The notes beneath the pieces are model-generated. The model was not told the DNA's origin. It searched no databases and worked only from the letters and a program-made list of their open reading frames with translations. The translations under genes were made by a program, and so were the position numbers. Shown in pieces: positions 1-64,000 of a stretch of 64,000 bases of DNA. This stretch comes from Armatimonadota bacterium (GTDB taxonomy: Bacteria > Armatimonadota > UBA5829 > DTLH01): assembly GCA_038207085.1 (NCBI GenBank), contig JBBRAE010000006.1:1818-65817 (forward strand). Direction: 5' to 3'. The first letter of the stretch is position 1, and every line of letters starts with the position of its first letter.

Positions 1-510
1 CGACCACGCCCGCGGGTATGTCTTTCGTGACGACCGACCCCGCGCCGATTGTGGTGTTGTCCCCGAACGTCACCCCGGGCAGAATGATTGAGCCGCCGCC
101 GATCCAGACGTTGTTGCCGATTGTGATCGGGCTCGCGAGCTCAGGGCCTTTGATGCGTTGGAAGGCGTCGATTGGGTGGTGGGCGGCGTAAATCTGCACA
201 TTTGGCGCGAGCATCACGTTGTCGCCGATTCGCACCTCCGCGCAGTCGAGGATCACGCAGTTGAAGTTTACGTACACGTTCTCCCCGAAGAAGATGTTTG
301 AGCCGTAGTCGCAGCGAAACGGCGGCTCTACCTCAACTTTCGACCCAACACGGCCAAGGAGCTCGCGAAGCATCACCTCGCGCTCGATCTCGTCCGGGCA
401 ATTGTTGAACCGGTACGTAAGCTCCCGGCAGCGCCTGCGCATCGCCGAAAGCTCCGGGTCGGCGGCCACGTAAAGCTCACCCGATAGCATCTTTTCGAGT
501 TCTGTCTTCA
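1..510 (-). CDS. Hexapeptide-repeat (left-handed beta-helix) sugar O-acetyltransferase, maltose/galactoside O-acetyltransferase-like. The start codon is at 508-510 and the 3' part runs off the window start (partial).
   Basis: Reverse-complement translation from ATG at 510 gives MKTELEKMLSGELYVAADPELSAMRRRCRELTYRFNNCPDEIEREVMLRELLGRVGSKVEVEPPFRCDYGSNIFFGENVYVNFNCVILDC...IGDNVMLAPNVQIYAAHH...IGNNVWIGGGSIILPGVTFGDNTTIGAGSVV. These are typical Maa/LacA-family hexapeptide repeats. Not in the ORF track because it is truncated by the window edge. Confidence 0.7.
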
Positions 511-577
511 TAGGGACAGTGTAAAGCGTAATGTGCGAAGTGTAAAGTTGTATTTGGCGGAACGACGACTCCAGATG

Positions 578-586
578 TGGTAAAAT
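578..586 (+). promoter_or_regulatory. Possible extended -10 promoter element (TGgTAAAAT) upstream of hicB. No convincing -35.
   Basis: TGGTAAAAT at 578-586. The AGGAGG RBS and ATG at 629 follow. Confidence 0.25.
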
Positions 587-628
587 GTACCTGCTTGAAT
601 GTGGCATTCACTACGTTTAGGAGGAACT

Positions 629-850
629 ATGGAATACAGCTTCACTGTTGTTATCGAAAAAGACCAGGATGGCTATTATGCCTTCTGTGCTGAACTGGAT
701 GGCTGCTACACCCAGGGCGACACTTATGAAGATGTCGTCAAGAACATAGAAGACGCCATTCGGCTTCATGTTGATGATCGGCTGGAGGCAGGGGAACCGA
801 TCACACAATATGGACAGGTGTCTCTCACCACCCTCAAGGTGGCTGTATGA
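629..850 (+). CDS. hicB: HicB-family (UPF0150) type II antitoxin
   Basis: MEYSFTVVIEKDQDGYYAFCAELDGCYTQGDTYEDVVKNIEDAIRLHV matches the HicB N-terminal RNase H-like fold signature. Start chosen at ATG 629, which is preceded by AGGAGG; the ORF-track start at 599 lacks an RBS. Stop overlaps the hicA start (ATGA). Confidence 0.7.
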   Translation: MEYSFTVVIEKDQDGYYAFCAELDGCYTQGDTYEDVVKNIEDAIRLHVDDRLEAGEPITQYGQVSLTTLKVAV

Positions 851-1077
851 CCGAGAAGCTGCCAAGGGTTACGGCGGGAGAGATTATCAGGGTTCTGGAG
901 CAACTTGATTTCGTCTTTGCGCGCCAGAGCGGCAGCCATAAGATATATCGAAACGCCGCCGGTCGGCGCGTCACTGTGCCATTTCACCAGGGCAAAATCC
1001 TTCATCCAAAAGTCTTGCTGAGTATCCTCAAAGACGCTGATATCGCGCCCGCCAAGCTGAAAGAACTGCTGAGTTAA
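847..1077 (+). CDS. hicA: HicA-family type II toxin (YcfA-like mRNA interferase)
   Basis: RQSGSHKIYRNAAGRRVTVPFHQGKILHPKVLLSILKDADI matches the conserved HicA GSH...G(R/K)...VP.H...(I/L)..G.L..I(L/I)K motif. 4-nt overlap with hicB. The order is hicB then hicA, the reverse of the commoner arrangement. Confidence 0.7.
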   Translation: MTEKLPRVTAGEIIRVLEQLDFVFARQSGSHKIYRNAAGRRVTVPFHQGKILHPKVLLSILKDADIAPAKLKELLS

Positions 1078-1185
1078 CCGCCATCCTCCAAAATGTGATA
1101 GAATATCGTAGAAAAGTCGAGCCTGCGGCGATGGTTTACGATCTCGCGCGCGGGTTATATCTGATTGAAACAATAGATCGGCGGG

Positions 1186-1593
1186 GTGCCTGAGTTGGGG
1201 TTTTCTGCGTTTACGTCTTCACCTATTGCCATGCTCCTTGTGAGCGTCTGTCTTGGAACTACGGGGCAGTTTCTTCTTAAAAAAGGGCTGATGCTCACCG
1301 GTGGAAGCAAAGACGTCGGAGCGGCGGCGGTTCTTGGAGCCCTCAAGGCAATTGGACATCCCATGGTCTTTATGGGGTTTGCCTGCTACGGGATAAGCTC
1401 GATCATCTGGATGATGATCCTCAAAAAGGCCCCCCTGAGCATCGCCTACCCGATGATCAGCCTGAGCTATGTGCTCGTCGTCGCCCTTTCGCCCAAGCTC
1501 CTTGGCGAGCAGGTGAGGTGGCCGGCGATGGTGGGGATATTCTTTATAGTCTCGGGGGTCAGCCTGATCGGCATGGGCCTCGGGAAACGCTAG
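1186..1593 (+). CDS. Small 4-TM EamA/SMR-like membrane protein, ArnE/ArnF-like (undecaprenyl-phosphate-sugar flippase subunit family)
   Basis: About 120-135 aa with four hydrophobic helices (LLVSVCLGTTGQFLLKKG, VFMGFACYGISSIIWMMIL, IAYPMISLSYVLVVAL, MVGIFFIVSGVSLIGMG). Sits directly upstream of two large polytopic membrane proteins. Confidence 0.5.
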   Translation: MPELGFSAFTSSPIAMLLVSVCLGTTGQFLLKKGLMLTGGSKDVGAAAVLGALKAIGHPMVFMGFACYGISSIIWMMILKKAPLSIAYPMISLSYVLVVALSPKLLGEQVRWPAMVGIFFIVSGVSLIGMGLGKR

Positions 1594-1665
1594 GAGGCGG
1601 GCGCTACGGACCGAACGGAACGGCTTCGGCGCGCTGCGCCTGTCATAATTCTTCTTATTCTTGCG

Positions 1666-3933
1666 GTGGTGTTCCTCTACCCGGCGCTAAGGCCCGGCTA
1701 CGCGCTCCTACCGGCCCGGTACTTAAGTGCGATGAGCCCCTGGAACGCCTCCCACAGCGCAACCCAGCCGCAGTGGAACCCGCTGATGTGGGACGGGATC
1801 GCCCAGTTCTACCCCTGGAGGGTCCACCTGCACAGGTCGGTTGTCGATGAGGGGATGATCCCGCTTTGGAACCCCTACCAGTTCTGCGGGACCCCGTTTC
1901 TCGCAAATGCCCAGACCGCGCCGCTTTACCCGCTGAATATCTTGTTCATCCTTTTTGAGCCCGTGCGCGCCTTTGGCCTCTCGGCGATGATCCACCTGTT
2001 TCTTGCAGGCGCGTTCACCTTCCTGCTCGCCCGTGCACTTGGGGTAGGCCGCTTCGGGGCGACGGTGTCGGGGGTGACGTTCGCCTTCAGCGCGTTTATG
2101 GTGCTCTGGCTTGAGCTTCCGACGCTTGTAAACGTCGCGACGTGGCTTCCGCTGGTGCTTTATCTAATCCTTCGCGCGTGGGACAGGACCGGGATCGTTC
2201 ACGCGGTCTTCGCGGGCGCGGCTCTTGGGGTCGCGATCCTTGCGGGGCACTTCCAGATAGCCTCCTACGTTGCCTTTGCCGCGGCGAGTTGGTGGGTGTG
2301 GCTTGGAGTGTCAAGGGTGAGAGTCGACGGCGCGGAGTCAATCACGCGAGCGATAAAACTCGGACTCGTCTGTTTCGCGGTCGCATTCCTGGTCGCCGCT
2401 CCACAGGTGCTCCCCACGCTCGAACTCGCGGGGCTTTCCCACCGGGTGCGCGAGGCAACCGCCGCAGGCTACGCAAGCTATCTCAAGAACGCGATTCCCC
2501 TTCGGCATACGATGACGCTTTTCGTCCCGAACTTCTATGGAAACCCCTCCGCGCCCGGCGGCTACTTCGGCGGAAGCGCCGCAAACTTTATGGAGTACGG
2601 CATGTACGTCGGCATTATGCCGTTGCTCTTTGCGATTCTTGGCGCGGTTTTCGCCCTTCGCTGGCGCGCAGCCGGATATTTCCTGCTGCTTGCGGTCATC
2701 TCGTTCCTGCTCGCGGTGGGGACGCCGTTCAATCTCCCGTTCTACTACCTCGTGCCGGGGACAAGCTCGCTTGGCGGGCCTAACAGGGTGATTGTGCTCT
2801 TCTGTTTCTCCATTGCGATGCTTGCGGGCTACGGAGCGCACTGGTTCTCCCAACTCGCGCTTGAGGAGTACCGGGCGACGGGTCGGAAACAGGGCTGGCG
2901 CGCGCTTGCGATCGGCGGAGCGGTCTTTGCGATACTCTTCCTCGCCTGCCAGACGATCACCTCCGGCGGTCTGCAGTCGCTTGGGGTCGACCCCCGACAG
3001 ATCGTTTCCGCGGCGCTCCCTCAGTACGTGCTCTTTGGAGTGATGCTCCTGGGCTCGCTCGGAGTGATGACTATCTACACCGCCGGGCAGCTCCCCAAGG
3101 GGTTTTTCGCGTTTCTTGCGATCTCTGTGATCGTCGCCGATCTCTTCACCTTTGGCATGGGATTTAACCCGGTCTCGCGTGTGGAGCAAGTCTACCCCCG
3201 GACGGGTCTTACCGACTGGCTCGTGAGCAATGCCGGTGACGCGCGCGTGATGCCGATCAACCCGCGTTGGAGCCTTTTCGAGAACCCCGGCGCGCTGCTT
3301 CCTCCAAACGCCGCGACCGTCTTCGGGCTCTGCGACGTGCAGGGGTACGATTCGCTCTTTTACCGCAACTACAAGCAGTTTGTCGACCGCACGCTTGGGA
3401 CGGACTCAAGCCCGCGAGAGAACGGCAATATGCTCCTTATCCCCCGCTACACCCCCGATTGGCCGCAGGGAATGGCCGGTTTGGTGCTCTCCAGGGAGCC
3501 GCTTGGCGCTCGGGGGCTCGAACGGGTCGCGCGGACCGGCGATGTGCTCATCTACCGGCGAACGGCGTTTGGCCCATACCGAAAGACCTACCTAGTGCCC
3601 GCCGACAACGACCCCATCAAGCCCGTATACAGGTCGTGGGTGGCTGACCGCTCGACAAACAGCGTCGTGGTGGTCGCCGAGACCGATCGGCCCGCCCGTG
3701 TGGTATTGGCCGACGCGTTTTATCCCGGCTGGAAGGCTTACGTCGAGGGCGAGGAGCGCCCCGTAACGCCTGCGGATGGTGTGTTTCGCTCGGTTGCAGT
3801 CGAGCCTGGGACCCAGTCGGTCGTCTTCCGGTATGAGCCGGAGAGCTTCCAGATCGGGGTGTTTCTCGGGCTCATTGGCCTCGCGGTTATAGCTGGCGCC
3901 GGTGGGATGGCGTTAGCCGGGAGGCGTGCGTGA
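1666..3933 (+). CDS. YfhO-like polytopic membrane protein (putative GT-C type glycosyltransferase)
   Basis: 755 aa, more than 12 predicted TM helices. The N-terminal WNP(Y)QFCGTPFLANAQTAPLYPLNILF motif resembles the YfhO family. There is a C-terminal soluble domain. GTG start at 1666. The start is uncertain because the open frame continues upstream without an ATG. Confidence 0.6.
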   Translation: MVFLYPALRPGYALLPARYLSAMSPWNASHSATQPQWNPLMWDGIAQFYPWRVHLHRSVVDEGMIPLWNPYQFCGTPFLANAQTAPLYPLNILFILFEPVRAFGLSAMIHLFLAGAFTFLLARALGVGRFGATVSGVTFAFSAFMVLWLELPTLVNVATWLPLVLYLILRAWDRTGIVHAVFAGAALGVAILAGHFQIASYVAFAAASWWVWLGVSRVRVDGAESITRAIKLGLVCFAVAFLVAAPQVLPTLELAGLSHRVREATAAGYASYLKNAIPLRHTMTLFVPNFYGNPSAPGGYFGGSAANFMEYGMYVGIMPLLFAILGAVFALRWRAAGYFLLLAVISFLLAVGTPFNLPFYYLVPGTSSLGGPNRVIVLFCFSIAMLAGYGAHWFSQLALEEYRATGRKQGWRALAIGGAVFAILFLACQTITSGGLQSLGVDPRQIVSAALPQYVLFGVMLLGSLGVMTIYTAGQLPKGFFAFLAISVIVADLFTFGMGFNPVSRVEQVYPRTGLTDWLVSNAGDARVMPINPRWSLFENPGALLPPNAATVFGLCDVQGYDSLFYRNYKQFVDRTLGTDSSPRENGNMLLIPRYTPDWPQGMAGLVLSREPLGARGLERVARTGDVLIYRRTAFGPYRKTYLVPADNDPIKPVYRSWVADRSTNSVVVVAETDRPARVVLADAFYPGWKAYVEGEERPVTPADGVFRSVAVEPGTQSVVFRYEPESFQIGVFLGLIGLAVIAGAGGMALAGRRA

Positions 3934-5501
3934 AAGACGGCTCGGGCCTGAAGATGGCGCTCGTCTGGGCGTGCCTGATAGTGCTTTTGGCCTCCGTGCC
4001 TTACCTTGCGGGGATGCTTCTTGCTCCAGGCGACGGGATGTTTGCGGGGTTCACCTACAACATCGACGACGCATGCGTCTACTCGTCCTGGGTGCGGCAG
4101 GTCGCCGACGGGCACGTGTTCTACCGCAACCTCTACACACCAGAGCCCCAGAGCGCGCTTCAGTTCAACCTGCTTTTCGCGCTGCTTGGAGCCATCTCGC
4201 GCCTGACAGGGATGTCTGCGGCGGCAGTGCTCCACCTCGCGCGCGTCGTGCTCGGGGTCGGGCTGCTGGCGCTGGTGTGGCGGTTTGCTGCGAGGTTCCT
4301 GTCTGACTCGCGCGCCCGCGCCCTTGTCGTGCCGGTCGTTGGCCTTGGTTCGGGGCTTGGGTGGATTCTTCCCAAGGTGCAGGGGCACGCGGGATCGGTC
4401 GACCTCTGGCAGCCTGAGGCTATCACATTTCTTTCAATTTACCTGAACCCGCTCTTTTTAGCGGGCCTCGTCTTGATGCTTGCCGCGCTTCACTTTTTGC
4501 AGAGTCTCGAAGAAACAGGGCGGTGGCGGGACGCTGGGCTTGCCGGACTGATGCTCCTGATCCTTGGAAACGTCCACACCTACGACGTCTTGACCGTCGG
4601 GGCGGTGTGGGCAAGCTACCTTCTGGTTCGGATGATCAGTCGACAGTTGCCCCCGAAACTGGCTCTGCAAAGCCTCGTGGCCGCCGCAATCGCGCTTCCA
4701 TCGGTCGCCTACCAGTTCTATCTATACCGAAGCGTCGAGGTCTTCCGTGCTCGGGTAGAGACCGCCGCACCGTCACCCGTGGTTTGGGCGTACCTCGCAG
4801 GTTTCGGGCTCTTGATAGTGCTCGGGGTGATAGGTGCAAGGCTTGCCCTGCGCGAGCGGCGGGGAATGATTTTGGTCGTTTGGGCGGTCGTCGGCTTTCT
4901 GCTCCCCTACCTGCCCTTTGCTCAGCAGAGGAAGCTTGCGATGGGGCTTCACCTGCCGATCGCGATCCTCGCCTGCGCGGGAATCGCCTGGATCGCGACA
5001 AAGAGCAGGTCCAAGGTGGCCGCGTTGATCATTCTGATACTTCTTGCGCCGTCGAACCTCGTGTTTATGAGCCGGGACATCGGGATGCTGCAATCGGGCG
5101 TCACAGCGCCGCTCTACCCCGCGTATCTGTCCAACTCAGAAGTAAGCGCGCTTCGGTGGATTAGAGATTACTCGGGCGAGCGCGACACGGTTCTTGCCTC
5201 AAGAGAGATTTCGCTCTTCGTCCCGGCGATTGCGGGCAGGACTGTCTACTTCGGTCACTGGAGTGAGACTCCGGACTATGGAAAGAAACTCGGGGAGTGG
5301 ATGCGCTTCATCACCCCCAGCACTTCCGACATTGCCCGGAGGGAGTATCTGGAATCGACCGGTGCGAGGTGGATCATCTATCCCGCACGACCCGGCGAAT
5401 ACGCAGGCACTACCCTCTTTGACCTGCGGCGCGCGCCTTACGTGCGTTTGGCCTATGAAACAGGTAATGTTGCGGTCTACGAAGTGCAATCGAAGTATTG
5501 A
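3930..5501 (+). CDS. Large polytopic membrane protein with a C-terminal soluble domain (GT-C-like putative glycosyltransferase; family unresolved)
   Basis: 523 aa, many hydrophobic helices. Start overlaps the stop of the upstream gene by 4 nt (translational coupling). Clustered with the ArnE/F-like gene and the YfhO-like gene. Confidence 0.45.
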   Translation: MKDGSGLKMALVWACLIVLLASVPYLAGMLLAPGDGMFAGFTYNIDDACVYSSWVRQVADGHVFYRNLYTPEPQSALQFNLLFALLGAISRLTGMSAAAVLHLARVVLGVGLLALVWRFAARFLSDSRARALVVPVVGLGSGLGWILPKVQGHAGSVDLWQPEAITFLSIYLNPLFLAGLVLMLAALHFLQSLEETGRWRDAGLAGLMLLILGNVHTYDVLTVGAVWASYLLVRMISRQLPPKLALQSLVAAAIALPSVAYQFYLYRSVEVFRARVETAAPSPVVWAYLAGFGLLIVLGVIGARLALRERRGMILVVWAVVGFLLPYLPFAQQRKLAMGLHLPIAILACAGIAWIATKSRSKVAALIILILLAPSNLVFMSRDIGMLQSGVTAPLYPAYLSNSEVSALRWIRDYSGERDTVLASREISLFVPAIAGRTVYFGHWSETPDYGKKLGEWMRFITPSTSDIARREYLESTGARWIIYPARPGEYAGTTLFDLRRAPYVRLAYETGNVAVYEVQSKY

Positions 5502-5526
5502 CCAAAACCCAGGGCTGCGCTATAAT
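5498..5526 (+). promoter_or_regulatory. Near-consensus sigma70 promoter for tRNA-Met (TTGACC-17nt-TATAAT)
   Basis: TTGACC at 5498-5503, a 17-nt spacer, TATAAT at 5521-5526. The tRNA starts at 5540. Confidence 0.6.
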
Positions 5527-5539
5527 ATTCGAGTTACGT

Positions 5540-5616
5540 GGCGGAGTAGCTCAGTTGGTTAGAGCACGCGGTTCATACCCGCGTTGTCGTCGGTTCGAGT
5601 CCGACCTCCGCTACCA
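5540..5616 (+). tRNA. tRNA-Met (anticodon CAT). Elongator type is likely; tRNA-Ile2 (lysidine) cannot be excluded.
   Basis: GGCGGAG acceptor stem pairs with CTCCGCT (G1-U72 wobble). D-arm is GCTCAGTTGGTTAGAGC. Anticodon stem-loop is CGCGG-TTCATAC-CCGCG. T-arm is GTCGGTTCGAGTCCGAC. CCA is encoded. The anticodon stem lacks the three consecutive G-C pairs of initiator tRNAs. Confidence 0.9.
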
Positions 5617-5791
5617 GGCAAAAAACAATCGGCCGCCCTAGGGCACGCTTAACTTGAATATTGCACTTTGTCCATCGGTATCTGCCGCGTGCGATGCTTC
5701 GTAGCAACAGTTACCAATGCACAAGAATCAAGTTAATCCGACACTGGGGCGGCCTTTTTGGTTTGTGGTATAATGCCCGATGGAGGTAGTT

Positions 5792-6007
5792 ATGAAGCAG
5801 ACCTTTTCCGCAAGTATAACCAAAGAGGGAGACTGCTACGTGGCCCAGTGCCTGGAGGTCGACGTGGCGAGCGATGGTGAGACTGAAGAAGAAGCGCTGG
5901 AAAACCTCTCGGAAGCGCTCCAGCTCCACTTTACCCCTCCAGTCGCCACTGTTGTGCCAGGCGTGCGGATGATCGAGGTCGATCTACCTACCCCATCCAC
6001 CCCTTGA
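5792..6007 (+). CDS. Orphan HicB-like / UPF0150-family antitoxin-like protein with no adjacent HicA
   Basis: MKQTFSASITKEGDCYVAQCLEVDVASDGETEEEALENLSEALQLHF matches the UPF0150/HicB fold motif. TGgTATAAT sits 18 nt upstream, and GGAGG precedes ATG 5792. No HicA-like ORF on either strand in 5617-5790. The 3' end overlaps the convergent cdsA 3' end. Confidence 0.5.
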   Translation: MKQTFSASITKEGDCYVAQCLEVDVASDGETEEEALENLSEALQLHFTPPVATVVPGVRMIEVDLPTPSTP

Positions 6008-6824
6008 GCGCGATAGTCACGTAGTAGAAAACTACCGGAGCGACGAAGAGCAGGCTGTCGACTCGGTCGAGGACGCCGCCGTGGCCGGGGAGTAGGTTGC
6101 TGAAGTCTTTTACTCCGACTTCGCGCTTGATCGCAGAACCCGCGAGGTCGCCGATCTGGCCGATTATTCCGATCAATGCGCCAAGCACGAGCCCGTGGGG
6201 TTGAGGGATTCCCAAAGCAGCGCCGAGCACCGCGCCGATTATGATCGAGCAGGCAAGACCTGCGACTGAACCCTCCACCGTCTTGTTTGGGCTGATCGTT
6301 GGCGCAAGCTTCTTTCGCCCGTAGAACTTGCCGACGAAATATGCGCCGCTATCAAGCGCCCAGGTGCAGAGAAGCGCAAACATCACAAGCCACGCGCCAG
6401 TTTCGGCGGTCCAGCGTCCGACTGTGACTGATCCGTCGATCCCTCGAAGCAGAGTGAAGTGCATCAGAAGCCAGCAGACGTACCCCAGGCCAAGAAGAGT
6501 CGAGCCGACGTTTGCGAGTGGCTTGCGGTTGTCCCGCAGAAGCTCGTAGGCAAGACAGATGAGCACGAGCCCGACAAGCGTCGGGCCGATGTAGATCATA
6601 TCAGGTGACACTTTGCGCCCGAAGTACAGCACAAGCCCAGCCGCTACGACGCCAAGCATCCGGTTCGGGCGAAACCCGCCCCTGCGCGCCGCACGGTAGA
6701 ACTCGATCATTCCAACGATCACCGCAACGCCGATCAACAGCATAAACGGCAATCCCCCCGGCCAGAAGACCAGGGCAAGTACGATCGGAATTCCAACTAT
6801 TGCAGTTATTATTCGTGTCAGCAT
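5988..6824 (-). CDS. cdsA: Phosphatidate cytidylyltransferase
   Basis: 278 aa with multiple TM helices and the C-terminal signature PGHGGVLDRVDSLLF. Confidence 0.9.
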   Translation of the reverse strand: MLTRIITAIVGIPIVLALVFWPGGLPFMLLIGVAVIVGMIEFYRAARRGGFRPNRMLGVVAAGLVLYFGRKVSPDMIYIGPTLVGLVLICLAYELLRDNRKPLANVGSTLLGLGYVCWLLMHFTLLRGIDGSVTVGRWTAETGAWLVMFALLCTWALDSGAYFVGKFYGRKKLAPTISPNKTVEGSVAGLACSIIIGAVLGAALGIPQPHGLVLGALIGIIGQIGDLAGSAIKREVGVKDFSNLLPGHGGVLDRVDSLLFVAPVVFYYVTIALKGWMG

Positions 6825-6860
6825 AAGCGTCTCCGGATAGTTGCTAGCCCCTAACCTCTG

Positions 6861-8156
6861 CTACTTACTCTTTCTGCTGTCCAGATACTCCTCAACGACC
6901 TTCATCGCGCAGTAGCTGCTGCACATAGAGCAGACGGCTTCGGCGTGGGTCTCTCGACGCTCGCGGATGCTTCGCGCCTTGACCGGGTCGATGCAGAGCT
7001 CAAGCTGCTTTTTCCAGTCCAGGTCTTTGCGGGCCTTGGACATAGCCTTGTCCCACTCGAACGCGCCGGGGACTCCGCGGACGATATCGGCGGCATGCCC
7101 GGCGATCCTTGAGGCCATCACGCCCTCACGCACATCGTCAACGGTCGGCAGGCCAAGGTGCTCGGTCGGGGTCACGTAACAGAGGAAGTCAGCGCCCGAC
7201 ATCGCCGCGATCGCCCCGCCGATTGCTGCGGTGATGTGATCGTAACCCGGCGCAATGTCGGTCACAAGTGGGCCAAGCACATAGAACGGCGCGCCGTCGC
7301 AGAGGCGCTTTTGGAGCAAAACGTTCGCGCTGATCTGGTTTAGCGGCACATGCCCCGGGCCTTCGACCATCGCCTGGACGCCTGCGGCGCGGGAGCGGTC
7401 GACGAGTTCGCCAAGGATTATCAACTCCTGCACCTGTGCGCGGTCGGTCGCGTCGGCAATGCAGCCGGGGCGAAGTCCGTCGCCGAGCGAAAGCGTCACA
7501 TCGTGCTTGCGGCAGATATCAAGCAGGTCATCGAAGCGTGTGTAAAGTGGGTTTTCGGTCTCGTTTGCGATCATCCAGCAGGTGAGAAACGCGCCGCCGC
7601 GACTGACGACGTCGGTAAGCCTTCCCTGCTTCTGGAGCCTGCCGATAGTCTCTTGGGTGACGCCGCAGTGGACGGTTACAAAGTCGACGCCTTCTTTGGC
7701 CTGGCGCTCGATTGCGGCGAAGATGTCGTCCGCGCTCATATCGACGATCGAACCCTTGCGGTCGATCGCTGCTACGGCTGCCTCGTACATCGGAACGGTG
7801 CCGATTTGGACGGGGGAGCGGGCGAGCACTTCTTTTCTGATTCCCGTGATGTCGCCGCCGGTGGAGAGGTCCATCACGGCGTCCGCGCCTGCGTCGATTG
7901 CGGCCTGGAGCTTCTCAAGCTCGGGCTCGAGGTCCGGGAAGTCGGCTGATGTGCCGATGTTGGCGTTTACCTTGACCCGCAGGCCCTCGCCAACGCCCCG
8001 GGGGGCGCGAAGTTCGCGGTTGATGTTGTGGGGGATGACGACGCGGCCTGAGGCGATGCGCTCCATCAATACCTTTTCATCGACCTGCTCGTCCTTTGCA
8101 ACTGCTATCATTTCAGGCGTGAGCTTGCCGGCCCTCGCCGCTTCAAGTTGTGTCAA
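6861..8156 (-). CDS. thiC: Phosphomethylpyrimidine synthase ThiC
   Basis: 431 aa with a strong ThiC match throughout ([24 protein letters not shown], and the C-terminal [11 protein letters not shown] radical-SAM-type Cys motif). Confidence 0.95.
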
Positions 8157-8830
8157 TCCAGATCATCCTTTCGGGCCAGTGAGTCGGCCCACTTACCTTT
8201 ATTAAAAGCTTTACCAAGCGACTGAGCCGCCGCCGCCATATCAGGCGCGCAGACCACAGCCGATATCACCGCCACCGAGTCCGCACCGGAGGCCGCGACC
8301 TCCGCGATGTTCGCCGGTCCGATCCCCCCGATCGTGCAGACGTGCACACTTACGGCCAATTTGATCTTTCGAACCATCTCAAGCCCGAGCCCCGGCCCCG
8401 CATCCTCTTTGGTCGGGGTAGAGAACACCGGGCTGACGGCGACATAATCCGCGCCTTCTTCTTCTGCCCGAATCGCCTCTTCGACGCTTCCGACCGAGAC
8501 CCCGATGATCGCGCCTTGTCCGAGTATCAGCCTCGCCGCCACGACCGGCAGGTCGTCCTGACCCACATGCAGCCCGTCGGCTCCGCAGGCAAGCGCGATA
8601 TCGGCGCGGTTGTTGACGACAAAGATCGTCCCCGTGCCCTGGGTTATCTCCCGAATGGCGATTGCAGTCGCAAGCAGTTCGCGGTCGGAGGCGCACTTTT
8701 CGCGAAGCTGGACCCAGCTCGCGCCGCCTGCAACAGCCGCACGCGCGATATCGATGTGCGAGCGGTCAGAACGGATATCCCCGTCCGTAACCACATAAAC
8801 ACCCGACCCCGCACGAATCTCAACTGCCAT
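8153..8830 (-). CDS. thiE: Thiamine-phosphate synthase ThiE
   Basis: 225 aa with [23 protein letters not shown] and IGGIGPANI motifs typical of ThiE. Stop overlaps the thiC start by 4 nt (operon). Confidence 0.9.
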
Positions 8831-8844
8831 CGATCAAAATCACC

Positions 8845-8884
8845 CAACAAAAAAGCCGCAACCCCGTCCTGCCGGGTGCGCGGC
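8845..8884 (-). terminator. Intrinsic terminator-like hairpin plus U-tract inside the thiE 5' leader, immediately upstream of the thiE RBS (attenuator-type expression platform)
   Basis: On the minus strand, GCCGCGCACCCGGCAGGACGGGGUUGCGGC is followed by UUUUUUGUUGGGUGAUUUUGAUCG-AUG. An upstream leader segment GACCCCGCUGCC can pair with the 5' half of the terminator (antiterminator alternative). Confidence 0.4.
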
Positions 8885-9105
8885 TGAGATAGAATCACTG
8901 ACTAAAGTGTACCACAACGGGCAGACGGTGTAAAGGATTGGCAGCGGGGTCGGATTGTGTTCGTCGCGGAGAACCCATAAGAGGCTAGATTGAAGGAAGT
9001 TGGCACTTACACATCGAAGTGTCATAGTATGAAGAACACGCTCCGTTACGGCGACACCACGGGAGATTATCTGTCAGAGGAGTCCGTATACCTTTATAGA
9101 AAGTA

Positions 9106-10857
9106 ATGCGCACTATGCCTGGACTCACACAATCATCTTTATTCGACTATTATGAAGAACCGTGCTCCGCCGCGTCCAAGACCGTCTCGGATGCGGTTGA
9201 GGAACTTGCGTCCAACAGTGGCGCGGAAGCACGTGGAGCAATATTCACGCGTCGTGAAGTAGTTGATTTTATTCTCGATCTTGTTGGATACACGCCTGAC
9301 AGACCTCTCCACAGATTGTGTCTTCTGGAGCCCTCTTTTGGGGGTGGCGATTTCCTACTCGCGGTGATTGGCCGGCTGCTGGACGCCTGGCGACGGGAAT
9401 CTCATCAGTTAGATTCAGTCGTCGATAACTTGGGCGATGCGATAGTGGCTGTTGAGCTTCATCACGAGACATTTGCGCGCACTCGACAGGCTGTGATAGA
9501 GCAAATCACCCGGGAAGGAATAGAGTCACGATTAGCTGTAGAGTTGGCTGACCGTTGGCTTTCGCAGGGTGATTACTTGCTGCAGCGACTTGGCGAGAGG
9601 TTTGACTTCGTCGTCGGCAACCCTCCGTATGTGCGCCAAGAGATGATTCCTGCCCCACTCTTGGCCGAGTATAGAAGTCGCTATCAAACTATGTATGACA
9701 GGGCTGACATATACGTGGCCTTTATGGAGCGTTCGCTGCTGGTTCTCAAGAATGGTGGCAGTTTGGGCTTCATTTGTGCTGACCGATGGACGAAGAACCG
9801 CTATGGTGGACCCTTGCGCAACCTTGTCTCAGACGGCTTCAGCTTGGACGTGTTTGTTGATATGGTGAACACCCCCGCATTTCACAGCGAAGTGAGCGCA
9901 TATCCCGCCATTACCATCATCAGCAGACAGAAACAGGGTCCGACCCGTGTTGCTCATCGTCCTACTATTGATCGTACCCAACTGTATGCTCTTGCCAAGA
10001 AGCTGCGCGCGGAGCGACTGACACCAGATGATGAGACTTTGCGTGAACTCGCTGGTGTTGTCAAAGGCTCTGAGCCGTGGCTGCTGGATTCGTCCGACCA
10101 AATCTCGGTTCTTCGTCGTCTTGAGGAGCAGTTCCCGTCTCTCGAACGGGCTGGGTGCAAGGTGGGCATTGGTGTGGCTACAGGAGCGGACGACGCCTTT
10201 ATCTCGGATTACGAGACCCTGGACGTGGAGCCGGATCGGAAACTGCCTTTGGTTACAACCCGCGATATTCAGTCCGGCGAAGTTGTATGGCGTGGTCTTG
10301 GCGTCGTGAACCCATTTGCCGAGGACGGAGGTCTTGTCGACCTTAGCGACTATCCGAGACTTGCGCGGTATTTGGAGACACGAAAGGGCGTGATAGCCGC
10401 CCGCCACTGCGCACAAAAGTCTCCGACCCACTGGTATCGCACTATCGACAGGATAACACCGGCTCTCGCGGCACAACCCAAACTACTCGTGCCAGATATC
10501 AAAGGCGAGGCGCATATAGTCTATGAGGAGGGGCGGTTTTATCCGCACCATAACCTTTACTACATTGTGTCTGCGACTTGGAACTTGCGCGCCCTGCAGG
10601 CGGTTCTGCTTTCAAACGTCGCGCGGCTGTTTGTGGCGAACTATTCGACAAGGATGCGTGGAGGTTACCTGCGATTTCAAGCGCAATACTTGCGCCGCAT
10701 CCGAATCCCTTACTGGCAGGATGTGGCAGATGAGTTGCGCTGCGAGTTGATTGAAGCCGCCGAGTCGCGGAACTCGCTGGCATGTGACAGGGCGGTATTC
10801 AGACTTTATGGATTGAGCGAAGATGAGCGCGCAGTATTGGGAGGCAATGGAGAGTAG
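9106..10857 (+). CDS. Type II restriction-modification N6-adenine DNA methyltransferase (gamma-class, Eco57I/TaqI-like N6_Mtase family)
   Basis: 583 aa. The N-terminal [16 protein letters not shown] (AdoMet region) and the catalytic [10 protein letters not shown] (motif IV NPPY) are followed by a long C-terminal target-recognition region. GC content is lower than in the flanking DNA. Confidence 0.85.
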
Positions 10858-10931
10858 AGATGGCGATCGACGTTGTTGACTATGAGCGAAAATGCAGTGA
10901 GGCGGTTAAGGCTTTTTGAGGCAACCGCGAA

Positions 10932-11600
10932 ATGGCCCGGCAAAAGCAGATCGAGTCCGGCAGATATGATCAGGGTGAACGTGCAGGGGTTACGGCAGGC
11001 AAGAATATGGACGGCTTTATCGCCTTGATCCGCGATATTGTGTCTGCAAACGGACTTGCTCACGCCGAGGTTTACCAGAGCCGAACGTTACTCACCCTGC
11101 CTGGGTTCTTCCGCCCGACCAAGCTTTGGGACCTCCTTGTTGTGCACAAAGGCGCACTGATCGCCGCTATAGAAATGAAGAGCCAGGTCGGCCCGTCTTT
11201 CGGCAACAACTTTAACAATAGAACGGAAGAGGCAATAGGAACCGCACATGACTTGTGGACCGCCTATCGGGAAGGCGCATTCGGCAAGCAACCGAGGCCC
11301 TATGTCGCCTGAATCATGATGGTCGAGGATGTTGCCAAGTCACGTGCCCCGGTCAGTGCCAACTCTCCACACTTTCCTATCTTTCCAGATTTCCAGGGCG
11401 CTTCATATCTCGATCGTTATGATCTGCTATGTCAGAAGCTGGTTCAGGAGCAACTCTACACAGCGGCTTCACTGATAGCATCTCCCCAAAGCGCCGCCAA
11501 GACCGGGGAGTATTCTGAGTTTTCGTCGATGACCAGTATGAAGGCCTTCGTCACATCGTTTGCGGGCCATATTGCTGCAGAGGCTGCCAGGTTGGGATAG
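10932..11600 (+). pseudogene. Type II restriction endonuclease (PD-(D/E)XK fold) interrupted by a single in-frame TGA at 11310-11312. Probably an inactivated R gene of the adjacent R-M system.
   Basis: ORFs 10932..11312 and 11316..11600 are in the same frame. They are separated only by TGA-ATC (GTC GCC TGA ATC ATG ATG). A PD...EXK-like core, [20 protein letters not shown], lies in the first part. The combined length of about 222 codons matches small REases; tentatively PaeR7I/XhoI-like. Confidence 0.5.
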
Positions 11601-11745
11601 ACGTGGCTCGACCTCGTGAGCCATCGCGGCAGATTGACCATGTCCCCGCCGCGTGCTATAATCGAACGTGCTCTGAGCGTGTTTTTTCGCTTCGGCACGC
11701 AGATTTTGCGCGCGGCTGCGCTGTTTTTGGCCGCCAAAGGGATTA

Positions 11746-12348
11746 ATGCTGAACTGGAATGACTACCGGCGAAAAACCGGGCTTGTAATCGTGCTTTCAG
11801 GGCCATCCGGTGTAGGTAAAGACCGGGTGCTGGAGGAGTTCGTCAAGGTCTGTCCCGACGTTTATAAGTGCGTCACTGCGACCACCCGAGCGCCAAGGCC
11901 CGCCGAAGTGCCCGGCAGGGACTATCACTTTCTATCCGTCGACCAGTTCAGGCGAATGGTCGACGACCAGCAGTTTCTGGAGTTCGCCGAGGTACATGGC
12001 AACCTCTATGGAACCCCCAAATCCTGGGTGCTCGAACAGGCCGCACAGGGGCGAGACGTGGTGCTCAAGATCGACGTGCAGGGTGGCATCTCGGTCAAAA
12101 AACAGATCCCCGAAGCCGTGATGATTTTTCTCGTGCCGCCGAGCCTCGAAGAACTCGAACGCAGGCTCCGGTCGCGGGGCACCGAAAACGAGTCCGAGGC
12201 GACCAAGCGTCTTCTCGACGCGCAAAGTGAGCTGCAGTACCTTCCGTGCTATCAGTATATGGTAGTAAACGACGTGGTGGAAAAAGCCGTAGAAGAATTG
12301 AGGGCTGTAATCGTTGCAGAACGCAGCAGGATCGTGCCCCAGGAGTGA
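11746..12348 (+). CDS. gmk: Guanylate kinase
   Basis: LVIVLSGPSGVGKDRV P-loop, TTRAPRPAEVPGRDYHF, and LEFAEVHGNLYGT. Confidence 0.9.
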   Translation: MLNWNDYRRKTGLVIVLSGPSGVGKDRVLEEFVKVCPDVYKCVTATTRAPRPAEVPGRDYHFLSVDQFRRMVDDQQFLEFAEVHGNLYGTPKSWVLEQAAQGRDVVLKIDVQGGISVKKQIPEAVMIFLVPPSLEELERRLRSRGTENESEATKRLLDAQSELQYLPCYQYMVVNDVVEKAVEELRAVIVAERSRIVPQE

Positions 12349-13549
12349 CCTCGCGGGCAAGACAATTATCCTCGGTGTGACCGGGAGCATCGCGGCGTAC
12401 AAGGCAGCCGAAGTGGCGAGCAAGCTCACCCAGCTCGGCGCCGATGTTCACGTGATTATGACCGACTCGGCGACCAAGCTTGTGGGTGAAGCGACCTTTC
12501 GCGCACTTACCCACAACGCAGTCATCACAAGTATGTGGGACGAGCCAAGGGTGGATGAGATCGTCCACGTGTCGCTTCCCAACAAGGCCGACCTGTTTCT
12601 CGTGGCCCCGGCGACTGCGAACCTGATCGGAAAGCTCGCAAACGGGATCGCCGACGATATGCTCACCACCGCCGCGATGGTCGTGCGTGGACCCGTCTTG
12701 ATCGCGCCCGCGATGAACACGAGGATGTACACCAACCCCATAGTGATCGGTAACATGGATCGCCTGAAGAGCCTGGGGTGGAGCTTCGTCGAACCAACCG
12801 AAGGGCTGCTCGCATGCGGCGATGAAGGTGTGGGGCGCTTGGCTGAGCCTGCCGCGATCGTCGCTGCGGTTACGTCCGCCCTTCTTGGCGGCAAGCGCGA
12901 TATGGTTGGGATGAACGTTCTTGTCACCGCAGGCCCGACGCGCGAGCCCGTTGACCCGATTAGATATGTCTCGAATTATTCTTCGGGTAAAATGGGGTAT
13001 GCTATAGCTGAGGCTGCTGCAGCGCGCGGGGCGACTGTTACGCTGGTAAGCGGCCCAACCGAGCTAACCGAACCCCGGGGCGTCGGTGTTGTAAACGTTC
13101 AGACCGCCCAGGAGATGCACCATGCGGTGCTCGACCACGTGGCCTCGGCAAATGTCGTCATCGCCGCCGCGGCTGTAGCTGATTACCGTCCCGCGAAGAA
13201 GAGCGACATCAAACTGAAGAAGCAACAGGACTGGCTCAAGCTGGAGCTTGAACAGACCGAAGATATATTGAAGCATCTGGGAGAGATCAAGGGAGACAGG
13301 GTCCTTGTCGGCTTTGCCGCCGAGACAAACGATCTTATCGAAAACGCGAGAAAGAAGCTCGTCGAAAAGAACCTGGACCTGATAGTCGCAAACGATGTCT
13401 CGGATCCCGCAGGTGTCTTTGGCAGCAACACAAACGCGGTGACTCTTATGCCGAGGCAGGGTGAGATAAGCTCGCTCCCCAGGATGTCAAAGCGCGAGGT
13501 CGCCCACGAGATATTCGATTATATCATGACTAACCTTTGGGAGTTGTGA
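12314..13549 (+). CDS. coaBC: Bifunctional phosphopantothenoylcysteine decarboxylase / phosphopantothenate-cysteine ligase (CoaBC/Dfp)
   Basis: N-terminal flavoprotein domain (ILGVTGSIAAYKA, PAMNTRM) and C-terminal CoaB domain (VTAGPTREPVDPIRYVSNYSSGKMG, AAVADYRP). TTG start at 12314 overlaps the gmk end. The exact start is uncertain. Confidence 0.9.
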   Translation: MQNAAGSCPRSDLAGKTIILGVTGSIAAYKAAEVASKLTQLGADVHVIMTDSATKLVGEATFRALTHNAVITSMWDEPRVDEIVHVSLPNKADLFLVAPATANLIGKLANGIADDMLTTAAMVVRGPVLIAPAMNTRMYTNPIVIGNMDRLKSLGWSFVEPTEGLLACGDEGVGRLAEPAAIVAAVTSALLGGKRDMVGMNVLVTAGPTREPVDPIRYVSNYSSGKMGYAIAEAAAARGATVTLVSGPTELTEPRGVGVVNVQTAQEMHHAVLDHVASANVVIAAAAVADYRPAKKSDIKLKKQQDWLKLELEQTEDILKHLGEIKGDRVLVGFAAETNDLIENARKKLVEKNLDLIVANDVSDPAGVFGSNTNAVTLMPRQGEISSLPRMSKREVAHEIFDYIMTNLWEL

Positions 13550-13588
13550 TGACGAAAGCAGTGTTTACCATACTGCTGTCGCCAAAGA

Positions 13589-13739
13589 CTTCGTCACAAC
13601 GAGAGCGTAAATGGCATAAGGCGCCATTTACTTGGGAGTTGTGATAAAGACTCTCGCAGCGCAAAGCCCGCGCTGCTGCCGTCTTCATCACAACGAGAGC
13701 GTAAATGGGAAAAACGCCATTTACAAGGGAGGCAACTGT
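13589..13739 (+). promoter_or_regulatory. Structured metK 5' leader with two tandem copies of a 42-nt hairpin-containing repeat and a central hairpin. Candidate cis-regulatory RNA of unknown class.
   Basis: Repeat 1 at 13589-13631 and repeat 2 at 13683-13724 both read CTTC(G/A)TCACAACGAGAGCGTAAATGG-loop-CCATTTAC. The 8-9 bp stems are identical but the loops differ (CATAAGGCG vs GAAAAACG). A central hairpin GCAGCGC-AAAGCCC-GCGCTGC lies at 13656-13676. Repeat 2 ends 1 nt before the AAGGGAGG SD of metK. Confidence 0.4.
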
Positions 13740-14888
13740 TTGAAGCAGAGAGATTTTTCGTTCACATCTGAATCAGTAACCGAGGGGCATCCAGATAAGC
13801 TTGCCGACCAGATATCGGATGCCGTTCTCGATGCCATTTTGGCCCAGGATCCGACCGGTCGCGTGGCCTGTGAGGCGTTTCTTACTACGGGACTCGTCGT
13901 CGTAGCCGGTGAGATCACCACGACGGCTTACGCGGAGATCCCCGAGATCGTCCGGCGCACCCTGGAGAGCGTCGGCTACACCCGCGCCAAGTACGGGTTC
14001 GACTTCCAGACCTGCGGCGTGCTGACGGCTATACAGTCGCAGTCCCCGGATATCGCGATGGGCGTCGACAGCGGCGGCGCGGGCGACCAGGGCATGATGT
14101 TCGGCTACGCCTGCAACGATACCCCCGAGCTTATGCCGATGCCGATCATGCTCGCGCACAAGCTCTCCCGCAAACTCGCCGAGGTCCGCAAGAACGGCGA
14201 CATCCGCTACCTGAGGCCTGATGGCAAGAGCCAGGTGACTATTCGCTACGAGGCCGGCAAGCCGGTCGCAGTTGAGAAGGTTGTCATATCGGCCCAGCAC
14301 CAGCCCAACATCCCGCAGGCGACGATCCGCGAGGATATCATCGAGCAGGTTATCAAGCCGGTGCTCGCACACATCTGCGACGGCGTCACCTGCGATATCT
14401 ACGTGAACCCGACCGGCCAGTTTGTGGTCGGCGGCCCCCAGGGAGACACCGGGCTCACCGGGCGCAAGATTATCGTCGACACCTACGGTGGAATGGCAAG
14501 GCACGGCGGAGGATGCTTCTCCGGCAAGGATCCGACCAAGGTTGACCGTTCGGCCGCTTACATGATGCGCTATATAGCGAAAAACATCGTCGCCGCCGGG
14601 CTTGCGGACCGCTGCGAGCTTGAGGTCGCCTACGCGATCGGTGAGGCCGAGCCGATGGGAGTTATGGTCGAGGCATTTGGCACAGAGAATATCCCTGAGA
14701 CCAAGATTATGGAGTTGGTTCGCAAGTATTTCGACCTCACGCCGGGCGGGATTATCAGAAAGCTCAACCTGCGCAGGCCGATATACCAGCAGACCGCAGC
14801 CTACGGCCACTTCGGTCGAATCGATCTCGATGTGCCGTGGGAAGAGACCGACATGGCCGACACCCTGCGCGCCGACGCCGGGATTTAG
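13740..14888 (+). CDS. metK: S-adenosylmethionine synthetase
   Basis: [37 protein letters not shown], and [19 protein letters not shown]-type motifs. Start set at TTG 13740, which follows the AAGGGAGG RBS. The ORF-track start at 13632 would add a non-homologous N-terminus. Confidence 0.9.
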
Positions 14889-15068
14889 AGCTATCAGCTG
14901 ATACCCGTTGGTCGGGGGAATCCGTCCCCCGACCCCGTTCCGCGGATTCTATCCGCCAACCCAAAGATTAACTATGCTCGATAACTGAGTCGGGGGAAAG
15001 ATTCCCCCTAAACAGCGTCCGGGGACGGATTCCCCGGACGAACGTACGCTGAAAGCTGATAGTTTTTT
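14889..15068 (+). other. Highly structured metK-priA intergenic element: a perfect 12-nt palindrome, three related G5/C5 hairpins, and a long-range inverted repeat closing onto a T6 tract
   Basis: TATCAGCTGATA palindrome at 14892-14903. Hairpins GGTCGGGGG-AATCCGT-CCCCCGACC (14910-14934), GGGGGAA-AGA-TTCCCCC (14992-15008) and CGTCCGGGGA-CGGAT-TCCCCGGACG (15016-15040). CTATCAGCT (14891-14899) is complementary to AGCTGATAG (15054-15062), which is followed by TTTTTT (15063-15068). Confidence 0.4.
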
Positions 15069-15079
15069 GGAGCGCAAGA

Positions 15080-17485
15080 TTGTACGTCAGGGTCGCCGTC
15101 GATACCGATGCCGCCAGTTATCTGGACGCCTACTCCTACCAGGTCCCTGAGGAGTTGGCGGACAGGGTGAAGCTCGGGGCGGCGGTCCTTGTCCCCTTTG
15201 GCACAAGCCAGGTGATCGGCTACGTCGTTGGCTTTGAAGACACGCCCGCGGTCGAACGAATTCGGGCGATCCTCGCCGTTATCGATTCCCCCATTACCCT
15301 CGGAGACGACCTGATCGAGCTTGCCGCATGGATGTCGCGCCGCTACGTCTGCGGGCTTTCCCGCTGCGCCCACTCCGCGCTTCCCGGGGTCATCCAGTGC
15401 AAAGTGAAGGGTGTGGTCGAGCTCTTAGACGCCTCGGTCTCCCCTGATTCGTCTGTCGTCACCGCGCTTGTCGAAGCTGGTGGGTCGCTTCCACTTGAGT
15501 CTGTGCGTGCGATCTCTTCGTCTACGATGGCGCAGGTAAGGAAGCTTGAAAAGTCGGGCGCGCTTGTTCGCCACTACGTGCTTGTTCCCCCCGAGGGCAA
15601 GGAACTTCTGGTTCCGGCGGTCGAGCTTGCGATATCCCATGAGGCGGTAGAAAGTGAGATTCATTCTCTGTCCCGCTCTCCAAAACGCGTCGCGGTGCTC
15701 CGCTATGTGCTCGAGCATGGCACGGGGCCGACTTCCAAGATCTGCGCGGAGACCGGGGTTACGGCAAGCGTCGTCGCGGGGCTTGTCACCAAGGGGATTC
15801 TGCGGCGCACCAAGCTAAACGTTCGCCGGGGGGTCGCGCACACTCTTGTAGCATCTACCGCACATTACGAGCTTACCCCAGCTCAGCAGGGGGCGCTCGA
15901 TGCGGTCGTCGAAGGCATCGACACCCGCGCCTACGGCACGACGCTCCTTCACGGGGTGACTGCAAGCGGCAAGACCGAAGTCTACCTGCGCGCAATCGAG
16001 CACGCGACCGCTCTTGGGCAGCGCTCGCTTGTGCTCTTACCCGAAATATCGCTTACGGCTCAGGTACTGAACATATTTAGAACGCGCTTTGGCGACCGGG
16101 TTGCGGTCTTGCACAGCGGGCTTTCGGCAGGTGAGCGCTTTGACGAGTGGACGCGCTCGCAGAACGGGGAAGTCGACATCGTCCTCGGCGCGCGTTCGGC
16201 GATCTTTGCGCCGGTGGACAACCTAGGCCTCGTGATAGTCGACGAAGAGCACGAGCCAAGCTACAAGCAGGACTCCGACCCCCGCTACCACGGGCGCGAC
16301 GTCGCCCTTCAGCGGGCCAGGCAGTCGGGGGCGCTTGCGGTGCTCGGGAGTGCGACCCCGGCGATTGAGAGCTATTACCTCGCCAAAGCGGGTAAATACC
16401 GTCTGGTAGCTTTGAAAGAGCGAATCGCGAACAGGCCGCTTCCCAAGGTCGAGATCACCGACTTGCGCGATGAGTTCCAGAAGGGCAAAGCGACGATCTT
16501 TACCGAGCGCCTGACCGACGGGATCAAGGACCGGCTCGGACGCGGCCATCAGGTGATTCTCTTTCAGAACAGGCGGGCTTACGCGACGTTTCTCTTGTGC
16601 CGGGAGTGCGGCTACACGGCGACCTGCCCGAACTGCTCGGTTTCGCTCAAGCTGCACGCGGCTGAGAAGATGACCCGGTGCCATCACTGCGACTATGAGC
16701 ACCCCGCGCCTTCCGTCTGCCCGACCTGCGGCGGGATGAAGATCGGGAAGTTTGGCATAGGTACGGAAAGAATCGAAGAGGAGGTCCGGTCGGTCTTTCC
16801 TGAGGCTCGGGTGCTTCGGATGGACCGGGACACGACCACCCATAAGGGCTCGCACGGGGCAATCCTCGACGCGTTTCGCCACCGCGAGGCCGACATTCTG
16901 GTCGGCACGCAGATGATCGCAAAGGGGCTCGATTTTCCCGGTGTGACCCTGGTTGGGGTGATCAGCGCGGACACATCTTTGAACGTTCCGGACTTTCGGG
17001 CGGGCGAGCGGACATTTCAGCTGTTAAGTCAAGTTGCAGGTCGTGCAGGACGTGGGACCGATCCTGGCGAAGTAGTAGTACAGACGTTCAACCCGGATCA
17101 CTACGCCGTAGTCGCCGCTGCGGCGCATGACTACGAGAGTTTTTACGAGCAGGAGATCGAGATACGGCGCGAGCTTAGCTATCCGCCCTTCTCGGCGATC
17201 GTCAACGTGGTTGCGGCGGATTCTGACGAGAACCAGTGCCGCAAGCGCCTGAACGAGCTTGCAGACAGGGTGACTCAAAGGCGCGTGCTGGGTGGCGCGC
17301 CGATCGACGTGCGCGGCCCGGTCCCGGCGTCGGTTGCGAAGCTCAGGGGAGAATACCGCTGGCACGTGATATTTCAGTCGCCGGATCGTGGCAGCCTGAT
17401 GAGGGCGCTTCGCTCGGCCCTGGACGCACTTCCATCAGTGCGCCGGAAAGTCGTCGTGGACGTCGATCCGTCAACAATGCTTTAA
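15080..17485 (+). CDS. priA: Primosomal protein N' (replication restart helicase PriA)
   Basis: 801 aa. GVTASGKTEVY Walker A, VIVDEEHEPSYKQ DEEH box, and the Cys-rich zinc-binding region CRECGYTATCPNCSVSLKLH...CHHCDYEHPAPSVCPTCGG. Confidence 0.9.
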   Translation: MYVRVAVDTDAASYLDAYSYQVPEELADRVKLGAAVLVPFGTSQVIGYVVGFEDTPAVERIRAILAVIDSPITLGDDLIELAAWMSRRYVCGLSRCAHSALPGVIQCKVKGVVELLDASVSPDSSVVTALVEAGGSLPLESVRAISSSTMAQVRKLEKSGALVRHYVLVPPEGKELLVPAVELAISHEAVESEIHSLSRSPKRVAVLRYVLEHGTGPTSKICAETGVTASVVAGLVTKGILRRTKLNVRRGVAHTLVASTAHYELTPAQQGALDAVVEGIDTRAYGTTLLHGVTASGKTEVYLRAIEHATALGQRSLVLLPEISLTAQVLNIFRTRFGDRVAVLHSGLSAGERFDEWTRSQNGEVDIVLGARSAIFAPVDNLGLVIVDEEHEPSYKQDSDPRYHGRDVALQRARQSGALAVLGSATPAIESYYLAKAGKYRLVALKERIANRPLPKVEITDLRDEFQKGKATIFTERLTDGIKDRLGRGHQVILFQNRRAYATFLLCRECGYTATCPNCSVSLKLHAAEKMTRCHHCDYEHPAPSVCPTCGGMKIGKFGIGTERIEEEVRSVFPEARVLRMDRDTTTHKGSHGAILDAFRHREADILVGTQMIAKGLDFPGVTLVGVISADTSLNVPDFRAGERTFQLLSQVAGRAGRGTDPGEVVVQTFNPDHYAVVAAAAHDYESFYEQEIEIRRELSYPPFSAIVNVVAADSDENQCRKRLNELADRVTQRRVLGGAPIDVRGPVPASVAKLRGEYRWHVIFQSPDRGSLMRALRSALDALPSVRRKVVVDVDPSTML

Positions 17486-17489
17486 ATAT

Positions 17490-17510
17490 GGGTTAGGGGT
17501 TAGGGGTTAG
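17490..17510 (+). repeat. Three perfect tandem copies of the heptamer GGGTTAG (telomere-like TTAGGGG units), followed by a complementary C-tract region
   Basis: GGGTTAGGGGTTAGGGGTTAG at 17490-17510, then AGG. The C-rich partner CCAGCCCCTATCCTCCAGCCCCCAGCCCC lies at 17522-17550. Located between the priA stop (17485) and the def start (17566). Confidence 0.8.
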
Positions 17511-17565
17511 AGGCTGGTGTTCCAGCCCCTATCCTCCAGCCCCCAGCCCCGGAGAGAGGTTTTAT

Positions 17566-18072
17566 ATGGGTGCAGAACAGATAGTAAGATATGGCAGCAA
17601 GGTTCTAAGTGAGCCGACTCGGGAGGTCGAGGAGATCACCGATGAGATCCGCGAGCTGATCGGGAACATGTTCGAGATCATGCACGAGGCAAACGGCGTT
17701 GGGCTTGCTGCAAACCAGATCGGGGTTCCGCTTCGGCTTTTCGTCTACGATATCGGCGAAGGCCCTCACGTGATCATCAACGGCAAGATCACCAAGAAAA
17801 GCGGCAAGGAAGTCTCAACCGAGGGGTGCCTGAGCATTCCCGGGCTGCAAGGGGACGTTTCTCGCGCACATACGGCGACTATCAGCGGTCTTGATGAAAA
17901 CGGCCAAAAGGTCAGGATCACCGCCGAAGGGCTCCTCGCGCGCGTTTTTCAGCACGAGACCGATCACTTGGACGGGATGCTCTTCATCGACCGAGCCAGC
18001 GCCGACAGCCTTGAGTGGATCATCGGTGGGCAGGACGAGGATGAGGAAGAAGCAGAGGGCGAGAAAGAGTAA
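17566..18072 (+). CDS. def: Peptide deformylase
   Basis: GVGLAANQIG, EGCLSIPG and QHETDHLDG metal-binding motifs, with an acidic C-terminal tail. Confidence 0.9.
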   Translation: MGAEQIVRYGSKVLSEPTREVEEITDEIRELIGNMFEIMHEANGVGLAANQIGVPLRLFVYDIGEGPHVIINGKITKKSGKEVSTEGCLSIPGLQGDVSRAHTATISGLDENGQKVRITAEGLLARVFQHETDHLDGMLFIDRASADSLEWIIGGQDEDEEEAEGEKE

Positions 18073-18114
18073 GGCGGTTCCAACCCAAAGCGCGCACTAG
18101 CCATCTCAACAATA

Positions 18115-19278
18115 ATGGACATATCTTCTTTTGACCTGCTGCTATCCGACCAGGGCCGCGGGCTGCTTGAGCGGCTTGCTTTGTCGGACATTTCAGACGA
18201 CAATCTGCTGAAGTTCATAGTGGACCTTCGAAAAGATCACTCACGTGAGCTTGTGGAGGCGGCGGTTGAGACGGCGATGCTTCGGCGGCGCGCCGGAGCC
18301 AAGTTCTCCCGCGCCGGGGAGATGTTTTTCAGCCGGGAAGCGCTTGAGCAGGCCTCGGGCGAGGTCGTCGCCGCGTATCGGGCGGAGCGGTTTTTCGGGT
18401 TTTCCAGGGTTGCGGACCTTGCGTGCGGCGTCGGAGGGGACGCAATCGGACTTGCCGGGGTTACTCAAGTGTTGGCGGTTGACCGCGACCCCTTGAGGCT
18501 CGCGATGGCGCGGGAAAACGCCCGAGTCTGCGGCGTCGGCGAGCGAATCGAGTTTGTCGAGGCCGACCTGACCGAGTTTGATACCCCCGAGGTCGATGCG
18601 ATATTCTTTGACCCGGCGCGACGCGCCGGTGGGCGGCGCAAGGTTTCGGTGCGAGACTACAGCCCGCCGCTTTCGATCATCGAGCGCTGGCAGGGGCGCG
18701 TCCCGGCGATTGGCGTCAAGATTTCCCCGGCAGTCAAAACCGAGGAGATCCCCTGGGACTGCGAGATCGAGTTCATCTCACTTGGCCGCGAGCTAAAAGA
18801 GGCCGCGCTCTGGTTTGGACCGCTTAGGAGTGCACGCAGGCGGGCGACTGTTCTGCCCTCACGGGCGACACTCTTTGGCGGGGAGGAAAACCCCTCGATC
18901 GCAGTCGTCGAGCCCCTTGATTATCTCTACGAGCCTGACCCCGCCGTGATTCGTTCCGGGCTTGTCGAGTCGCTTGCTGAGATGATCGGTGCGAGCAAAA
19001 TCGACCCAGATATCGCCTACCTCACCTCTGACCATCTGGTCGAGACCCCATTTGCGCGGGGGTACCGGGTGCTTGAGACGATGCCCTTTAACGTGAAAAA
19101 ACTAAATGTCCGACTGCGTGAGCTAGGTGTCGGGCGGGTAATCGTGAAAAAGCGCGGGTCGCCCGTCGAGCCGCAGGAGCTGCAAAAGAAGCTGAAGCTC
19201 TCGGGCGCGGGGGAGATGATCGTCGTGCTGACGCATGTGTTGGGTCGCCCGTCGATCCTGCTTTGTAGTGGAGAATAG
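18115..19278 (+). CDS. Class I SAM-dependent methyltransferase (RNA methyltransferase-like, with C-terminal extension), between def and fmt
   Basis: VADLACGVGGDAIGLAG (motif I), VLAVDRDP, and FVEADL...IFFDPARR. Confidence 0.6.
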   Translation: MDISSFDLLLSDQGRGLLERLALSDISDDNLLKFIVDLRKDHSRELVEAAVETAMLRRRAGAKFSRAGEMFFSREALEQASGEVVAAYRAERFFGFSRVADLACGVGGDAIGLAGVTQVLAVDRDPLRLAMARENARVCGVGERIEFVEADLTEFDTPEVDAIFFDPARRAGGRRKVSVRDYSPPLSIIERWQGRVPAIGVKISPAVKTEEIPWDCEIEFISLGRELKEAALWFGPLRSARRRATVLPSRATLFGGEENPSIAVVEPLDYLYEPDPAVIRSGLVESLAEMIGASKIDPDIAYLTSDHLVETPFARGYRVLETMPFNVKKLNVRLRELGVGRVIVKKRGSPVEPQELQKKLKLSGAGEMIVVLTHVLGRPSILLCSGE

Positions 19279-19282
19279 TGTT

Positions 19283-20230
19283 ATGAGAGTCCTATTTATG
19301 GGCACAAGCCCGTTTGCTGTCGCAGCGCTTCAGGCCTTGGTCGACGCCGGATATGAAGTCGTCGGGGTCGTCACCCAGCCCGACCGCCCGAGCGGCCGCG
19401 GCCAGTCCGTGCACAAGTCGCCGGTCAAGGTGTTGGCCGAGTCACTTGGGCTTGAGCTCTTTCAGCCCGAGAAGATCCGCGCGTCGGAGTCAGTCGAGCG
19501 CGTGAAGAGTCTTGAGCCGCTTGATTTCATCGTCGTCGCGGCGTTTGGTCAGATCATCCCCCAGACAATTCTTGACATCCCGCGCCTTGGGAGCATCAAC
19601 GTCCACGGCTCCCTCCTCCCCAAACTCCGTGGCGCCGCGCCGATCCAGTACGCCGTCCTTCAGGGTGAACCAGTCACAGGTGTCACGACCATGCTAATGG
19701 ACGCCGGGCTCGACACGGGCGACATGCTCCTTAAGGCCGAAACCGAGATTCACCCAGACGAAAACGCAGGCGAACTGATGATGCGAATGGCCGAGGTCGG
19801 CGCAGCGCTTCTGATTGAAACGCTACACGGCCTAGAACGGGGTGAGATCACCCCCGAGATGCAGGATGACTCGGAGGCGACCGTCGCCAGGTCGATCAAG
19901 CCCGAGGAGGCGAAGATCGATTGGACCAAGCCCGCGGGAGAGATCGTCAACCTCGTTCGGGCGTTTACCCCGAGGCCTGGGGCCTATACGTTCTTCTCTG
20001 GGAGCCGGATGAAGGTGTTTATGGCTGAAGTTGGGGCAAGTGAGAAGTCGGGAGAAGCTGGGGAGATCGTAGAAGTCGGATCGGACTCGATCACGGTTGT
20101 TGCTGGCGAGGGGTTTGTTAGACTTAGAGAGGTTCAGCCTGAAAACCGAAAGCGAATGAACGCGGGCGAGTTTGCGCGAGGGGCGAGGGTGATGGCTGGG
20201 GCCAAGTTTGACGGCGCAAACCAACCGTGA
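19283..20230 (+). CDS. fmt: Methionyl-tRNA formyltransferase
   Basis: MRVLFMGTSPFAV, VVTQPDRPSGRGQ, INVHGSLLPKLRGAAPIQ. ATG 19283 chosen at the conserved N-terminus; the ORF-track start 19235 adds 16 non-conserved residues. Confidence 0.9.
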   Translation: MRVLFMGTSPFAVAALQALVDAGYEVVGVVTQPDRPSGRGQSVHKSPVKVLAESLGLELFQPEKIRASESVERVKSLEPLDFIVVAAFGQIIPQTILDIPRLGSINVHGSLLPKLRGAAPIQYAVLQGEPVTGVTTMLMDAGLDTGDMLLKAETEIHPDENAGELMMRMAEVGAALLIETLHGLERGEITPEMQDDSEATVARSIKPEEAKIDWTKPAGEIVNLVRAFTPRPGAYTFFSGSRMKVFMAEVGASEKSGEAGEIVEVGSDSITVVAGEGFVRLREVQPENRKRMNAGEFARGARVMAGAKFDGANQP

Positions 20231-20560
20231 CTGTTCTTGCCGCTCTTTCCTGGTTGTTCTACGTGTTTGTCTGCTTGTCCTTCACAAAACCGCGCATCAT
20301 ATTGCCAAAACGCGCACCAGAGTGCTTGAAATCGGTATATAATGTTGTTATACTGCAATCGAGCGTGGGTAATTGTCGAGAACTTCGCGGATCCACGGCA
20401 CATTCGATTGCGTCCGAATTTTGGGCTATTTTCATATATCATTGGGTTGACGGACGAGGTACGCGCGGAGTTTCAAACCGTGCTCGCACAGTCGACCCGC
20501 AAAACGATACAGCAAAGTGCAACTTCACACTGTTGGTAGAAACGTGAGGCAGAACAGCTT

Positions 20561-22453
20561 TTGAACGGCCAAGAGAAACACGCCGTGTCCGAGTTGGTCA
20601 AGGTGACATTCGAGCCGGATGGCATAGATATTTTCGCGCCTGTCGGGGAGACCCTCTCCCGGGCGGCGCTTGGCGCTGGGTGCGCGGTCGAGACCCCCTG
20701 CGGCGGTATGGGCACGTGCGGCAAGTGCAGAGTATCGGTAGCCGGAAGCGTCTCGGAGCCAGACGCAAGCGAAACAAGATTTCTTAGCGAAAGCGAGCTC
20801 GCTAGTGGTATAAGGCTGGCGTGTCGCACGAAAATTACCGGCGAAGTCACCGTGACCGTGCCCCAGGCCAGCCGTTCTCTCGTACAGAAGATCCTGAGCG
20901 ACGGCATCACAAACGACGTTCATCTGCACCCGGCGGTTACAAAGCTCTATGTGAGCCTGCCGAAGCCCTCGCTTGAGGACGAACGCGGCGAGTTCGAGCG
21001 GCTTGCGGCTGGACTTTCTATCTATGACGTGGCGGCGACCATCGGTGTCGCGATGGCGCGCAAGCTGCCAAAGATTTTGCGAGAATCCGACTATCACGTA
21101 ACCGCGGTCGTTGTAGATAATGAGCTGATCGCAGTCGAGCCAGGCGACACCGCGTGGGCCAACTATGGCATCGCCTACGATCTCGGGAGCACGACAGTCG
21201 TCGGTTATCTTATAGATATGAACACCGGCCATGAGGTCGGGGTAGCGTCGGCGATGAACCCGCAAATCGCTTACGGGGACGACCTGGTAGCGCGGATCAA
21301 CTTCGCGATGACCGAGGAAAACGGCCTTGAGATGCTTCGCACGTCGGTCGTCGATGTGTTAAACAGCATCGCCAAGCGACTTGCCGAGACTCATGACATG
21401 TCGCTTGCGAACGTATACGAAGTGACGCTTGTAGGCAACACCTGCATGGCGCACGTGTTCCTCGGGCTCGACGTGTCAACCCTGGGCCTGTCGCCCTACG
21501 TGCCGACGGTCTGCAGCGAGATGGTCCTGCGAGCTGACGAGGCTGGAATGCTGATAAACCCCGGCGCAAGAGTTCACGTATTGCCAAACGTCGCGGGGTT
21601 TGTCGGAAGCGACCTTATTGCGGTGGTCCTCTCGACCCTTCGGGACGGTGAGAGCCGCACGCGCCTTGCGGTTGACGTAGGCACCAACGGCGAGATGGCG
21701 CTTGTGCACAAGGGACAGATTTGGGCGTGTTCCGCGGCGGCCGGGCCTGCATTCGAAGGCGCGAGGATCAGCAGCGGGATGCGCGGCGGGCCGGGGGCCA
21801 TCGACTCGGTCGAGATAGACGAGACAGTCAGGATTACGACGATCGACAACCGGCGGGCGGTCGGGCTCTGCGGCTCGGGGCTTGTCGATGCGGTCGCGGA
21901 GATGCTTTCTGCGGGGATCGTCGAGAGCACAGGGCGCTTGATCGACCCGGAAGAGGCGACGCACCTGCCGATGGCCGTTCGTGAGCGGCTTGTGCGGGTC
22001 GGCGACGGCGTCGAGTTTATCCTCGCGACCGAGCAGGAGTCGGCCAGGCGGGAGCCGGTCACGATCACGCAGCGGGACGTCCGACAGCTTCAGCTTGCCA
22101 AGGGTTCGATCCGTGCGGCGATCGAGACGCTTCTCAAAGTCGCAGGGGCGAGCTGGGAGGACTTGGACGAGATCTTCCTTGCCGGAGCATTTGGAAATTA
22201 CATTAGGAGGGAAAGCGCTGTAAGAATAGGGTTGCTTCCTCCGATAGATATTGATAATATAGTGCCTGTAGGCAACGCGGCAGGCGCTGGCGCGAAACTT
22301 GCGCTTATCTCCGTTCGAGAGCGGGAGCGGGCTAGTAGGTTGGCGGAAAAGATCGAGCATATCGAGCTTGCGAGCCACCCCGACTACGAGAACGAGTTTA
22401 TGGATAAGATGCTTTTCCCGGAAGCGGCTGGGGAAGTAATTACTGCAATATAA
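20561..22453 (+). CDS. Corrinoid reductive activase (RACo / O-demethylase activating-enzyme type): N-terminal plant-type 2Fe-2S ferredoxin domain plus ASKHA-fold ATPase domain
   Basis: N-terminal CGGMGTCGKCRV...C 2Fe-2S motif. A large C-terminal ASKHA/DUF4445-like domain has DLGSTTVVG and VDVGTNGEMAL phosphate-binding motifs. TTG start. Confidence 0.8.
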   Translation: MNGQEKHAVSELVKVTFEPDGIDIFAPVGETLSRAALGAGCAVETPCGGMGTCGKCRVSVAGSVSEPDASETRFLSESELASGIRLACRTKITGEVTVTVPQASRSLVQKILSDGITNDVHLHPAVTKLYVSLPKPSLEDERGEFERLAAGLSIYDVAATIGVAMARKLPKILRESDYHVTAVVVDNELIAVEPGDTAWANYGIAYDLGSTTVVGYLIDMNTGHEVGVASAMNPQIAYGDDLVARINFAMTEENGLEMLRTSVVDVLNSIAKRLAETHDMSLANVYEVTLVGNTCMAHVFLGLDVSTLGLSPYVPTVCSEMVLRADEAGMLINPGARVHVLPNVAGFVGSDLIAVVLSTLRDGESRTRLAVDVGTNGEMALVHKGQIWACSAAAGPAFEGARISSGMRGGPGAIDSVEIDETVRITTIDNRRAVGLCGSGLVDAVAEMLSAGIVESTGRLIDPEEATHLPMAVRERLVRVGDGVEFILATEQESARREPVTITQRDVRQLQLAKGSIRAAIETLLKVAGASWEDLDEIFLAGAFGNYIRRESAVRIGLLPPIDIDNIVPVGNAAGAGAKLALISVRERERASRLAEKIEHIELASHPDYENEFMDKMLFPEAAGEVITAI

Positions 22454-22484
22454 CAGAGCAGTAAGCCAATTAGGAGGACTAAAA

Positions 22485-23114
22485 GTGGCGGATCTTTCAG
22501 CATTGGCTCAGGCCATTATCAGCGGCAAGAAGGACCAGGCGGAGGCGATCACCAAAGAGGCGATCGCTGAGGGCATGCCTGCTGGTGATATCCTGAACAA
22601 CGGCCTGGTGGCCGGAATGAACGTTGTTGGACAGAAGTTCAAGGCAAACGAGTTTTACGTACCTGAGGTTCTTATCGCGGCAAGGGCGATGAAGGCGGCT
22701 ATGGTACAGTTGAAGCCGGCGCTCGCAGAGACCGGCGCACAGCCGGTTGCACGTGTTGCGATCGGAACAGTCAAGGGCGACCTTCACGACATCGGCAAGA
22801 ACCTTGTTGCTATGATGCTCGAAGGCGCTGGGTTTGAGATTATCGACCTCGGCGTCGATGTCAAGCCCGAGAAATTCGCGGAGGCGGTTACAGATAAGAA
22901 GGCGAACATCATCGCCCTCTCCGCGCTTCTCACCACGACCATGCCTGCGATGAAGGACACTATCGCCTCACTTGAGGCGGCCGGAATTCGCGACCAGGTC
23001 AAGATCATGATCGGTGGCGCTCCCGTCACACAGAACTACGCAGACGAGATCGGCGCAGACGGTTATTCGTCCGACGCTGCAAGCGCTGTGGACACTGCGA
23101 GGAGCTTCGTATAG
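22485..23114 (+). CDS. Cobalamin-binding corrinoid protein of a methyltransferase system (MtaC/MtbC/MttC-like)
   Basis: 209 aa with the B12-binding DxHxxG motif (GDLHDIGKN) in a Rossmann-like domain, and an N-terminal helical cap. GTG start is preceded by AGGAGG. Confidence 0.85.
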   Translation: MADLSALAQAIISGKKDQAEAITKEAIAEGMPAGDILNNGLVAGMNVVGQKFKANEFYVPEVLIAARAMKAAMVQLKPALAETGAQPVARVAIGTVKGDLHDIGKNLVAMMLEGAGFEIIDLGVDVKPEKFAEAVTDKKANIIALSALLTTTMPAMKDTIASLEAAGIRDQVKIMIGGAPVTQNYADEIGADGYSSDAASAVDTARSFV

Positions 23115-23157
23115 AAAGATCAACTGCCCCCAAGGGGTGGTTTGGTTTGTTGATAAT

Positions 23158-23200
23158 CGGCCCGGCTGCTTATTGCGGCTGGGCCGTTTGTTATTTGGGG
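23158..23200 (+). terminator. Rho-independent terminator downstream of the corrinoid-protein gene
   Basis: CGGCCCGGCTGC-TTATT-GCGGCTGGGCCG forms a 12-bp stem with two G-U pairs. It is followed by TTTGTTATTTGGGG. Confidence 0.55.
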
Positions 23201-23298
23201 CGGCGCTCAGTTCTTCGGGCTGGGTTTGGAGTTGTGCTTACGATGCGGCAGGCAACATGGGGCGGGTAGACCAAGATCATCTACAGGCCGGACGGGGT

Positions 23299-24285
23299 TC
23301 ACTTGGCTTTCGCGTGCCTGATAAACTCCTCGACTCCCCATATCTGCCACTGCGGGTCTATCCCGAGGCTTTCGGGGCTCCAGTAGTATCCGGCGATAAA
23401 CCCGCCGTTGAAGCTTCCGAGTTTGTCGATGTATTCGCGGGCGGTCGCTTGTATCTGTTCTTTGTCGGCCTTGGGGAGCTTCCACTGGGTGTCGATCGGG
23501 CTCCAGATCGAAACCCGTCCGCCGATGGTTTCACGGAGCCAGTCGATCCCCGAGAGCTCAGGCTGGTCGAGCTGAAGCACCGTTACGCCGACGTTGGCGA
23601 GGGTGGGGATGATATCTTTAATATAGCCGCAGGAGTGCATCCATGTGTGCAGCCCGAGCTTTTTCGCGTGCTCGACAAGCTCCCGGTAGCCGGGCTCGAA
23701 AATCTCATGCCAGCACTTCGGGCTCACGAGCAGCCGCTCCTGTGTGCCCCAGTCCTCGGCCCACATCACGCCGTCGGCTCCGGCCCACGCAAACTGATCC
23801 ATGCAGCCTTTCAGCATCCGGACGATTATCCCCTGAAGCTCCATCACCTTCTTAGGGTAAAGAAGAACGTCTGCGAGGAACTCTTCCATAAGCCGCATAT
23901 AGCGCATGATGGCAAACGGAAACCCCGGCAGGTGTCCGAGGTGATACTTGTCGGGTTCTGCGTCAAAGGCGTCTTTCGCTTCCTGGTATCGCAACTTCTG
24001 GTCAAACGAGGGCATCTTGTAGGTCGAAAGCGCGTCCCAGTCCTTCAGTCCGCCTTCGATCACTTCGCCCCGGGTGGTGTTTGAGAACCGTTTCCAGACG
24101 TTACCCCACTCGTCCTCCCACTGAGCTCCGTCCTCCATCTCCCAGGTGCGCGACGGCTTCCAGTTGGGGTCGGGAGCGACTCCCCTGCTGACAAAATCGT
24201 TTGGATAAGGCTCGGGAAACGTCATCGGGACTCTGTCGGTCCCGGTGAAGGTGACGCATCTTTTGACTCTTTCACGGCTAGTCAT
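23299..24285 (-). CDS. Uroporphyrinogen-decarboxylase (URO-D)/MtaA-family corrinoid methyltransferase
   Basis: 328 aa in the URO-D-like TIM-barrel family. It is convergent with, and adjacent to, the corrinoid protein and RACo genes. Confidence 0.8.
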   Translation of the reverse strand: MTSRERVKRCVTFTGTDRVPMTFPEPYPNDFVSRGVAPDPNWKPSRTWEMEDGAQWEDEWGNVWKRFSNTTRGEVIEGGLKDWDALSTYKMPSFDQKLRYQEAKDAFDAEPDKYHLGHLPGFPFAIMRYMRLMEEFLADVLLYPKKVMELQGIIVRMLKGCMDQFAWAGADGVMWAEDWGTQERLLVSPKCWHEIFEPGYRELVEHAKKLGLHTWMHSCGYIKDIIPTLANVGVTVLQLDQPELSGIDWLRETIGGRVSIWSPIDTQWKLPKADKEQIQATAREYIDKLGSFNGGFIAGYYWSPESLGIDPQWQIWGVEEFIRHAKAK

Positions 24286-24355
24286 ATCTGCTCACTGATC
24301 TCCTGACATTCCTTGTTTGCCATAGGGTAACACGCACTAACCCTGGGGTCAATCG

Positions 24356-26032
24356 CTACTTTGTCTCAGCGCTGATCCCCGCCGCCTGAACCGAGACTTT
24401 GGCATCTTTGATCGTCGAATCAAGCGTGACGAGAAAACTCGCCTCGCCTGATTTGTCGGTTATGCGGGTCGGCGCGTCGGGTGAGCCGCCGGTCACTTTG
24501 ATGCAGACCGGGATGCCGGGGACGCCGTTTCCTTTGGCGTCCTGCACCGTGACGGTCGCCGTCGCGATGTTCGGCGCACCGGAGGGGTCGGGCTCGACCT
24601 TGACCGCGAGCTTGGCGGGCTTGCTCGGAAGCACCGTCACAGGAAGCTCCAGGCGCTGGTCGCCTACGATCGCTATGATCTTGCCGTCGCCGGTCTTGGA
24701 GGGCGTGAAATACCCCTTCTGGTTGACAAACCCTATGCCGCCGCTCGTCCCCCAGATTACGACCGAGGACTGAGCTTCGGTCGCGGGCAGCGAGGTCGCC
24801 GGGTCGACGAGGGTGATCAATCGGTTGTCAGCCGAGGTCAGGCTGATCGGCCCCACATCGGCAAAGGCGAGTTCCGGGAGCGATTTCTTGGCGCTGTCGG
24901 AGTAGACAACGAGCGCATCGGCGACCGGCCTCTCGCTTCCACCCGACGGACTGTTGATAACCAGCCCCCTGATCGCAAGCGTGGTCGAGCCGCCGCCGTC
25001 GAGGTTGATCGCAGTGACCGCCCCGAGCCGTTTCATAATCCCCGCCATATCAGCGAGGCTCGCGCCAAGGCTGATCGACTGACGCCCGTCGACTGTGACG
25101 ATCAAGACTTCGCCCGACCTGTTCACCCCGACTGCGGTTCGCGGATGCTTGCCGATTACGACATCGGGCTTGAAGCTCTCTTCTGCTGCGTCTATTCTGA
25201 CCTCACCGCCCACGAGGAGCATGGGACCTCCGCCGACCGCTTCTGCCACGTCGTCCCAAAGGGTCCCGGACGCGCCCCGGACGTTTGCGCGCAGGGTGAT
25301 GCGGTCGCCCTTGTGGAGGTTTGTCGATATCCAGATCCCCGCGCCGTTTGCGCCCGAGAGGATCGCCCCGCCCTGTGGGATAGCCGCCCCTGATGCGGCC
25401 GCCGGGTTTGTCACGACGGTCGCCGTAACGTCGGCGTTTGGCCTGATAATACCATCGAGCGAAAGCGTGACTTCGATCCCCTCTTTCTCGCCGCTTGAGG
25501 GGCCAAATATCGGCGTATAGATAGCAAGCTCCGAGGCGCTGCGGTCGCGGTTGATCGCCTTTAGCGGGTAAGACAGTCCACCTGACGCGCGGACCGAACC
25601 CTCAAAGGTCATCCGGTCGACCACCACACCGCCTGCCTTGGTGAAACCGATCGCCGCGCGGCCCATAGGCTCGCTTATGATCTCTCCGCCTCTAATCGCA
25701 AGCCCGAGCGGGTCGCCGGTCCACGGGAAAAAGTCGGCGTTCACCCCCGCAAGCGCGCCTGTGCGGCTGACGAGTCGACTGATGGTCTCCCGCCCCTTGG
25801 TCGCGTCGGTTTCGATAATCCCACCCTGCCCGACTTCAGCCGCGATGCGAACACCGGTAGCTCTAGGATCGACACGAAGCACGTTTGTGATAAGCGCGCT
25901 TTTAGGGTTGGTGTTGATATCCTGGGTGAACTGCACCCCCGGCGCCAGCGTCTTGGTCACGGGCTGCGCAAGCACAGGAAGCGACGTTATCGCGATCGAC
26001 GCGGCGAGGAGGGATCGAAAGGCTAGTTTCAT
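24356..26032 (-). CDS. Secreted phosphodiester glycosidase family protein (NAGPA/DUF2233-like) with C-terminal Ig-like domains
   Basis: Signal peptide MKLAFRSLLAASIAITSLPVLA. Hallmark AINLDGGGSTTL motif. The C-terminal tail has repeated beta-sandwich-like segments. Confidence 0.7.
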   Translation of the reverse strand: MKLAFRSLLAASIAITSLPVLAQPVTKTLAPGVQFTQDINTNPKSALITNVLRVDPRATGVRIAAEVGQGGIIETDATKGRETISRLVSRTGALAGVNADFFPWTGDPLGLAIRGGEIISEPMGRAAIGFTKAGGVVVDRMTFEGSVRASGGLSYPLKAINRDRSASELAIYTPIFGPSSGEKEGIEVTLSLDGIIRPNADVTATVVTNPAAASGAAIPQGGAILSGANGAGIWISTNLHKGDRITLRANVRGASGTLWDDVAEAVGGGPMLLVGGEVRIDAAEESFKPDVVIGKHPRTAVGVNRSGEVLIVTVDGRQSISLGASLADMAGIMKRLGAVTAINLDGGGSTTLAIRGLVINSPSGGSERPVADALVVYSDSAKKSLPELAFADVGPISLTSADNRLITLVDPATSLPATEAQSSVVIWGTSGGIGFVNQKGYFTPSKTGDGKIIAIVGDQRLELPVTVLPSKPAKLAVKVEPDPSGAPNIATATVTVQDAKGNGVPGIPVCIKVTGGSPDAPTRITDKSGEASFLVTLDSTIKDAKVSVQAAGISAETK

Positions 26033-26342
26033 GGTCTTTGGGTTTGCTCCAAACTTGTAGTTACAATAACAATGGACGGGACGAGTGCTCCGTTCTCACC
26101 CGGTTATTTGATCAGATAGAAGAATGTATTAGTTGCCGGAGTCTGTAGTACGCCCTTTGATTTGTGCATCGCACCCTTCGAGAGCCTCAGGGTGAGGGGT
26201 TTGGGTGAAATGTGAGGGATTGTACCGCGCTCACCAATCTATCAAATATAGATCAATCCAAAACCAATCACGTTGAGGCTCTCGAAACGTGCGCTCCACC
26301 AAACTCTCAACACTCACCAATCCCTGGGAGCTAGCCCAATCC

Positions 26343-27125
26343 CTATCCCCGAATAATCTCCTCGATCATCTTCCCGTGCAGCGCCGGGTTCGCCGCGAGG
26401 ATATCCATATGCGGCTCTCTTAGATCAAGAGCGTTCCCCTCAAAGTCGGACACGATGCCTCCCGCTTCTTCGACTAGCACCGTCCCGGCGGCGATGTCCC
26501 AGGCGTTGATTCCGCCCTGCATGTAGACATCGGCCCGGCCTGAGGCGACGTAGGCGCCGATCAGTGCAGCCGAACCGAGGCGTCGGAAGTATGAGGTCTC
26601 GTGTGCGACGCGGTCTACGTAGCTTACGAATTTGGAGTGGTCGGCCCTGCGCCTGACCCAACTGACGGAGATCACGGCGTCCTGCAGGTCCTTTTCGCTT
26701 GAAACCTGCATCGTCACCCCGTTCAGAGTCGCGCCCTGGCCGCGTTCGGCGTAGAACATCTCGTCATGGAGGGGATCGTACACGGCTCCAAATTGGGCGA
26801 CCCCGTCTAGTGCAAGGGCGATCGACACGCTGAAGAAGGGTATCCCGGTCGCGAAGTTGCGGGTCCCGTCGAGTGGGTCGACTAGCCACAGATAGCCTTC
26901 GGTCGACAGCCCCGTCAGCCCGGACTCCTCGGAGAATATGGCGTGGGTCGGAAACTCGCGCCTGATGCGGTCCAGGATATACTTCTCGCTCTCGAAGTCG
27001 ACGTTGGTAACAATATCCCCGCGGTCGGCCCCTTTGGCGTGCCTGCTTTTGACGTTGCCGAACCCGGCCTTGATAATCTGCCCCGCACCGAGCGCGGTAT
27101 CTTTGATAAACTCACCGATTTCCAT
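26343..27125 (-). CDS. Inositol monophosphatase family protein (SuhB-like)
   Basis: WLVDPLDGTRNF, DVYMQGG...WDIAAG motifs. Start moved to the internal ATG (MEIGEF) at 27125. Confidence 0.85.
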   Translation of the reverse strand: MEIGEFIKDTALGAGQIIKAGFGNVKSRHAKGADRGDIVTNVDFESEKYILDRIRREFPTHAIFSEESGLTGLSTEGYLWLVDPLDGTRNFATGIPFFSVSIALALDGVAQFGAVYDPLHDEMFYAERGQGATLNGVTMQVSSEKDLQDAVISVSWVRRRADHSKFVSYVDRVAHETSYFRRLGSAALIGAYVASGRADVYMQGGINAWDIAAGTVLVEEAGGIVSDFEGNALDLREPHMDILAANPALHGKMIEEIIRG

Positions 27126-27203
27126 ATTGTCTCCTCTGAAGTCGTCTTTACCCACTACGGCAGTTGGCTGCGAGACTCCTTCAAAGGACAGCCAGCGTGA
27201 AGT

Positions 27204-27608
27204 CTAACGCCGCATCGAAACCCACGGTGGCCGCCCGATCCCCTCGCGAACTACTATGTCTGGCCTGCCATCGCGTTTGATCGACTGCACGGCGAGGGGG
27301 TAGAGCGTATTGTGGGAGGCGGAGATGTTCTTGATCACCTGACCTGTGACGGTGATTTTTTCGTTTGGTGTGAGCACGATCGGTCTATACCAGGTCGGGC
27401 AGGTCTGGAGTTCGCAGGCGCCGGTCGAGTCGCGCAAGACGAATCTGTTGGGGGCGAACTCCTTCACCCGTCCAGTTATGGTCACAACGGCCGTGTCGGC
27501 GTCTTTGATCGCGCCGGCGACGGTGAATACCTTGGAGTTGGTGAGAGCTACTTCAGCCATCACTCCAATCGAAATTGCCAGCGCAAACGCAATCGGAAAA
27601 AACTTCAT
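27204..27608 (-). CDS. Periplasmic bacterial OB-fold (BOF/YgiW-like) protein
   Basis: Signal peptide MKFFPIAFALAISIGVMA. TITGRVKEFAPNRFVLRDSTGACELQ resembles YgiW/BOF-family OB-fold proteins of about 130 aa. Confidence 0.55.
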   Translation of the reverse strand: MKFFPIAFALAISIGVMAEVALTNSKVFTVAGAIKDADTAVVTITGRVKEFAPNRFVLRDSTGACELQTCPTWYRPIVLTPNEKITVTGQVIKNISASHNTLYPLAVQSIKRDGRPDIVVREGIGRPPWVSMRR

Positions 27609-27777
27609 CAGCATCGCCTCAACCTCCAATAGTCTATTGCTCAGTTGTCAATATTTATACCAGAATTGGTGCGATATCAAACGAGATACTTGCTAGCCAC
27701 CAGCCTGGGGCTAGCAACTTTTCCCGTTGCCCGGTATAATTAACGGGATCGAAAAACGCACCGATCGGGGGACCTGT

Positions 27778-28587
27778 ATGCGAACTATTGGACTTATTGC
27801 TGCAATTACTCTTTTTGCGCTGCCGCTTATGGCTGAGGATACTCTGCCAGCGTCGGCGAACCTGCGCTTTGCCGCGAAAACGGGGGACGTTGCCCGTTAC
27901 AACATAAAAGTTGAAGTGGTCGGCAAGACCAAGTCGCCCGGGGCCAATCAGGCGGTTCCAGTCGACCCAGTGCTCAATCTCGGAGTCGGCGTGACCACGG
28001 GGCCAAGCGCAAACGACGGCAGTTTTCCGCTGTTTGTGACCTGTGACAAGGCCTCTGCGACCCTTGCGGGCACATCGGTCGGGATGGACCCAAGCATGTT
28101 CCCGAAGCTTACGGCGATGCTCGACAAGGCAGGGGCTGTCACGAGGATCCTTCCGCCGGACCCAGCGCGTTCCCGTCAGCCGGGTATCAACTACAGAAGC
28201 TTTGTGCTGCTCCTCAATGCAAATGCGCCTGAGGGCGACATAAAACCCGGCACGACCTGGAAAAAGACGATCGCTGTTCCTTCAGAGATTTACAAATACG
28301 ACGTTACCTACAAGCTGGAGGGAGTCGAAAAGCTCGGCTCGGTCGCAGTCGCGAGGGTTCGGGCGGATATCTCGCTTGTTCCTCCCGCCGGTTCGGCGAG
28401 CTCGGGCAAGGGGTACGCGCTCAATCTCTACTCGCTTGACGGCGCGAAGCTTTTGAAGAGCCACTCGGAGATGAACGTCAAGATCGCAGCAGAGGCTGTA
28501 AAGACTCCTTCGGGTGCCCCGGCGGCGGACGATCCCGGTGACTTCGACGCGCTTATTAAGGTGGATATCACCCAGGCAGGCAAGTAA
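27778..28587 (+). CDS. Secreted hypothetical protein
   Basis: Signal peptide MRTIGLIAAITLFALPLMA. No recognisable domain. Start moved to ATG 27778. Confidence 0.45.
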   Translation: MRTIGLIAAITLFALPLMAEDTLPASANLRFAAKTGDVARYNIKVEVVGKTKSPGANQAVPVDPVLNLGVGVTTGPSANDGSFPLFVTCDKASATLAGTSVGMDPSMFPKLTAMLDKAGAVTRILPPDPARSRQPGINYRSFVLLLNANAPEGDIKPGTTWKKTIAVPSEIYKYDVTYKLEGVEKLGSVAVARVRADISLVPPAGSASSGKGYALNLYSLDGAKLLKSHSEMNVKIAAEAVKTPSGAPAADDPGDFDALIKVDITQAGK

Positions 28588-28593
28588 CGCCTG

Positions 28594-29337
28594 ATGATCC
28601 CACACATAGTTCCGGTCTTGATTGGGTTTACCGGCGCGATCGTCGTCATCTATGTGATGGTTTGCTGGTGGTCCGAGGGGGTGCTGTCCGGTGGCGAAAT
28701 GCTTGCCTACAGCACGATTTACGGTGGCCTGGTCTTCGGGGTGTTCGCCTCGGTCGGACGCGGCGGGCTGGTGTGGGTTGCTCTTGTCCTGCTGGTCGGA
28801 TCAGTCGGCTGGGTCATCAGCTGCAACCAGAAAGAGAGCCTCCGAAGTTACTACAGGGAAAAGATCAAGGCCTACGAGGTATCGATTCGGCATGACCCGA
28901 CCAACACGGCGGCCCGATCAGCAATGGCTGAGGCTTACTACCTGCTGGGCGACCTCGATAAGGCGATTGGCTCGCTTGAGATCGCAGGCGAAAAGGGCAG
29001 GCTCGACTCAAAGGACAACCATCGCCTGGTCGACTGGTGCAAACAGCGCGAGCTTCGCGACTCGAAAACCGTAGTCTGCCACAAATGCTCGGCCTGCAAT
29101 ATTTGGGGGGCGACTCAGTGCTGGGTGTGCAACTCCGTAATAGATTACGCCGGGCGCACGTTGTGGGATAACCTCGTCGACAGCAGGCAGAACGTCAGAT
29201 TTCTCGCAGCCGTGGCCGTGTGGCTCGTCGCACTGATCGTCTCGCTCATCTTGCTCCCGCCTGTTCAGACCGGGATTGTGACGGGATGTTTCACGCTCAC
29301 GATCGCCGGCTGGCTAATGTTATCGTCAAGACAGTAA
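28594..29337 (+). CDS. Membrane protein with TPR-like segment and a CxxC...CxxC zinc-ribbon
   Basis: Two N-terminal TM helices and one C-terminal TM helix. VVCHKCSACNIWGATQCWVCNS zinc ribbon. Confidence 0.45.
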   Translation: MIPHIVPVLIGFTGAIVVIYVMVCWWSEGVLSGGEMLAYSTIYGGLVFGVFASVGRGGLVWVALVLLVGSVGWVISCNQKESLRSYYREKIKAYEVSIRHDPTNTAARSAMAEAYYLLGDLDKAIGSLEIAGEKGRLDSKDNHRLVDWCKQRELRDSKTVVCHKCSACNIWGATQCWVCNSVIDYAGRTLWDNLVDSRQNVRFLAAVAVWLVALIVSLILLPPVQTGIVTGCFTLTIAGWLMLSSRQ

Positions 29338-29347
29338 AGAAGGTTCA

Positions 29348-30028
29348 ATGGAAGGACAGTCAGTAAAGAAGTCGCATCGCAAAGGCACGGTATCGCTCGT
29401 CACGGGCCTTACGGGTTACCTGCTCGCAGTCGTGATACTGTGGTTCAACCAGCAGGCCGCGACATATGAGTATTATATTGTCGGCAACGCGGTGCTGTTG
29501 TTCTTTATCCCCTCGCTCATTATATTCCTGATGGGGGAGGACCACTCGAGCTTCGGACTGACTATCGGAAGCTGGAAGCAGATCAAGTGGTGGGTTGCCG
29601 CGATGTATGCTGTGATGCTCGTCGTGGTGGTCGTTGTCTCCCGCACACCGGAGTTCCACAACTACTACCCGTTCCCGAGGCAGTTCGCGAGCTTTATGGA
29701 GAGTGGGCGGTACGTTCCCGGAGGTATGTTGGCGTTTGTATACGGTGAACTCAGCTACGGGATGTATATGTTCTTCTGGGAGTTCTTCTTCAGGGGATAT
29801 ATGCTCTTTGGCATGTCGCGGAGCTTGAAGTGGGGGTCGATCATCGTGCAGACGATTCCATTTGTGGTCCTTCACCACGGCAAACCCGGCATGGAGCTCG
29901 CCGCTTCGCTTCCTGCGGGGATCATCCTCGGCATCCTTGCCATGCGCTCCAAGAGCTTTTTGCCCTGCTTTGCGCTGCACTGGGCTGTGCAGTTGACGAT
30001 GGACGTGTTCGCGGTAGTTGGAAAGTAA
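29348..30028 (+). CDS. CPBP-family intramembrane glutamic endopeptidase (CAAX protease / Abi family)
   Basis: Multi-TM protein. The EExxxR motif (FWEFFFRGYM), the FxxxH motif (FVVLHHG), and a second His (ALHWAV) are typical of CPBP. Confidence 0.8.
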   Translation: MEGQSVKKSHRKGTVSLVTGLTGYLLAVVILWFNQQAATYEYYIVGNAVLLFFIPSLIIFLMGEDHSSFGLTIGSWKQIKWWVAAMYAVMLVVVVVVSRTPEFHNYYPFPRQFASFMESGRYVPGGMLAFVYGELSYGMYMFFWEFFFRGYMLFGMSRSLKWGSIIVQTIPFVVLHHGKPGMELAASLPAGIILGILAMRSKSFLPCFALHWAVQLTMDVFAVVGK

Positions 30029-30154
30029 TCGCAGCTGGAGTGTCCACTCTATGCAGTAGGCCACCAGTTCCCCGGCTTCGTGCTCAGGGATTTTGATGAG
30101 CGGACACTCCGTGCGAATGGACAGCCAAGTTGGCTGCCCATTCATCAGGCTAGG

Positions 30155-30403
30155 TTACCTCGTGTGGGACTCGGCAGTCCTGCCGTGCCCCGGAACACAG
30201 ACGTCTCGGCTCTCAGAGAGTGTAATCAGCATCGAAATGCCGTACAACCCAGCGAGGCCGACCAGAGTATAGACGATTCGGCTGATGGTGCTCATCTCGC
30301 CGAACAGGTAGCTCACGATGTTAAAATCAAAAAGCCCAACAAGGAGCCAGTTGACAGCTCCGATAACCATAAGTGTTAGAGCTGTAATCGATAGCGCTCT
30401 CAT
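30155..30403 (-). CDS. DUF378 family small membrane protein
   Basis: GAVNWLLVGLFDFNIVSYLFG matches the DUF378 two-TM signature. Confidence 0.7.
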   Translation of the reverse strand: MRALSITALTLMVIGAVNWLLVGLFDFNIVSYLFGEMSTISRIVYTLVGLAGLYGISMLITLSESRDVCVPGHGRTAESHTR

Positions 30404-30521
30404 CGTAACATCTCCTAACCCCCCATCTCTGTGGGGACCAATATTCTCAACTATGTTTTACCCAACCGACGTGCCGCTAATCGCGGCAGGTCAAAACAAC
30501 CCCTATGGTTAAGAAATAACT

Positions 30522-31064
30522 ATGAATCTGAATGAGAAGACAATCAAATCAAGCAAAGTCTATGAAGGCAGGGTGGTGAACCTCCGGGTCGACACGGTGG
30601 AGCTTCCTGATGGCCGCCACGCCACCCGCGAGATCATAGAGCACACCGGCGCGGTTGCGATCGTGCCACTGCTTGACGCGTCCAGGGTCGTGATGGTCCG
30701 CCAGTTTCGCCAGGCCGCGGGCCAGATACTGACCGAGATTCCCGCAGGGACGCTCGAAGTCGGTGAGGAGCCCAAGGCTTGCGCCCTTCGCGAGCTTATG
30801 GAGGAAACGGGCTACTGCGCGGGACGTCTTACCTTGATGTTCAGCACATACCTCGCGCCGGGTTACTCGGAAGAGATGCTCCACACCTTTCTTGCCGAAG
30901 ACCTGACCCCAGCCAAGCTCGATCACGATGATGACGAGTTTCTGGAGGTCATAACCGTGGATATTGAGGACGCGGTCGATATGATCACAAACGGCGAGGT
31001 CCGCGACGCGAAAACCGTCTGCGGCCTGCTGATGGCCCGTCGCCTGAAGGGCATTTGTCCGTAG
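30522..31064 (+). CDS. NUDIX hydrolase (ADP-ribose pyrophosphatase-like)
   Basis: Nudix box GTLEVGEEPKACALRELMEETG. Confidence 0.85.
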   Translation: MNLNEKTIKSSKVYEGRVVNLRVDTVELPDGRHATREIIEHTGAVAIVPLLDASRVVMVRQFRQAAGQILTEIPAGTLEVGEEPKACALRELMEETGYCAGRLTLMFSTYLAPGYSEEMLHTFLAEDLTPAKLDHDDDEFLEVITVDIEDAVDMITNGEVRDAKTVCGLLMARRLKGICP

Positions 31065-31210
31065 GTTCGGACGCCGTGCAAACAACCTCCCGGGATACAC
31101 TCGTTTCTTTACGTAGTGACAAAAGTATGCCGGGCAAGGAGTCTCTCCTCCGCGCCCGGCTAATGCCTTTCACCTCTATTATTTCCTTTTTATTATTATA
31201 GAGTGGGGAA

Positions 31211-31397
31211 TGTCTAAGAGCATGTCTGAGAAGTGTAGTGGCCGTCTGCTGTGACGGCCATCGGCTCCGAAGGAGCCGGAAAACGGTGGAATTTCGTGCC
31301 AATTGAGCATTGCTACGAGTAGGGCAGCGCCTACGGCGCTGATGGCCGGCACGGCGACCGGCCCCTACAATTGGGATTTCTCAGACACGCTCTAAGG
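31211..31397 (+). repeat. Copy 1 of a 187-nt highly structured repeat element with about 20-bp imperfect terminal inverted repeats (MITE-like element or structured ncRNA). Copy 2 is at 53278-53464.
   Basis: About 92 percent identical to 53278-53464. The ends GTCTAAGAGCATGTCTGAGAA and TTCTCAGACACGCTCTAAG are inverted. Internal hairpins are TGGCCGTC-loop-GACGGCCA, CGGCTCC-GAA-GGAGCCG, and CAGCGCC-UACG-GGCGCTG (UACG tetraloop). Loop nucleotides differ between copies while stems are conserved. Confidence 0.6.
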
Positions 31398-31670
31398 GGT
31401 CAGTGTCTGTAGACCGGTGTCGGCGGCGGGGACGATCACGGGGGTGCCGCTTGCGTCGGTCTGGCTGTAGCCGGTTATAGCGGCGAACGTTCCGTCTGCC
31501 GGGGTCTGCCCGAGGAACGTTGTCGCAAGCTTGCACCAGGCTGGGACCGGCACAGGGTTGCCGTTTGCGTCCAGCTGGGTTCCAGGGACAGCCGATCCGT
31601 CGTCGATCCAGATTCCGCCGGAGTCGACGTGCACTTTCCCTGCGACCTTGACGAGTGAGCTAACCTGCAT
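31392..31670 (-). CDS. Hypothetical 92-aa ORF, possibly the C-terminal remnant of a truncated gene, bracketed by two repeat elements
   Basis: The ORF stop abuts the 187-nt element and its start abuts the double-hairpin repeat. Codon usage is GC-rich, but there are no homology cues and no clear RBS. Confidence 0.25.
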   Translation of the reverse strand: MQVSSLVKVAGKVHVDSGGIWIDDGSAVPGTQLDANGNPVPVPAWCKLATTFLGQTPADGTFAAITGYSQTDASGTPVIVPAADTGLQTLTP

Positions 31671-31736
31671 TATTCACGAGGAGCGTGAATAATGCTTTGA
31701 TAGCGAGAGCTTTATTCGCTTCACGAATAAAGCGGG
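31667..31736 (+). repeat. Copy A of a 70-nt double AT-rich hairpin element (3 copies in the window)
   Basis: GCATTATTCACG-AGGAG-CGTGAATAATGC (12-bp stem), then a 14-nt spacer, then GCTTTATTCG-CTTCA-CGAATAAAGC (10-bp stem). Also at 45221-45290 (inverted) and 60068-60137. Confidence 0.6.
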
Positions 31737-31765
31737 CTAACGTGTGCGCGGCCCAGAGTACGTGC

Positions 31766-31796
31766 AAAAAGGCCGGAGAGATTACACTCTCCGGCC
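31766..31796 (-). terminator. Rho-independent terminator downstream of pilT
   Basis: On the minus strand, GGCCGGAGAG-UGUAAU-CUCUCCGGCC is followed by UUUUU, 80 nt after the pilT stop. Confidence 0.5.
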
Positions 31797-31828
31797 TTCG
31801 GTTGTATCTATCAAATTGTGACGTTTGC

Positions 31829-31878
31829 AAAAGCTAAAAGCTAAAAGCTAACAGTTAATGGCTAATAGCTAACAGCTC
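31829..31878 (+). repeat. Tandem AGCTAAN heptad tract containing the 18-mer GCTAATAGCTAACAGCTC shared with 36240-36257
   Basis: AAAGCTAAAAGCTAAAAGCTAACAGTTAATGGCTAATAGCTAACAGCTC lies immediately 3' of the pilT stop. Confidence 0.6.
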
Positions 31879-32942
31879 TAATGCGTCGGTCTTCTCATCA
31901 TCTGCTTGAGCTCGGTGAGGTTTCCTGCGCTGGCCATGGCGTCTTCTTCGGTGATCATTCCGCTCTTGAGGAACTTCGCGAGGCACTGGTTCATGGTCTG
32001 CATTCCCCAGAAGTTGCCCTCGGCGATCGCCTGATAAAGCTGGCTTGATCGGCCTTCTTCTATCAGTTTGCTGATCGTCGGGTTGCCGATCATAATCTCC
32101 ACCGCGGCGATTCTGCCATCGGTGTCGCACCTCGCGATCAGTTTCTGGGAGATGGTCGCCTTGAGCGTTTTTGCAAGCCGAAGACAGATCTGGGGCTTGT
32201 CGTGCGGCGGGAACATGTTGATGATACGCTCCATAGTCTCCGGGGCGCTTGTTGTGTGGACCGTCGAGAAAACGAGGTGCCCAGTTTCTGATGCCGCGAG
32301 CGCTACGTTCATCGTCTCCACGTCGCGCATTTCACCGATCAGAATGACGTCCGGGCTCTGTCGCACAACGTACTTGAGCGACTCTGTGAACGAGTCGGTG
32401 TCTATCCCGATTTCCCTTTGGCTCACGATCGAGCGCTTGTCCGGGTGGACGAACTCGATCGGGTCCTCGACGGTGATGATATTGCAGCGGCGGTTTTCGT
32501 TGATCATGTCGATCATAGCCGCAAGGGTGGTGGACTTGCCGCATCCGGTAGGTCCGGTCACAAGGATAAGTCCCTGCCGCAGCTTGCACATGTCGGTTAT
32601 GACCTGGGGCATCCCAAGCTGCTGGAGGCTGTAAATCTTGAGCGGGATAATACGAAGCACCATCCCTACTGTGCCGCGCTGCTGGTAGACGTTGGCTCGG
32701 AACCTGGCGAGCTCTTTTATCTCGAAGGCAAGGTCGAGTTCACGTCTGCGCTCGAAGCGCCCGATCTGCTCGTGGGCCATGATCCCATAGGCCATGTCGC
32801 GGATCTCGGTTCCTGCGAGCGCAGGCATATCGAGGGTGACAATCTTGCCGTCGATCCGAAACGTCGGCGGTGTGTTATCCTTGAGGAAGATATCTGAAGC
32901 CCGTTTTTCAACGGCGAGTGCGCATAGTTCCTTCAGTTCCAT
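31878..32942 (-). CDS. pilT: Type IV pilus twitching-motility ATPase PilT
   Basis: GLILVTGPTGCGKSTTLAAMI Walker A, VILIGEMRD Walker B, and conserved His/Asp boxes. 354 aa. Confidence 0.9.
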   Translation of the reverse strand: MELKELCALAVEKRASDIFLKDNTPPTFRIDGKIVTLDMPALAGTEIRDMAYGIMAHEQIGRFERRRELDLAFEIKELARFRANVYQQRGTVGMVLRIIPLKIYSLQQLGMPQVITDMCKLRQGLILVTGPTGCGKSTTLAAMIDMINENRRCNIITVEDPIEFVHPDKRSIVSQREIGIDTDSFTESLKYVVRQSPDVILIGEMRDVETMNVALAASETGHLVFSTVHTTSAPETMERIINMFPPHDKPQICLRLAKTLKATISQKLIARCDTDGRIAAVEIMIGNPTISKLIEEGRSSQLYQAIAEGNFWGMQTMNQCLAKFLKSGMITEEDAMASAGNLTELKQMMRRPTH

Positions 32943-32949
32943 ATCGGGG

Positions 32950-33660
32950 TTATACTGCTCCTTTCGACTTGCCTGCGGCGCGGCTTGATATTACGTATAC
33001 CACGACACCGGCGGCGAGCGCTAAAAGCAACGCAAGCCAGATAATCTTTCCACTTCCGCCAGTGGTATTTCCTGCGGTTTTTGCGCCCGGTCCTTCTTTT
33101 GGCTGGCTGACGATCAGCGGCAGCCCGAGTTTGTCGAAGTCCCTGTCTTTGACTGTCACTGCGTAGGAATATGTTCGATTGGTCGTGTCAAAATCTATAT
33201 CGACGTATTTGTTTTGGTAGTCACGGATCGACCTGAACGGCAGCTTGCCCTGAAGCGCGTAGTTGATCTGGATCTTATCGAACCTCTTTAGTGCGACGAT
33301 AAAGGGCTCCACCTGGATAATCCCCGTAGCCCACTCGACGGCTCCACTGTCCACCTGGAAGTCGATGCTGGTCATCTTGGGGCCGCCGGGAGCGCTCGCC
33401 TCGGTTGAGACCGAGACATTGCTGACCTTCCACCCCGCAAGGCGTGCCACTTCCTTCAGGTCGGCGATCGCGTTGGCCCTGGGGACTTCGGAGTTATAGA
33501 TGATGCTTGCCATGTCCTGGGGCATGCTCCCGGATATGATAAGCGCCATCACGTCTGGGGTATCCCCGGTCTGCATCTGTGCGCCTGCGAAAGACGCTGC
33601 GAGGGTGAGTATCCCGAGAGTAAGAACCACAAAAAGTGTAGAACTGCGTTTCAAGATCAA
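32950..33660 (-). CDS. Hypothetical exported protein with C-terminal membrane anchor, upstream of and co-oriented with pilT
   Basis: N-terminal signal/TM (LFVVLTLGILTLAASFAGA). Gly-rich linker. C-terminal TM IIWLALLLALAAGVVVYVI. Confidence 0.5.
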   Translation of the reverse strand: MILKRSSTLFVVLTLGILTLAASFAGAQMQTGDTPDVMALIISGSMPQDMASIIYNSEVPRANAIADLKEVARLAGWKVSNVSVSTEASAPGGPKMTSIDFQVDSGAVEWATGIIQVEPFIVALKRFDKIQINYALQGKLPFRSIRDYQNKYVDIDFDTTNRTYSYAVTVKDRDFDKLGLPLIVSQPKEGPGAKTAGNTTGGSGKIIWLALLLALAAGVVVYVISSRAAGKSKGAV

Positions 33661-34047
33661 CAGGTTATCCTCGATCTATCGTCATGCCGGGTCACCGGCT
33701 GTATCAAGAAAGAGTCTACACCAGAGCCAGCTCCGCGTCAAGGACGCGTTGTTCGGCGGGTAATTGTAGGAATTGTTGGCAGCGGTCAATCTTGATTTGG
33801 AGTGCGGCTTGCGAGAGCCGCTTTCACAAATCTTCCGGCTGGCGATAATATGGCGCTTGCGCGCCTTGCTGTCGCCCGAGAACAAAGCGGCGATTGCTCC
33901 CCGCACTCCACATAAGGGCCGTTTGTCGCCGACAATATTTACATACACCCTTGTTCGGCCAAGGCGCACATTTCTTGCTAATGCTGCAGAGTTCATGCGA
34001 AAATAGAGCCGCGCGTCCAAATGCAAAACGCGCACGGGAGACAACAG

Positions 34048-34842
34048 ATGAAGTTCGTTAGGTTCGCCTCCGCCGCTCACCCCGACGGAGCTTACGGGAT
34101 AATAGAAGGCGGCCGCATCGAGGTAGTCCAAGGCGGTCTCTTTGACCCAATCGAAAAGACCGGTAAAGTGATACCAGAGGCTGATATCGAGCGCTACCTG
34201 CCGCCGGTCGACCCGCCGAATATCGTCGCGATTGGCAAAAACTACGCAGATCACAGCGCCGAGATGGACAGCGCGCCTCCAACTGAGCCGCTTTTCTTTA
34301 TGAAGCCGACGACCTCGCTCGTCGGCCACAAGGGCACAGTCCTTCTGCCGAAGATGGCACCCTGTGAGGTGGATTACGAGGCAGAGCTTACGATTGTGAT
34401 CGGCAAGACATGCCGCAACGTCTCACCTGAAGAGGCGCTCGACTACGTCTTCGGCTACACCTGCGGGATGGACGTTTCAGCACGCGACTGCCAGTTCCGC
34501 GACGGCCAGTGGGTGCGCGCCAAGGGGTTCGACACCTTCTGCCCGCTCGGCCCCTACGTCGAGACCGATCTCGACCCCGGTGCAAGCCGCGTTCGGCTCA
34601 GGCTGAACGGTGAAACGATGCAGGACGCCCTGACGAGCCTGATGCTCTTCGACTGTGCGACGCTCGTAAGCTTTCTCAGCCGCTGGTCGACGCTAATGCC
34701 CGGCACGATAATCCTGACCGGCACGCCAAGCGGCGTAGGCTTCGCTCGAACGCCTCCGGTATTCCTGAAGACAGGCGACACCTGTGAGATCGACATAGAG
34801 GGGCTGGGCGTCCTTGAAGTGGGCATCGCCGAGGAAGGCTGA
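34048..34842 (+). CDS. Fumarylacetoacetate hydrolase (FAH) family protein
   Basis: IVAIGKNYADH, EAELTIVIGK, and GTPSGVG motifs of the FAH fold. Start at ATG 34048 (MKFVRF). Confidence 0.8.
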   Translation: MKFVRFASAAHPDGAYGIIEGGRIEVVQGGLFDPIEKTGKVIPEADIERYLPPVDPPNIVAIGKNYADHSAEMDSAPPTEPLFFMKPTTSLVGHKGTVLLPKMAPCEVDYEAELTIVIGKTCRNVSPEEALDYVFGYTCGMDVSARDCQFRDGQWVRAKGFDTFCPLGPYVETDLDPGASRVRLRLNGETMQDALTSLMLFDCATLVSFLSRWSTLMPGTIILTGTPSGVGFARTPPVFLKTGDTCEIDIEGLGVLEVGIAEEG

Positions 34843-34987
34843 CGTGCTGGCCTTGAGTTCTTCGCCGCACTAGGGTAATATGTAGTATCCATAGTCTTTG
34901 GGGCCAGCGGATAGGGGCAGGTGTCGGTTCAAACCGGCTTCCCAGCTCCAATCCCCGGCCCTTATTTACGTACAAAGGAAACAAGTT

Positions 34988-36049
34988 TTGAATCAGTATC
35001 GAATCGCCACCTACCCCGGCGATGGAATTGGGGTAGACGTTACCGCCGAGGCACTGAAGGTCCTGTGCGCCGCCGAAGTCCGCTTCGGCTTCAAGCTCGA
35101 CGTAACCGAGTTCGACTGGGGACACCGCTATTGGAAGAAGACAGGCGAGGTCGCTCCTGACGATCTGATCGAGACGCTTCGCCCGTTTGATGCGATCTAC
35201 CTCGGCGCGGTCGGCGACCCCGCACATGTGCCCGACCACATAACGCTGATTCCGCTTATCAGGATGCGTCAGGAGTTCGACCAGTACGCCTGCGTCCGTC
35301 CCGCGGTGCTTCTCCCCGGCGTCGAGAGCGTGCTTTCAGACCGTGAGCCAGGGGACATAGACATCGTGGTAGTGCGAGAGAACTCCGAGGGTGAGTATGC
35401 AAGCATCGGTGGCCCGTTCAAGGCAGGGACAAGCGACGAGATTGCCGTCCAGACCGCGATCCACACCCGAAAGGGCGTCGAGCGGATCACCCGCTACGGA
35501 TTTGAGCTAGCCCGAACCCGCAAGAAGCGCCTGACGGTCGTGACCAAGTCAAACGCGATGAAGTACAGCATGGTGATGTGGGACAGGATCCTGGCTGACC
35601 TCGCGCCCGAGTACCCCGATGTCCAGGCCGACAAGGTCCACGTGGACGCGATGACCGTCTACTTCGTAAAGAACCCCGAGCGATTCGACGTAGTAGTCGC
35701 ATCAAACCTCTTCGGCGACATCCTAAGCGATCTCGCAGGCGCGATCACGGGAAGCCTGGGCCTCGCCCCGAGCGCGAACATCAACCCCGAGCGCAAGTTC
35801 CCGTCGCTCTTTGAGCCAGTGCATGGCTCCGCGCCGGACATCGCCGGAAAAGGCATAGCAAACCCAATCGCCGCCATCCGAAGCGCCGCAATGATGCTCG
35901 ATTTCCTAGGCGAGCACGAAGCCGCGAAAGCAATCGACGCCGCAGTAGTCGAGAACTTGGCCGATGCAAATATCCGAACCCCCGACCTTGGAGGAACCGC
36001 GACGACTGTGGAAGTGGGCGACGATATCGCAAAAAGAGTTTCTTCGTAA
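34988..36049 (+). CDS. Isocitrate/isopropylmalate dehydrogenase family protein (tartrate dehydrogenase/decarboxylase-like)
   Basis: YRIATYPGDGIG, VRENSEGEY, and NLFGDILSDLAGAITGSLGLAPSANINP. TTG start at 34988 follows the AAAGGAAA RBS. Confidence 0.85.
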   Translation: MNQYRIATYPGDGIGVDVTAEALKVLCAAEVRFGFKLDVTEFDWGHRYWKKTGEVAPDDLIETLRPFDAIYLGAVGDPAHVPDHITLIPLIRMRQEFDQYACVRPAVLLPGVESVLSDREPGDIDIVVVRENSEGEYASIGGPFKAGTSDEIAVQTAIHTRKGVERITRYGFELARTRKKRLTVVTKSNAMKYSMVMWDRILADLAPEYPDVQADKVHVDAMTVYFVKNPERFDVVVASNLFGDILSDLAGAITGSLGLAPSANINPERKFPSLFEPVHGSAPDIAGKGIANPIAAIRSAAMMLDFLGEHEAAKAIDAAVVENLADANIRTPDLGGTATTVEVGDDIAKRVSS

Positions 36050-36224
36050 GTATCTGATTGAGACGATGGCCCCGGATATTCATCCGGGGCGCTGGGTCCC
36101 CGGGACGTTCGTCCCAGACAATCCCCCCAAATATCCAGCTCAAACGGACAACCCCGCCCACTCGACACCATCCGGCACACATTTCCCGTATTCCAGGAGG
36201 GTATACTAATGTAGGGCTATGCTC

Positions 36225-36257
36225 AACTGCAAGCTAACAGCTAATAGCTAACAGCTC
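36225..36257 (+). repeat. Heptad tract GCTCAAC-TGCAAGC-TAACAGC-TAATAGC-TAACAGC-TC containing the 18-mer shared with 31861-31878, 13 nt upstream of the msrA RBS
   Basis: GCTAATAGCTAACAGCTC at 36240-36257 is identical to 31861-31878. Confidence 0.6.
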
Positions 36258-36275
36258 AAACCAGGAGGACAAACA

Positions 36276-36746
36276 ATGGAAAAGGCCACATTCGCGGCTG
36301 GCTGCTTTTGGGGAGTTGAAGCCGCTTTTCGTGAGATAAAGGGTGTTAAGTCGACCTCCGTCGGCTACATGGGGGGCGCTACCAAGGATCCGACCTACAA
36401 AGAGGTCTGCACGGACCGCACCGGGCACGCGGAAGCCGTAGAGATCGAGTATGATCCAAGTGAGGTCAGTTATGCGGAGCTTTTGGATAAGTTCTGGGAT
36501 ATTCACGATCCGACCACGGTGAACCGACAGGGGCCGGATGTTGGGTCGCAGTATCGCTCGGCGATCTTCTATCACACTCCCGAGCAGTATGAGGCGGCGG
36601 CTGCATCGAAGACGAAACTTGAAGAGTCAGGCAGATATCGCCGTCCGATTGCGACTGAGATCACTCCCGCATCGGAGTATTATCTGGCCGAGGATTACCA
36701 TCAGCAGTATCTGGAGAAGAGGGGACTCGCGAGTTGCCATATTTGA
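36276..36746 (+). CDS. msrA: Peptide methionine sulfoxide reductase MsrA
   Basis: [15 protein letters not shown] active-site motif. 156 aa. Confidence 0.9.
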
Positions 36747-36792
36747 TGGAATTGTGTGGCCCGGAGTTCGGTGTTCCGGGCCACAAAAGGCG

Positions 36793-37770
36793 CTATTCAG
36801 CCGGGCAGTTGCTCGCGACTGCTCCTCGAAGCGGGTTTGCGAGCATATCGATCACCTGATCGGTAAGCGACGGATTGAACCCTCCGGGGTGGGGGAATAT
36901 TGAATAGCTTAGCTCGATCATCCCGGTTCGGGGCGTGCCCGGACCCGCGACAATCAGCCTGATAGCGCTCCCATCGGCCGTTATCGGGAAGTTCCCGTCG
37001 CCTATCACCGTGACCCCTTCTTTGCGGTTTGAGAGATCAGACCAATCGTAACCGACAGTCCCGATTCTTGGCCCAAAGGACGCTTTGGCGTCTTTCAGCG
37101 CGATTGGGATCGCGATTATTAGCTCTGCGTCAGGCGTTCCCTGCCAGTCGACGGTGACTTTCACGTCTACCCGGGGGAGGCCTTCGTGCATCACCACGTC
37201 TTGAACTAATGATGAGCCTCCACACTTATACTCGGAGCGAATTGTCGCTCGCGCCGGTCCGTTTTCGATCAGGTCTACCTGTTCAAGCTTGACGGTGCTC
37301 GGTTTTCCAGCCTGAGCGAACTCGATGGTGCAGGCCTGCGCGCCCTTGGGGACAAGTTGCTTGCCCGCAAGCTTGCTGAAGAGGTCGGAGACGGCGCCGG
37401 TTTTGGGGTCGATCGAAACCCGAGCGTGTTCGTTCTCAAGGGTAAGTGAGCGAGCCGACAGGCGGCTGGATGCGCGGCTTGCGACCGGTTTGATCCAGAA
37501 AAGCCGACAGCTTTTGCCGGGGATGTCCTTGGCGACGAACGTTATTCTGTCGCCGACGACCTGTCCCGCAAACGACACCTTTCCGTTGGTGATGACAACC
37601 GCGTGGGTCTTCTCCACATCAAACGGCGAGTCCACATCGACACTGTCGGTGCGTTCCCAGCCCGATGGGTTTGAGACCGCAACCGCGATCGGTGTGACTT
37701 GTCCCTTCGCACAAAGCAGAGACGGCAGCGTGGTTATGATGAATGTTACAGTAAGCCAGAAGCTCCTCAA
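36793..37770 (-). CDS. Secreted hypothetical protein (beta-sandwich-rich)
   Basis: Signal peptide MRSFWLTVTFIITTLPSLLCA. No recognisable catalytic motif. Confidence 0.5.
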   Translation of the reverse strand: MRSFWLTVTFIITTLPSLLCAKGQVTPIAVAVSNPSGWERTDSVDVDSPFDVEKTHAVVITNGKVSFAGQVVGDRITFVAKDIPGKSCRLFWIKPVASRASSRLSARSLTLENEHARVSIDPKTGAVSDLFSKLAGKQLVPKGAQACTIEFAQAGKPSTVKLEQVDLIENGPARATIRSEYKCGGSSLVQDVVMHEGLPRVDVKVTVDWQGTPDAELIIAIPIALKDAKASFGPRIGTVGYDWSDLSNRKEGVTVIGDGNFPITADGSAIRLIVAGPGTPRTGMIELSYSIFPHPGGFNPSLTDQVIDMLANPLRGAVASNCPAE

Positions 37771-37977
37771 AAGAGCTACCTCCTGTTTCCTTATCCCGGG
37801 TTCGACCCCGGGCAGAGATTTCGTTCTCTAATTTTCGGCATAACCGCGCCCGTTCACTAGCATCCACAGATAATTCCCTTTGCCGTGCGCTGGGTTGAGC
37901 AGCACTTGACCCAGGAAAGCGACCTGATGCTCCCCATAAGCGTATACGCGGTATGCGCCTGCACTTCATCATAGCGC

Positions 37978-38325
37978 GTGAGCCCGCGAATCTCAAGCCC
38001 GCATTTTTCGACTGCCGCCCGGGAGTCCCAGGTCAAATGGCCTGTAGCGGAAGAACGCCTCTGTGTGATACCTCTACACCCGCGAGGGATAGCCTATGCG
38101 CACAACGCGGCCTACTGCATAATGAGCGCGCCGAGCCTCTCCTGCAACATTCTCACTCCCGCCGACTTCGCCTACATCAGGATGCACGGATACGGCGATA
38201 CCGGCGACTACACCGGCGACGCGCTCCGCCGTTGGGCCGAGCACGACACCTATGTTTACTTCAACAACGACTGGGGTGGCTACGCGATCAAGAACGCCGA
38301 GACGCTTCGAACTCTTCTTGCCTGA
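37978..38325 (+). pseudogene. C-terminal fragment of a DUF72 (UPF0759) family gene. The N-terminal two-thirds is missing.
   Basis: ADFAYIRMHGYG...ALRRWAEH...YVYFNNDWGGYAIKNAETLRTLL matches only the last 70 residues of the 250-280 aa DUF72 proteins. The upstream part of the ORF is non-homologous. Confidence 0.35.
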
Positions 38326-38384
38326 GCCTGAAGCACTCTTCCATTCCGTGCTCTCCTGTGGTATAACTTAGGGAGTTTCACGCG

Positions 38385-39599
38385 ATGGAAAGGGCTGCTG
38401 TAATGAACGCACTGAGGCTTGCGGAGGTCGACTCGAAGATCATCTGCGAAGAGGACATGGGCGGGTACCGCCGCGTCACAGGTGAGTTCTGGACTGCGCG
38501 CCAGCGCCAGATGCACAGCATCCACTACGCCGTAAGCTACCGTGCTTCGTTCAAGCCGGAATTGCCCTGCTACTTCATCGACCGCTACTGCTCCGACTCC
38601 GAGCGCGACATCGTCTTTGACCCGTTCGGCGGACGCGGGACGACCATTTTGCAGGCCAATATCGGCGGCTACCGCGGCATCTCAAACGACGTGAACCCGC
38701 TTTCCGAGCGCATCTCCCGGCCAAAGACCCTCCCAGTTACAATCGAAGAAATGGGCGCGGCGCTTGAGCAGATCGACCTGTCAGTCGAAGTGGACGTGTC
38801 GGATTATGAGGCGTTTGCGCCTTTCTATCACATAGATACGTACCGTGAGATACTCGCACTGAGGCAATATCTTCTGGACAACCGAACCGAGGCGGACTGC
38901 TTTATAGAGATGATCGCCCTTTCGCGTCTGCATGGGCACAGTGGAGGCTTTTTCTCGGTATACTCGTTCCCCCAGATATCGGTGCCGTCTGCGTCGCAGG
39001 CGAGGATCAACGAGCAGCGCAACCAGACTCCCAATTATCGTCCAATCAAGCCCCGAATCTTGAAAAAAGCCAAGAGCGTCCTAAGAGATTTTAACCCGTC
39101 CGAGCTTGCCGAGCTTCGAAGTGTCGCAGACCACAACCGATTCACCTGCCACGACACGCGCAAGCTTTCGGGCATCGGCGACGGCGAGGTCGCCCTGATC
39201 GTCACCTCTCCGCCGTTTCTCAACAAGGCCGACTACATTCAGGACAACTGGCTTGAGTTCTGGTTCCTGGGTATCGACCCCACTCCACTGCGCGAGCAGG
39301 TCGTCCAGACCGATAACCTCGACACTTGGACCCAGTTTATGACGGGAAGTATGCAGGAGATGCTTCGGGTTCTGCGCGAGGGCGGCGTCGCGGTGGTCGA
39401 GGTAGGGGACATAAAATACGGCAAAAAAGTAGTGAACCTTGATGAAACGATAGTGGAAATCGCCCAGGAGATCGGCTTCGGCGTTGAAGAGGTGTTGATC
39501 AACTCCCAGCAGTTCACCAAGCTTGCGAACTGCTTCAACGTAGACAACATGACCAAAGGCACCAACACAAACCGCCTGGCAGTGCTAAGAAAAATCTAA
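38385..39599 (+). CDS. DNA methyltransferase (N4-cytosine or N6-adenine; motif I before TRD before motif IV) with no nuclease partner in the window
   Basis: Motif I VFDPFGGRGTT and motif IV LIVTSPPFLN (SPPF). Confidence 0.8.
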   Translation: MERAAVMNALRLAEVDSKIICEEDMGGYRRVTGEFWTARQRQMHSIHYAVSYRASFKPELPCYFIDRYCSDSERDIVFDPFGGRGTTILQANIGGYRGISNDVNPLSERISRPKTLPVTIEEMGAALEQIDLSVEVDVSDYEAFAPFYHIDTYREILALRQYLLDNRTEADCFIEMIALSRLHGHSGGFFSVYSFPQISVPSASQARINEQRNQTPNYRPIKPRILKKAKSVLRDFNPSELAELRSVADHNRFTCHDTRKLSGIGDGEVALIVTSPPFLNKADYIQDNWLEFWFLGIDPTPLREQVVQTDNLDTWTQFMTGSMQEMLRVLREGGVAVVEVGDIKYGKKVVNLDETIVEIAQEIGFGVEEVLINSQQFTKLANCFNVDNMTKGTNTNRLAVLRKI

Positions 39600-39633
39600 C
39601 GTTGTTTCGGGGACGGGGTCCCCGAAACCTGTC

Positions 39634-40314
39634 TCACGATCCCGCAGCATTCTCCTCAAGCATCTCCCGGTCAACCACCCGAATCCGCCGACCATCGACC
39701 TCTATCGCCCCCTGCGCCTCAAACCTACTGAAAAGGCGCGACAGCGTCTCGCTCGCGATATCGAGCTCCGCCGCAAGTGTACTCTTGGGTACCGTAAGCT
39801 CAAACTCCCCAGACTCCCCGGCCCGGCCGAGCATATAACTCGCCAGCCTCTCGCCCGCGTCGCGAAGTGTGATCATCTCAAGCTTTGAGACGAGCCTGTG
39901 CGCCCAGATCGACATCGCTCCAAGGAGCTTGAAGCAAAGCTCCGGGTCGCTTCTGAGCAGTTCGACAAACGCTGTCCGCCGAAGCAGCACAAGCGACGAA
40001 TTCCGCACCGCCGCCGCATACGCCGGGTAGCCCTGCCCGAGAAACAGCGCCGCCTCGCCGAATATATCTCCGGGTTCTGCGACGTGGAGCACGTGTTCGC
40101 GCCCGTCGGGCCCGATCTTGTAGACCTTGACCGTCCCGCGCGCGACGATGTACATCCCGCGGCATTCGGCCCCTTCGGGGAAGATCATCTCGCCGCGCCC
40201 GAAAGCCTCTACAGTCGCCGTCGCCGCGATCTTCCGAATCGTCGGCTCATCGACCGACGCAAAGAACCCGCAGCTCCTGAGCGTCTGCACAATACTGATT
40301 CCTGTTTCGCTGTT
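39634..40314 (-). CDS. Crp/Fnr-family transcriptional regulator
   Basis: cNMP-binding domain (GEMIFPEGAECRGMYIVARGTVKVY...GDIFGEAALF) plus C-terminal HTH (TLAAELDIASETLSRLFSRF). Start at the internal ATG (MNSETG). Confidence 0.8.
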   Translation of the reverse strand, partial: NSETGISIVQTLRSCGFFASVDEPTIRKIAATATVEAFGRGEMIFPEGAECRGMYIVARGTVKVYKIGPDGREHVLHVAEPGDIFGEAALFLGQGYPAYAAAVRNSSLVLLRRTAFVELLRSDPELCFKLLGAMSIWAHRLVSKLEMITLRDAGERLASYMLGRAGESGEFELTVPKSTLAAELDIASETLSRLFSRFEAQGAIEVDGRRIRVVDREMLEENAAGS

Positions 40315-40417
40315 CATATCGAACAGTATATAGTGAAGCGCAAGAACCCGCAACAAGTTTCGCTTTACCCCGCCTCAGTGGTATAACATAGAAAACAACC
40401 CAGCTTGGAGGCTACAG

Positions 40418-40696
40418 ATGTCGCAACCATACATCGGCGGGATGCGCCATATCCACATAACCCCCGGGACGTTCGACCAGGCCTGCGGAGAGATCCGCAA
40501 CCTGAGGGACGACACCGAGGTCGCCCGCGTGCTCGACTTTATCGCGAAACTAAAGAGTGAACGCGGCCCTGAGGAGAACGGCAAAGGCAAGTCCAAGCCG
40601 CTCCTGCGCCACGTCGGTCGTTTTAGTTTTAACGAAGGCGAGCGGGAAGCGCTTCTTGATATGGTCCTTCGCGTGCGAGAGGAGGGGACAAGATGA
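40418..40696 (+). CDS. Putative antitoxin partner of VapC (no canonical VapB/AbrB/RHH signature)
   Basis: 92-aa ORF whose stop overlaps the vapC start by 4 nt. Charged C-terminus. Confidence 0.45.
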   Translation: MSQPYIGGMRHIHITPGTFDQACGEIRNLRDDTEVARVLDFIAKLKSERGPEENGKGKSKPLLRHVGRFSFNEGEREALLDMVLRVREEGTR

Positions 40697-41124
40697 GGGA
40701 TTACATACTCGACATCGACCACATTCTCGGCCTGATCTCAGGCAACGAGGAGCTGACGCGCAGACTTGCTGAGGCCAAAAACGACGCCCGTTTCGGGATC
40801 ACTACCACAATCCTGGGCGAGCTTTACTTTTTGATAAGGTCAAGCGCCCAGATGGACGCCAACGTCGCGAGCCTGACCGAGCTTGCACGCGACCTTGAGG
40901 TCTGGCAGTTCAACCGCGGCGCAGCCGAGATCACCGGGGAGATACTGACCCAGGCGCGCGCGCTGGGCCGCCCGATTTCCGAACCCGAAGCCCAAATCGC
41001 CGCCATCTCCCGCCAACGCCAGGCGACTCTACTCACAAGCCAGGAGCGTTTCGCCGACATCCGCGACATCACATTCGAAAACTGGCTCGCGCCGCAATCG
41101 ACGAGGCATACGCTGGTGCGATAG
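40693..41124 (+). CDS. vapC: PIN-domain toxin, VapC family
   Basis: N-terminal YILDIDHILGL PIN signature (conserved Asp). About 140 aa. Confidence 0.75.
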   Translation: MRDYILDIDHILGLISGNEELTRRLAEAKNDARFGITTTILGELYFLIRSSAQMDANVASLTELARDLEVWQFNRGAAEITGEILTQARALGRPISEPEAQIAAISRQRQATLLTSQERFADIRDITFENWLAPQSTRHTLVR

Positions 41125-41236
41125 CGGGTCGATTTCTCACAGACAGGAACCAAAGATCGTAGCAAAGCCGGAGGTATGCCGGCCAGTGGCGGCGAAGTAG
41201 ACCGTAGTCTGTAGTACAATGTGAGAGGTCTTTGCT

Positions 41237-44200
41237 GTGAATCAGGAAAACAGGTCAGTCGAGGTTCTAAACGGTTGGTGGGATTTTCTGCCGATCGACC
41301 ACCCGGTCAATGGTAGACACGATTTTGGATTGGAAGGATCGTTGGAACCGGTGCAGCCGATTATTCCTGAGACGGTTCCCTCGGACGGCTGGCTGGCGGC
41401 GGCTTATCTCGTGCCGGGGTTCTTTACGGACCATTACTATCCTGAGGATTGGCAAAAGTGCAGGAACGCCTGGGCCAGGACTCGGTTTGATGTCGGGACG
41501 CTCGTGAGCGGGCGAAGAGCGTATCTTCTCATCGGCGGGGCGATCCAGCAGGCTTATATTTTTGTAAACGGCGAGAGAGTCGCGGTGCAGGAGGACATGT
41601 TCATCGGCGATGAGGTCGATATCACGGGCAGCCTCCGCGACGGAGAAAACGAGCTTGCCGTCTTTATCACAGAGTTTCCCACGTTCCCTCATCCCACCAA
41701 CGAGAAGATCAGGCTTATCGATCACCCCTGGGGGTGCTGTATATCCCATTCCCAGGCCGGGATCTGGCAGGATGTGACGCTGGAATGGCGGTCGGCGGTC
41801 CATGTGTCCGACGTGACGATCAGGACTAGCGTGCGCGAGAGTGCGATTACGGTCATCTCCAAAGTGCGAAATGACGGGATGTCTGCGTTTGATGGAACGC
41901 TCTCGGGGATAGTTGAGGACGCCGGGAGCGATGTGTTCAAGCTTCCCGAGGTTACAGTGTCAGTTGGGCCTGGCGAGGAGATAGAGCTCACACAGACGGC
42001 GCAGTGGACGGATTACCGGGAGTGGTGTCACGAAGACCCACATCTCTACCACCTGCGCCTCACGATTCCTGGCGTCGATGTGAAACGCGAGAGGTTCGGA
42101 TTTCGGGAAGTCTGGATCGATGGGCACAGAATGTTGCTCAACGGTCGGCCCCAGAGATGGAGCGGCGAGTGGTGCCACAAAGCCCACGCTCACTGGATCA
42201 GACCTGAGTATATCCGACAGTACTACAAGCAGATCAAAGACCTGAACATGAACTACGTTCGGATGCACACATTTCCGCACCCGCAGCAGTATCTCGACAT
42301 CGCGGATGAGATGGGGATATTCGTCTGCCAGGAGTCCGCGCTTCACGGTTCCGGACCCTATGGATGGGATACCCCCGCGCTCTGGGAGCGCTCAGCGAAA
42401 CACGTTGCCCGAATGGTGCGGCGCGACAAGAACCACCCGTCTCTTGTGCTCTGGAGCGTCGAAAACGAGATGCGGTGGGCGCTTAACATCGTTCCAAGTT
42501 CCAAAACGGAGCTGCCGAAGCTTCGGAAGCTCTTCAACGAGCTCGAACCTACCCGGCCCGCCTATCACGACGGCGATAGTTCTCTCTGGAATGAAGATGA
42601 ACAGCCGATTATTTCGCGTCACTACGGCCCCCCATGCCATGGCTGGGGTTGGTGGGAGAAGAAGAACGTTCTGCACGCGGGGGAGATGGGCCGATGGCAC
42701 TACGCCTCGCCCTATACGGCGCTTCAGTGGGCTGGGGATGAGGTATACACCGACTACCGCCTGCTCTCACAGTCGATTGCCCGCGACTGCGCACGAATTG
42801 TCGAGCTTGGGCGTGCCAACGAGGTCACCTGCGCGTTCATCTGGAACACTTCAGGCCTTGACAACTTCAGGTCGTCAGAGGCCAAGACCTTTACTTGGGA
42901 TGACCCCCGGAGCCGCTATATCAAGCCTCTCGCGCATCGGCCATACGAGTCTGAATACGCCTGGTGGGAAGACGGCGCGGGTTATCGCCCCGGTGCGAGC
43001 TTCGAGGTGATGAAACAGGCCTTCAGGCCGCTTGCGCTCGTGATCCGTGAGGAGCGGACGCAGTTCTACAACGACGCTCTGGCTCATCATACCGTCTATG
43101 TTGTAAACGACCTCGCATCGGACGTTGAGGGCGACCTCACGGTGCGGTTGGAGCAGAATGGGACTGTCCTCTGGGAGACGAGCGAACGTGTGTCGGTCGG
43201 CAGGGGGCTCACGGGGACGGTGACCGTCCATGTCCCACTTACAGGGACGAGTGAGGGCGACGCGGTGATTGTGACCGGGCTTGCCTGCGAATCAGGAGTC
43301 GACGAAGTGCGACGTGATCTCAGGGTCGCGGACAAATCGGCTCTTCTCGACAAACTCGACCTGCCGGTAGTTGCAGTCTGGGGTGAAGGCAGGATTCTGC
43401 CGTGGCTCAAGTCCCATGGGATAAGAACCAAGGTCATCGACAGCCTCTCCGAGCTCAATGCCGAGCAAACACCGATCGTGATCGTTGCGGAGAACACGGT
43501 AGAACCTGGAAGCGACTGTAACGCCAGGCTCAGGTCGTTTGTGGCGTCTGGGGGGCGGGCGCTTGTGCTTGAGCAGGCCAATTCTATCTTTCCAGGCGTG
43601 TCGATGGCTAGAATGCCGGTTGAGATGGCCCATGTTCGGTCTGTTCACCATTCGGTGACGCGCGGGATCACGGGCGCGGACCTGAGGTTCTTTGGTGATG
43701 ATCCGTACGGCGTGCCGTCCTCCAATAGTTGGGTCACGCTCTACCCCTACCTCAAGCCTGTCGAGGAGCAGTTGGTGCGGCCGATAATCGACTCAAGCGG
43801 CGGTGATTTTTCCTCAGGTGGGCTTACGTGGGCCCCAGTCATCGAGGCACAGATAGGGACAGGGACGGTGATTGCCTCTCAGCTTAGGCTGTTCGATCGG
43901 CTCGATGACCTGCCTGTTGCAGACCATCTGCTGCGAAACGCTCTTGACTATCTGGCGCGCTACGAACCCGAAATGTGCTTCACGTGGGCGGATGACGGCA
44001 TGATGGCCCGGCTTCCGGAGCTATTTCCAAACGACGCAGACTTCTACTCAGGGTCCGCGCCGTCGAGTTCGCTTCTAGTCGGAGACAAGATTCCGACCGA
44101 GGATGCGGCTGAGTGGCGGAGATGGATCGAGAACGGGCAAACGGTGGTTGTCTGGGGACTCACGGAGGCCGCAAAAGGGTTCTGGGAGCAGGTCGCAGGT

Positions 44201-45190
44201 GAGAAGATCGAGCTGTTCACGCCGGAGCACGCGGTCTATCACCTTATACGTGGGCTTGAGCACCGTCTGACCGAGAGCATCAGCCACGAAGATACTTGCT
44301 GGCTCGACTGCTGGACCTATAGATCGGTGAACGTCAAGAACCCAATCGTGGACCAACTTCTTACGCTTGACGGCGGCGAGATGCTGCTCACGAACTCGGA
44401 ACGCTCTGGGCTTGACGTGCTCTTCGGGGACGAGAAGGCCACGGAATGGAAACGGACGCCTACCCTGACCGCGCTGTTCGACGGGCCCGCTCCGAGGATC
44501 GGCGGAGGTCTGGTGAGTTTCAAGGTGGGCAAAGGTGAGCTTGTCTTCTGCCAGGTTAGATGGATGCCTGAGCTGTGGCAGTTCAGGCGGTTCTTAGGGC
44601 TCTTTCTGTGGAACCTGGGAATGCACACCGCGACCGATGTGCTCGCTGGCGAGGGTATCGCCGCTGCGGGACGAAAAAGCGACGGCTACCCGACGTCTGT
44701 TCGAGTCGCAATGGGAGTCTCAGATGGTGATTTCGTCGATCTGCTGGGTAAAGCCAAGCACAAGGCAGACACTTTCGACCCCACCAACGTGCTATTTGGA
44801 GGCTGGCCGGGATGGGCTGGGGCAGAGTCGCCTTTGGGTGAGGTCACGGCGTCCGTGCTGCCCGGAGAAGGGCCGCTGACGCTTGGGATCGTCGCGATGT
44901 CCCCTGAGCCCCGGAAGTTTATGCAGACCGTCGGTGGGCTGCCGAACCCGGACCTGCAGACGTTCCTCCGAATGCGCGGGGAAGGCAATATCCGAGTGTG
45001 GGTGAACGGCGTGGAGTGGGGGAGTTACGATCTTACCGGAGGGGCGGCTGTCTACGTGGCCGACATAGACTTCGAGGCCGGTGCAAACACTGTCCTGATG
45101 TCCTGGCAGCCAAAATCGCCCGAAGACCGCCTGACGCTCGCATTCGAGAACAAGGACCGGCACCCGGAAACGACGTTCGAGTTCGTGTGA
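41237..45190 (+). CDS. Large glycoside hydrolase family 2 protein (beta-galactosidase/beta-mannosidase-like) with extended C-terminal domains
   Basis: 1317 aa. GH2 sugar-binding and TIM-barrel regions (NHPSLVLWSVENE acid/base region, NYVRMHTFPH). GTG start. Confidence 0.8.
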   Translation: MNQENRSVEVLNGWWDFLPIDHPVNGRHDFGLEGSLEPVQPIIPETVPSDGWLAAAYLVPGFFTDHYYPEDWQKCRNAWARTRFDVGTLVSGRRAYLLIGGAIQQAYIFVNGERVAVQEDMFIGDEVDITGSLRDGENELAVFITEFPTFPHPTNEKIRLIDHPWGCCISHSQAGIWQDVTLEWRSAVHVSDVTIRTSVRESAITVISKVRNDGMSAFDGTLSGIVEDAGSDVFKLPEVTVSVGPGEEIELTQTAQWTDYREWCHEDPHLYHLRLTIPGVDVKRERFGFREVWIDGHRMLLNGRPQRWSGEWCHKAHAHWIRPEYIRQYYKQIKDLNMNYVRMHTFPHPQQYLDIADEMGIFVCQESALHGSGPYGWDTPALWERSAKHVARMVRRDKNHPSLVLWSVENEMRWALNIVPSSKTELPKLRKLFNELEPTRPAYHDGDSSLWNEDEQPIISRHYGPPCHGWGWWEKKNVLHAGEMGRWHYASPYTALQWAGDEVYTDYRLLSQSIARDCARIVELGRANEVTCAFIWNTSGLDNFRSSEAKTFTWDDPRSRYIKPLAHRPYESEYAWWEDGAGYRPGASFEVMKQAFRPLALVIREERTQFYNDALAHHTVYVVNDLASDVEGDLTVRLEQNGTVLWETSERVSVGRGLTGTVTVHVPLTGTSEGDAVIVTGLACESGVDEVRRDLRVADKSALLDKLDLPVVAVWGEGRILPWLKSHGIRTKVIDSLSELNAEQTPIVIVAENTVEPGSDCNARLRSFVASGGRALVLEQANSIFPGVSMARMPVEMAHVRSVHHSVTRGITGADLRFFGDDPYGVPSSNSWVTLYPYLKPVEEQLVRPIIDSSGGDFSSGGLTWAPVIEAQIGTGTVIASQLRLFDRLDDLPVADHLLRNALDYLARYEPEMCFTWADDGMMARLPELFPNDADFYSGSAPSSSLLVGDKIPTEDAAEWRRWIENGQTVVVWGLTEAAKGFWEQVAGEKIELFTPEHAVYHLIRGLEHRLTESISHEDTCWLDCWTYRSVNVKNPIVDQLLTLDGGEMLLTNSERSGLDVLFGDEKATEWKRTPTLTALFDGPAPRIGGGLVSFKVGKGELVFCQVRWMPELWQFRRFLGLFLWNLGMHTATDVLAGEGIAAAGRKSDGYPTSVRVAMGVSDGDFVDLLGKAKHKADTFDPTNVLFGGWPGWAGAESPLGEVTASVLPGEGPLTLGIVAMSPEPRKFMQTVGGLPNPDLQTFLRMRGEGNIRVWVNGVEWGSYDLTGGAAVYVADIDFEAGANTVLMSWQPKSPEDRLTLAFENKDRHPETTFEFV

Positions 45191-45220
45191 CAGTGTGCGG
45201 GCGGATGTCGACTGGCCTAT

Positions 45221-45290
45221 CCCGCTTTATTCGTGAAGCGAATAAAGCTTTCGTTAACAGAGCATTATTCACGCTACTCGTGAATAATGC
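45221..45290 (-). repeat. Copy B (inverted orientation) of the 70-nt double AT-rich hairpin element, between convergent gene ends
   Basis: GCTTTATTCG-TGAAG-CGAATAAAGC, then GCATTATTCACG-CTACT-CGTGAATAATGC. Confidence 0.6.
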
Positions 45291-45293
45291 AGG

Positions 45294-46862
45294 CTATTCC
45301 TCTGTGGGGACTGCTTGGAATAACCCCATAGGTTCGTCGCGGAATATTCGATCATCCATCAGCTTCAAGTTGTCTGATACGATGGGTTTGAAACCCATTT
45401 GGGCGAGGCAATCGCGCTCCAGGTCGATCCCTGGAGCTATCTCGGTGAGCACAATACCTTCGTCCGTCATCTCAAATACGGCGCGCTCTGTAACGTATAG
45501 CACCTTGTGCCCGCGCTCTCTGGCGTAGGCTCCGTTAAAGGTCAGATGCTCCACGGCAGAGACAAACTTTGGATGGGCGCCTTCGCTGAGTATTTTGATC
45601 TTCCCGTTGCCTATCTCGGTCTTCAGGCCGCTTACGGCGAATGTGCCGCAAAAGACAACTTCCTTGGCGTTCTGGGTGATGTTGATGAACCCGCCGGCGC
45701 CCGCCAGGCGTGAGTTGAACTTGCTCACGTTCACGTTGCCGTTCTGGTCGACCTGGGCCATCCCAAGAAACGCTTTGTCGAGTCCGCCGCCGTCGTAAAA
45801 GTCGAATATTGCGGGCTGGTCAACTATCGCTTCGGGATTGACTGTCGCTCCAAAGCTCAGTCCCGATGCCGGAACCCCACCGATCGCTCCTGCTTCGACC
45901 GTCAGGATCATCCGGTCGCGGATATCCTCTTCATCGGTCACTCTGGCTATCCCCTCCGGGATACCTATACCGAGGTTGACCACCGATTTGTGGCCGATCT
46001 CCATAGCAGCTCTGCGGCAGATGACTTTGCGCTCGTCAAGTGGCATCTTCTCCAGCACATCATCACAGTGACCCTGGTGCTTGCAGTAAGCGGGGTTGTA
46101 CACCTCGGCGTAGGTCTGGTGGTGGTTATCCGGATGTGCTACGACTATTGCATCCACCATCATTCCCGGAATCTTCACAAGCCAGGGGCTGGTGTTGATC
46201 TTGTTGATGATCTGCGAGACCTGGACGATGACTATTCCCCCGGAGTTTCTGGCTGCCTGCGCCATAGAAAGCATCTCAAACGTGCCGATCTCTTTCTCAA
46301 GGGTAATGTTGCCCATTGCGTCGGCGGTGGTGCCTCGCAGGATCGCGACATTGATAGGAAAAGCCTTATAAAACAGCCACTCGCGCCCGCCAATGTGCAT
46401 AAGCTCAACCACGTCTTCCGTTGACATGCTGTTTAGCCTGCCGCCATCGTGCCTGGGGTCGACAAATGTGTGGAGCCCAACGTGAGATATGGTTCCGGGT
46501 TTCCCCGCGGCGATGTCGCGATACATATGGGAGATCACACCAAGGGGAAGGTTGTACCCCTCGATTTTGTTCTCCAGAACTAGTTGGCCGAGCTTGGGCA
46601 TCAGATTCCAGTGCCCACCGATTATCCGTCTGATAAGCCCTTCGTGAGCGAGATGGTTCAGCCCCTTGCTTTTGCCGTCACCCTGGCCTGCGGTGCAGAC
46701 GAGCGTGAGCCCCTTCGGGTTACCTGTCTTCAGGAACCGTTTTTCGAGGTGTTGAGTCAACTCCTCGGGGTGGCCGCTGCCTGCAAACCCGCCGCTTGCG
46801 ATGGTATCGCCGTCTTTGATCAACCTGACAGCTTCGTCAGCCGTCATAAGCTTGTGCTTCAA
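45294..46862 (-). CDS. Acetyl-CoA hydrolase/transferase family protein (CoA-transferase)
   Basis: 522 aa. The N- and C-terminal halves each have a CoA-transferase-like fold (DGDTIASGGFAGSGHPEEL, GGQVDF-like region LGMAQVDQNGNVNVS). Confidence 0.75.
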   Translation of the reverse strand: MKHKLMTADEAVRLIKDGDTIASGGFAGSGHPEELTQHLEKRFLKTGNPKGLTLVCTAGQGDGKSKGLNHLAHEGLIRRIIGGHWNLMPKLGQLVLENKIEGYNLPLGVISHMYRDIAAGKPGTISHVGLHTFVDPRHDGGRLNSMSTEDVVELMHIGGREWLFYKAFPINVAILRGTTADAMGNITLEKEIGTFEMLSMAQAARNSGGIVIVQVSQIINKINTSPWLVKIPGMMVDAIVVAHPDNHHQTYAEVYNPAYCKHQGHCDDVLEKMPLDERKVICRRAAMEIGHKSVVNLGIGIPEGIARVTDEEDIRDRMILTVEAGAIGGVPASGLSFGATVNPEAIVDQPAIFDFYDGGGLDKAFLGMAQVDQNGNVNVSKFNSRLAGAGGFINITQNAKEVVFCGTFAVSGLKTEIGNGKIKILSEGAHPKFVSAVEHLTFNGAYARERGHKVLYVTERAVFEMTDEGIVLTEIAPGIDLERDCLAQMGFKPIVSDNLKLMDDRIFRDEPMGLFQAVPTEE

Positions 46863-47089
46863 TATCTATCCTTCTTCGCGGGTGGGAATCCCTGGACGCA
46901 AGTATCGTTCAGTCTCGGGGATAAGAGAATACTATGGGAAGTAAGCAGTTTTGTCAATGCGCCCTAGGCTGAATGCTTAGATACGTACTACCAGATGAGG
47001 ACTAGCGGCAGCTTGGAACACGAGCCGACGAGCTTGGATTCTTTTGTGACCGGCCACTACACTATTTCCCCCAACTCATACTTGCGGGT

Positions 47090-49126
47090 TCAGCTGACCA
47101 GCTCAGCGGCTCCCCATAGCAGCACATGCCGATCCTTGGCGAAATGCGCCGCATCTGCCGTAAACCCGCCGGGACAAACCAGCAGGCCCTGCACGATACG
47201 ACTCCCCCGAGGCAGCACGTCGCTCAGTTCTCTGACCGCCCGGACGTCCGCGGGTGAAGACCAGTTCCTGCACTGCACGAAGAGCGTAATCTCTGAGCCC
47301 AGCTCATCTCTCATACGCGCGATCAGGTCGACTCCTCCACCGTGTGAAGGCGGTGACATCTCCACCTCATAGCCCAGGCGTTCAAGACGGTATTTTGCGA
47401 GCATATCGAGCTCCGGGCCGGACAACTCCGAGATTGAGACATCCCTGGCGCTGGTGCGTTGACGTCTGGGCGGCTCCAGGTTGAAGATACCGAAGAGCTC
47501 TTTCTCCGTGAGACTCCCTCCGAGGTCCATGCACACGTCATCCACATATTCGGTGAAGAGGCTCTTCTTGCTCCGCAGTATCTGATGGATGCGCTCCTCT
47601 ATAGTGTCTTCGCAAATGTACTTGTAAACGCTGACGCCCCGAGTCTGCCCGATCCGGTGGGAGCGGTCTTCGGCCTGCGACTCGCTCGCCGGGTTCCACC
47701 AACGGTCGAAGTGGAAAACGTAGGATGCGCTCTGAAGATTCAGCCCGACTCCCCCGGCTCGAAGCGACAGGATCATGACACCGGCTTCGGGATTGTCTCG
47801 GAAGGCTCTCGTGGCTTCTTCGCGCTGGCCGATGCTCATGTCTCCTGTATAAAGCACCGGCCCGAACCTCGCAAGCGCACGCCCGAGGCGATAAACTCCG
47901 TAGGTCTCGCTCGTAAACTGCGAGAAGATCAGCGCCTTATGCCCCTCCTCCCGAAGCGCGCTGAGTCTTCTGACCATATCCTCCAGCTTGGATGAGCGAC
48001 CCGATTCGGTGGCGAAATTGCATATCTGCTTCAGCCTGGTGATAAGAGCGAGCACATCTGTTACGGTGGCGTCCTGTCCCTTATCGCAAAGCAGAGCCGT
48101 ACCCGTTCCCAGCAGACCGCCATACTCCTCTCGCTGCTCTTTCGTAAGCGGTACCGCGAGTACGGTTGTGAGCTTAGGTGGCAGGTCCGAAAGAACCTCC
48201 GATTTCTTCCTTCTGAGCTGAATCTCCGCAAGCCTGGACCGGATATCTTCATCTTTGATGGGGCCGGGGATGAGGAACGACATTATCGAGCGAAGGTCCT
48301 CGACGCTGTTCTCCAGTGGGGTCCCCGTGAGCGCCCACCGGCGCTCAGAGGTGATGCTGCACACCGCTCCGCTGACCGCGGACTCCTTGTTCTTAATCCG
48401 CTGCGCTTCGTCCAGACAGACCAGGTCCCATCCAACTTGCGATGCTCGAATGCGGCCTATGTCCGAGCGCAGCGTCTCATAGCTGACTATCTTGACGTGG
48501 ACGCGTGAGTCCCATTTCCACACCCTTTGCGCGGCGGACCCCGTGATCTCGACGGTTCTAAGCTCCGGCGCCCACTTTGCCATCTCCGCCCGCCAATTCC
48601 TGATGACCCCGGCAGGAGCGACGATGAGGGTGGTTTCGATCTCTCTTCTCCTGGTGAGCAGCCGGATGGCCGCAGCTGCCTGAACGGTCTTGCCGAGGCC
48701 CATGTCGTCCGCTAAAAGGATATGAGGGCGCTCGATGAGCATCCTGATCCCGGTCCGCTGGAATTCCATCAATTCCGAGGGCCATTCTATCGGGCCCGAT
48801 GCCGCGAGGCATATCGAGAGCGGCGGCTGAAGTAGTGCGGCGAGCCTTTTGTTCAGAGACGGCATCTCCGGCGCTGGATCGGACCTGTTGCGGCTGATCG
48901 CGCCGCCTTCCCTGTTTTGGGGCCAAAAAAACGGTGGGACAGCTGTCGATTCATCCCCCTGCCATGGCGCGAGGCTGAGAGAAACCGAGCCACTGTCCGT
49001 GGTTTTCGTTCTGCGTTCGAGCGTCTGCAAAGCTCCTACTTCAGGAACGCTTCGCATGGCCGTGTGCGTGCCGGAGGACGTTGGGAAGGCCGCAGTTGTG
49101 TTTATTAAATAGCTGACGGCACTCAT
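47090..49126 (-). CDS. SNF2-family helicase/translocase fused to a C-terminal Mrr-like (PD-(D/E)XK restriction endonuclease-like) domain
   Basis: SNF2 motifs LADDMGLGKTVQ (I), LVCLDEAQRIKN (II), ALTGTPLEN (III), and GGVGLNLQSASYVFHFDRWWNPASESQAEDRSHRIGQ (V-VI). The C-terminal 130 aa carry GGVDLIAR...LFVQCRNW, which is Mrr_cat-like. Confidence 0.85.
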   Translation of the reverse strand: MSAVSYLINTTAAFPTSSGTHTAMRSVPEVGALQTLERRTKTTDSGSVSLSLAPWQGDESTAVPPFFWPQNREGGAISRNRSDPAPEMPSLNKRLAALLQPPLSICLAASGPIEWPSELMEFQRTGIRMLIERPHILLADDMGLGKTVQAAAAIRLLTRRREIETTLIVAPAGVIRNWRAEMAKWAPELRTVEITGSAAQRVWKWDSRVHVKIVSYETLRSDIGRIRASQVGWDLVCLDEAQRIKNKESAVSGAVCSITSERRWALTGTPLENSVEDLRSIMSFLIPGPIKDEDIRSRLAEIQLRRKKSEVLSDLPPKLTTVLAVPLTKEQREEYGGLLGTGTALLCDKGQDATVTDVLALITRLKQICNFATESGRSSKLEDMVRRLSALREEGHKALIFSQFTSETYGVYRLGRALARFGPVLYTGDMSIGQREEATRAFRDNPEAGVMILSLRAGGVGLNLQSASYVFHFDRWWNPASESQAEDRSHRIGQTRGVSVYKYICEDTIEERIHQILRSKKSLFTEYVDDVCMDLGGSLTEKELFGIFNLEPPRRQRTSARDVSISELSGPELDMLAKYRLERLGYEVEMSPPSHGGGVDLIARMRDELGSEITLFVQCRNWSSPADVRAVRELSDVLPRGSRIVQGLLVCPGGFTADAAHFAKDRHVLLWGAAELVS

Positions 49127-49653
49127 GGCTCGAAAAGATCGGGGTAGACTTCCCGCAGCCCGATCTCGGCCCTCTCGAACGGTTCGAGCAGCAGCCCACG
49201 AACGGCGATTATGTTAATCAGACGCCTCGCCGGGGAGTTTTCGTCCTGTTCTATAGTCCATTGGAGCAAAATATCGCCGTCTAGTTCGGAATCTTCGGGA
49301 GGCGGTTCCTGGGATATAAGAACGATCGGGGTCTCGACCTGTATCTGCTCCGAAAACAGCCTTGAATCGACTTCATCTGCCCGGCACACGATGACAAGCG
49401 GCGCCACCGGGCACGCATCGAATATGGCCGCTGCCAGAGACCTCACGCATGTGAGAAAAAAGTCCTCGGGACGCCAAAGGGTAGGGGATGGCGCCTGCAC
49501 TCTGGCATACGTGAACTCCACCGGCTCCCCGGCGGCATCGATCATAAGCATCGCCCCGAGCCAGAAATCGTCGGCCACATGCGGCAGGAACCTTAGGAAA
49601 CCCGCCGCACCTGGAGGGTCGTCGGTTATTCCGTGGAATGGGATTGGGGACAT
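49123..49653 (-). CDS. Hypothetical protein (176 aa), operon partner of the SNF2-nuclease gene
   Basis: Start overlaps the upstream gene stop and stop overlaps the downstream gene start (ATGA-type coupling). No recognisable motif. Confidence 0.5.
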   Translation of the reverse strand: MSPIPFHGITDDPPGAAGFLRFLPHVADDFWLGAMLMIDAAGEPVEFTYARVQAPSPTLWRPEDFFLTCVRSLAAAIFDACPVAPLVIVCRADEVDSRLFSEQIQVETPIVLISQEPPPEDSELDGDILLQWTIEQDENSPARRLINIIAVRGLLLEPFERAEIGLREVYPDLFEP

Positions 49654-49659
49654 AATCGG

Positions 49660-50910
49660 CTAACCCTCCCCAGTTTCCTCCCGCGAAAGCTCCACATCCT
49701 CCGAGTAATCCGGCGTCATCTCCTCTACGACTACCTCGGGCCTATATTCCGGGTAGAGCAGCATCATATCCCACTGGGTTATCCACGACTTGACGTGCTC
49801 TCGTATTGACCTCGAAGCCAGCAGCTCTCCGCCCTGCGCGGGAGGAGCGTCCCACTCGAATGCGCGGGAGTGAAGAAGGCGGACCCGTTCCTTCAGTTCC
49901 TTAAACTCATCAAGCTTCACCGACCTGAGTGATTTTGCGCGCCTCAGCACCTTCATTCCGGCTTCGGCGTCGCGCGCGAGCTCAATGTCGCCGGCGCGGC
50001 CCCGATCCCGCAGCCATTCCGGAATCTCCGAGTCTCTCTTCTGCTCCTCGGCCGTGGCCCAAAAGTCATCGGTGATCGAGAATACGGGGAGCAGTCCCGA
50101 AATCTTGATATCCTTCACGACCCCTGCGAGCCGGGCCACCTGGGCATACGACTTGGCGCGTTGCAGCTTGCTGTAGCGAAGCATCAGCTCCACTTCATCG
50201 ATCAGCACTACCCAACCGGTGTATCCCGCAGCGTGAAAGAGCCTTGGCAGAAACCTCCACAGATGGACACCGAGTTCCCTCTGCGGCATGGTCGTGACCC
50301 TGTAGTAGTTATGGAGCTGAATCTCCTTCAGCGCTCTCCTGATGTCGGACACCTTCATCGGGTATCCCGACCACTCCCAGGCTGCCTGATCGAGAAACTC
50401 CTCGGCCCCAGCGGGGTGGTCTTCGATGATCTTGAGCAGCGGCGCGAACCTGCCCGCGAGTGCAGGCTGTTCGACCGCCCATTTGAAAAGCAGCGAGAAT
50501 CGTTCGCCGGTGAGTCTCTCCGAGAAGAGCACTTCAGGCACCGCTCGTCCGGCCGTTTCCACAAGCGCTGCCGTCTCAGCCGCGGCACGGACCAGCTTCA
50601 GTCCGTCGAAAAGTGGTGTCTCCTTGCTTATGACCACGTGGCTGCACACGCACCGCTGCTCCATGGCCTCGTGTCTCAGATACTCGAGCAGATGCGACTT
50701 GCCAGCGCCGAACCCGCCGGAGATGACCATCGCCCGGGGCGAGGTATCGTCTTTCTGTGCCGATTCCTCCAGTTCCCAGAGCATCTCCGTGAATTTCTGG
50801 GTGATGTCCCCCTGGAAAACCGGGAGTTGGCGGACCGCGTCGCGGTTGGGAACCCCCGCACGCAGCGCTTCGATCGCGCGTCTTGCCATTAGTCTGCCGT
50901 CGTTATTCAT
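49660..50910 (-). CDS. P-loop NTPase (Walker A/B), tentatively BrxD/DUF2791-like ATPase
   Basis: Walker A AMVISGGFGAGKSHLLEYL and Walker B GWVVLIDEVE. 416 aa. Confidence 0.6.
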   Translation of the reverse strand: MNNDGRLMARRAIEALRAGVPNRDAVRQLPVFQGDITQKFTEMLWELEESAQKDDTSPRAMVISGGFGAGKSHLLEYLRHEAMEQRCVCSHVVISKETPLFDGLKLVRAAAETAALVETAGRAVPEVLFSERLTGERFSLLFKWAVEQPALAGRFAPLLKIIEDHPAGAEEFLDQAAWEWSGYPMKVSDIRRALKEIQLHNYYRVTTMPQRELGVHLWRFLPRLFHAAGYTGWVVLIDEVELMLRYSKLQRAKSYAQVARLAGVVKDIKISGLLPVFSITDDFWATAEEQKRDSEIPEWLRDRGRAGDIELARDAEAGMKVLRRAKSLRSVKLDEFKELKERVRLLHSRAFEWDAPPAQGGELLASRSIREHVKSWITQWDMMLLYPEYRPEVVVEEMTPDYSEDVELSREETGEG

Positions 50911-51904
50911 CGCTCGCCCCGCTTTCTCCTACCCGGACCATGGCCGCCAGAAGGTCCTGGCGGGAGACGTCGTGCACCTCGCTGAACAGGCGGCTCTGCA
51001 GAGCGTAGTATCCGAATATGGACCTCTTTTCATCCGTCTCGATCGCATCCGGCGCCGCCGCACAGATGAGGCAGTGTGTGATCTCGTCGGTCTCATCTAT
51101 GAACTGCCTCAGCACTTCATAGGCATCGAGGAGAGAACTGCGGCTGTAGTGGAGCGTGTTCAGGTCGTCATCCATCCCCCTTGGACGCACGGCGAGAAGC
51201 GCCGACAGGTCGATCCCGACGACCAGCCCCTTGCCGATCGATCTTGCGAGCCAGTGTGCGAACGCTCTCAGTAGATCACGGGCGTTCTGCCGGTTAATCT
51301 TGGAGTAGATGCGAAGGTCTCGAAGCGCGGAAGCGCCCACCTTTTCACCGCGGAGCCAAGAGCTGATCGTCTCTGTATCGCTCGGGCTGACGTTACGAGG
51401 AAAGAACTGCGCTTTTCGAAGCTGAGAGATGGCAGTGCGAAACTCCTTACACATATCGCGGTCCTGAACGATCTCGTCCGTTGTTGCGCGGCGAAGCTCC
51501 CTCAGCAGTTCTTCGGGGATGAGGCCGTTAGCCGATGCGATGGTTTCGGTGTCGGAAAGCTCGGTGTCCTCGGGCATCAGATAGCCACGTTCACGGAGAA
51601 ACCTGATTCCGTCCAGAATCATGAGAGCATTCCAGTCAATCTGCCTGCTGATGGCGAAGAATACCTGGTCGATTCTGTCCACCCGGGTCTCAGCGGCGGA
51701 TACCTGGACGTATAGGCAGTTCCGCTCCTCGGCCTTGCGGCGCAGATGCTCAAGCGCCACTTTCGATCCGCCAGCGTCTCCGGCGAGCACCAGCTTGAAC
51801 GCGGATCCGCCTTCCATTATAAAGTTCTCAAGATAATAGCTGTCGATTACCCGAAGCCAGTCATCTAAAGTCGCAGTCAAATCATCCACCTCACTCTGAA
51901 GCAT
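50903..51904 (-). CDS. Paralog of the downstream P-loop ATPase with a degenerate Walker A
   Basis: FKLVLAGDAGGSKVALEHL aligns with VISGGFGAGKSHLLEYL of the next gene but lacks the GK[ST] core. Start set to the internal ATG (MLQSEVDD) at 51904 to avoid a 175-nt overlap with the upstream gene. Confidence 0.5.
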   Translation of the reverse strand: MLQSEVDDLTATLDDWLRVIDSYYLENFIMEGGSAFKLVLAGDAGGSKVALEHLRRKAEERNCLYVQVSAAETRVDRIDQVFFAISRQIDWNALMILDGIRFLRERGYLMPEDTELSDTETIASANGLIPEELLRELRRATTDEIVQDRDMCKEFRTAISQLRKAQFFPRNVSPSDTETISSWLRGEKVGASALRDLRIYSKINRQNARDLLRAFAHWLARSIGKGLVVGIDLSALLAVRPRGMDDDLNTLHYSRSSLLDAYEVLRQFIDETDEITHCLICAAAPDAIETDEKRSIFGYYALQSRLFSEVHDVSRQDLLAAMVRVGESGASDE

Positions 51905-52673
51905 TGAACCGGATCGTGCAGTAGAGCCGCCGCTGTCCGTCCCTGGTGATGACGGACAGCATCTTTCTGTCATCCCTGGTGCTGCTGCTTGCCTCAAGGA
52001 CCGCGGTATGGCCCCTGACCTCCAGGCTCTCGCCGGAGGCGTCGAGCAGATACATGTCTCGAACAAACTCCTGCTCGGAATAATCGCTGCCTGGCGCGGC
52101 GGCCATTATCTCATAAATATCGCGCAGGTAGAGTGACTTGCCCGCCCAGGGTTCGGACTTTTTGATGTTGCTGGAGGCGAGTGCCTTGTACACCTTGAAA
52201 AGGGAGGCGAGAAACCGTGCGGCAGGAAATCTGTTTGGTCGGTTTTGGACAGCGCTCAAAATGGCGGCTAGAGTGCGTGGCCGGAGGTGTATCTCGGTCT
52301 TCTTGTCTATCTTGACCGCTCTGCCGGCGGTGTCGAGCCTGAGGATAGCCGGGTACACGTAGAGCACGTCCCCATGCTCGTGATAGTCCACTCCCGACTC
52401 AGCGAGCGCAGCCTTCAACTCGTCCTGATACTCCTCGCATGCGAAATAGTCTGCGATGCCGCAGTCCTCCCAGCTTGAGCTAAACTGCTGTAGTCCTTCA
52501 AGGGCCTTCACCAGTTCCTGCTCCGCGTCTGCGAGCTTCCGCGACAGGGTCTTTATCTCTCCACCGTCCAGCATCTTGAGGCATGCCGAAGCCGCCGTTG
52601 CGCCTTTCCTGGCCGCGCCGACCACTGGCTTCAGAGCCTCCACGCTGCTGGCGATCGTCTCTTCAAATCTCAT
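51891..52673 (-). CDS. Hypothetical protein (260 aa), first gene of the five-gene operon
   Basis: AT-rich putative promoter region directly upstream (52674-52760). No recognisable motif. Confidence 0.5.
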   Translation of the reverse strand: MRFEETIASSVEALKPVVGAARKGATAASACLKMLDGGEIKTLSRKLADAEQELVKALEGLQQFSSSWEDCGIADYFACEEYQDELKAALAESGVDYHEHGDVLYVYPAILRLDTAGRAVKIDKKTEIHLRPRTLAAILSAVQNRPNRFPAARFLASLFKVYKALASSNIKKSEPWAGKSLYLRDIYEIMAAAPGSDYSEQEFVRDMYLLDASGESLEVRGHTAVLEASSSTRDDRKMLSVITRDGQRRLYCTIRFNASE

Positions 52674-53277
52674 TTATAAACTCCCGTTTCTATCGATTCA
52701 ACATATTATTATACGCGAGCGTTCCTCATTCCTTCGTCAATACACAGAGTATCATCTTTGGGGTGTGGACTGTAATACTATTTATAATGAATGGGGCCGT
52801 TTTCAAGGTAACAGCTACTGGAGCTATGACGGGACGGGCGGCTGGGAGGATTGCACGGATCTGGAGATCTGGCGAGTCACACGCAAGAAGGAGCTGCAGG
52901 ATGACCAGCCGGTCGGCTGTTTGTTGATCCGAAGCTGCACGCGGCCGGTTACGGCGAGAAGCTGACCGATCCGACCAAGCTGCCGGAACTGTTCGCTTAC
53001 ACGCTGCAGGCGGACTCGCCGCTGTGGAATGCCGGGCTGGACATGAAAGCGCGCTTCAACATCGACACTGGTGGCAAAGACTTCACCGGCGCCCCTATCC
53101 CCGCGGACAAGCTGCGCTGCGTCGGTGCGTGTGTGAACCTGGGGAAACCGTAATGTAATAGACTTGCCCGGAAATCATCGCTGAGTGGATTCTGAGGCTA
53201 TTTTTTCGTCAGGCAATGCGTAGTGATTTTCACACTTTGGTATGCTGCTGGAACGATTCGATTCAGCCTTCTTCTCA

Positions 53278-53464
53278 AGTCTAAGAGCGTGTCTAAGAAG
53301 TGTAGTGGCCGTCCGTCGTGACGGCCATCGGCTCCGAAGGAGCCGGAAAACGGTGGAATTACGTGCCAATTGAGCATTGATACGAGTAGGGCAGCGCCTA
53401 CGGCGCTGATGGCCGGCACAGCGACCCGCCACTACAATCGGGATTTCTCAGACACGCTCTAAGC
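53278..53464 (+). repeat. Copy 2 of the 187-nt structured terminal-inverted-repeat element
   Basis: About 92 percent identical to 31211-31397 over the full length. Differences are concentrated in hairpin loops. Confidence 0.6.
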
Positions 53465-53640
53465 AGATTTAGTTCCCGCTGCCGTGGGAGATTGTACCGT
53501 CGCTGCGGGAACTGAATTGTGCAAAGCCCATAGTTGGGGCTAATGGAAACGTTCCGGCAGCATACCACGACATGATAATCGCTGCACAATCAACTGTCGC
53601 TGTTCCTCACTCATAGTTAGTACTCATCAAGACTGAACTT

Positions 53641-55170
53641 TTACCTTTCCCCGAACGCCACCCCACGCACATACTCGTTCGTCCGCACCAGCGAATCTGC
53701 CGTGCTGGCGATCGTTTTGCCATTCACCGTAAGACCAAGAAACCGGACATTCTCTATCATGTGCTCGGTGTCGCAGCCCTTAATGTCGATGCTGGGTATG
53801 TCTACGCCGCGCACATCAATTCCGCTGAACACAACGTTGCGCACCCGTCAGACTCCGCTGTCCTTGGCCCAGACATCCTTCTGATTGTCAATCTTCACCA
53901 ATGCTCGGCCCATGTGATCGTCGCAGGAGCTTTTCGGATACTCCACAGACATACGCTCAAATATGACATCCTCGACGGTACCACTGTCACTGACGTGCAC
54001 GCCAATCGGCCAGTTGCGAGCAAAGATCACATCACAATCGGTGAATCGAACATTTCGTATGTTGGCCCGCGTCTCATAGGATATCCCGAACGCATAGCCC
54101 CAGTCGTTCCATGCCACGCAACGTTCATAGCGGATGTTCTCAGCCTTAAGCTCCGGGTTGGTCGTCTTGACCACGAAACTGTCGTCGTGATTGCGGATGA
54201 AGCAGTCACGAACAGTTATATTTGAGGAACTCACGCAGTTGATACCATCACTGTTCAACCTCCCACTTATCCCACAGACACCCTCAATGGTCACATCGTC
54301 GCAATCAACGATGGGAATGTTCCAGTTAGGTGAATTGCGCAGAGTCACACCCTCGACTCGTACTCGCTGTGAGCGTCCCAGACGAATGAGGTTCTTGGCG
54401 GGATGCGGTAGCAGCGTACCATCCAGAATACCTCGTCCGCAGATTCTAACGTCCTGCACTTCGGCGACATCTATCACTGGGCCAGGGTAATAGTACAGAT
54501 TGAGCACGCCGCTTCGCTTACCGCTGGCGCCGGCTGGCAGCACCCCCCGCACAATGGCGTCACCGTGCAGGTAGACAGTCTGCCCGCTTTTGACCTTGAT
54601 GGTATTCACCCAGTGCTCCCCCGGGCCAAAATAGATCACGTTGGGATCTTCGGGTTTCGGAGCGTTGACTTCCGGCCGATGAGTGAACAGGTGCAGTGGC
54701 TCCTTGTCGGAACCATCAAGTAGCACGGTGATCTGCCGAGGCTTGTCCATACGGAAGCGGACAGTTCGACCCTTCACATCTGCGGTGATACCAGCCGATC
54801 GGGGCAGGATGTCAGCCTTACTAAAATCACGGTCCACAGTTACTGTTACTTCCACAGTCCCTGAGAAATCAAAGCGCGCAAATCCACACCAGTCAGTGGG
54901 CCCATTAAGCATGTGAGTCCATCCGGTGTCTGCGGGGCTGCTGATCTGCTCTCGGACACGAGCACTCCACACAGGAACTGTCACCCCGCCGACCTGAACC
55001 TTGTAAAGAGGAAACGGCGACTCAGTAAGTGGAATGGCCCAGGTAGTCACCTTGCCCATTGTCGTGGCTCCAGCCATCGCCTCTTTCGGCCCCACTGCGC
55101 CGTCTTGGGCAACGCAGACCAACGAAGCAACAACAATGCAAGCGGCAAATACCGCAACCACTCCATTCAA
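53641..55170 (-). pseudogene. GH28-like right-handed beta-helix glycoside hydrolase (polygalacturonase-like) interrupted by an in-frame TGA at 53848-53850
   Basis: A 440-aa ORF (signal peptide, then NSDGINC, RNHDDSF and beta-helix repeats) ends ...AKDSGV-TGA. The same frame continues RVRNVVFSGIDVRG...IENVRFLGLTVNGK for 68 more codons. Confidence 0.5.
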
Positions 55171-55641
55171 GGTTTGACCCTCCTGTTGCGTCCGAATACA
55201 TCTATGGGAACCACGTCCTTAAGCACATGTCTCATGCGTCGAACTTGAGCGGTGTCCAGGGCGTAGGTTCCCCTACTTGAACACGATGTCTTTGGTGTGG
55301 TCCCCAATTTCGACATTTGCCGCGTTCCGTGAAACAGGCCGTCCATATCGCACGACATTCTCAAAGGTAACGTTAGGTACGTCGAACGGGCCGAGTATCC
55401 CATGTTTCCACGTGTTTGTCAACATGTGTATTTTCCTCATTTTCTGCGCCGTCCTCCAGAAATGAGAAAGGTGTGCCCTGCTCTTTTCACAAGGCACACC
55501 AGTGCAAGACTACTGCCGTCTGGGTATATGCCTGATCTGGAGATGTTGTCAATGCAGATCATTGCGTAACTACTCAGGCACGTTGAGTCGGAGTTTATTT
55601 CAAGCAGTTATCATCGTGATGTATGGGGCATGATGTAGCAA

Positions 55642-55872
55642 ATGAAAGCTGCACCCGATCCGAGAGTCGCAATATTGGGATTGTCTCGCAGTGAACTTGT
55701 CGTGCTGGTTGATAGTCTGCTGGAACGGCTGTCGACGTTGGAAGGCAGCCTCCGGCAACTCCAGGAGCAGAATGCCTCGCTCTCCGCCGAGAACGATGCG
55801 CTCCGTGCCCAAGTCAAGGAACTGCTGGATAAGCTGAATAAAGACATTCACAACAACAGCAGCCATCCGTGA
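55642..55872 (+). mobile_element. IS66-family transposase N-terminal fragment (leucine-zipper region only). A remnant.
   Basis: The coiled-coil LERLSTLEGSLRQLQEQNASLSAENDALRAQVKELLDKLNKDIHNNSS resembles the LZ_Tnp_IS66 N-terminus (...LEARL.KNSSNSSKPP). The ORF stops after 76 aa with no zinc-finger or DDE domain following. Confidence 0.5.
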
Positions 55873-55969
55873 CCGCCGACCTCCAGAGTATCGAATGGAA
55901 CCCGCTTGTCGGTTTTTGCTAAAAGAAGCGCTGTTTCTAAGCTCAATTCGCGAAAAAAGCTTAGAAGCG

Positions 55970-56044
55970 TGGTGGGCGATACTGGATTCGAACCAGTGAC
56001 CCCTTCGGTGTGAACGAAGTGCTCTCCCACTGAGCCAATCGCCC
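55970..56044 (-). tRNA. tRNA-Val (anticodon CAC)
   Basis: The reverse complement is GGGCGAT-TG-GCTCAGTGGGAGAGC-A-CTTCG-TTCACAC-CGAAG-GGGTC-ACTGGTTCGAATCCAGT-ATCGCCC-A-CCA. All four stems pair. CCA is encoded. Confidence 0.9.
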
Positions 56045-56109
56045 GTGCTTACTTGCGTAGATTATTGTATACCAACATAACTGTCGTGTCAAGCTTTTTT
56101 GATCTTGCG

Positions 56110-56490
56110 GACCGCTGCGATTTCGGAGGGTTTCGCATCGCTCACGACGCGCTTATCACCACCTACGGCATCGGCGCGATTCTATTTACCATACTGTTTG
56201 TGAAAGAACTGTGAGCCGTCAAGGTGTCGATGTGGTCATATCTCGGAGCACTTTGTCTGTTCATCCTGGCTGCCGGAGTCGACTAGCTGCAGGTCAATTG
56301 GGCGCCGGGCACAAGGGCGCTTACCATATCGAGCATAATCGAGGAGCTCGCCCAGTACATAGCAGAGACCACATTTGTGTTTGCGTTCCTGAGCTATGGG
56401 GTTGACAGAACAGTGCGGTTGATCGCCGGGCTTGGTAACACATCGAGGCGAACGCGCACGGAGTTTGTGGGCGCTTTATCGCGCAAATAG
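56110..56490 (+). pseudogene. Possible fragments of a disrupted membrane transporter gene (MFS-like) split by stop codons
   Basis: Consecutive short frames encode hydrophobic segments: ...ALITTYGIGAILFTILFVKEL-stop, AVKVSMWSYLGALCLFILAAGVD-stop, and ...AQYIAETTFVFAFLSYGVDRTVRLIAGLG. Confidence 0.2.
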
Positions 56491-56495
56491 AGTTG

Positions 56496-56529
56496 TATCG
56501 CTCCGGGAAGCAATCTACCCGGAGCGATA
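56496..56529. terminator. Perfect 12-bp hairpin just downstream of osmC (possible terminator; weak U-tracts on both sides)
   Basis: TATCGCTCCGGG-AAGCAATCTA-CCCGGAGCGATA. ATTTG is on the plus side and TATTTG on the minus side. Confidence 0.35.
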
Positions 56530-56540
56530 ATTTGACTGTG

Positions 56541-56966
56541 CTAGACGAGCTTGGCGTCGAGTGTGATCTCAGTGCCCGCGAGCGCTTTCGAAACCGGACA
56601 ACCCACCTTGGCGGCGTTTGCCTGCTCCATAAACGCGGTCTCGTCGATGTTGGGAATCTCCGCCTCCATCGTGAGCGCACTCTTGGTGATCGCAAACCCT
56701 TCGCCGACCTTGTCAATCGTCACCTTTGCAATGGTGTGGATCCTCTTGGGGTCGTACCCCGCGGCGGCCAGCCCGGCTGCAAGAGCCATGCTAAAGCATC
56801 CGGCATGCGCAGCTCCGATCAGTTCTTCCGGGTTGGTGCCAGTGCCTTCTTCAAATCGTGACATAAACGAATAAGCGCCTTCAAAAGCCCCACTTTCAAG
56901 CTTCATTATGCCCTTGCCGTCGAAAAGATTGCCCTGCCACTCTGCTTCTGCGGTTCGTGTTGCCAT
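56541..56966 (-). CDS. osmC: OsmC/Ohr-family peroxiredoxin
   Basis: GAAHAGCFSMAL and VGCPVSKAL motifs. 141 aa. Confidence 0.85.
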   Translation of the reverse strand: MATRTAEAEWQGNLFDGKGIMKLESGAFEGAYSFMSRFEEGTGTNPEELIGAAHAGCFSMALAAGLAAAGYDPKRIHTIAKVTIDKVGEGFAITKSALTMEAEIPNIDETAFMEQANAAKVGCPVSKALAGTEITLDAKLV

Positions 56967-57133
56967 GATTCCTCCTGCGTTTGGTTGTTTGCTATTACAA
57001 GCTCGTCCGTATTATACCAACCAAGCGCAATTTCTAACCCACATTCATCACGTTTGTTGTGGACAATGCGTAATTTGCAGGAGATTTATTGGCCTGACAA
57101 GCGAAGAGGCCGCACGTGGCGGCCTCTGTCTGA

Positions 57134-57325
57134 CTATATGCTCTGCTGCCTTTTCTTCTCTCCCAGGGTTTCGTCAGCATACTTGTCCGGATGCTTCTCA
57201 AACTCCTGGGCATCCTCAAGCGAGCAAAACCAGTAAGTCGTGTCTTTGTATTCGATCTGCTCCGGATACTCGACGTCGTCGATCTCACGGTGGCAGACTG
57301 GGTCTATGATAGGCATACTACACAC
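57134..57325 (-). CDS. YHS-domain small metal-binding protein
   Basis: PVCHREID...YWFCSLEDAQEFEKHPDKY matches the YHS/TRASH-like motif. Confidence 0.6.
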   Translation of the reverse strand: MCSMPIIDPVCHREIDDVEYPEQIEYKDTTYWFCSLEDAQEFEKHPDKYADETLGEKKRQQSI

Positions 57326-57385
57326 CTCCTAGTACCCTCTCATAGAAATGATACCCGCTCTCGAAACCTGCGAAACAGCGAGCCA

Positions 57386-58069
57386 TCAATAAAATTTGGG
57401 AGGCCGCTGGATGCGTGAAAGCTCATCTTTGAATCTCAGCCAGTCCGGTGTGTTGAACTCCGGGCCGTCTATGATCGAGCCGCCGCTCAGTACTCTTGGG
57501 TATCCGTTGCCGATGACGTAGAACGATTCGCCGTTCGGCAGTGTGTATACCGTGCCTGCACCGAGCCCGTAGGCCATAGGCATCTGTGGCTGATTGCCAA
57601 CGCTTCCGTAGAACACTGGCCCGCTATTCGGTGCAGGGGCGACAGATTCATACTGGTCCATCCCCGGCTCGAACCCTGGCGCTGGCGCAATCGGTCCGAC
57701 AGGTTTTGGAGCTACAGCGGGCGCAGGCTTGGGCTTGGGCGAGATGATGTATCTGCCGTCTGACAGCTTGACCGTGAGGCCCGCGCCGTCGGCGAGTGAT
57801 TTCAGAGCATCTACAAAGGGGACGTTTTTCATCCCAAGTGTAATGGTGCCCGACACGCTGGGCTGGATCGTATATTTATAACCAGCCTGCTGAAACAGCA
57901 GGTCGATAGCGTCGATGACTGGGCTGTTTGTCACTTGCAGAGTCACCATTTTGGGTGCAGTGGGGCTCACGGTTGCTGTGGTTGTGTCCGAGAAACCTGC
58001 GGACGCTACCATGAGCAGACCCGCGACCACCTGCATAAGGGTGAGTTTTATCCATCGCTGAACAGCCAT
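57386..58069 (-). CDS. Secreted hypothetical protein with secretin/TonB-N-like short domain and Pro-rich linker
   Basis: Signal/TM IKLTLMQVVAGLLMVASAG. An STN-like segment (VIDAIDLLFQQAGYKYTI...VPFVDALKSLADGAGLTVK). A PKPKPAPAVAPKPVGPIAPAPG linker. Confidence 0.45.
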   Translation of the reverse strand: MAVQRWIKLTLMQVVAGLLMVASAGFSDTTTATVSPTAPKMVTLQVTNSPVIDAIDLLFQQAGYKYTIQPSVSGTITLGMKNVPFVDALKSLADGAGLTVKLSDGRYIISPKPKPAPAVAPKPVGPIAPAPGFEPGMDQYESVAPAPNSGPVFYGSVGNQPQMPMAYGLGAGTVYTLPNGESFYVIGNGYPRVLSGGSIIDGPEFNTPDWLRFKDELSRIQRPPKFY

Positions 58070-58217
58070 TGTTTCCTTACCTCCATCCACAAGTGCAAAC
58101 GCACCTGCAATATGTTTCTACCCAGTTCAGCGGTGCACACGCGGTTTTTGGGCGCACATGCGGAAAACTCATATATTATTATTGTGCCGTGTCGGAGGGT
58201 CGGTCTGGATGCGCGGG

Positions 58218-58829
58218 TTAGATCGCTCTTGCTCGAATTGCAAGGCAGATCGGCCACGCCGAACGTGCTTCGATGGGCTCAAAGCCAGCGTTCTGGAGGT
58301 AGCGGGCCATGCTTTTTCTGGTGTAGGTCTTGCAGGGGATGCCCTTTGACTCAAGATATTTTCTGTAGAGGAACGCAAAGGCTCCGGCCTGGGGTGCGAT
58401 TATAAGCATCTCGCCGCCGGGCTTTATCATACGTCGAAGAGACAAGAGGAACTTGACCGGGTCGATTGCGAACTCAGCGACTCCGGCGCAGAAGAGAAAA
58501 TCGACGGGAAGGGAGATGTCGCACGGCGGCTCGGAGTGTTCGATATCCATCACGCAGGCGGGAAAGCCGAGTTCTTTTACGATCGAGACCATCTGGCCTG
58601 AGATATCCACTGCACAGACGTTGAACCCGCGGTCGCGGAGCACCTGGCAGTAGTAGCCGGGCCCGCATCCTGCGTCGAGGGCCGCGCCCTGTCCTGATTT
58701 GGGGATCATGTCGAGCGTAATCGCAAGCTCGCGGTTTCTCATCCATCCCATCAGGCCTTTGGAGGCTCGTCCGAGGTAGTTTTTTGAAGCGGTGTCGTAG
58801 TAATCCCTAAGAATCTCTCGCGAATTGTT
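58218..58829 (-). CDS. Class I SAM-dependent methyltransferase (Methyltransf_11-like)
   Basis: ALDAGCGPGYY motif I, and CAVDISGQM. Start at ATG 58829 (MNNSREIL). Confidence 0.75.
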   Translation of the reverse strand, partial: NNSREILRDYYDTASKNYLGRASKGLMGWMRNRELAITLDMIPKSGQGAALDAGCGPGYYCQVLRDRGFNVCAVDISGQMVSIVKELGFPACVMDIEHSEPPCDISLPVDFLFCAGVAEFAIDPVKFLLSLRRMIKPGGEMLIIAPQAGAFAFLYRKYLESKGIPCKTYTRKSMARYLQNAGFEPIEARSAWPICLAIRARAI

Positions 58830-58888
58830 CATAGTCTGTCTCCAGCACAAGTATAGCTGATTACCTGGTTTTTATGCCAGGGTTTTGT

Positions 58889-59872
58889 TTATTCTTCCAC
58901 ACTGCCGTATTCGGCGCGAAATAGCGTTTGCAATTGGTCGTCTTTTCGTTCGATTACGGCACGCCTGATCTTGCGCAGGGAATCGTCGGTCGCATATACC
59001 CGAAGCGCCGAAAGCGCTTCCTTGGCTGTGTTTGATTCTGCATTGCGGAGCACATCAAGCAAGAATTGGAACGCTTCATCGGTGCGAACGAGCGCGATCG
59101 GCAGGATCAGGCCTCTGCGGATGGTGGGGGAGGGGTAGCTGTCCCAACGCTCGCGGAGCAGGTCGTAGGCGCGGGCGACTCGAGAGTTGCCGATGGCAAG
59201 CGCCGCCGATTGGGAGATCGCCGGGGCAGGGGAGTCGAGAAACCGCACGAGAAAGTCGATAGAGCGATCCGGGGCCATCGTGATAAGCCCATCCAGACAC
59301 TCCCTGACTACCTCGGGGTCGCTGTCGCCTGCGTGCGCTTTCAGCCGGAGGAGATGCTCACTTTCGGGTCGGCCGAGGTATGCGGTCGCCTTTGCCGCAG
59401 CTGCGCGAACGCTCGAGTCGGGGTCTACCAAGAGGTCCGTAAGTATATACAGCGCATCGGTGTGCTCGGTCCGGGCGAGGCCGAAGGCGCAGCCGATTCT
59501 GACCTGCACGGCAGTGTCGACCGGGCCGCCGTACGCGGGCTCTATCTGAACATATTTTGCTCCTGCGACCAACACCTCATCTCCCATATACTCCATCTCG
59601 TTTAGAGCGTTTACTATGGAGATTTTGGCGTTGCAGAGCTTGTCTTTCTTGCTGCCGTTGGTCATGAGACTCTCAAAGGCTGAGATCATATCCGGGACGA
59701 GATCGTGCAGCTTTCGGCGTCCGGCGATGTCGGCTGCCGCGGAGACGAGCAGGCTGTTTGCGCCATCAATGGCGAGCTTCAGTGTGGCGATGGTCTGGGC
59801 TCCTACGGGGCCGGTCCCAAGGCTCTGAAGTGCGTTGTAGGCGGCTTCGAAACTCGACGATGTCTTTCTCAT
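58889..59872 (-). CDS. HEAT-repeat domain protein
   Basis: Repeated about 30-aa units with ...VR.AAA.ALG.IG... periodicity. Confidence 0.6.
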   Translation of the reverse strand: MRKTSSSFEAAYNALQSLGTGPVGAQTIATLKLAIDGANSLLVSAAADIAGRRKLHDLVPDMISAFESLMTNGSKKDKLCNAKISIVNALNEMEYMGDEVLVAGAKYVQIEPAYGGPVDTAVQVRIGCAFGLARTEHTDALYILTDLLVDPDSSVRAAAAKATAYLGRPESEHLLRLKAHAGDSDPEVVRECLDGLITMAPDRSIDFLVRFLDSPAPAISQSAALAIGNSRVARAYDLLRERWDSYPSPTIRRGLILPIALVRTDEAFQFLLDVLRNAESNTAKEALSALRVYATDDSLRKIRRAVIERKDDQLQTLFRAEYGSVEE

Positions 59873-60067
59873 TGCGGCAATATCTCCTCTGCAGCCAGTC
59901 CGTGGCAGGTCCCGATGAATGATAGGCTGAGCTTTAGCCAGCTGTCAAGTGGAGATTCCCTGATAGCCGGTCATAATCGGCTTTGGAGTGCGGCGTGCGC
60001 GCGCCGCTTTCACAGACATTCCGACTGACGACAATATGGCGCTCACACACTGCACTCCACATAGCCC

Positions 60068-60137
60068 GCATTATTCACGAGAAGCGTGAATGATGCTCTC
60101 TTAGCAAGAGCTTTATTCGCTTCACGAATAAAGCGGG
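60068..60137 (+). repeat. Copy C of the 70-nt double AT-rich hairpin element
   Basis: GCATTATTCACG-AGAAG-CGTGAATGATGC (one G-U pair), then GCTTTATTCG-CTTCA-CGAATAAAGC. Confidence 0.6.
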
Positions 60138-60277
60138 ATAGAGTCTGCCCAGCACCCAGTGGAGGGTTGCCTGTCGCAATGTGGAGGATTATGTGTCGGC
60201 AGTCGGGCATTGTGGGGTGGTGGCTGGATGAGCTACTTGCCGCTCATCCAGCCATTTGATACGATTTCTTTCTTTCA

Positions 60278-61732
60278 TCACGCCTGGCGCTTTATGTAAA
60301 CGGCTTTATGCTCAGTGAAAGCCAGGACACCGGTGTTTCCGGCCTCGGGGAGCCCGCGGCCCGACTCCTTGACCCCGCCGAACTCAAGCTGCGGCTCTTT
60401 CCAAGCCGTCGGCATGTTCACGTGGCAGACACCAGACTCTATCCCATCGACGAATCTCATGGCCTTGTCGAGGTCGTTGGTGTAGATCGAAGACGAAAGC
60501 CCATACTCCACCGAGTTCGCAATCTCAAGCGCTTCTTCAAAATCTTTCGCGCGGATGACCGAAAGCACCGGCCCGAAGATCTCTTCCCTGGCGATTCGCA
60601 TCTCGGGAGTGACATCAGCAAAGACTGTGGGTGCGATGAAGTAGCCGCTCTCAAGCTCGCCGCCTGAAAGCGCCGTGCCACCCGCGCATAGCCTCGCGCC
60701 TTCTTCCTTGCCGACCTGGATGTACTCGAGTATCGTCTTATACTGGGTAGGGCCTGTGACCGGGCCCATTTGGGTCTTCTCGCAGAGCCCGTTTCCTATG
60801 ACCAGGCTCTTTGCCTTCTCCGTGATCCTCTCGACGAAGGCGTCGTAGACCGAGTCTTCGACCACGGCGCGGCTGGTTGACGTGCACCACTGCCCGCTGC
60901 AACTGAACGCGCCAAGCGCGGCGGCATCGACTGCCCGGTCGAGGTCGGCGTCCGCGAGGACCACAAGCGGGTTCTTGCCGCCGAGTTCGAGCTGGATCTT
61001 GATCTGTCGGCTTGCGACTTTCTCGGCGATACCGAGGCCCACACTTGTCGACCCCGTGAAGGATATCGCCCGGACTGCGGAGTGGGTAGTCAGCGTGTCG
61101 CCGATCGCCGAGCCCCGGCCCGTCACGTAGTTGACGACACCTGCGGGGAAGCCTGCCTGGTCGAGCACTTCAAAGAGGAGGCCTGAGGTCATCGGGGTGA
61201 AGTCGGCGGGTTTGAGCACTACGGTGTTTCCTGCGATCAGTGCGGGGAACATCTTGCGGCACGCGACGTTTAGCGGGAAGTTCCAGGGGGTGATCAGTGT
61301 CACGACACCAAGCGGCTGGCGCGTCAGGTAGCAGAGCACTCCCGGCTGTTCGGAGGGCACTTGCTCGCCACCGAGACGCCATCCCTGTCCGATCTGAAAG
61401 TCGGCCTCTTTGATCGCTGCCAGAAACTCCACTCGGGATTCTCTGAGCGTCTTGCCGTTCTCAAGGGTGATCGCGCGGGCGAACTCGTCCTCGCGTGCCT
61501 TCATAAGCTCGATAGCCTTGCGCAGATACTCCGCGCGCTTCGGGACCGGGGTCGCGCGCCATGCCGGGAAAGCCGCCTCAGCAGCTGCAAATGCTTTCTC
61601 CGCGTCCTCGATCACCGATGCCTGCACATGGCAGATGATCTCGTCCCTGTTCGCGGGGTTGATATTATCCGAGGTCTTGCCCGAGACGGACTCGACCCAT
61701 TTGCCGTCGATGTAGTTCTTGATAATCTTCAT
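60278..61732 (-). CDS. NAD(P)-dependent aldehyde dehydrogenase family protein
   Basis: LELGGKNP (catalytic Glu region), FSCSGQWCTSTSR (catalytic Cys), and EIFGPV. 484 aa. Confidence 0.9.
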   Translation of the reverse strand: MKIIKNYIDGKWVESVSGKTSDNINPANRDEIICHVQASVIEDAEKAFAAAEAAFPAWRATPVPKRAEYLRKAIELMKAREDEFARAITLENGKTLRESRVEFLAAIKEADFQIGQGWRLGGEQVPSEQPGVLCYLTRQPLGVVTLITPWNFPLNVACRKMFPALIAGNTVVLKPADFTPMTSGLLFEVLDQAGFPAGVVNYVTGRGSAIGDTLTTHSAVRAISFTGSTSVGLGIAEKVASRQIKIQLELGGKNPLVVLADADLDRAVDAAALGAFSCSGQWCTSTSRAVVEDSVYDAFVERITEKAKSLVIGNGLCEKTQMGPVTGPTQYKTILEYIQVGKEEGARLCAGGTALSGGELESGYFIAPTVFADVTPEMRIAREEIFGPVLSVIRAKDFEEALEIANSVEYGLSSSIYTNDLDKAMRFVDGIESGVCHVNMPTAWKEPQLEFGGVKESGRGLPEAGNTGVLAFTEHKAVYIKRQA

Positions 61733-62106
61733 ACTATTTGCCTGTTACCTGCCAATCTTTCTGTGACCAGTAGTGGATCGCTCTGTCTCTGCAACTTGAT
61801 CCCGAACACTATATCGTATCATGAGATGTTCGCTTGTCAACACCCAAAATGACACTGGGGTAGAATTATGCGTGTGGAAGCTACCTTAACGATGCGGCCA
61901 CCTCTGCCCTGCCGACATTTTGGATCATCTTGCTTCGGCCGCCGTATGACCGACGACACTGCGATTCTGGTCGTCGGTCGGAACCTGTGGGTCTAGCATA
62001 CGGACGACCGCTCTCTGTTTCGTGCGCGGGCAGATGGTCAATACTTGCATTACGGTGGGACTCAGAAAGCAATGCTACTTGCGCTCACGGGGATGGTTTG
62101 TTGATC

Positions 62107-64000
62107 ATGGCGGATGAACTCGACGCAGCGGCCATTACTGGTCTGTCCGAGCAGGAGGCTGCCGACAGGCTGGAGAATGACGGGTACAATGAAATCCAGA
62201 CGGCAAGGCCGGGCAACGTCTTTGCCGTCGCCCTCAGCGTTGTAAGAGAGCCCATGTTTCTTCTGCTTATCGCGGGTGGATGTGTGTACCTCCTGCTCGG
62301 CAGCACTGGAGAAGCGCTGATGCTGCTCGGGTTTGTCGTTGCTGTTATAGGCATCACCATTTACCAGGAGAGAAAGAGCGAAAGGGCTCTTGAGGCCCTG
62401 CGGGATCTGTCCAGCCCCCGGGCATTGGTCATACGAGCGGGTCTGCAGATGCGTATTGCCGGTCGCGAAGTGGTCCGCGGGGATACACTTGTCATCCGGG
62501 AAGGCGACCGCGTGCCTGCCGACGCGGTTCTTCTCTCAGCGACTAACCTCAGTGTCGACGAATCCCTGCTGACCGGAGAGTCTGTGTCTGTTCGGAAATC
62601 TGCCTGGGACGGCGTTGCCGAAATGGGGCCTCCGGGCGGCGACGATCTGCCATTTCTGTACTCGGGAACCCTGGTAGTCAATGGGCAGGGGATCGCCGTG
62701 GCGCAGTCCGTCGGCGCACGTACCGAGCTTGGCAAGATCGGCACTGCGCTTCGTGGGATACAGTCTGAGGATACACTGCTGGAGCGTCAGACCAGACGTC
62801 TTGTCCGCAACCTGGCCATAGTCGGCCTGTCTTTGTCGGTCTTTCTGGTGGTAGCCTACGGCATCACGAGGGGCCACTGGATCAAAGGCGTCTTGAGCGG
62901 GATTGCCCTGGCGATGGCAGTGCTTCCGGAGGAGTTTCCCGTAGTGCTCACGGTCTTTCTTGCTCTGGGGGCTTGGCGCATTTCTCTCAAACACGTCCTA
63001 ACCCGCCGCATGCCCGCAATCGAGACTTTGGGGGCCGCGACTGTGCTCTGTGTGGACAAGACCGGGACGCTCACCCTCAACCGTATGTCGGTGAGAAAGC
63101 TGCTGGCTCAAAATGAGTTCTGCGAGACCGGCCCCGTGGCGCTTCTGTGCCTGCCGGACACATTTCACGAGCTTGTGGAGTTTGCCGTCCTTGCAAGCCA
63201 AAGGGACCCTTTCGACCCGATGGAAAGGGCGATCAAGGAGTTTGGCGAGGAGTATCTCGCACGCACGGAACATCTTCACGGCAATTGGATACTGGCCCGT
63301 GAATACCCGCTATCTGCTGAACTGCTGGCGATGTCGCACGTGTGGCAGTCCCCGGAGGGGCATGATTACGTCATTGCCGCCAAAGGCGCCCCCGAGGCCA
63401 TCTTCGATCTCTGCCACATGTCAGGAATCGAGCGACAAGAGGAATACTTGAGAGTCAACGTCATGGCCGATCAGGGGCTGAGGGTGATCGGGGTTGCCAG
63501 GTCATCGTTTCAGCACCAAGCGCTGCCAATAAAACAGCACGACTTTGAGTTTGAGTATTTGGGGCTCGTAGGCTTGGCCGACCCCGTGCGACCGGCTGTG
63601 CCTGATGCCGTCAAAGAGTGCCGCAACGCCGGAATAAGGGTCGCAATGATCACCGGCGACTACCCCGGCACCGCGCAGAGCGTCGCTGAGGAGATAGGTC
63701 TGGAGTCTCCGGGCGAATGTGTCACAGGAGAGGAACTCAGCCAAATGAGCGACGCGGAGATGCGGGGGCGTATCCGTTCCACCAACATCTTCGCCCGGGT
63801 CGTCCCTGAACAGAAGCTGCGCCTGGTAAGGGCGCTGCAGGCCAACGGAGAGATCGTTGCTATGACCGGAGACGGAGTGAACGACGCCCCCGCGCTGAAA
63901 GCCGCCTATATCGGCATCGCTATGGGAGGACGCGGCACCGATGTAGCCCGGGAAGCCGCCGACTTGGTGCTCCTGGATGACGACTTCTCCTCGATCGTCG
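62107..64000 (+). CDS. Cation-transporting P-type ATPase (P2-type-like). The 3' end runs off the window (partial).
   Basis: ATG 62107. The frame is open to the window end. DKTGTLT phosphorylation motif, TGES actuator motif (LTGESVSV), and MITGDYPGTA / TGDGVNDAPALKAA hinge motifs. Absent from the ORF track because there is no stop in the window. Confidence 0.85.
   Translation, partial: MADELDAAAITGLSEQEAADRLENDGYNEIQTARPGNVFAVALSVVREPMFLLLIAGGCVYLLLGSTGEALMLLGFVVAVIGITIYQERKSERALEALRDLSSPRALVIRAGLQMRIAGREVVRGDTLVIREGDRVPADAVLLSATNLSVDESLLTGESVSVRKSAWDGVAEMGPPGGDDLPFLYSGTLVVNGQGIAVAQSVGARTELGKIGTALRGIQSEDTLLERQTRRLVRNLAIVGLSLSVFLVVAYGITRGHWIKGVLSGIALAMAVLPEEFPVVLTVFLALGAWRISLKHVLTRRMPAIETLGAATVLCVDKTGTLTLNRMSVRKLLAQNEFCETGPVALLCLPDTFHELVEFAVLASQRDPFDPMERAIKEFGEEYLARTEHLHGNWILAREYPLSAELLAMSHVWQSPEGHDYVIAAKGAPEAIFDLCHMSGIERQEEYLRVNVMADQGLRVIGVARSSFQHQALPIKQHDFEFEYLGLVGLADPVRPAVPDAVKECRNAGIRVAMITGDYPGTAQSVAEEIGLESPGECVTGEELSQMSDAEMRGRIRSTNIFARVVPEQKLRLVRALQANGEIVAMTGDGVNDAPALKAAYIGIAMGGRGTDVAREAADLVLLDDDFSSIV

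Follow-up and report, generated by a model that had tools for sequence, protein, structure and literature searches.

A conserved cassette of two BrxD-like AAA+ proteins, an SNF2 helicase and two new protein families as a candidate defence system in Armatimonadota

Introduction

ATPases paired with helicases recur in bacterial defence systems. Examples are BrxD, whose proposed role is to load or activate a helicase, and SngB of Shango (PMC12839542). A fusion of an SNF2 helicase with a PD-(D/E)XK nuclease was shown by experiment to protect against phage T4 in Hma, where both the nuclease and the helicase of HmaA are needed (PMC11232893). Here we ask what is encoded by five tightly packed genes on the minus strand of an Armatimonadota genome, within a stretch of 64,000 nucleotides that we call the window. 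An earlier note had read them as a candidate undescribed defence-type operon. According to our analysis, the cassette likely defends its host against phages or plasmids, and it is best read as a new variation on a theme in defence, the "ORC/Cdc6-like ATPase + helicase-nuclease" combination.

Results

The five genes are all present and follow each other on the minus strand in the order A to E, together with these features:

52674..52806, minus strand: AT-rich region upstream of the operon, putative promoter region (sequence read)
51891..52673, minus strand: gene A, 260 aa, without known family
50903..51904, minus strand: gene B, 333 aa from ATG, BrxD-like AAA+ paralog without P-loop, predicted pseudo-ATPase (PF10923, 4.1e-11)
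49660..50910, minus strand: gene C, 416 aa, BrxD-like ORC/Cdc6-type AAA+ ATPase (PF10923, 4.7e-21)
49123..49653, minus strand: gene D, 176 aa, new family, RNase H-like with a predicted endonuclease V-like fold
47090..49126, minus strand: gene E, 678 aa, with a variable N-terminus, SNF2 ATPase core and C-terminal Mrr_cat domain (Pfam)
47507..48793, minus strand: SNF2 ATPase core of E, aa ~112-540 (SNF2-rel_dom and Helicase_C)
47096..47431, minus strand: Mrr_cat PD-(D/E)XK domain of E, aa 566-677 (PF04471, 1.8e-17)
47267..47269, minus strand: codon AGG, Arg620 of E, at the catalytic-Lys position of the Mrr D..QxK motif (alignment with 25 other Mrr domains)

All five are genuine genes and not chance ORFs, as homologs exist for each of them and their order is kept in other genomes. 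Three of the four junctions overlap, as had been proposed. The TGA stop of A (51891-51893) and the ATG of B (51904) overlap by 14 nt, B and C by 8 nt (ATGAATAA) and D and E by 4 nt (ATGA). At the C/D junction the genes abut without overlap, with a 6-nt spacer, and a Shine-Dalgarno-like run, GGGGAGGG, lies ahead of D within the 3' end of C. Another possible start for B is a TTG at 51880, 8 nt past GAGGTG, which agrees with the point where most orthologs of B begin aligning; A and B are adjacent whichever start is used. Start/stop overlaps are seen again at orthologous loci; they are real and not annotation artefacts. The earlier interval extended to 52760, yet gene A begins at 52673, and positions 52674-52760 are upstream DNA. 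This DNA is indeed AT-rich; a promoter there gains nothing from the sigma-70-like matches upstream of the operon (one at 52806-52777), which numbered three against 2.2 expected and are thus not above chance.

In the window, the cassette is flanked by carbohydrate-metabolism genes, not by a defence island. A neighbouring GH28 gene is interrupted by an in-frame stop, and a frameshifted fragment lies at 52785-53150. The tRNA-Val is found at 55970-56044 and is all that an Rfam search of the window returned, while the IS66 remnant was not confirmed. A search for direct repeats or att sites flanking the cassette found none. The closest methylase in the window (38385-39599) is 7.5 kb off, beyond unrelated genes.

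The order A-B-C-D was kept at all 37 loci with at least 4 kb of sequence upstream of D, and the SNF2 gene comes next after D at 70 of the 74 loci with at least 600 nt downstream. These loci are divergent, and the arrangement is shared by dozens of environmental bacteria that are unrelated to one another. Gene A forms 561 clusters at 50% identity, gene D was found on 217 metagenomic stretches, and a pattern-limited scan of 185,579 species genomes gave 8 loci. Flanking genes were unlike one another at every locus examined. The five-gene unit is therefore conserved in order but lies outside a conserved core context, and its distribution is sporadic. It is most likely autonomous and horizontally mobile. 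IS elements or an integrase lie nearby at two loci (L018 and L023), and one cassette sits within a sugar ABC transporter operon. Known defence genes adjoin the cassette at three loci: E1-E2, CapP and dGTPase-like genes at L002, a WYL gene at L018 and a PDC-S37/Hhe-like helicase at L021. Two copies (L012 and L020) are decayed. Searches for A and D in plasmid, phage and viral contigs gave zero matches, which we count as neutral evidence. Tentatively, we regard the cassette as common among phyla of soil and sediment with few cultured members (Armatimonadota, Eremiobacterota/Xenobia, Dormibacterota and Gemmatimonadota).

Toxin-antitoxin (TA) or HNH modules of at least five families have been inserted, repeatedly, at the C-D junction. 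That TA modules without relation to each other were captured time and again at a single junction is of interest in its own right for operon architecture.

B and C both match PF10923 (BrxC/BrxD AAA+) above its gathering threshold of 22.2 bits, with 42.9 and 75.6 bits respectively, and their orthologs carry the same annotation at all loci. It is on this shared match that their description as paralogs stands, because direct BLASTP between B and C gave no significant similarity. C conserves Walker A (GxFGxGKSH) and Walker B (LIDEVE) and has an acidic C-terminal tail, in keeping with its tentative assignment as a BrxD/DUF2791-like protein with canonical motifs. In B, the Walker A position is unconserved in 15 of 15 orthologs; the pairing of an active with a degenerate P-loop thus holds across the family. 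The two proteins are fused in the L015-17 lineage, which argues for a physical B-C pair. Neither belongs to a named equivalog: against NCBIfam BrxD (NF033438, cut-off 350 bits) C scored 51.9 and B 36.8. In PADLOC, B and C both matched BrxD (2.9e-14 for C) and SngB weakly; the SngB matches (1.3e-6 for B, 2.1e-8 for C) are partial and weaker than those to BrxD.

A and D found no family in Pfam and no match in PADLOC-DB v2 (for A, at E<=0.1). Structure prediction models A as a helical hairpin followed by an alpha/beta domain, without structural relative. A PD-(D/E)XK-like 'D..DKK' motif in A was discarded, as it is not kept in the wider family. D models with confidence as an RNase H-like protein of endonuclease V-like fold, and its closest folds are those of the repair enzymes EndoV, RNase HII and the UvrC C-terminal domain. 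The predicted beta1 strand, placed by secondary structure only, has no conserved acidic residue, so that D appears to lack the Asp that nucleases of RNase H fold typically carry on beta1. D64, E94, E157 and E168 are conserved at plausible positions. The 158-aa and 182-aa genes that follow the SNF2 gene at L015 and L021 were considered as relocated copies of D and ruled out by hhalign.

E is a minimal SNF2 ATPase. The motifs DDMGLGKT, DEAQ, TGTP, GGVGLN and QAEDR are all present, covering motifs I, II (DExx), III, V and VI, together with the Pfam pair SNF2-rel_dom (8e-49, 166.7 bits) and Helicase_C (9e-18, 65 bits). The SNF2 core is 52-72% identical across orthologs. The C-terminal Mrr_cat domain is equally clear (PF04471, 64 bits against a cut-off of 21; 1.8e-17). 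In the 80-locus metagenome set it is found at the C-terminus of 25 of 48 complete homologs, so the fusion is optional, and the D..QxK triad is intact in 19 of 26 Mrr domains. These counts overturned a view based on four sequences, by which Mrr was degenerate in general and confined to one Armatimonadota clade. The existence of variants without both D and Mrr (L004, L015 and L021) implies that a nuclease is not universal. The window copy alone reads DQR (D..QCR, AGG) and lacks the catalytic D...(Q/E)xK triad. The domain assigned earlier stands, but with Arg replacing the catalytic Lys it is doubtful that this copy is a true nuclease. The single AAG-to-AGG difference might also reflect an assembly or consensus error.

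In PADLOC, E matched generic SNF2 models, of which ZorD was best (278 bits, partial), with partial DpdE and DrmD matches and 72 bits for HmaA. In NCBIfam, E reached 166.9 bits for ZorD (NF041790, cut-off 1500) and 77.7 bits for DpdE (cut-off 500), with weak matches to RapA and a pilus-regulating Snf2 helicase.

PADLOC-DB v2, NCBIfam and Pfam leave the cassette unassigned, and its NCBIfam scores stay far under all equivalog cut-offs. We excluded it from BREX, Zorya, Shango, Hma, DISARM and Dpd because core genes are missing and scores fall below the thresholds. For BREX, no match of A-E to PglZ, PglX or BrxC rose above noise, and the gene tables of the related loci that we examined list none of the three among their called genes. 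No ZorA or ZorB match was obtained among A-D with PADLOC, which bears out the statement that this is not Zorya. A carries no TerB domain in Pfam or PADLOC, as Shango would need. For Hma/BR type 1, E supplies the Swi2/Snf2 helicase with C-terminal PD-(D/E)XK, while the DUF499 ATPase and the N6-adenine methyltransferase are absent among A-E. For DISARM, A-D gave no match and E only partial DrmD-type SNF2 matches; for Dpd, DpdA/B/C were lacking and E alone gave DpdE-type SNF2 matches. Literature searches (BrxD, SNF2, DUF2791, PF10923, SCO6262, Shango/SngC, Mrr, antiphage) returned no description of the gene combination.

Discussion

We infer a defence role, the protein-protein pairing and the order of events as follows. 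C, the active BrxD-type ORC/Cdc6-like AAA+ protein, and its P-loop-less paralog B would form a heteromeric ATP-driven switch or loader, and A, with its coiled-coil hairpin and putative DNA-binding alpha/beta domain, would join them as a sensing or scaffolding part. The start/stop-coupled D and E, an endonuclease V-like RNase H fold and a minimal SNF2 dsDNA translocase, would be the effector. E would translocate after being loaded onto foreign DNA or activated there. Cutting may then be done by D and/or, in roughly half of the family, by the fused Mrr; otherwise complexes of replication and transcription may be stripped off. As the catalytic Lys of Mrr is Arg in the window copy, cleavage there would have to fall to D, or else nuclease activity would be reduced. 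It is tempting to propose, with less confidence than the defence role itself, an unnamed immune system in which the active/inactive BrxD-type heterodimer and a winged-helix-like coiled-coil protein act like ORC/Cdc6-Cdt1 and load the SNF2 translocase on foreign DNA for cleavage by the EndoV-fold subunit and/or the fused Mrr, without self-marking modification. The defence reading is favoured by the fixed gene order, the recurring overlaps, the B-C fusion, the conserved motif states, the relation to ATPases and SNF2-nuclease fusions of known systems, the sporadic distribution with unrelated flanks, the adjacent defence genes and mobile elements, and the modules at the C-D junction. Against it count the variants that have neither D nor Mrr, the apparent lack of the beta1 Asp in D, the metabolic flanks of the window copy, and the absence of a methyltransferase or other self-marking gene, which would be expected to account for self/non-self discrimination.

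The absence of a methyltransferase from the cassettes examined would also agree with a multi-subunit, modification-dependent (type IV-like) restriction enzyme, a mechanistic sub-variant of defence, in which the AAA+ pair and the SNF2 motor translocate and the Mrr-type nuclease cuts modified foreign DNA with no need of a cognate methylase. Mrr_cat (Pfam PF04471) is the catalytic domain of a type IV enzyme family, and an AAA+ motor with a PD-(D/E)XK nuclease is the logic of McrBC. However, A-E contain no recognisable domain for reading modified bases (SRA, YTH, EVE, Mrr N-terminal), half of the cassettes have no Mrr, and the catalytic Lys is replaced in the window copy, so we consider this mechanism improbable.

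An accessory genome-maintenance module appears equally unlikely. Here a RapA/Mfd-like SNF2 translocase, loaded by the ORC/Cdc6-like ATPase pair, would resolve stalled transcription or replication complexes or process lesions, and D would be an EndoV-like subunit that binds the lesions. The repair-enzyme folds closest to D, the weak NCBIfam matches of E to RapA and the pilus-regulating Snf2 helicase, the cassettes without evident nuclease and the metabolic genes around the window copy are in line with it. Against it stand a very sporadic distribution in unrelated contexts, even within a sugar transporter operon, the restriction-type nuclease fused in 25 of 48 homologs, the TA modules inside the operon with defence genes adjacent, and the decayed copies. 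That the window copy in particular is decaying or nuclease-dead, kept without its original activity, is the least probable of these alternatives. Its Lys-to-Arg change is found in no other of the 26 Mrr domains, the GH28 gene and the frameshifted fragment beside it are decaying, and degraded cassettes exist elsewhere. Yet all five ORFs are full length, the Walker motifs of C and the SNF2 motifs of E are intact, cassettes without Mrr work, or in any case survive, in other lineages, and the substitution could be an assembly or consensus error. Defence against phages or plasmids thus remains our preferred reading.

Should the cassette serve in defence, the poorly understood group of ORC/Cdc6-like ATPases with helicases (BrxD-BrxHI, Shango, Hma/BR), for none of which we know of a worked-out mechanism, gains a clearly bounded member. 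Its obligate active/inactive ATPase pair, fused in one lineage, its optional nuclease and its modular EndoV-fold subunit would then be handles on the ATPase control of helicases. A and D are two protein families without any annotation, and conserved cassettes that escape current HMM libraries are present in phyla which culture-based defence screens do not cover.

Compared with known systems, the pairings HerA-NurA, UvrB-UvrC and PIWI-helicase have no sequence relationship to the cassette, and D apparently lacks the beta1 catalytic Asp. E shares the architecture of ZorD of type I Zorya, SNF2 with an Mrr-like nuclease, but is ~400 aa shorter and comes without ZorA, ZorB or ZorC. With the BrxD-BrxHI dyad of type 2 BREX (Pgl), the cassette shares a stand-alone PF10923 ORC/Cdc6-like AAA+ ATPase tightly linked to an SF2 helicase. 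It differs in lacking PglZ, PglX, BrxC and PglW, in an SNF2 helicase instead of the Lhr/Ski2-like one, in the duplication of the ATPase into an active and an inactive partner, and in the two extra novel genes, A and D. Shango (SngA TerB, SngB ATPase, SngC helicase) is laid out alike: a small sensor-like protein is combined with a BrxD-related ATPase and a helicase, and a methylase is absent. In the cassette, however, A has no TerB domain, the helicase is SNF2, and there are three additions, namely the pseudo-ATPase paralog, the EndoV-like protein and, optionally, the Mrr nuclease. Hma and the DUF499-centred BREX-related (BR) type 1 systems share an ORC/Cdc6-STAND-like ATPase and a Swi2/Snf2 helicase with C-terminal PD-(D/E)XK (PMC11232893, PMC12839542), whereas the cassette has neither N6-methyltransferase nor DUF499 ATPase, and the architecture of HmaA and BrxHII, with TUDOR and an inactive REase, is not seen in E. 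Within the hmaABC operon, a hotspot has been reported at which defence genes insert (PMC11232893); the TA and HNH insertions at the C-D junction of the present cassette resemble it.

Cassette layout and surroundings

A five-gene minus-strand operon had been claimed in the earlier note, and direct reading of the junctions in the window bears this out, with genes A to E forming five consecutive ORFs.

Genes of the cassette in the window
52673-51891, minus strand: gene A, ORF of 260 aa
51904-50903, minus strand: gene B, ORF of 333 aa counted from ATG
50910-49660, minus strand: gene C, ORF of 416 aa
49653-49123, minus strand: gene D, ORF of 176 aa
49126-47090, minus strand: gene E, ORF of 678 aa

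The end-to-start overlaps described there hold for A/B (14 nt, provided that B starts at ATG), B/C (8 nt) and D/E (4 nt, ATGA), whereas C and D abut across a 6-nt spacer with a Shine-Dalgarno-like purine-rich run. An alternative TTG start of B at 51880, with GAGGTG in front, is as plausible as the ATG and coincides with the onset of the alignment in most orthologs. Equally tight junctions are seen at loci of orthologous cassettes such as L002, L019 and L023 (loci with related cassettes are numbered; their positions are locus-internal). The AT-rich stretch upstream of A, taken previously for a putative promoter, is real, but sigma-70-type matches at the cassette are not above chance in number. 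At 0.56-0.63, the cassette's GC content does not stand out from that of its flanks. A 2.3-kb contig from run SRR19962012 matches the window identically over A and B.

Other features of the window
38385-39599, plus strand: N6/N4 DNA methylase gene
52785-53150, plus strand: coding fragment, frameshifted and 5'-truncated
53217-53588: nested inverted repeat
53641-55170, minus strand: GH28 glycoside hydrolase gene
55642-55872, plus strand: coiled-coil ORF of 76 aa

The methylase gene has no obvious restriction partner. Between it and the cassette are 7.5 kb with genes for a Crp-type regulator, GH2 and CoA-transferase, and none of the other loci shows it linked to the cassette. The coding fragment, which has no Pfam match, ends about 110 nt from the start of A, at the AT-rich segment, and may mark the edge of an inserted cassette. 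The nested repeat has outer arms of 47 nt (53217-53263 and 53542-53588, 74% complementarity) and inner arms of 19 nt (53281-53299 and 53445-53463, 89%). It contains no long ORF, and Rfam gave no match; a MITE-like element is one possibility. In the GH28 gene, the in-frame stop at 53848-53850 (…KDSGV*RVRNVVFSGIDV…) could mean that the gene is a pseudogene, that the sequence is in error there or that the codon is recoded. The coiled-coil ORF had been read as an IS66 remnant, which we could not confirm, as Pfam gave only generic leucine-zipper matches and DUF6444 at E=0.037.

The putative ATPase pair and SNF2 motor

Both C and B match the Pfam profile PF10923 BrxC_BrxD (4.7e-21 and 4.1e-11, respectively). 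Their paralogy rests on this common profile match, because direct BLASTP of B against C was not significant. In an alignment of 15 orthologs, C invariably has the Walker A (G-x-F-G-x-GKSH) and Walker B (L-I/F-DE-V-E-L) motifs and ends in an acidic tail. In B, a conserved P-loop is absent from every lineage and only the Walker B Asp is kept. The tail of C (window 49660-49720) reads D-Y-S-E-D-x-D-L-S-x-E-E in common with divergent orthologs, and may be a docking motif. At L015-L017, B and C form one polypeptide of 766 aa (L015, 10800-13100), and this natural fusion argues that the two proteins would work as a pair. The fused cassette is without D and has an unrelated 158-aa gene after the SNF2 gene.

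E was described in the earlier note as an SNF2 helicase fused to an Mrr-like nuclease domain. This architecture is supported by Pfam matches to SNF2-rel_dom (8e-49), Helicase_C (9e-18) and Mrr_cat (1.8e-17), and all checked SNF2 motifs were found. The nuclease part needs correction, since the domain is present but carries a Lys-to-Arg change in the window, and its fusion is optional. Among 26 distinct aligned Mrr domains of orthologous cassettes, 19 have an intact D...Q-x-K triad, as do L037/L007-type copies; D...Q-C-R is found in the window copy alone, with codon AGG (R620, 47267-47269) one transition from AAG, a difference that might also stem from an assembly error, and the remaining non-canonical triads are DQN, DRL, DRV and DQH. 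The nuclease of the window's Mrr domain is thus probably impaired, judging from these residues. The domain is present in only 25 of 48 complete E orthologs, so that the Mrr fusion is frequent, usually catalytically plausible, and optional. At L091, Mrr_cat (5899-6207, triad DQH) is a gene of its own directly downstream of the SNF2 gene, which shows that the fusion can be split.

Two new protein families

Neither A nor D has a match in Pfam, PADLOC, NCBIfam or PHROGs. In the model of A (pLDDT 91), aa 3-70 form a long helical hairpin, after which comes an alpha/beta domain. The model gave no significant Foldseek match, the merely suggestive ones being winged-helix domains of Cdt1 and ESCRT-II (E>1). 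As no catalytic-looking motif is conserved across the wider family, A is most likely non-enzymatic. D shows likenesses to the EndoV-like UPF0215 protein, PIWI domains, the UvrC C-terminal domain and NurA. Across 86 D sequences, E43, E46, D64, E94, E157 and E168 vary hardly or not at all; the predicted first strand bears no conserved acidic residue, which leaves D only a candidate enzyme. We rate A and D as two new protein families, and the cassette as otherwise a variant of the ATPase plus helicase theme.

Distribution and genomic context

The close family of A comprises 49 clusters at 90% identity (5.8 billion proteins). A profile search gave 561 clusters at 50% identity (1.84 billion representatives), 341 of them at E<=1e-10 and all of about 260 aa. 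The few members that have names are 'hypothetical protein' entries in MAGs assigned to Armatimonadota, Candidatus Xenobia, Candidatus Dormibacteria and a deltaproteobacterium; a Longimicrobiaceae MAG additionally has D. Among 185,579 species genomes, a search whose patterns were fitted to close relatives gave only 8 loci, and the D profile picked out 217 encoding stretches in metagenomes.

Gene order was counted over 105 loci after removal of duplicates. A, B, C and D follow one another on a single strand wherever 4 kb or more of DNA precedes D (37/37 loci), and the SNF2 gene comes next after D in 70 of the 74 with at least 600 nt downstream. An A-B-C-SNF2 variant without D occurs at L004/L011, L015-17 and L021/22. 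At L004/L011 this four-gene cassette (10001-14528), also without Mrr, sits inside a sugar ABC operon, with a solute-binding-protein gene on one side and two permease genes on the other. At L012 (10001-13039; OW818698.1, an 8.2 Mb chromosome), A-B-C stand alone before membrane-protein genes, either as a truncated cassette or as a stand-alone module. The flanking genes differ locus by locus at all loci examined, with IS elements surrounding the cassette and a WYL regulator near it at L018, an integrase near L023, a PDC-S37/Hhe-like helicase near L021, and L002 neighbours matching the PADLOC models E1-E2, CapP and dGTPase. No cassette copies were found in phage, plasmid or viral-contig collections.

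Of 79 loci, 14 carry an insertion of more than 300 nt precisely where C and D meet; the window has its spacer only and no inserted module. The products are PhdYeFM + PIN, ParE, PemK/MazF + RHH, DUF4258 with a zinc-finger antitoxin-like protein, and HNH. Since these modules are unrelated, insertion at this junction has occurred independently.

Inserts at the C-D junction
L002: 12795-13411
L006: 9062-9971
L007: 3410-5279
L014: 3811-4436
L033: 7419-7974
L038: 2261-2816
L028: 1154-1886
L049: 7246-7946

Proposed function and comparison with known systems

We lean towards the cassette being an anti-mobile-element system, the best-supported description placing it among defence cassettes of the type 'ORC/Cdc6-like ATPase + helicase(-nuclease)'. 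Domain identities, motif states and linkage are observed; from there on, we infer the mechanism. B and C, whose pairing is supported by their fusion, would act as an ATP-driven switch or loader, with A as sensor or scaffold. D and E, coupled through start and stop codons, would be the effector, in which a dsDNA translocase is partnered by an EndoV-fold protein and, in half of cases, carries a fused Mrr nuclease. Difficulties for this reading are that the cassette contains no enzyme for self-marking and that a recognisable nuclease is missing from some variants.

A type IV-like modification-dependent enzyme is a rival reading that we regard as improbable. We give equally little credence to a non-immune genome-maintenance module. 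Local decay of the window copy, with its Arg at the Mrr site, seems less probable still; L020 is a degraded copy. With the Mrr site, the Mrr fusion, the C-D junction and the IS66 assignment corrected, the original observation is confirmed and its defence-type interpretation, which we prefer, is supported.

The absence from named systems also held in PADLOC-DB v2, Pfam and NCBIfam. BREX, Zorya, Shango, Hma/BR, DISARM and Dpd do not fit, because their defining partners are absent and all equivalog scores of the cassette proteins are far under cut-off; neither A nor D is covered by a model in PADLOC-DB v2. We found no description of this gene combination in the literature, of which our coverage was incomplete. 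There are parallels with known systems. The gene logic of Shango resembles that of the cassette, and BrxD has been proposed to act as a loader together with BrxHI (PMC12839542). The third parallel is HmaA, in which a Snf2 ATPase and a PD-(D/E)XK nickase are both needed against T4 (PMC11232893).
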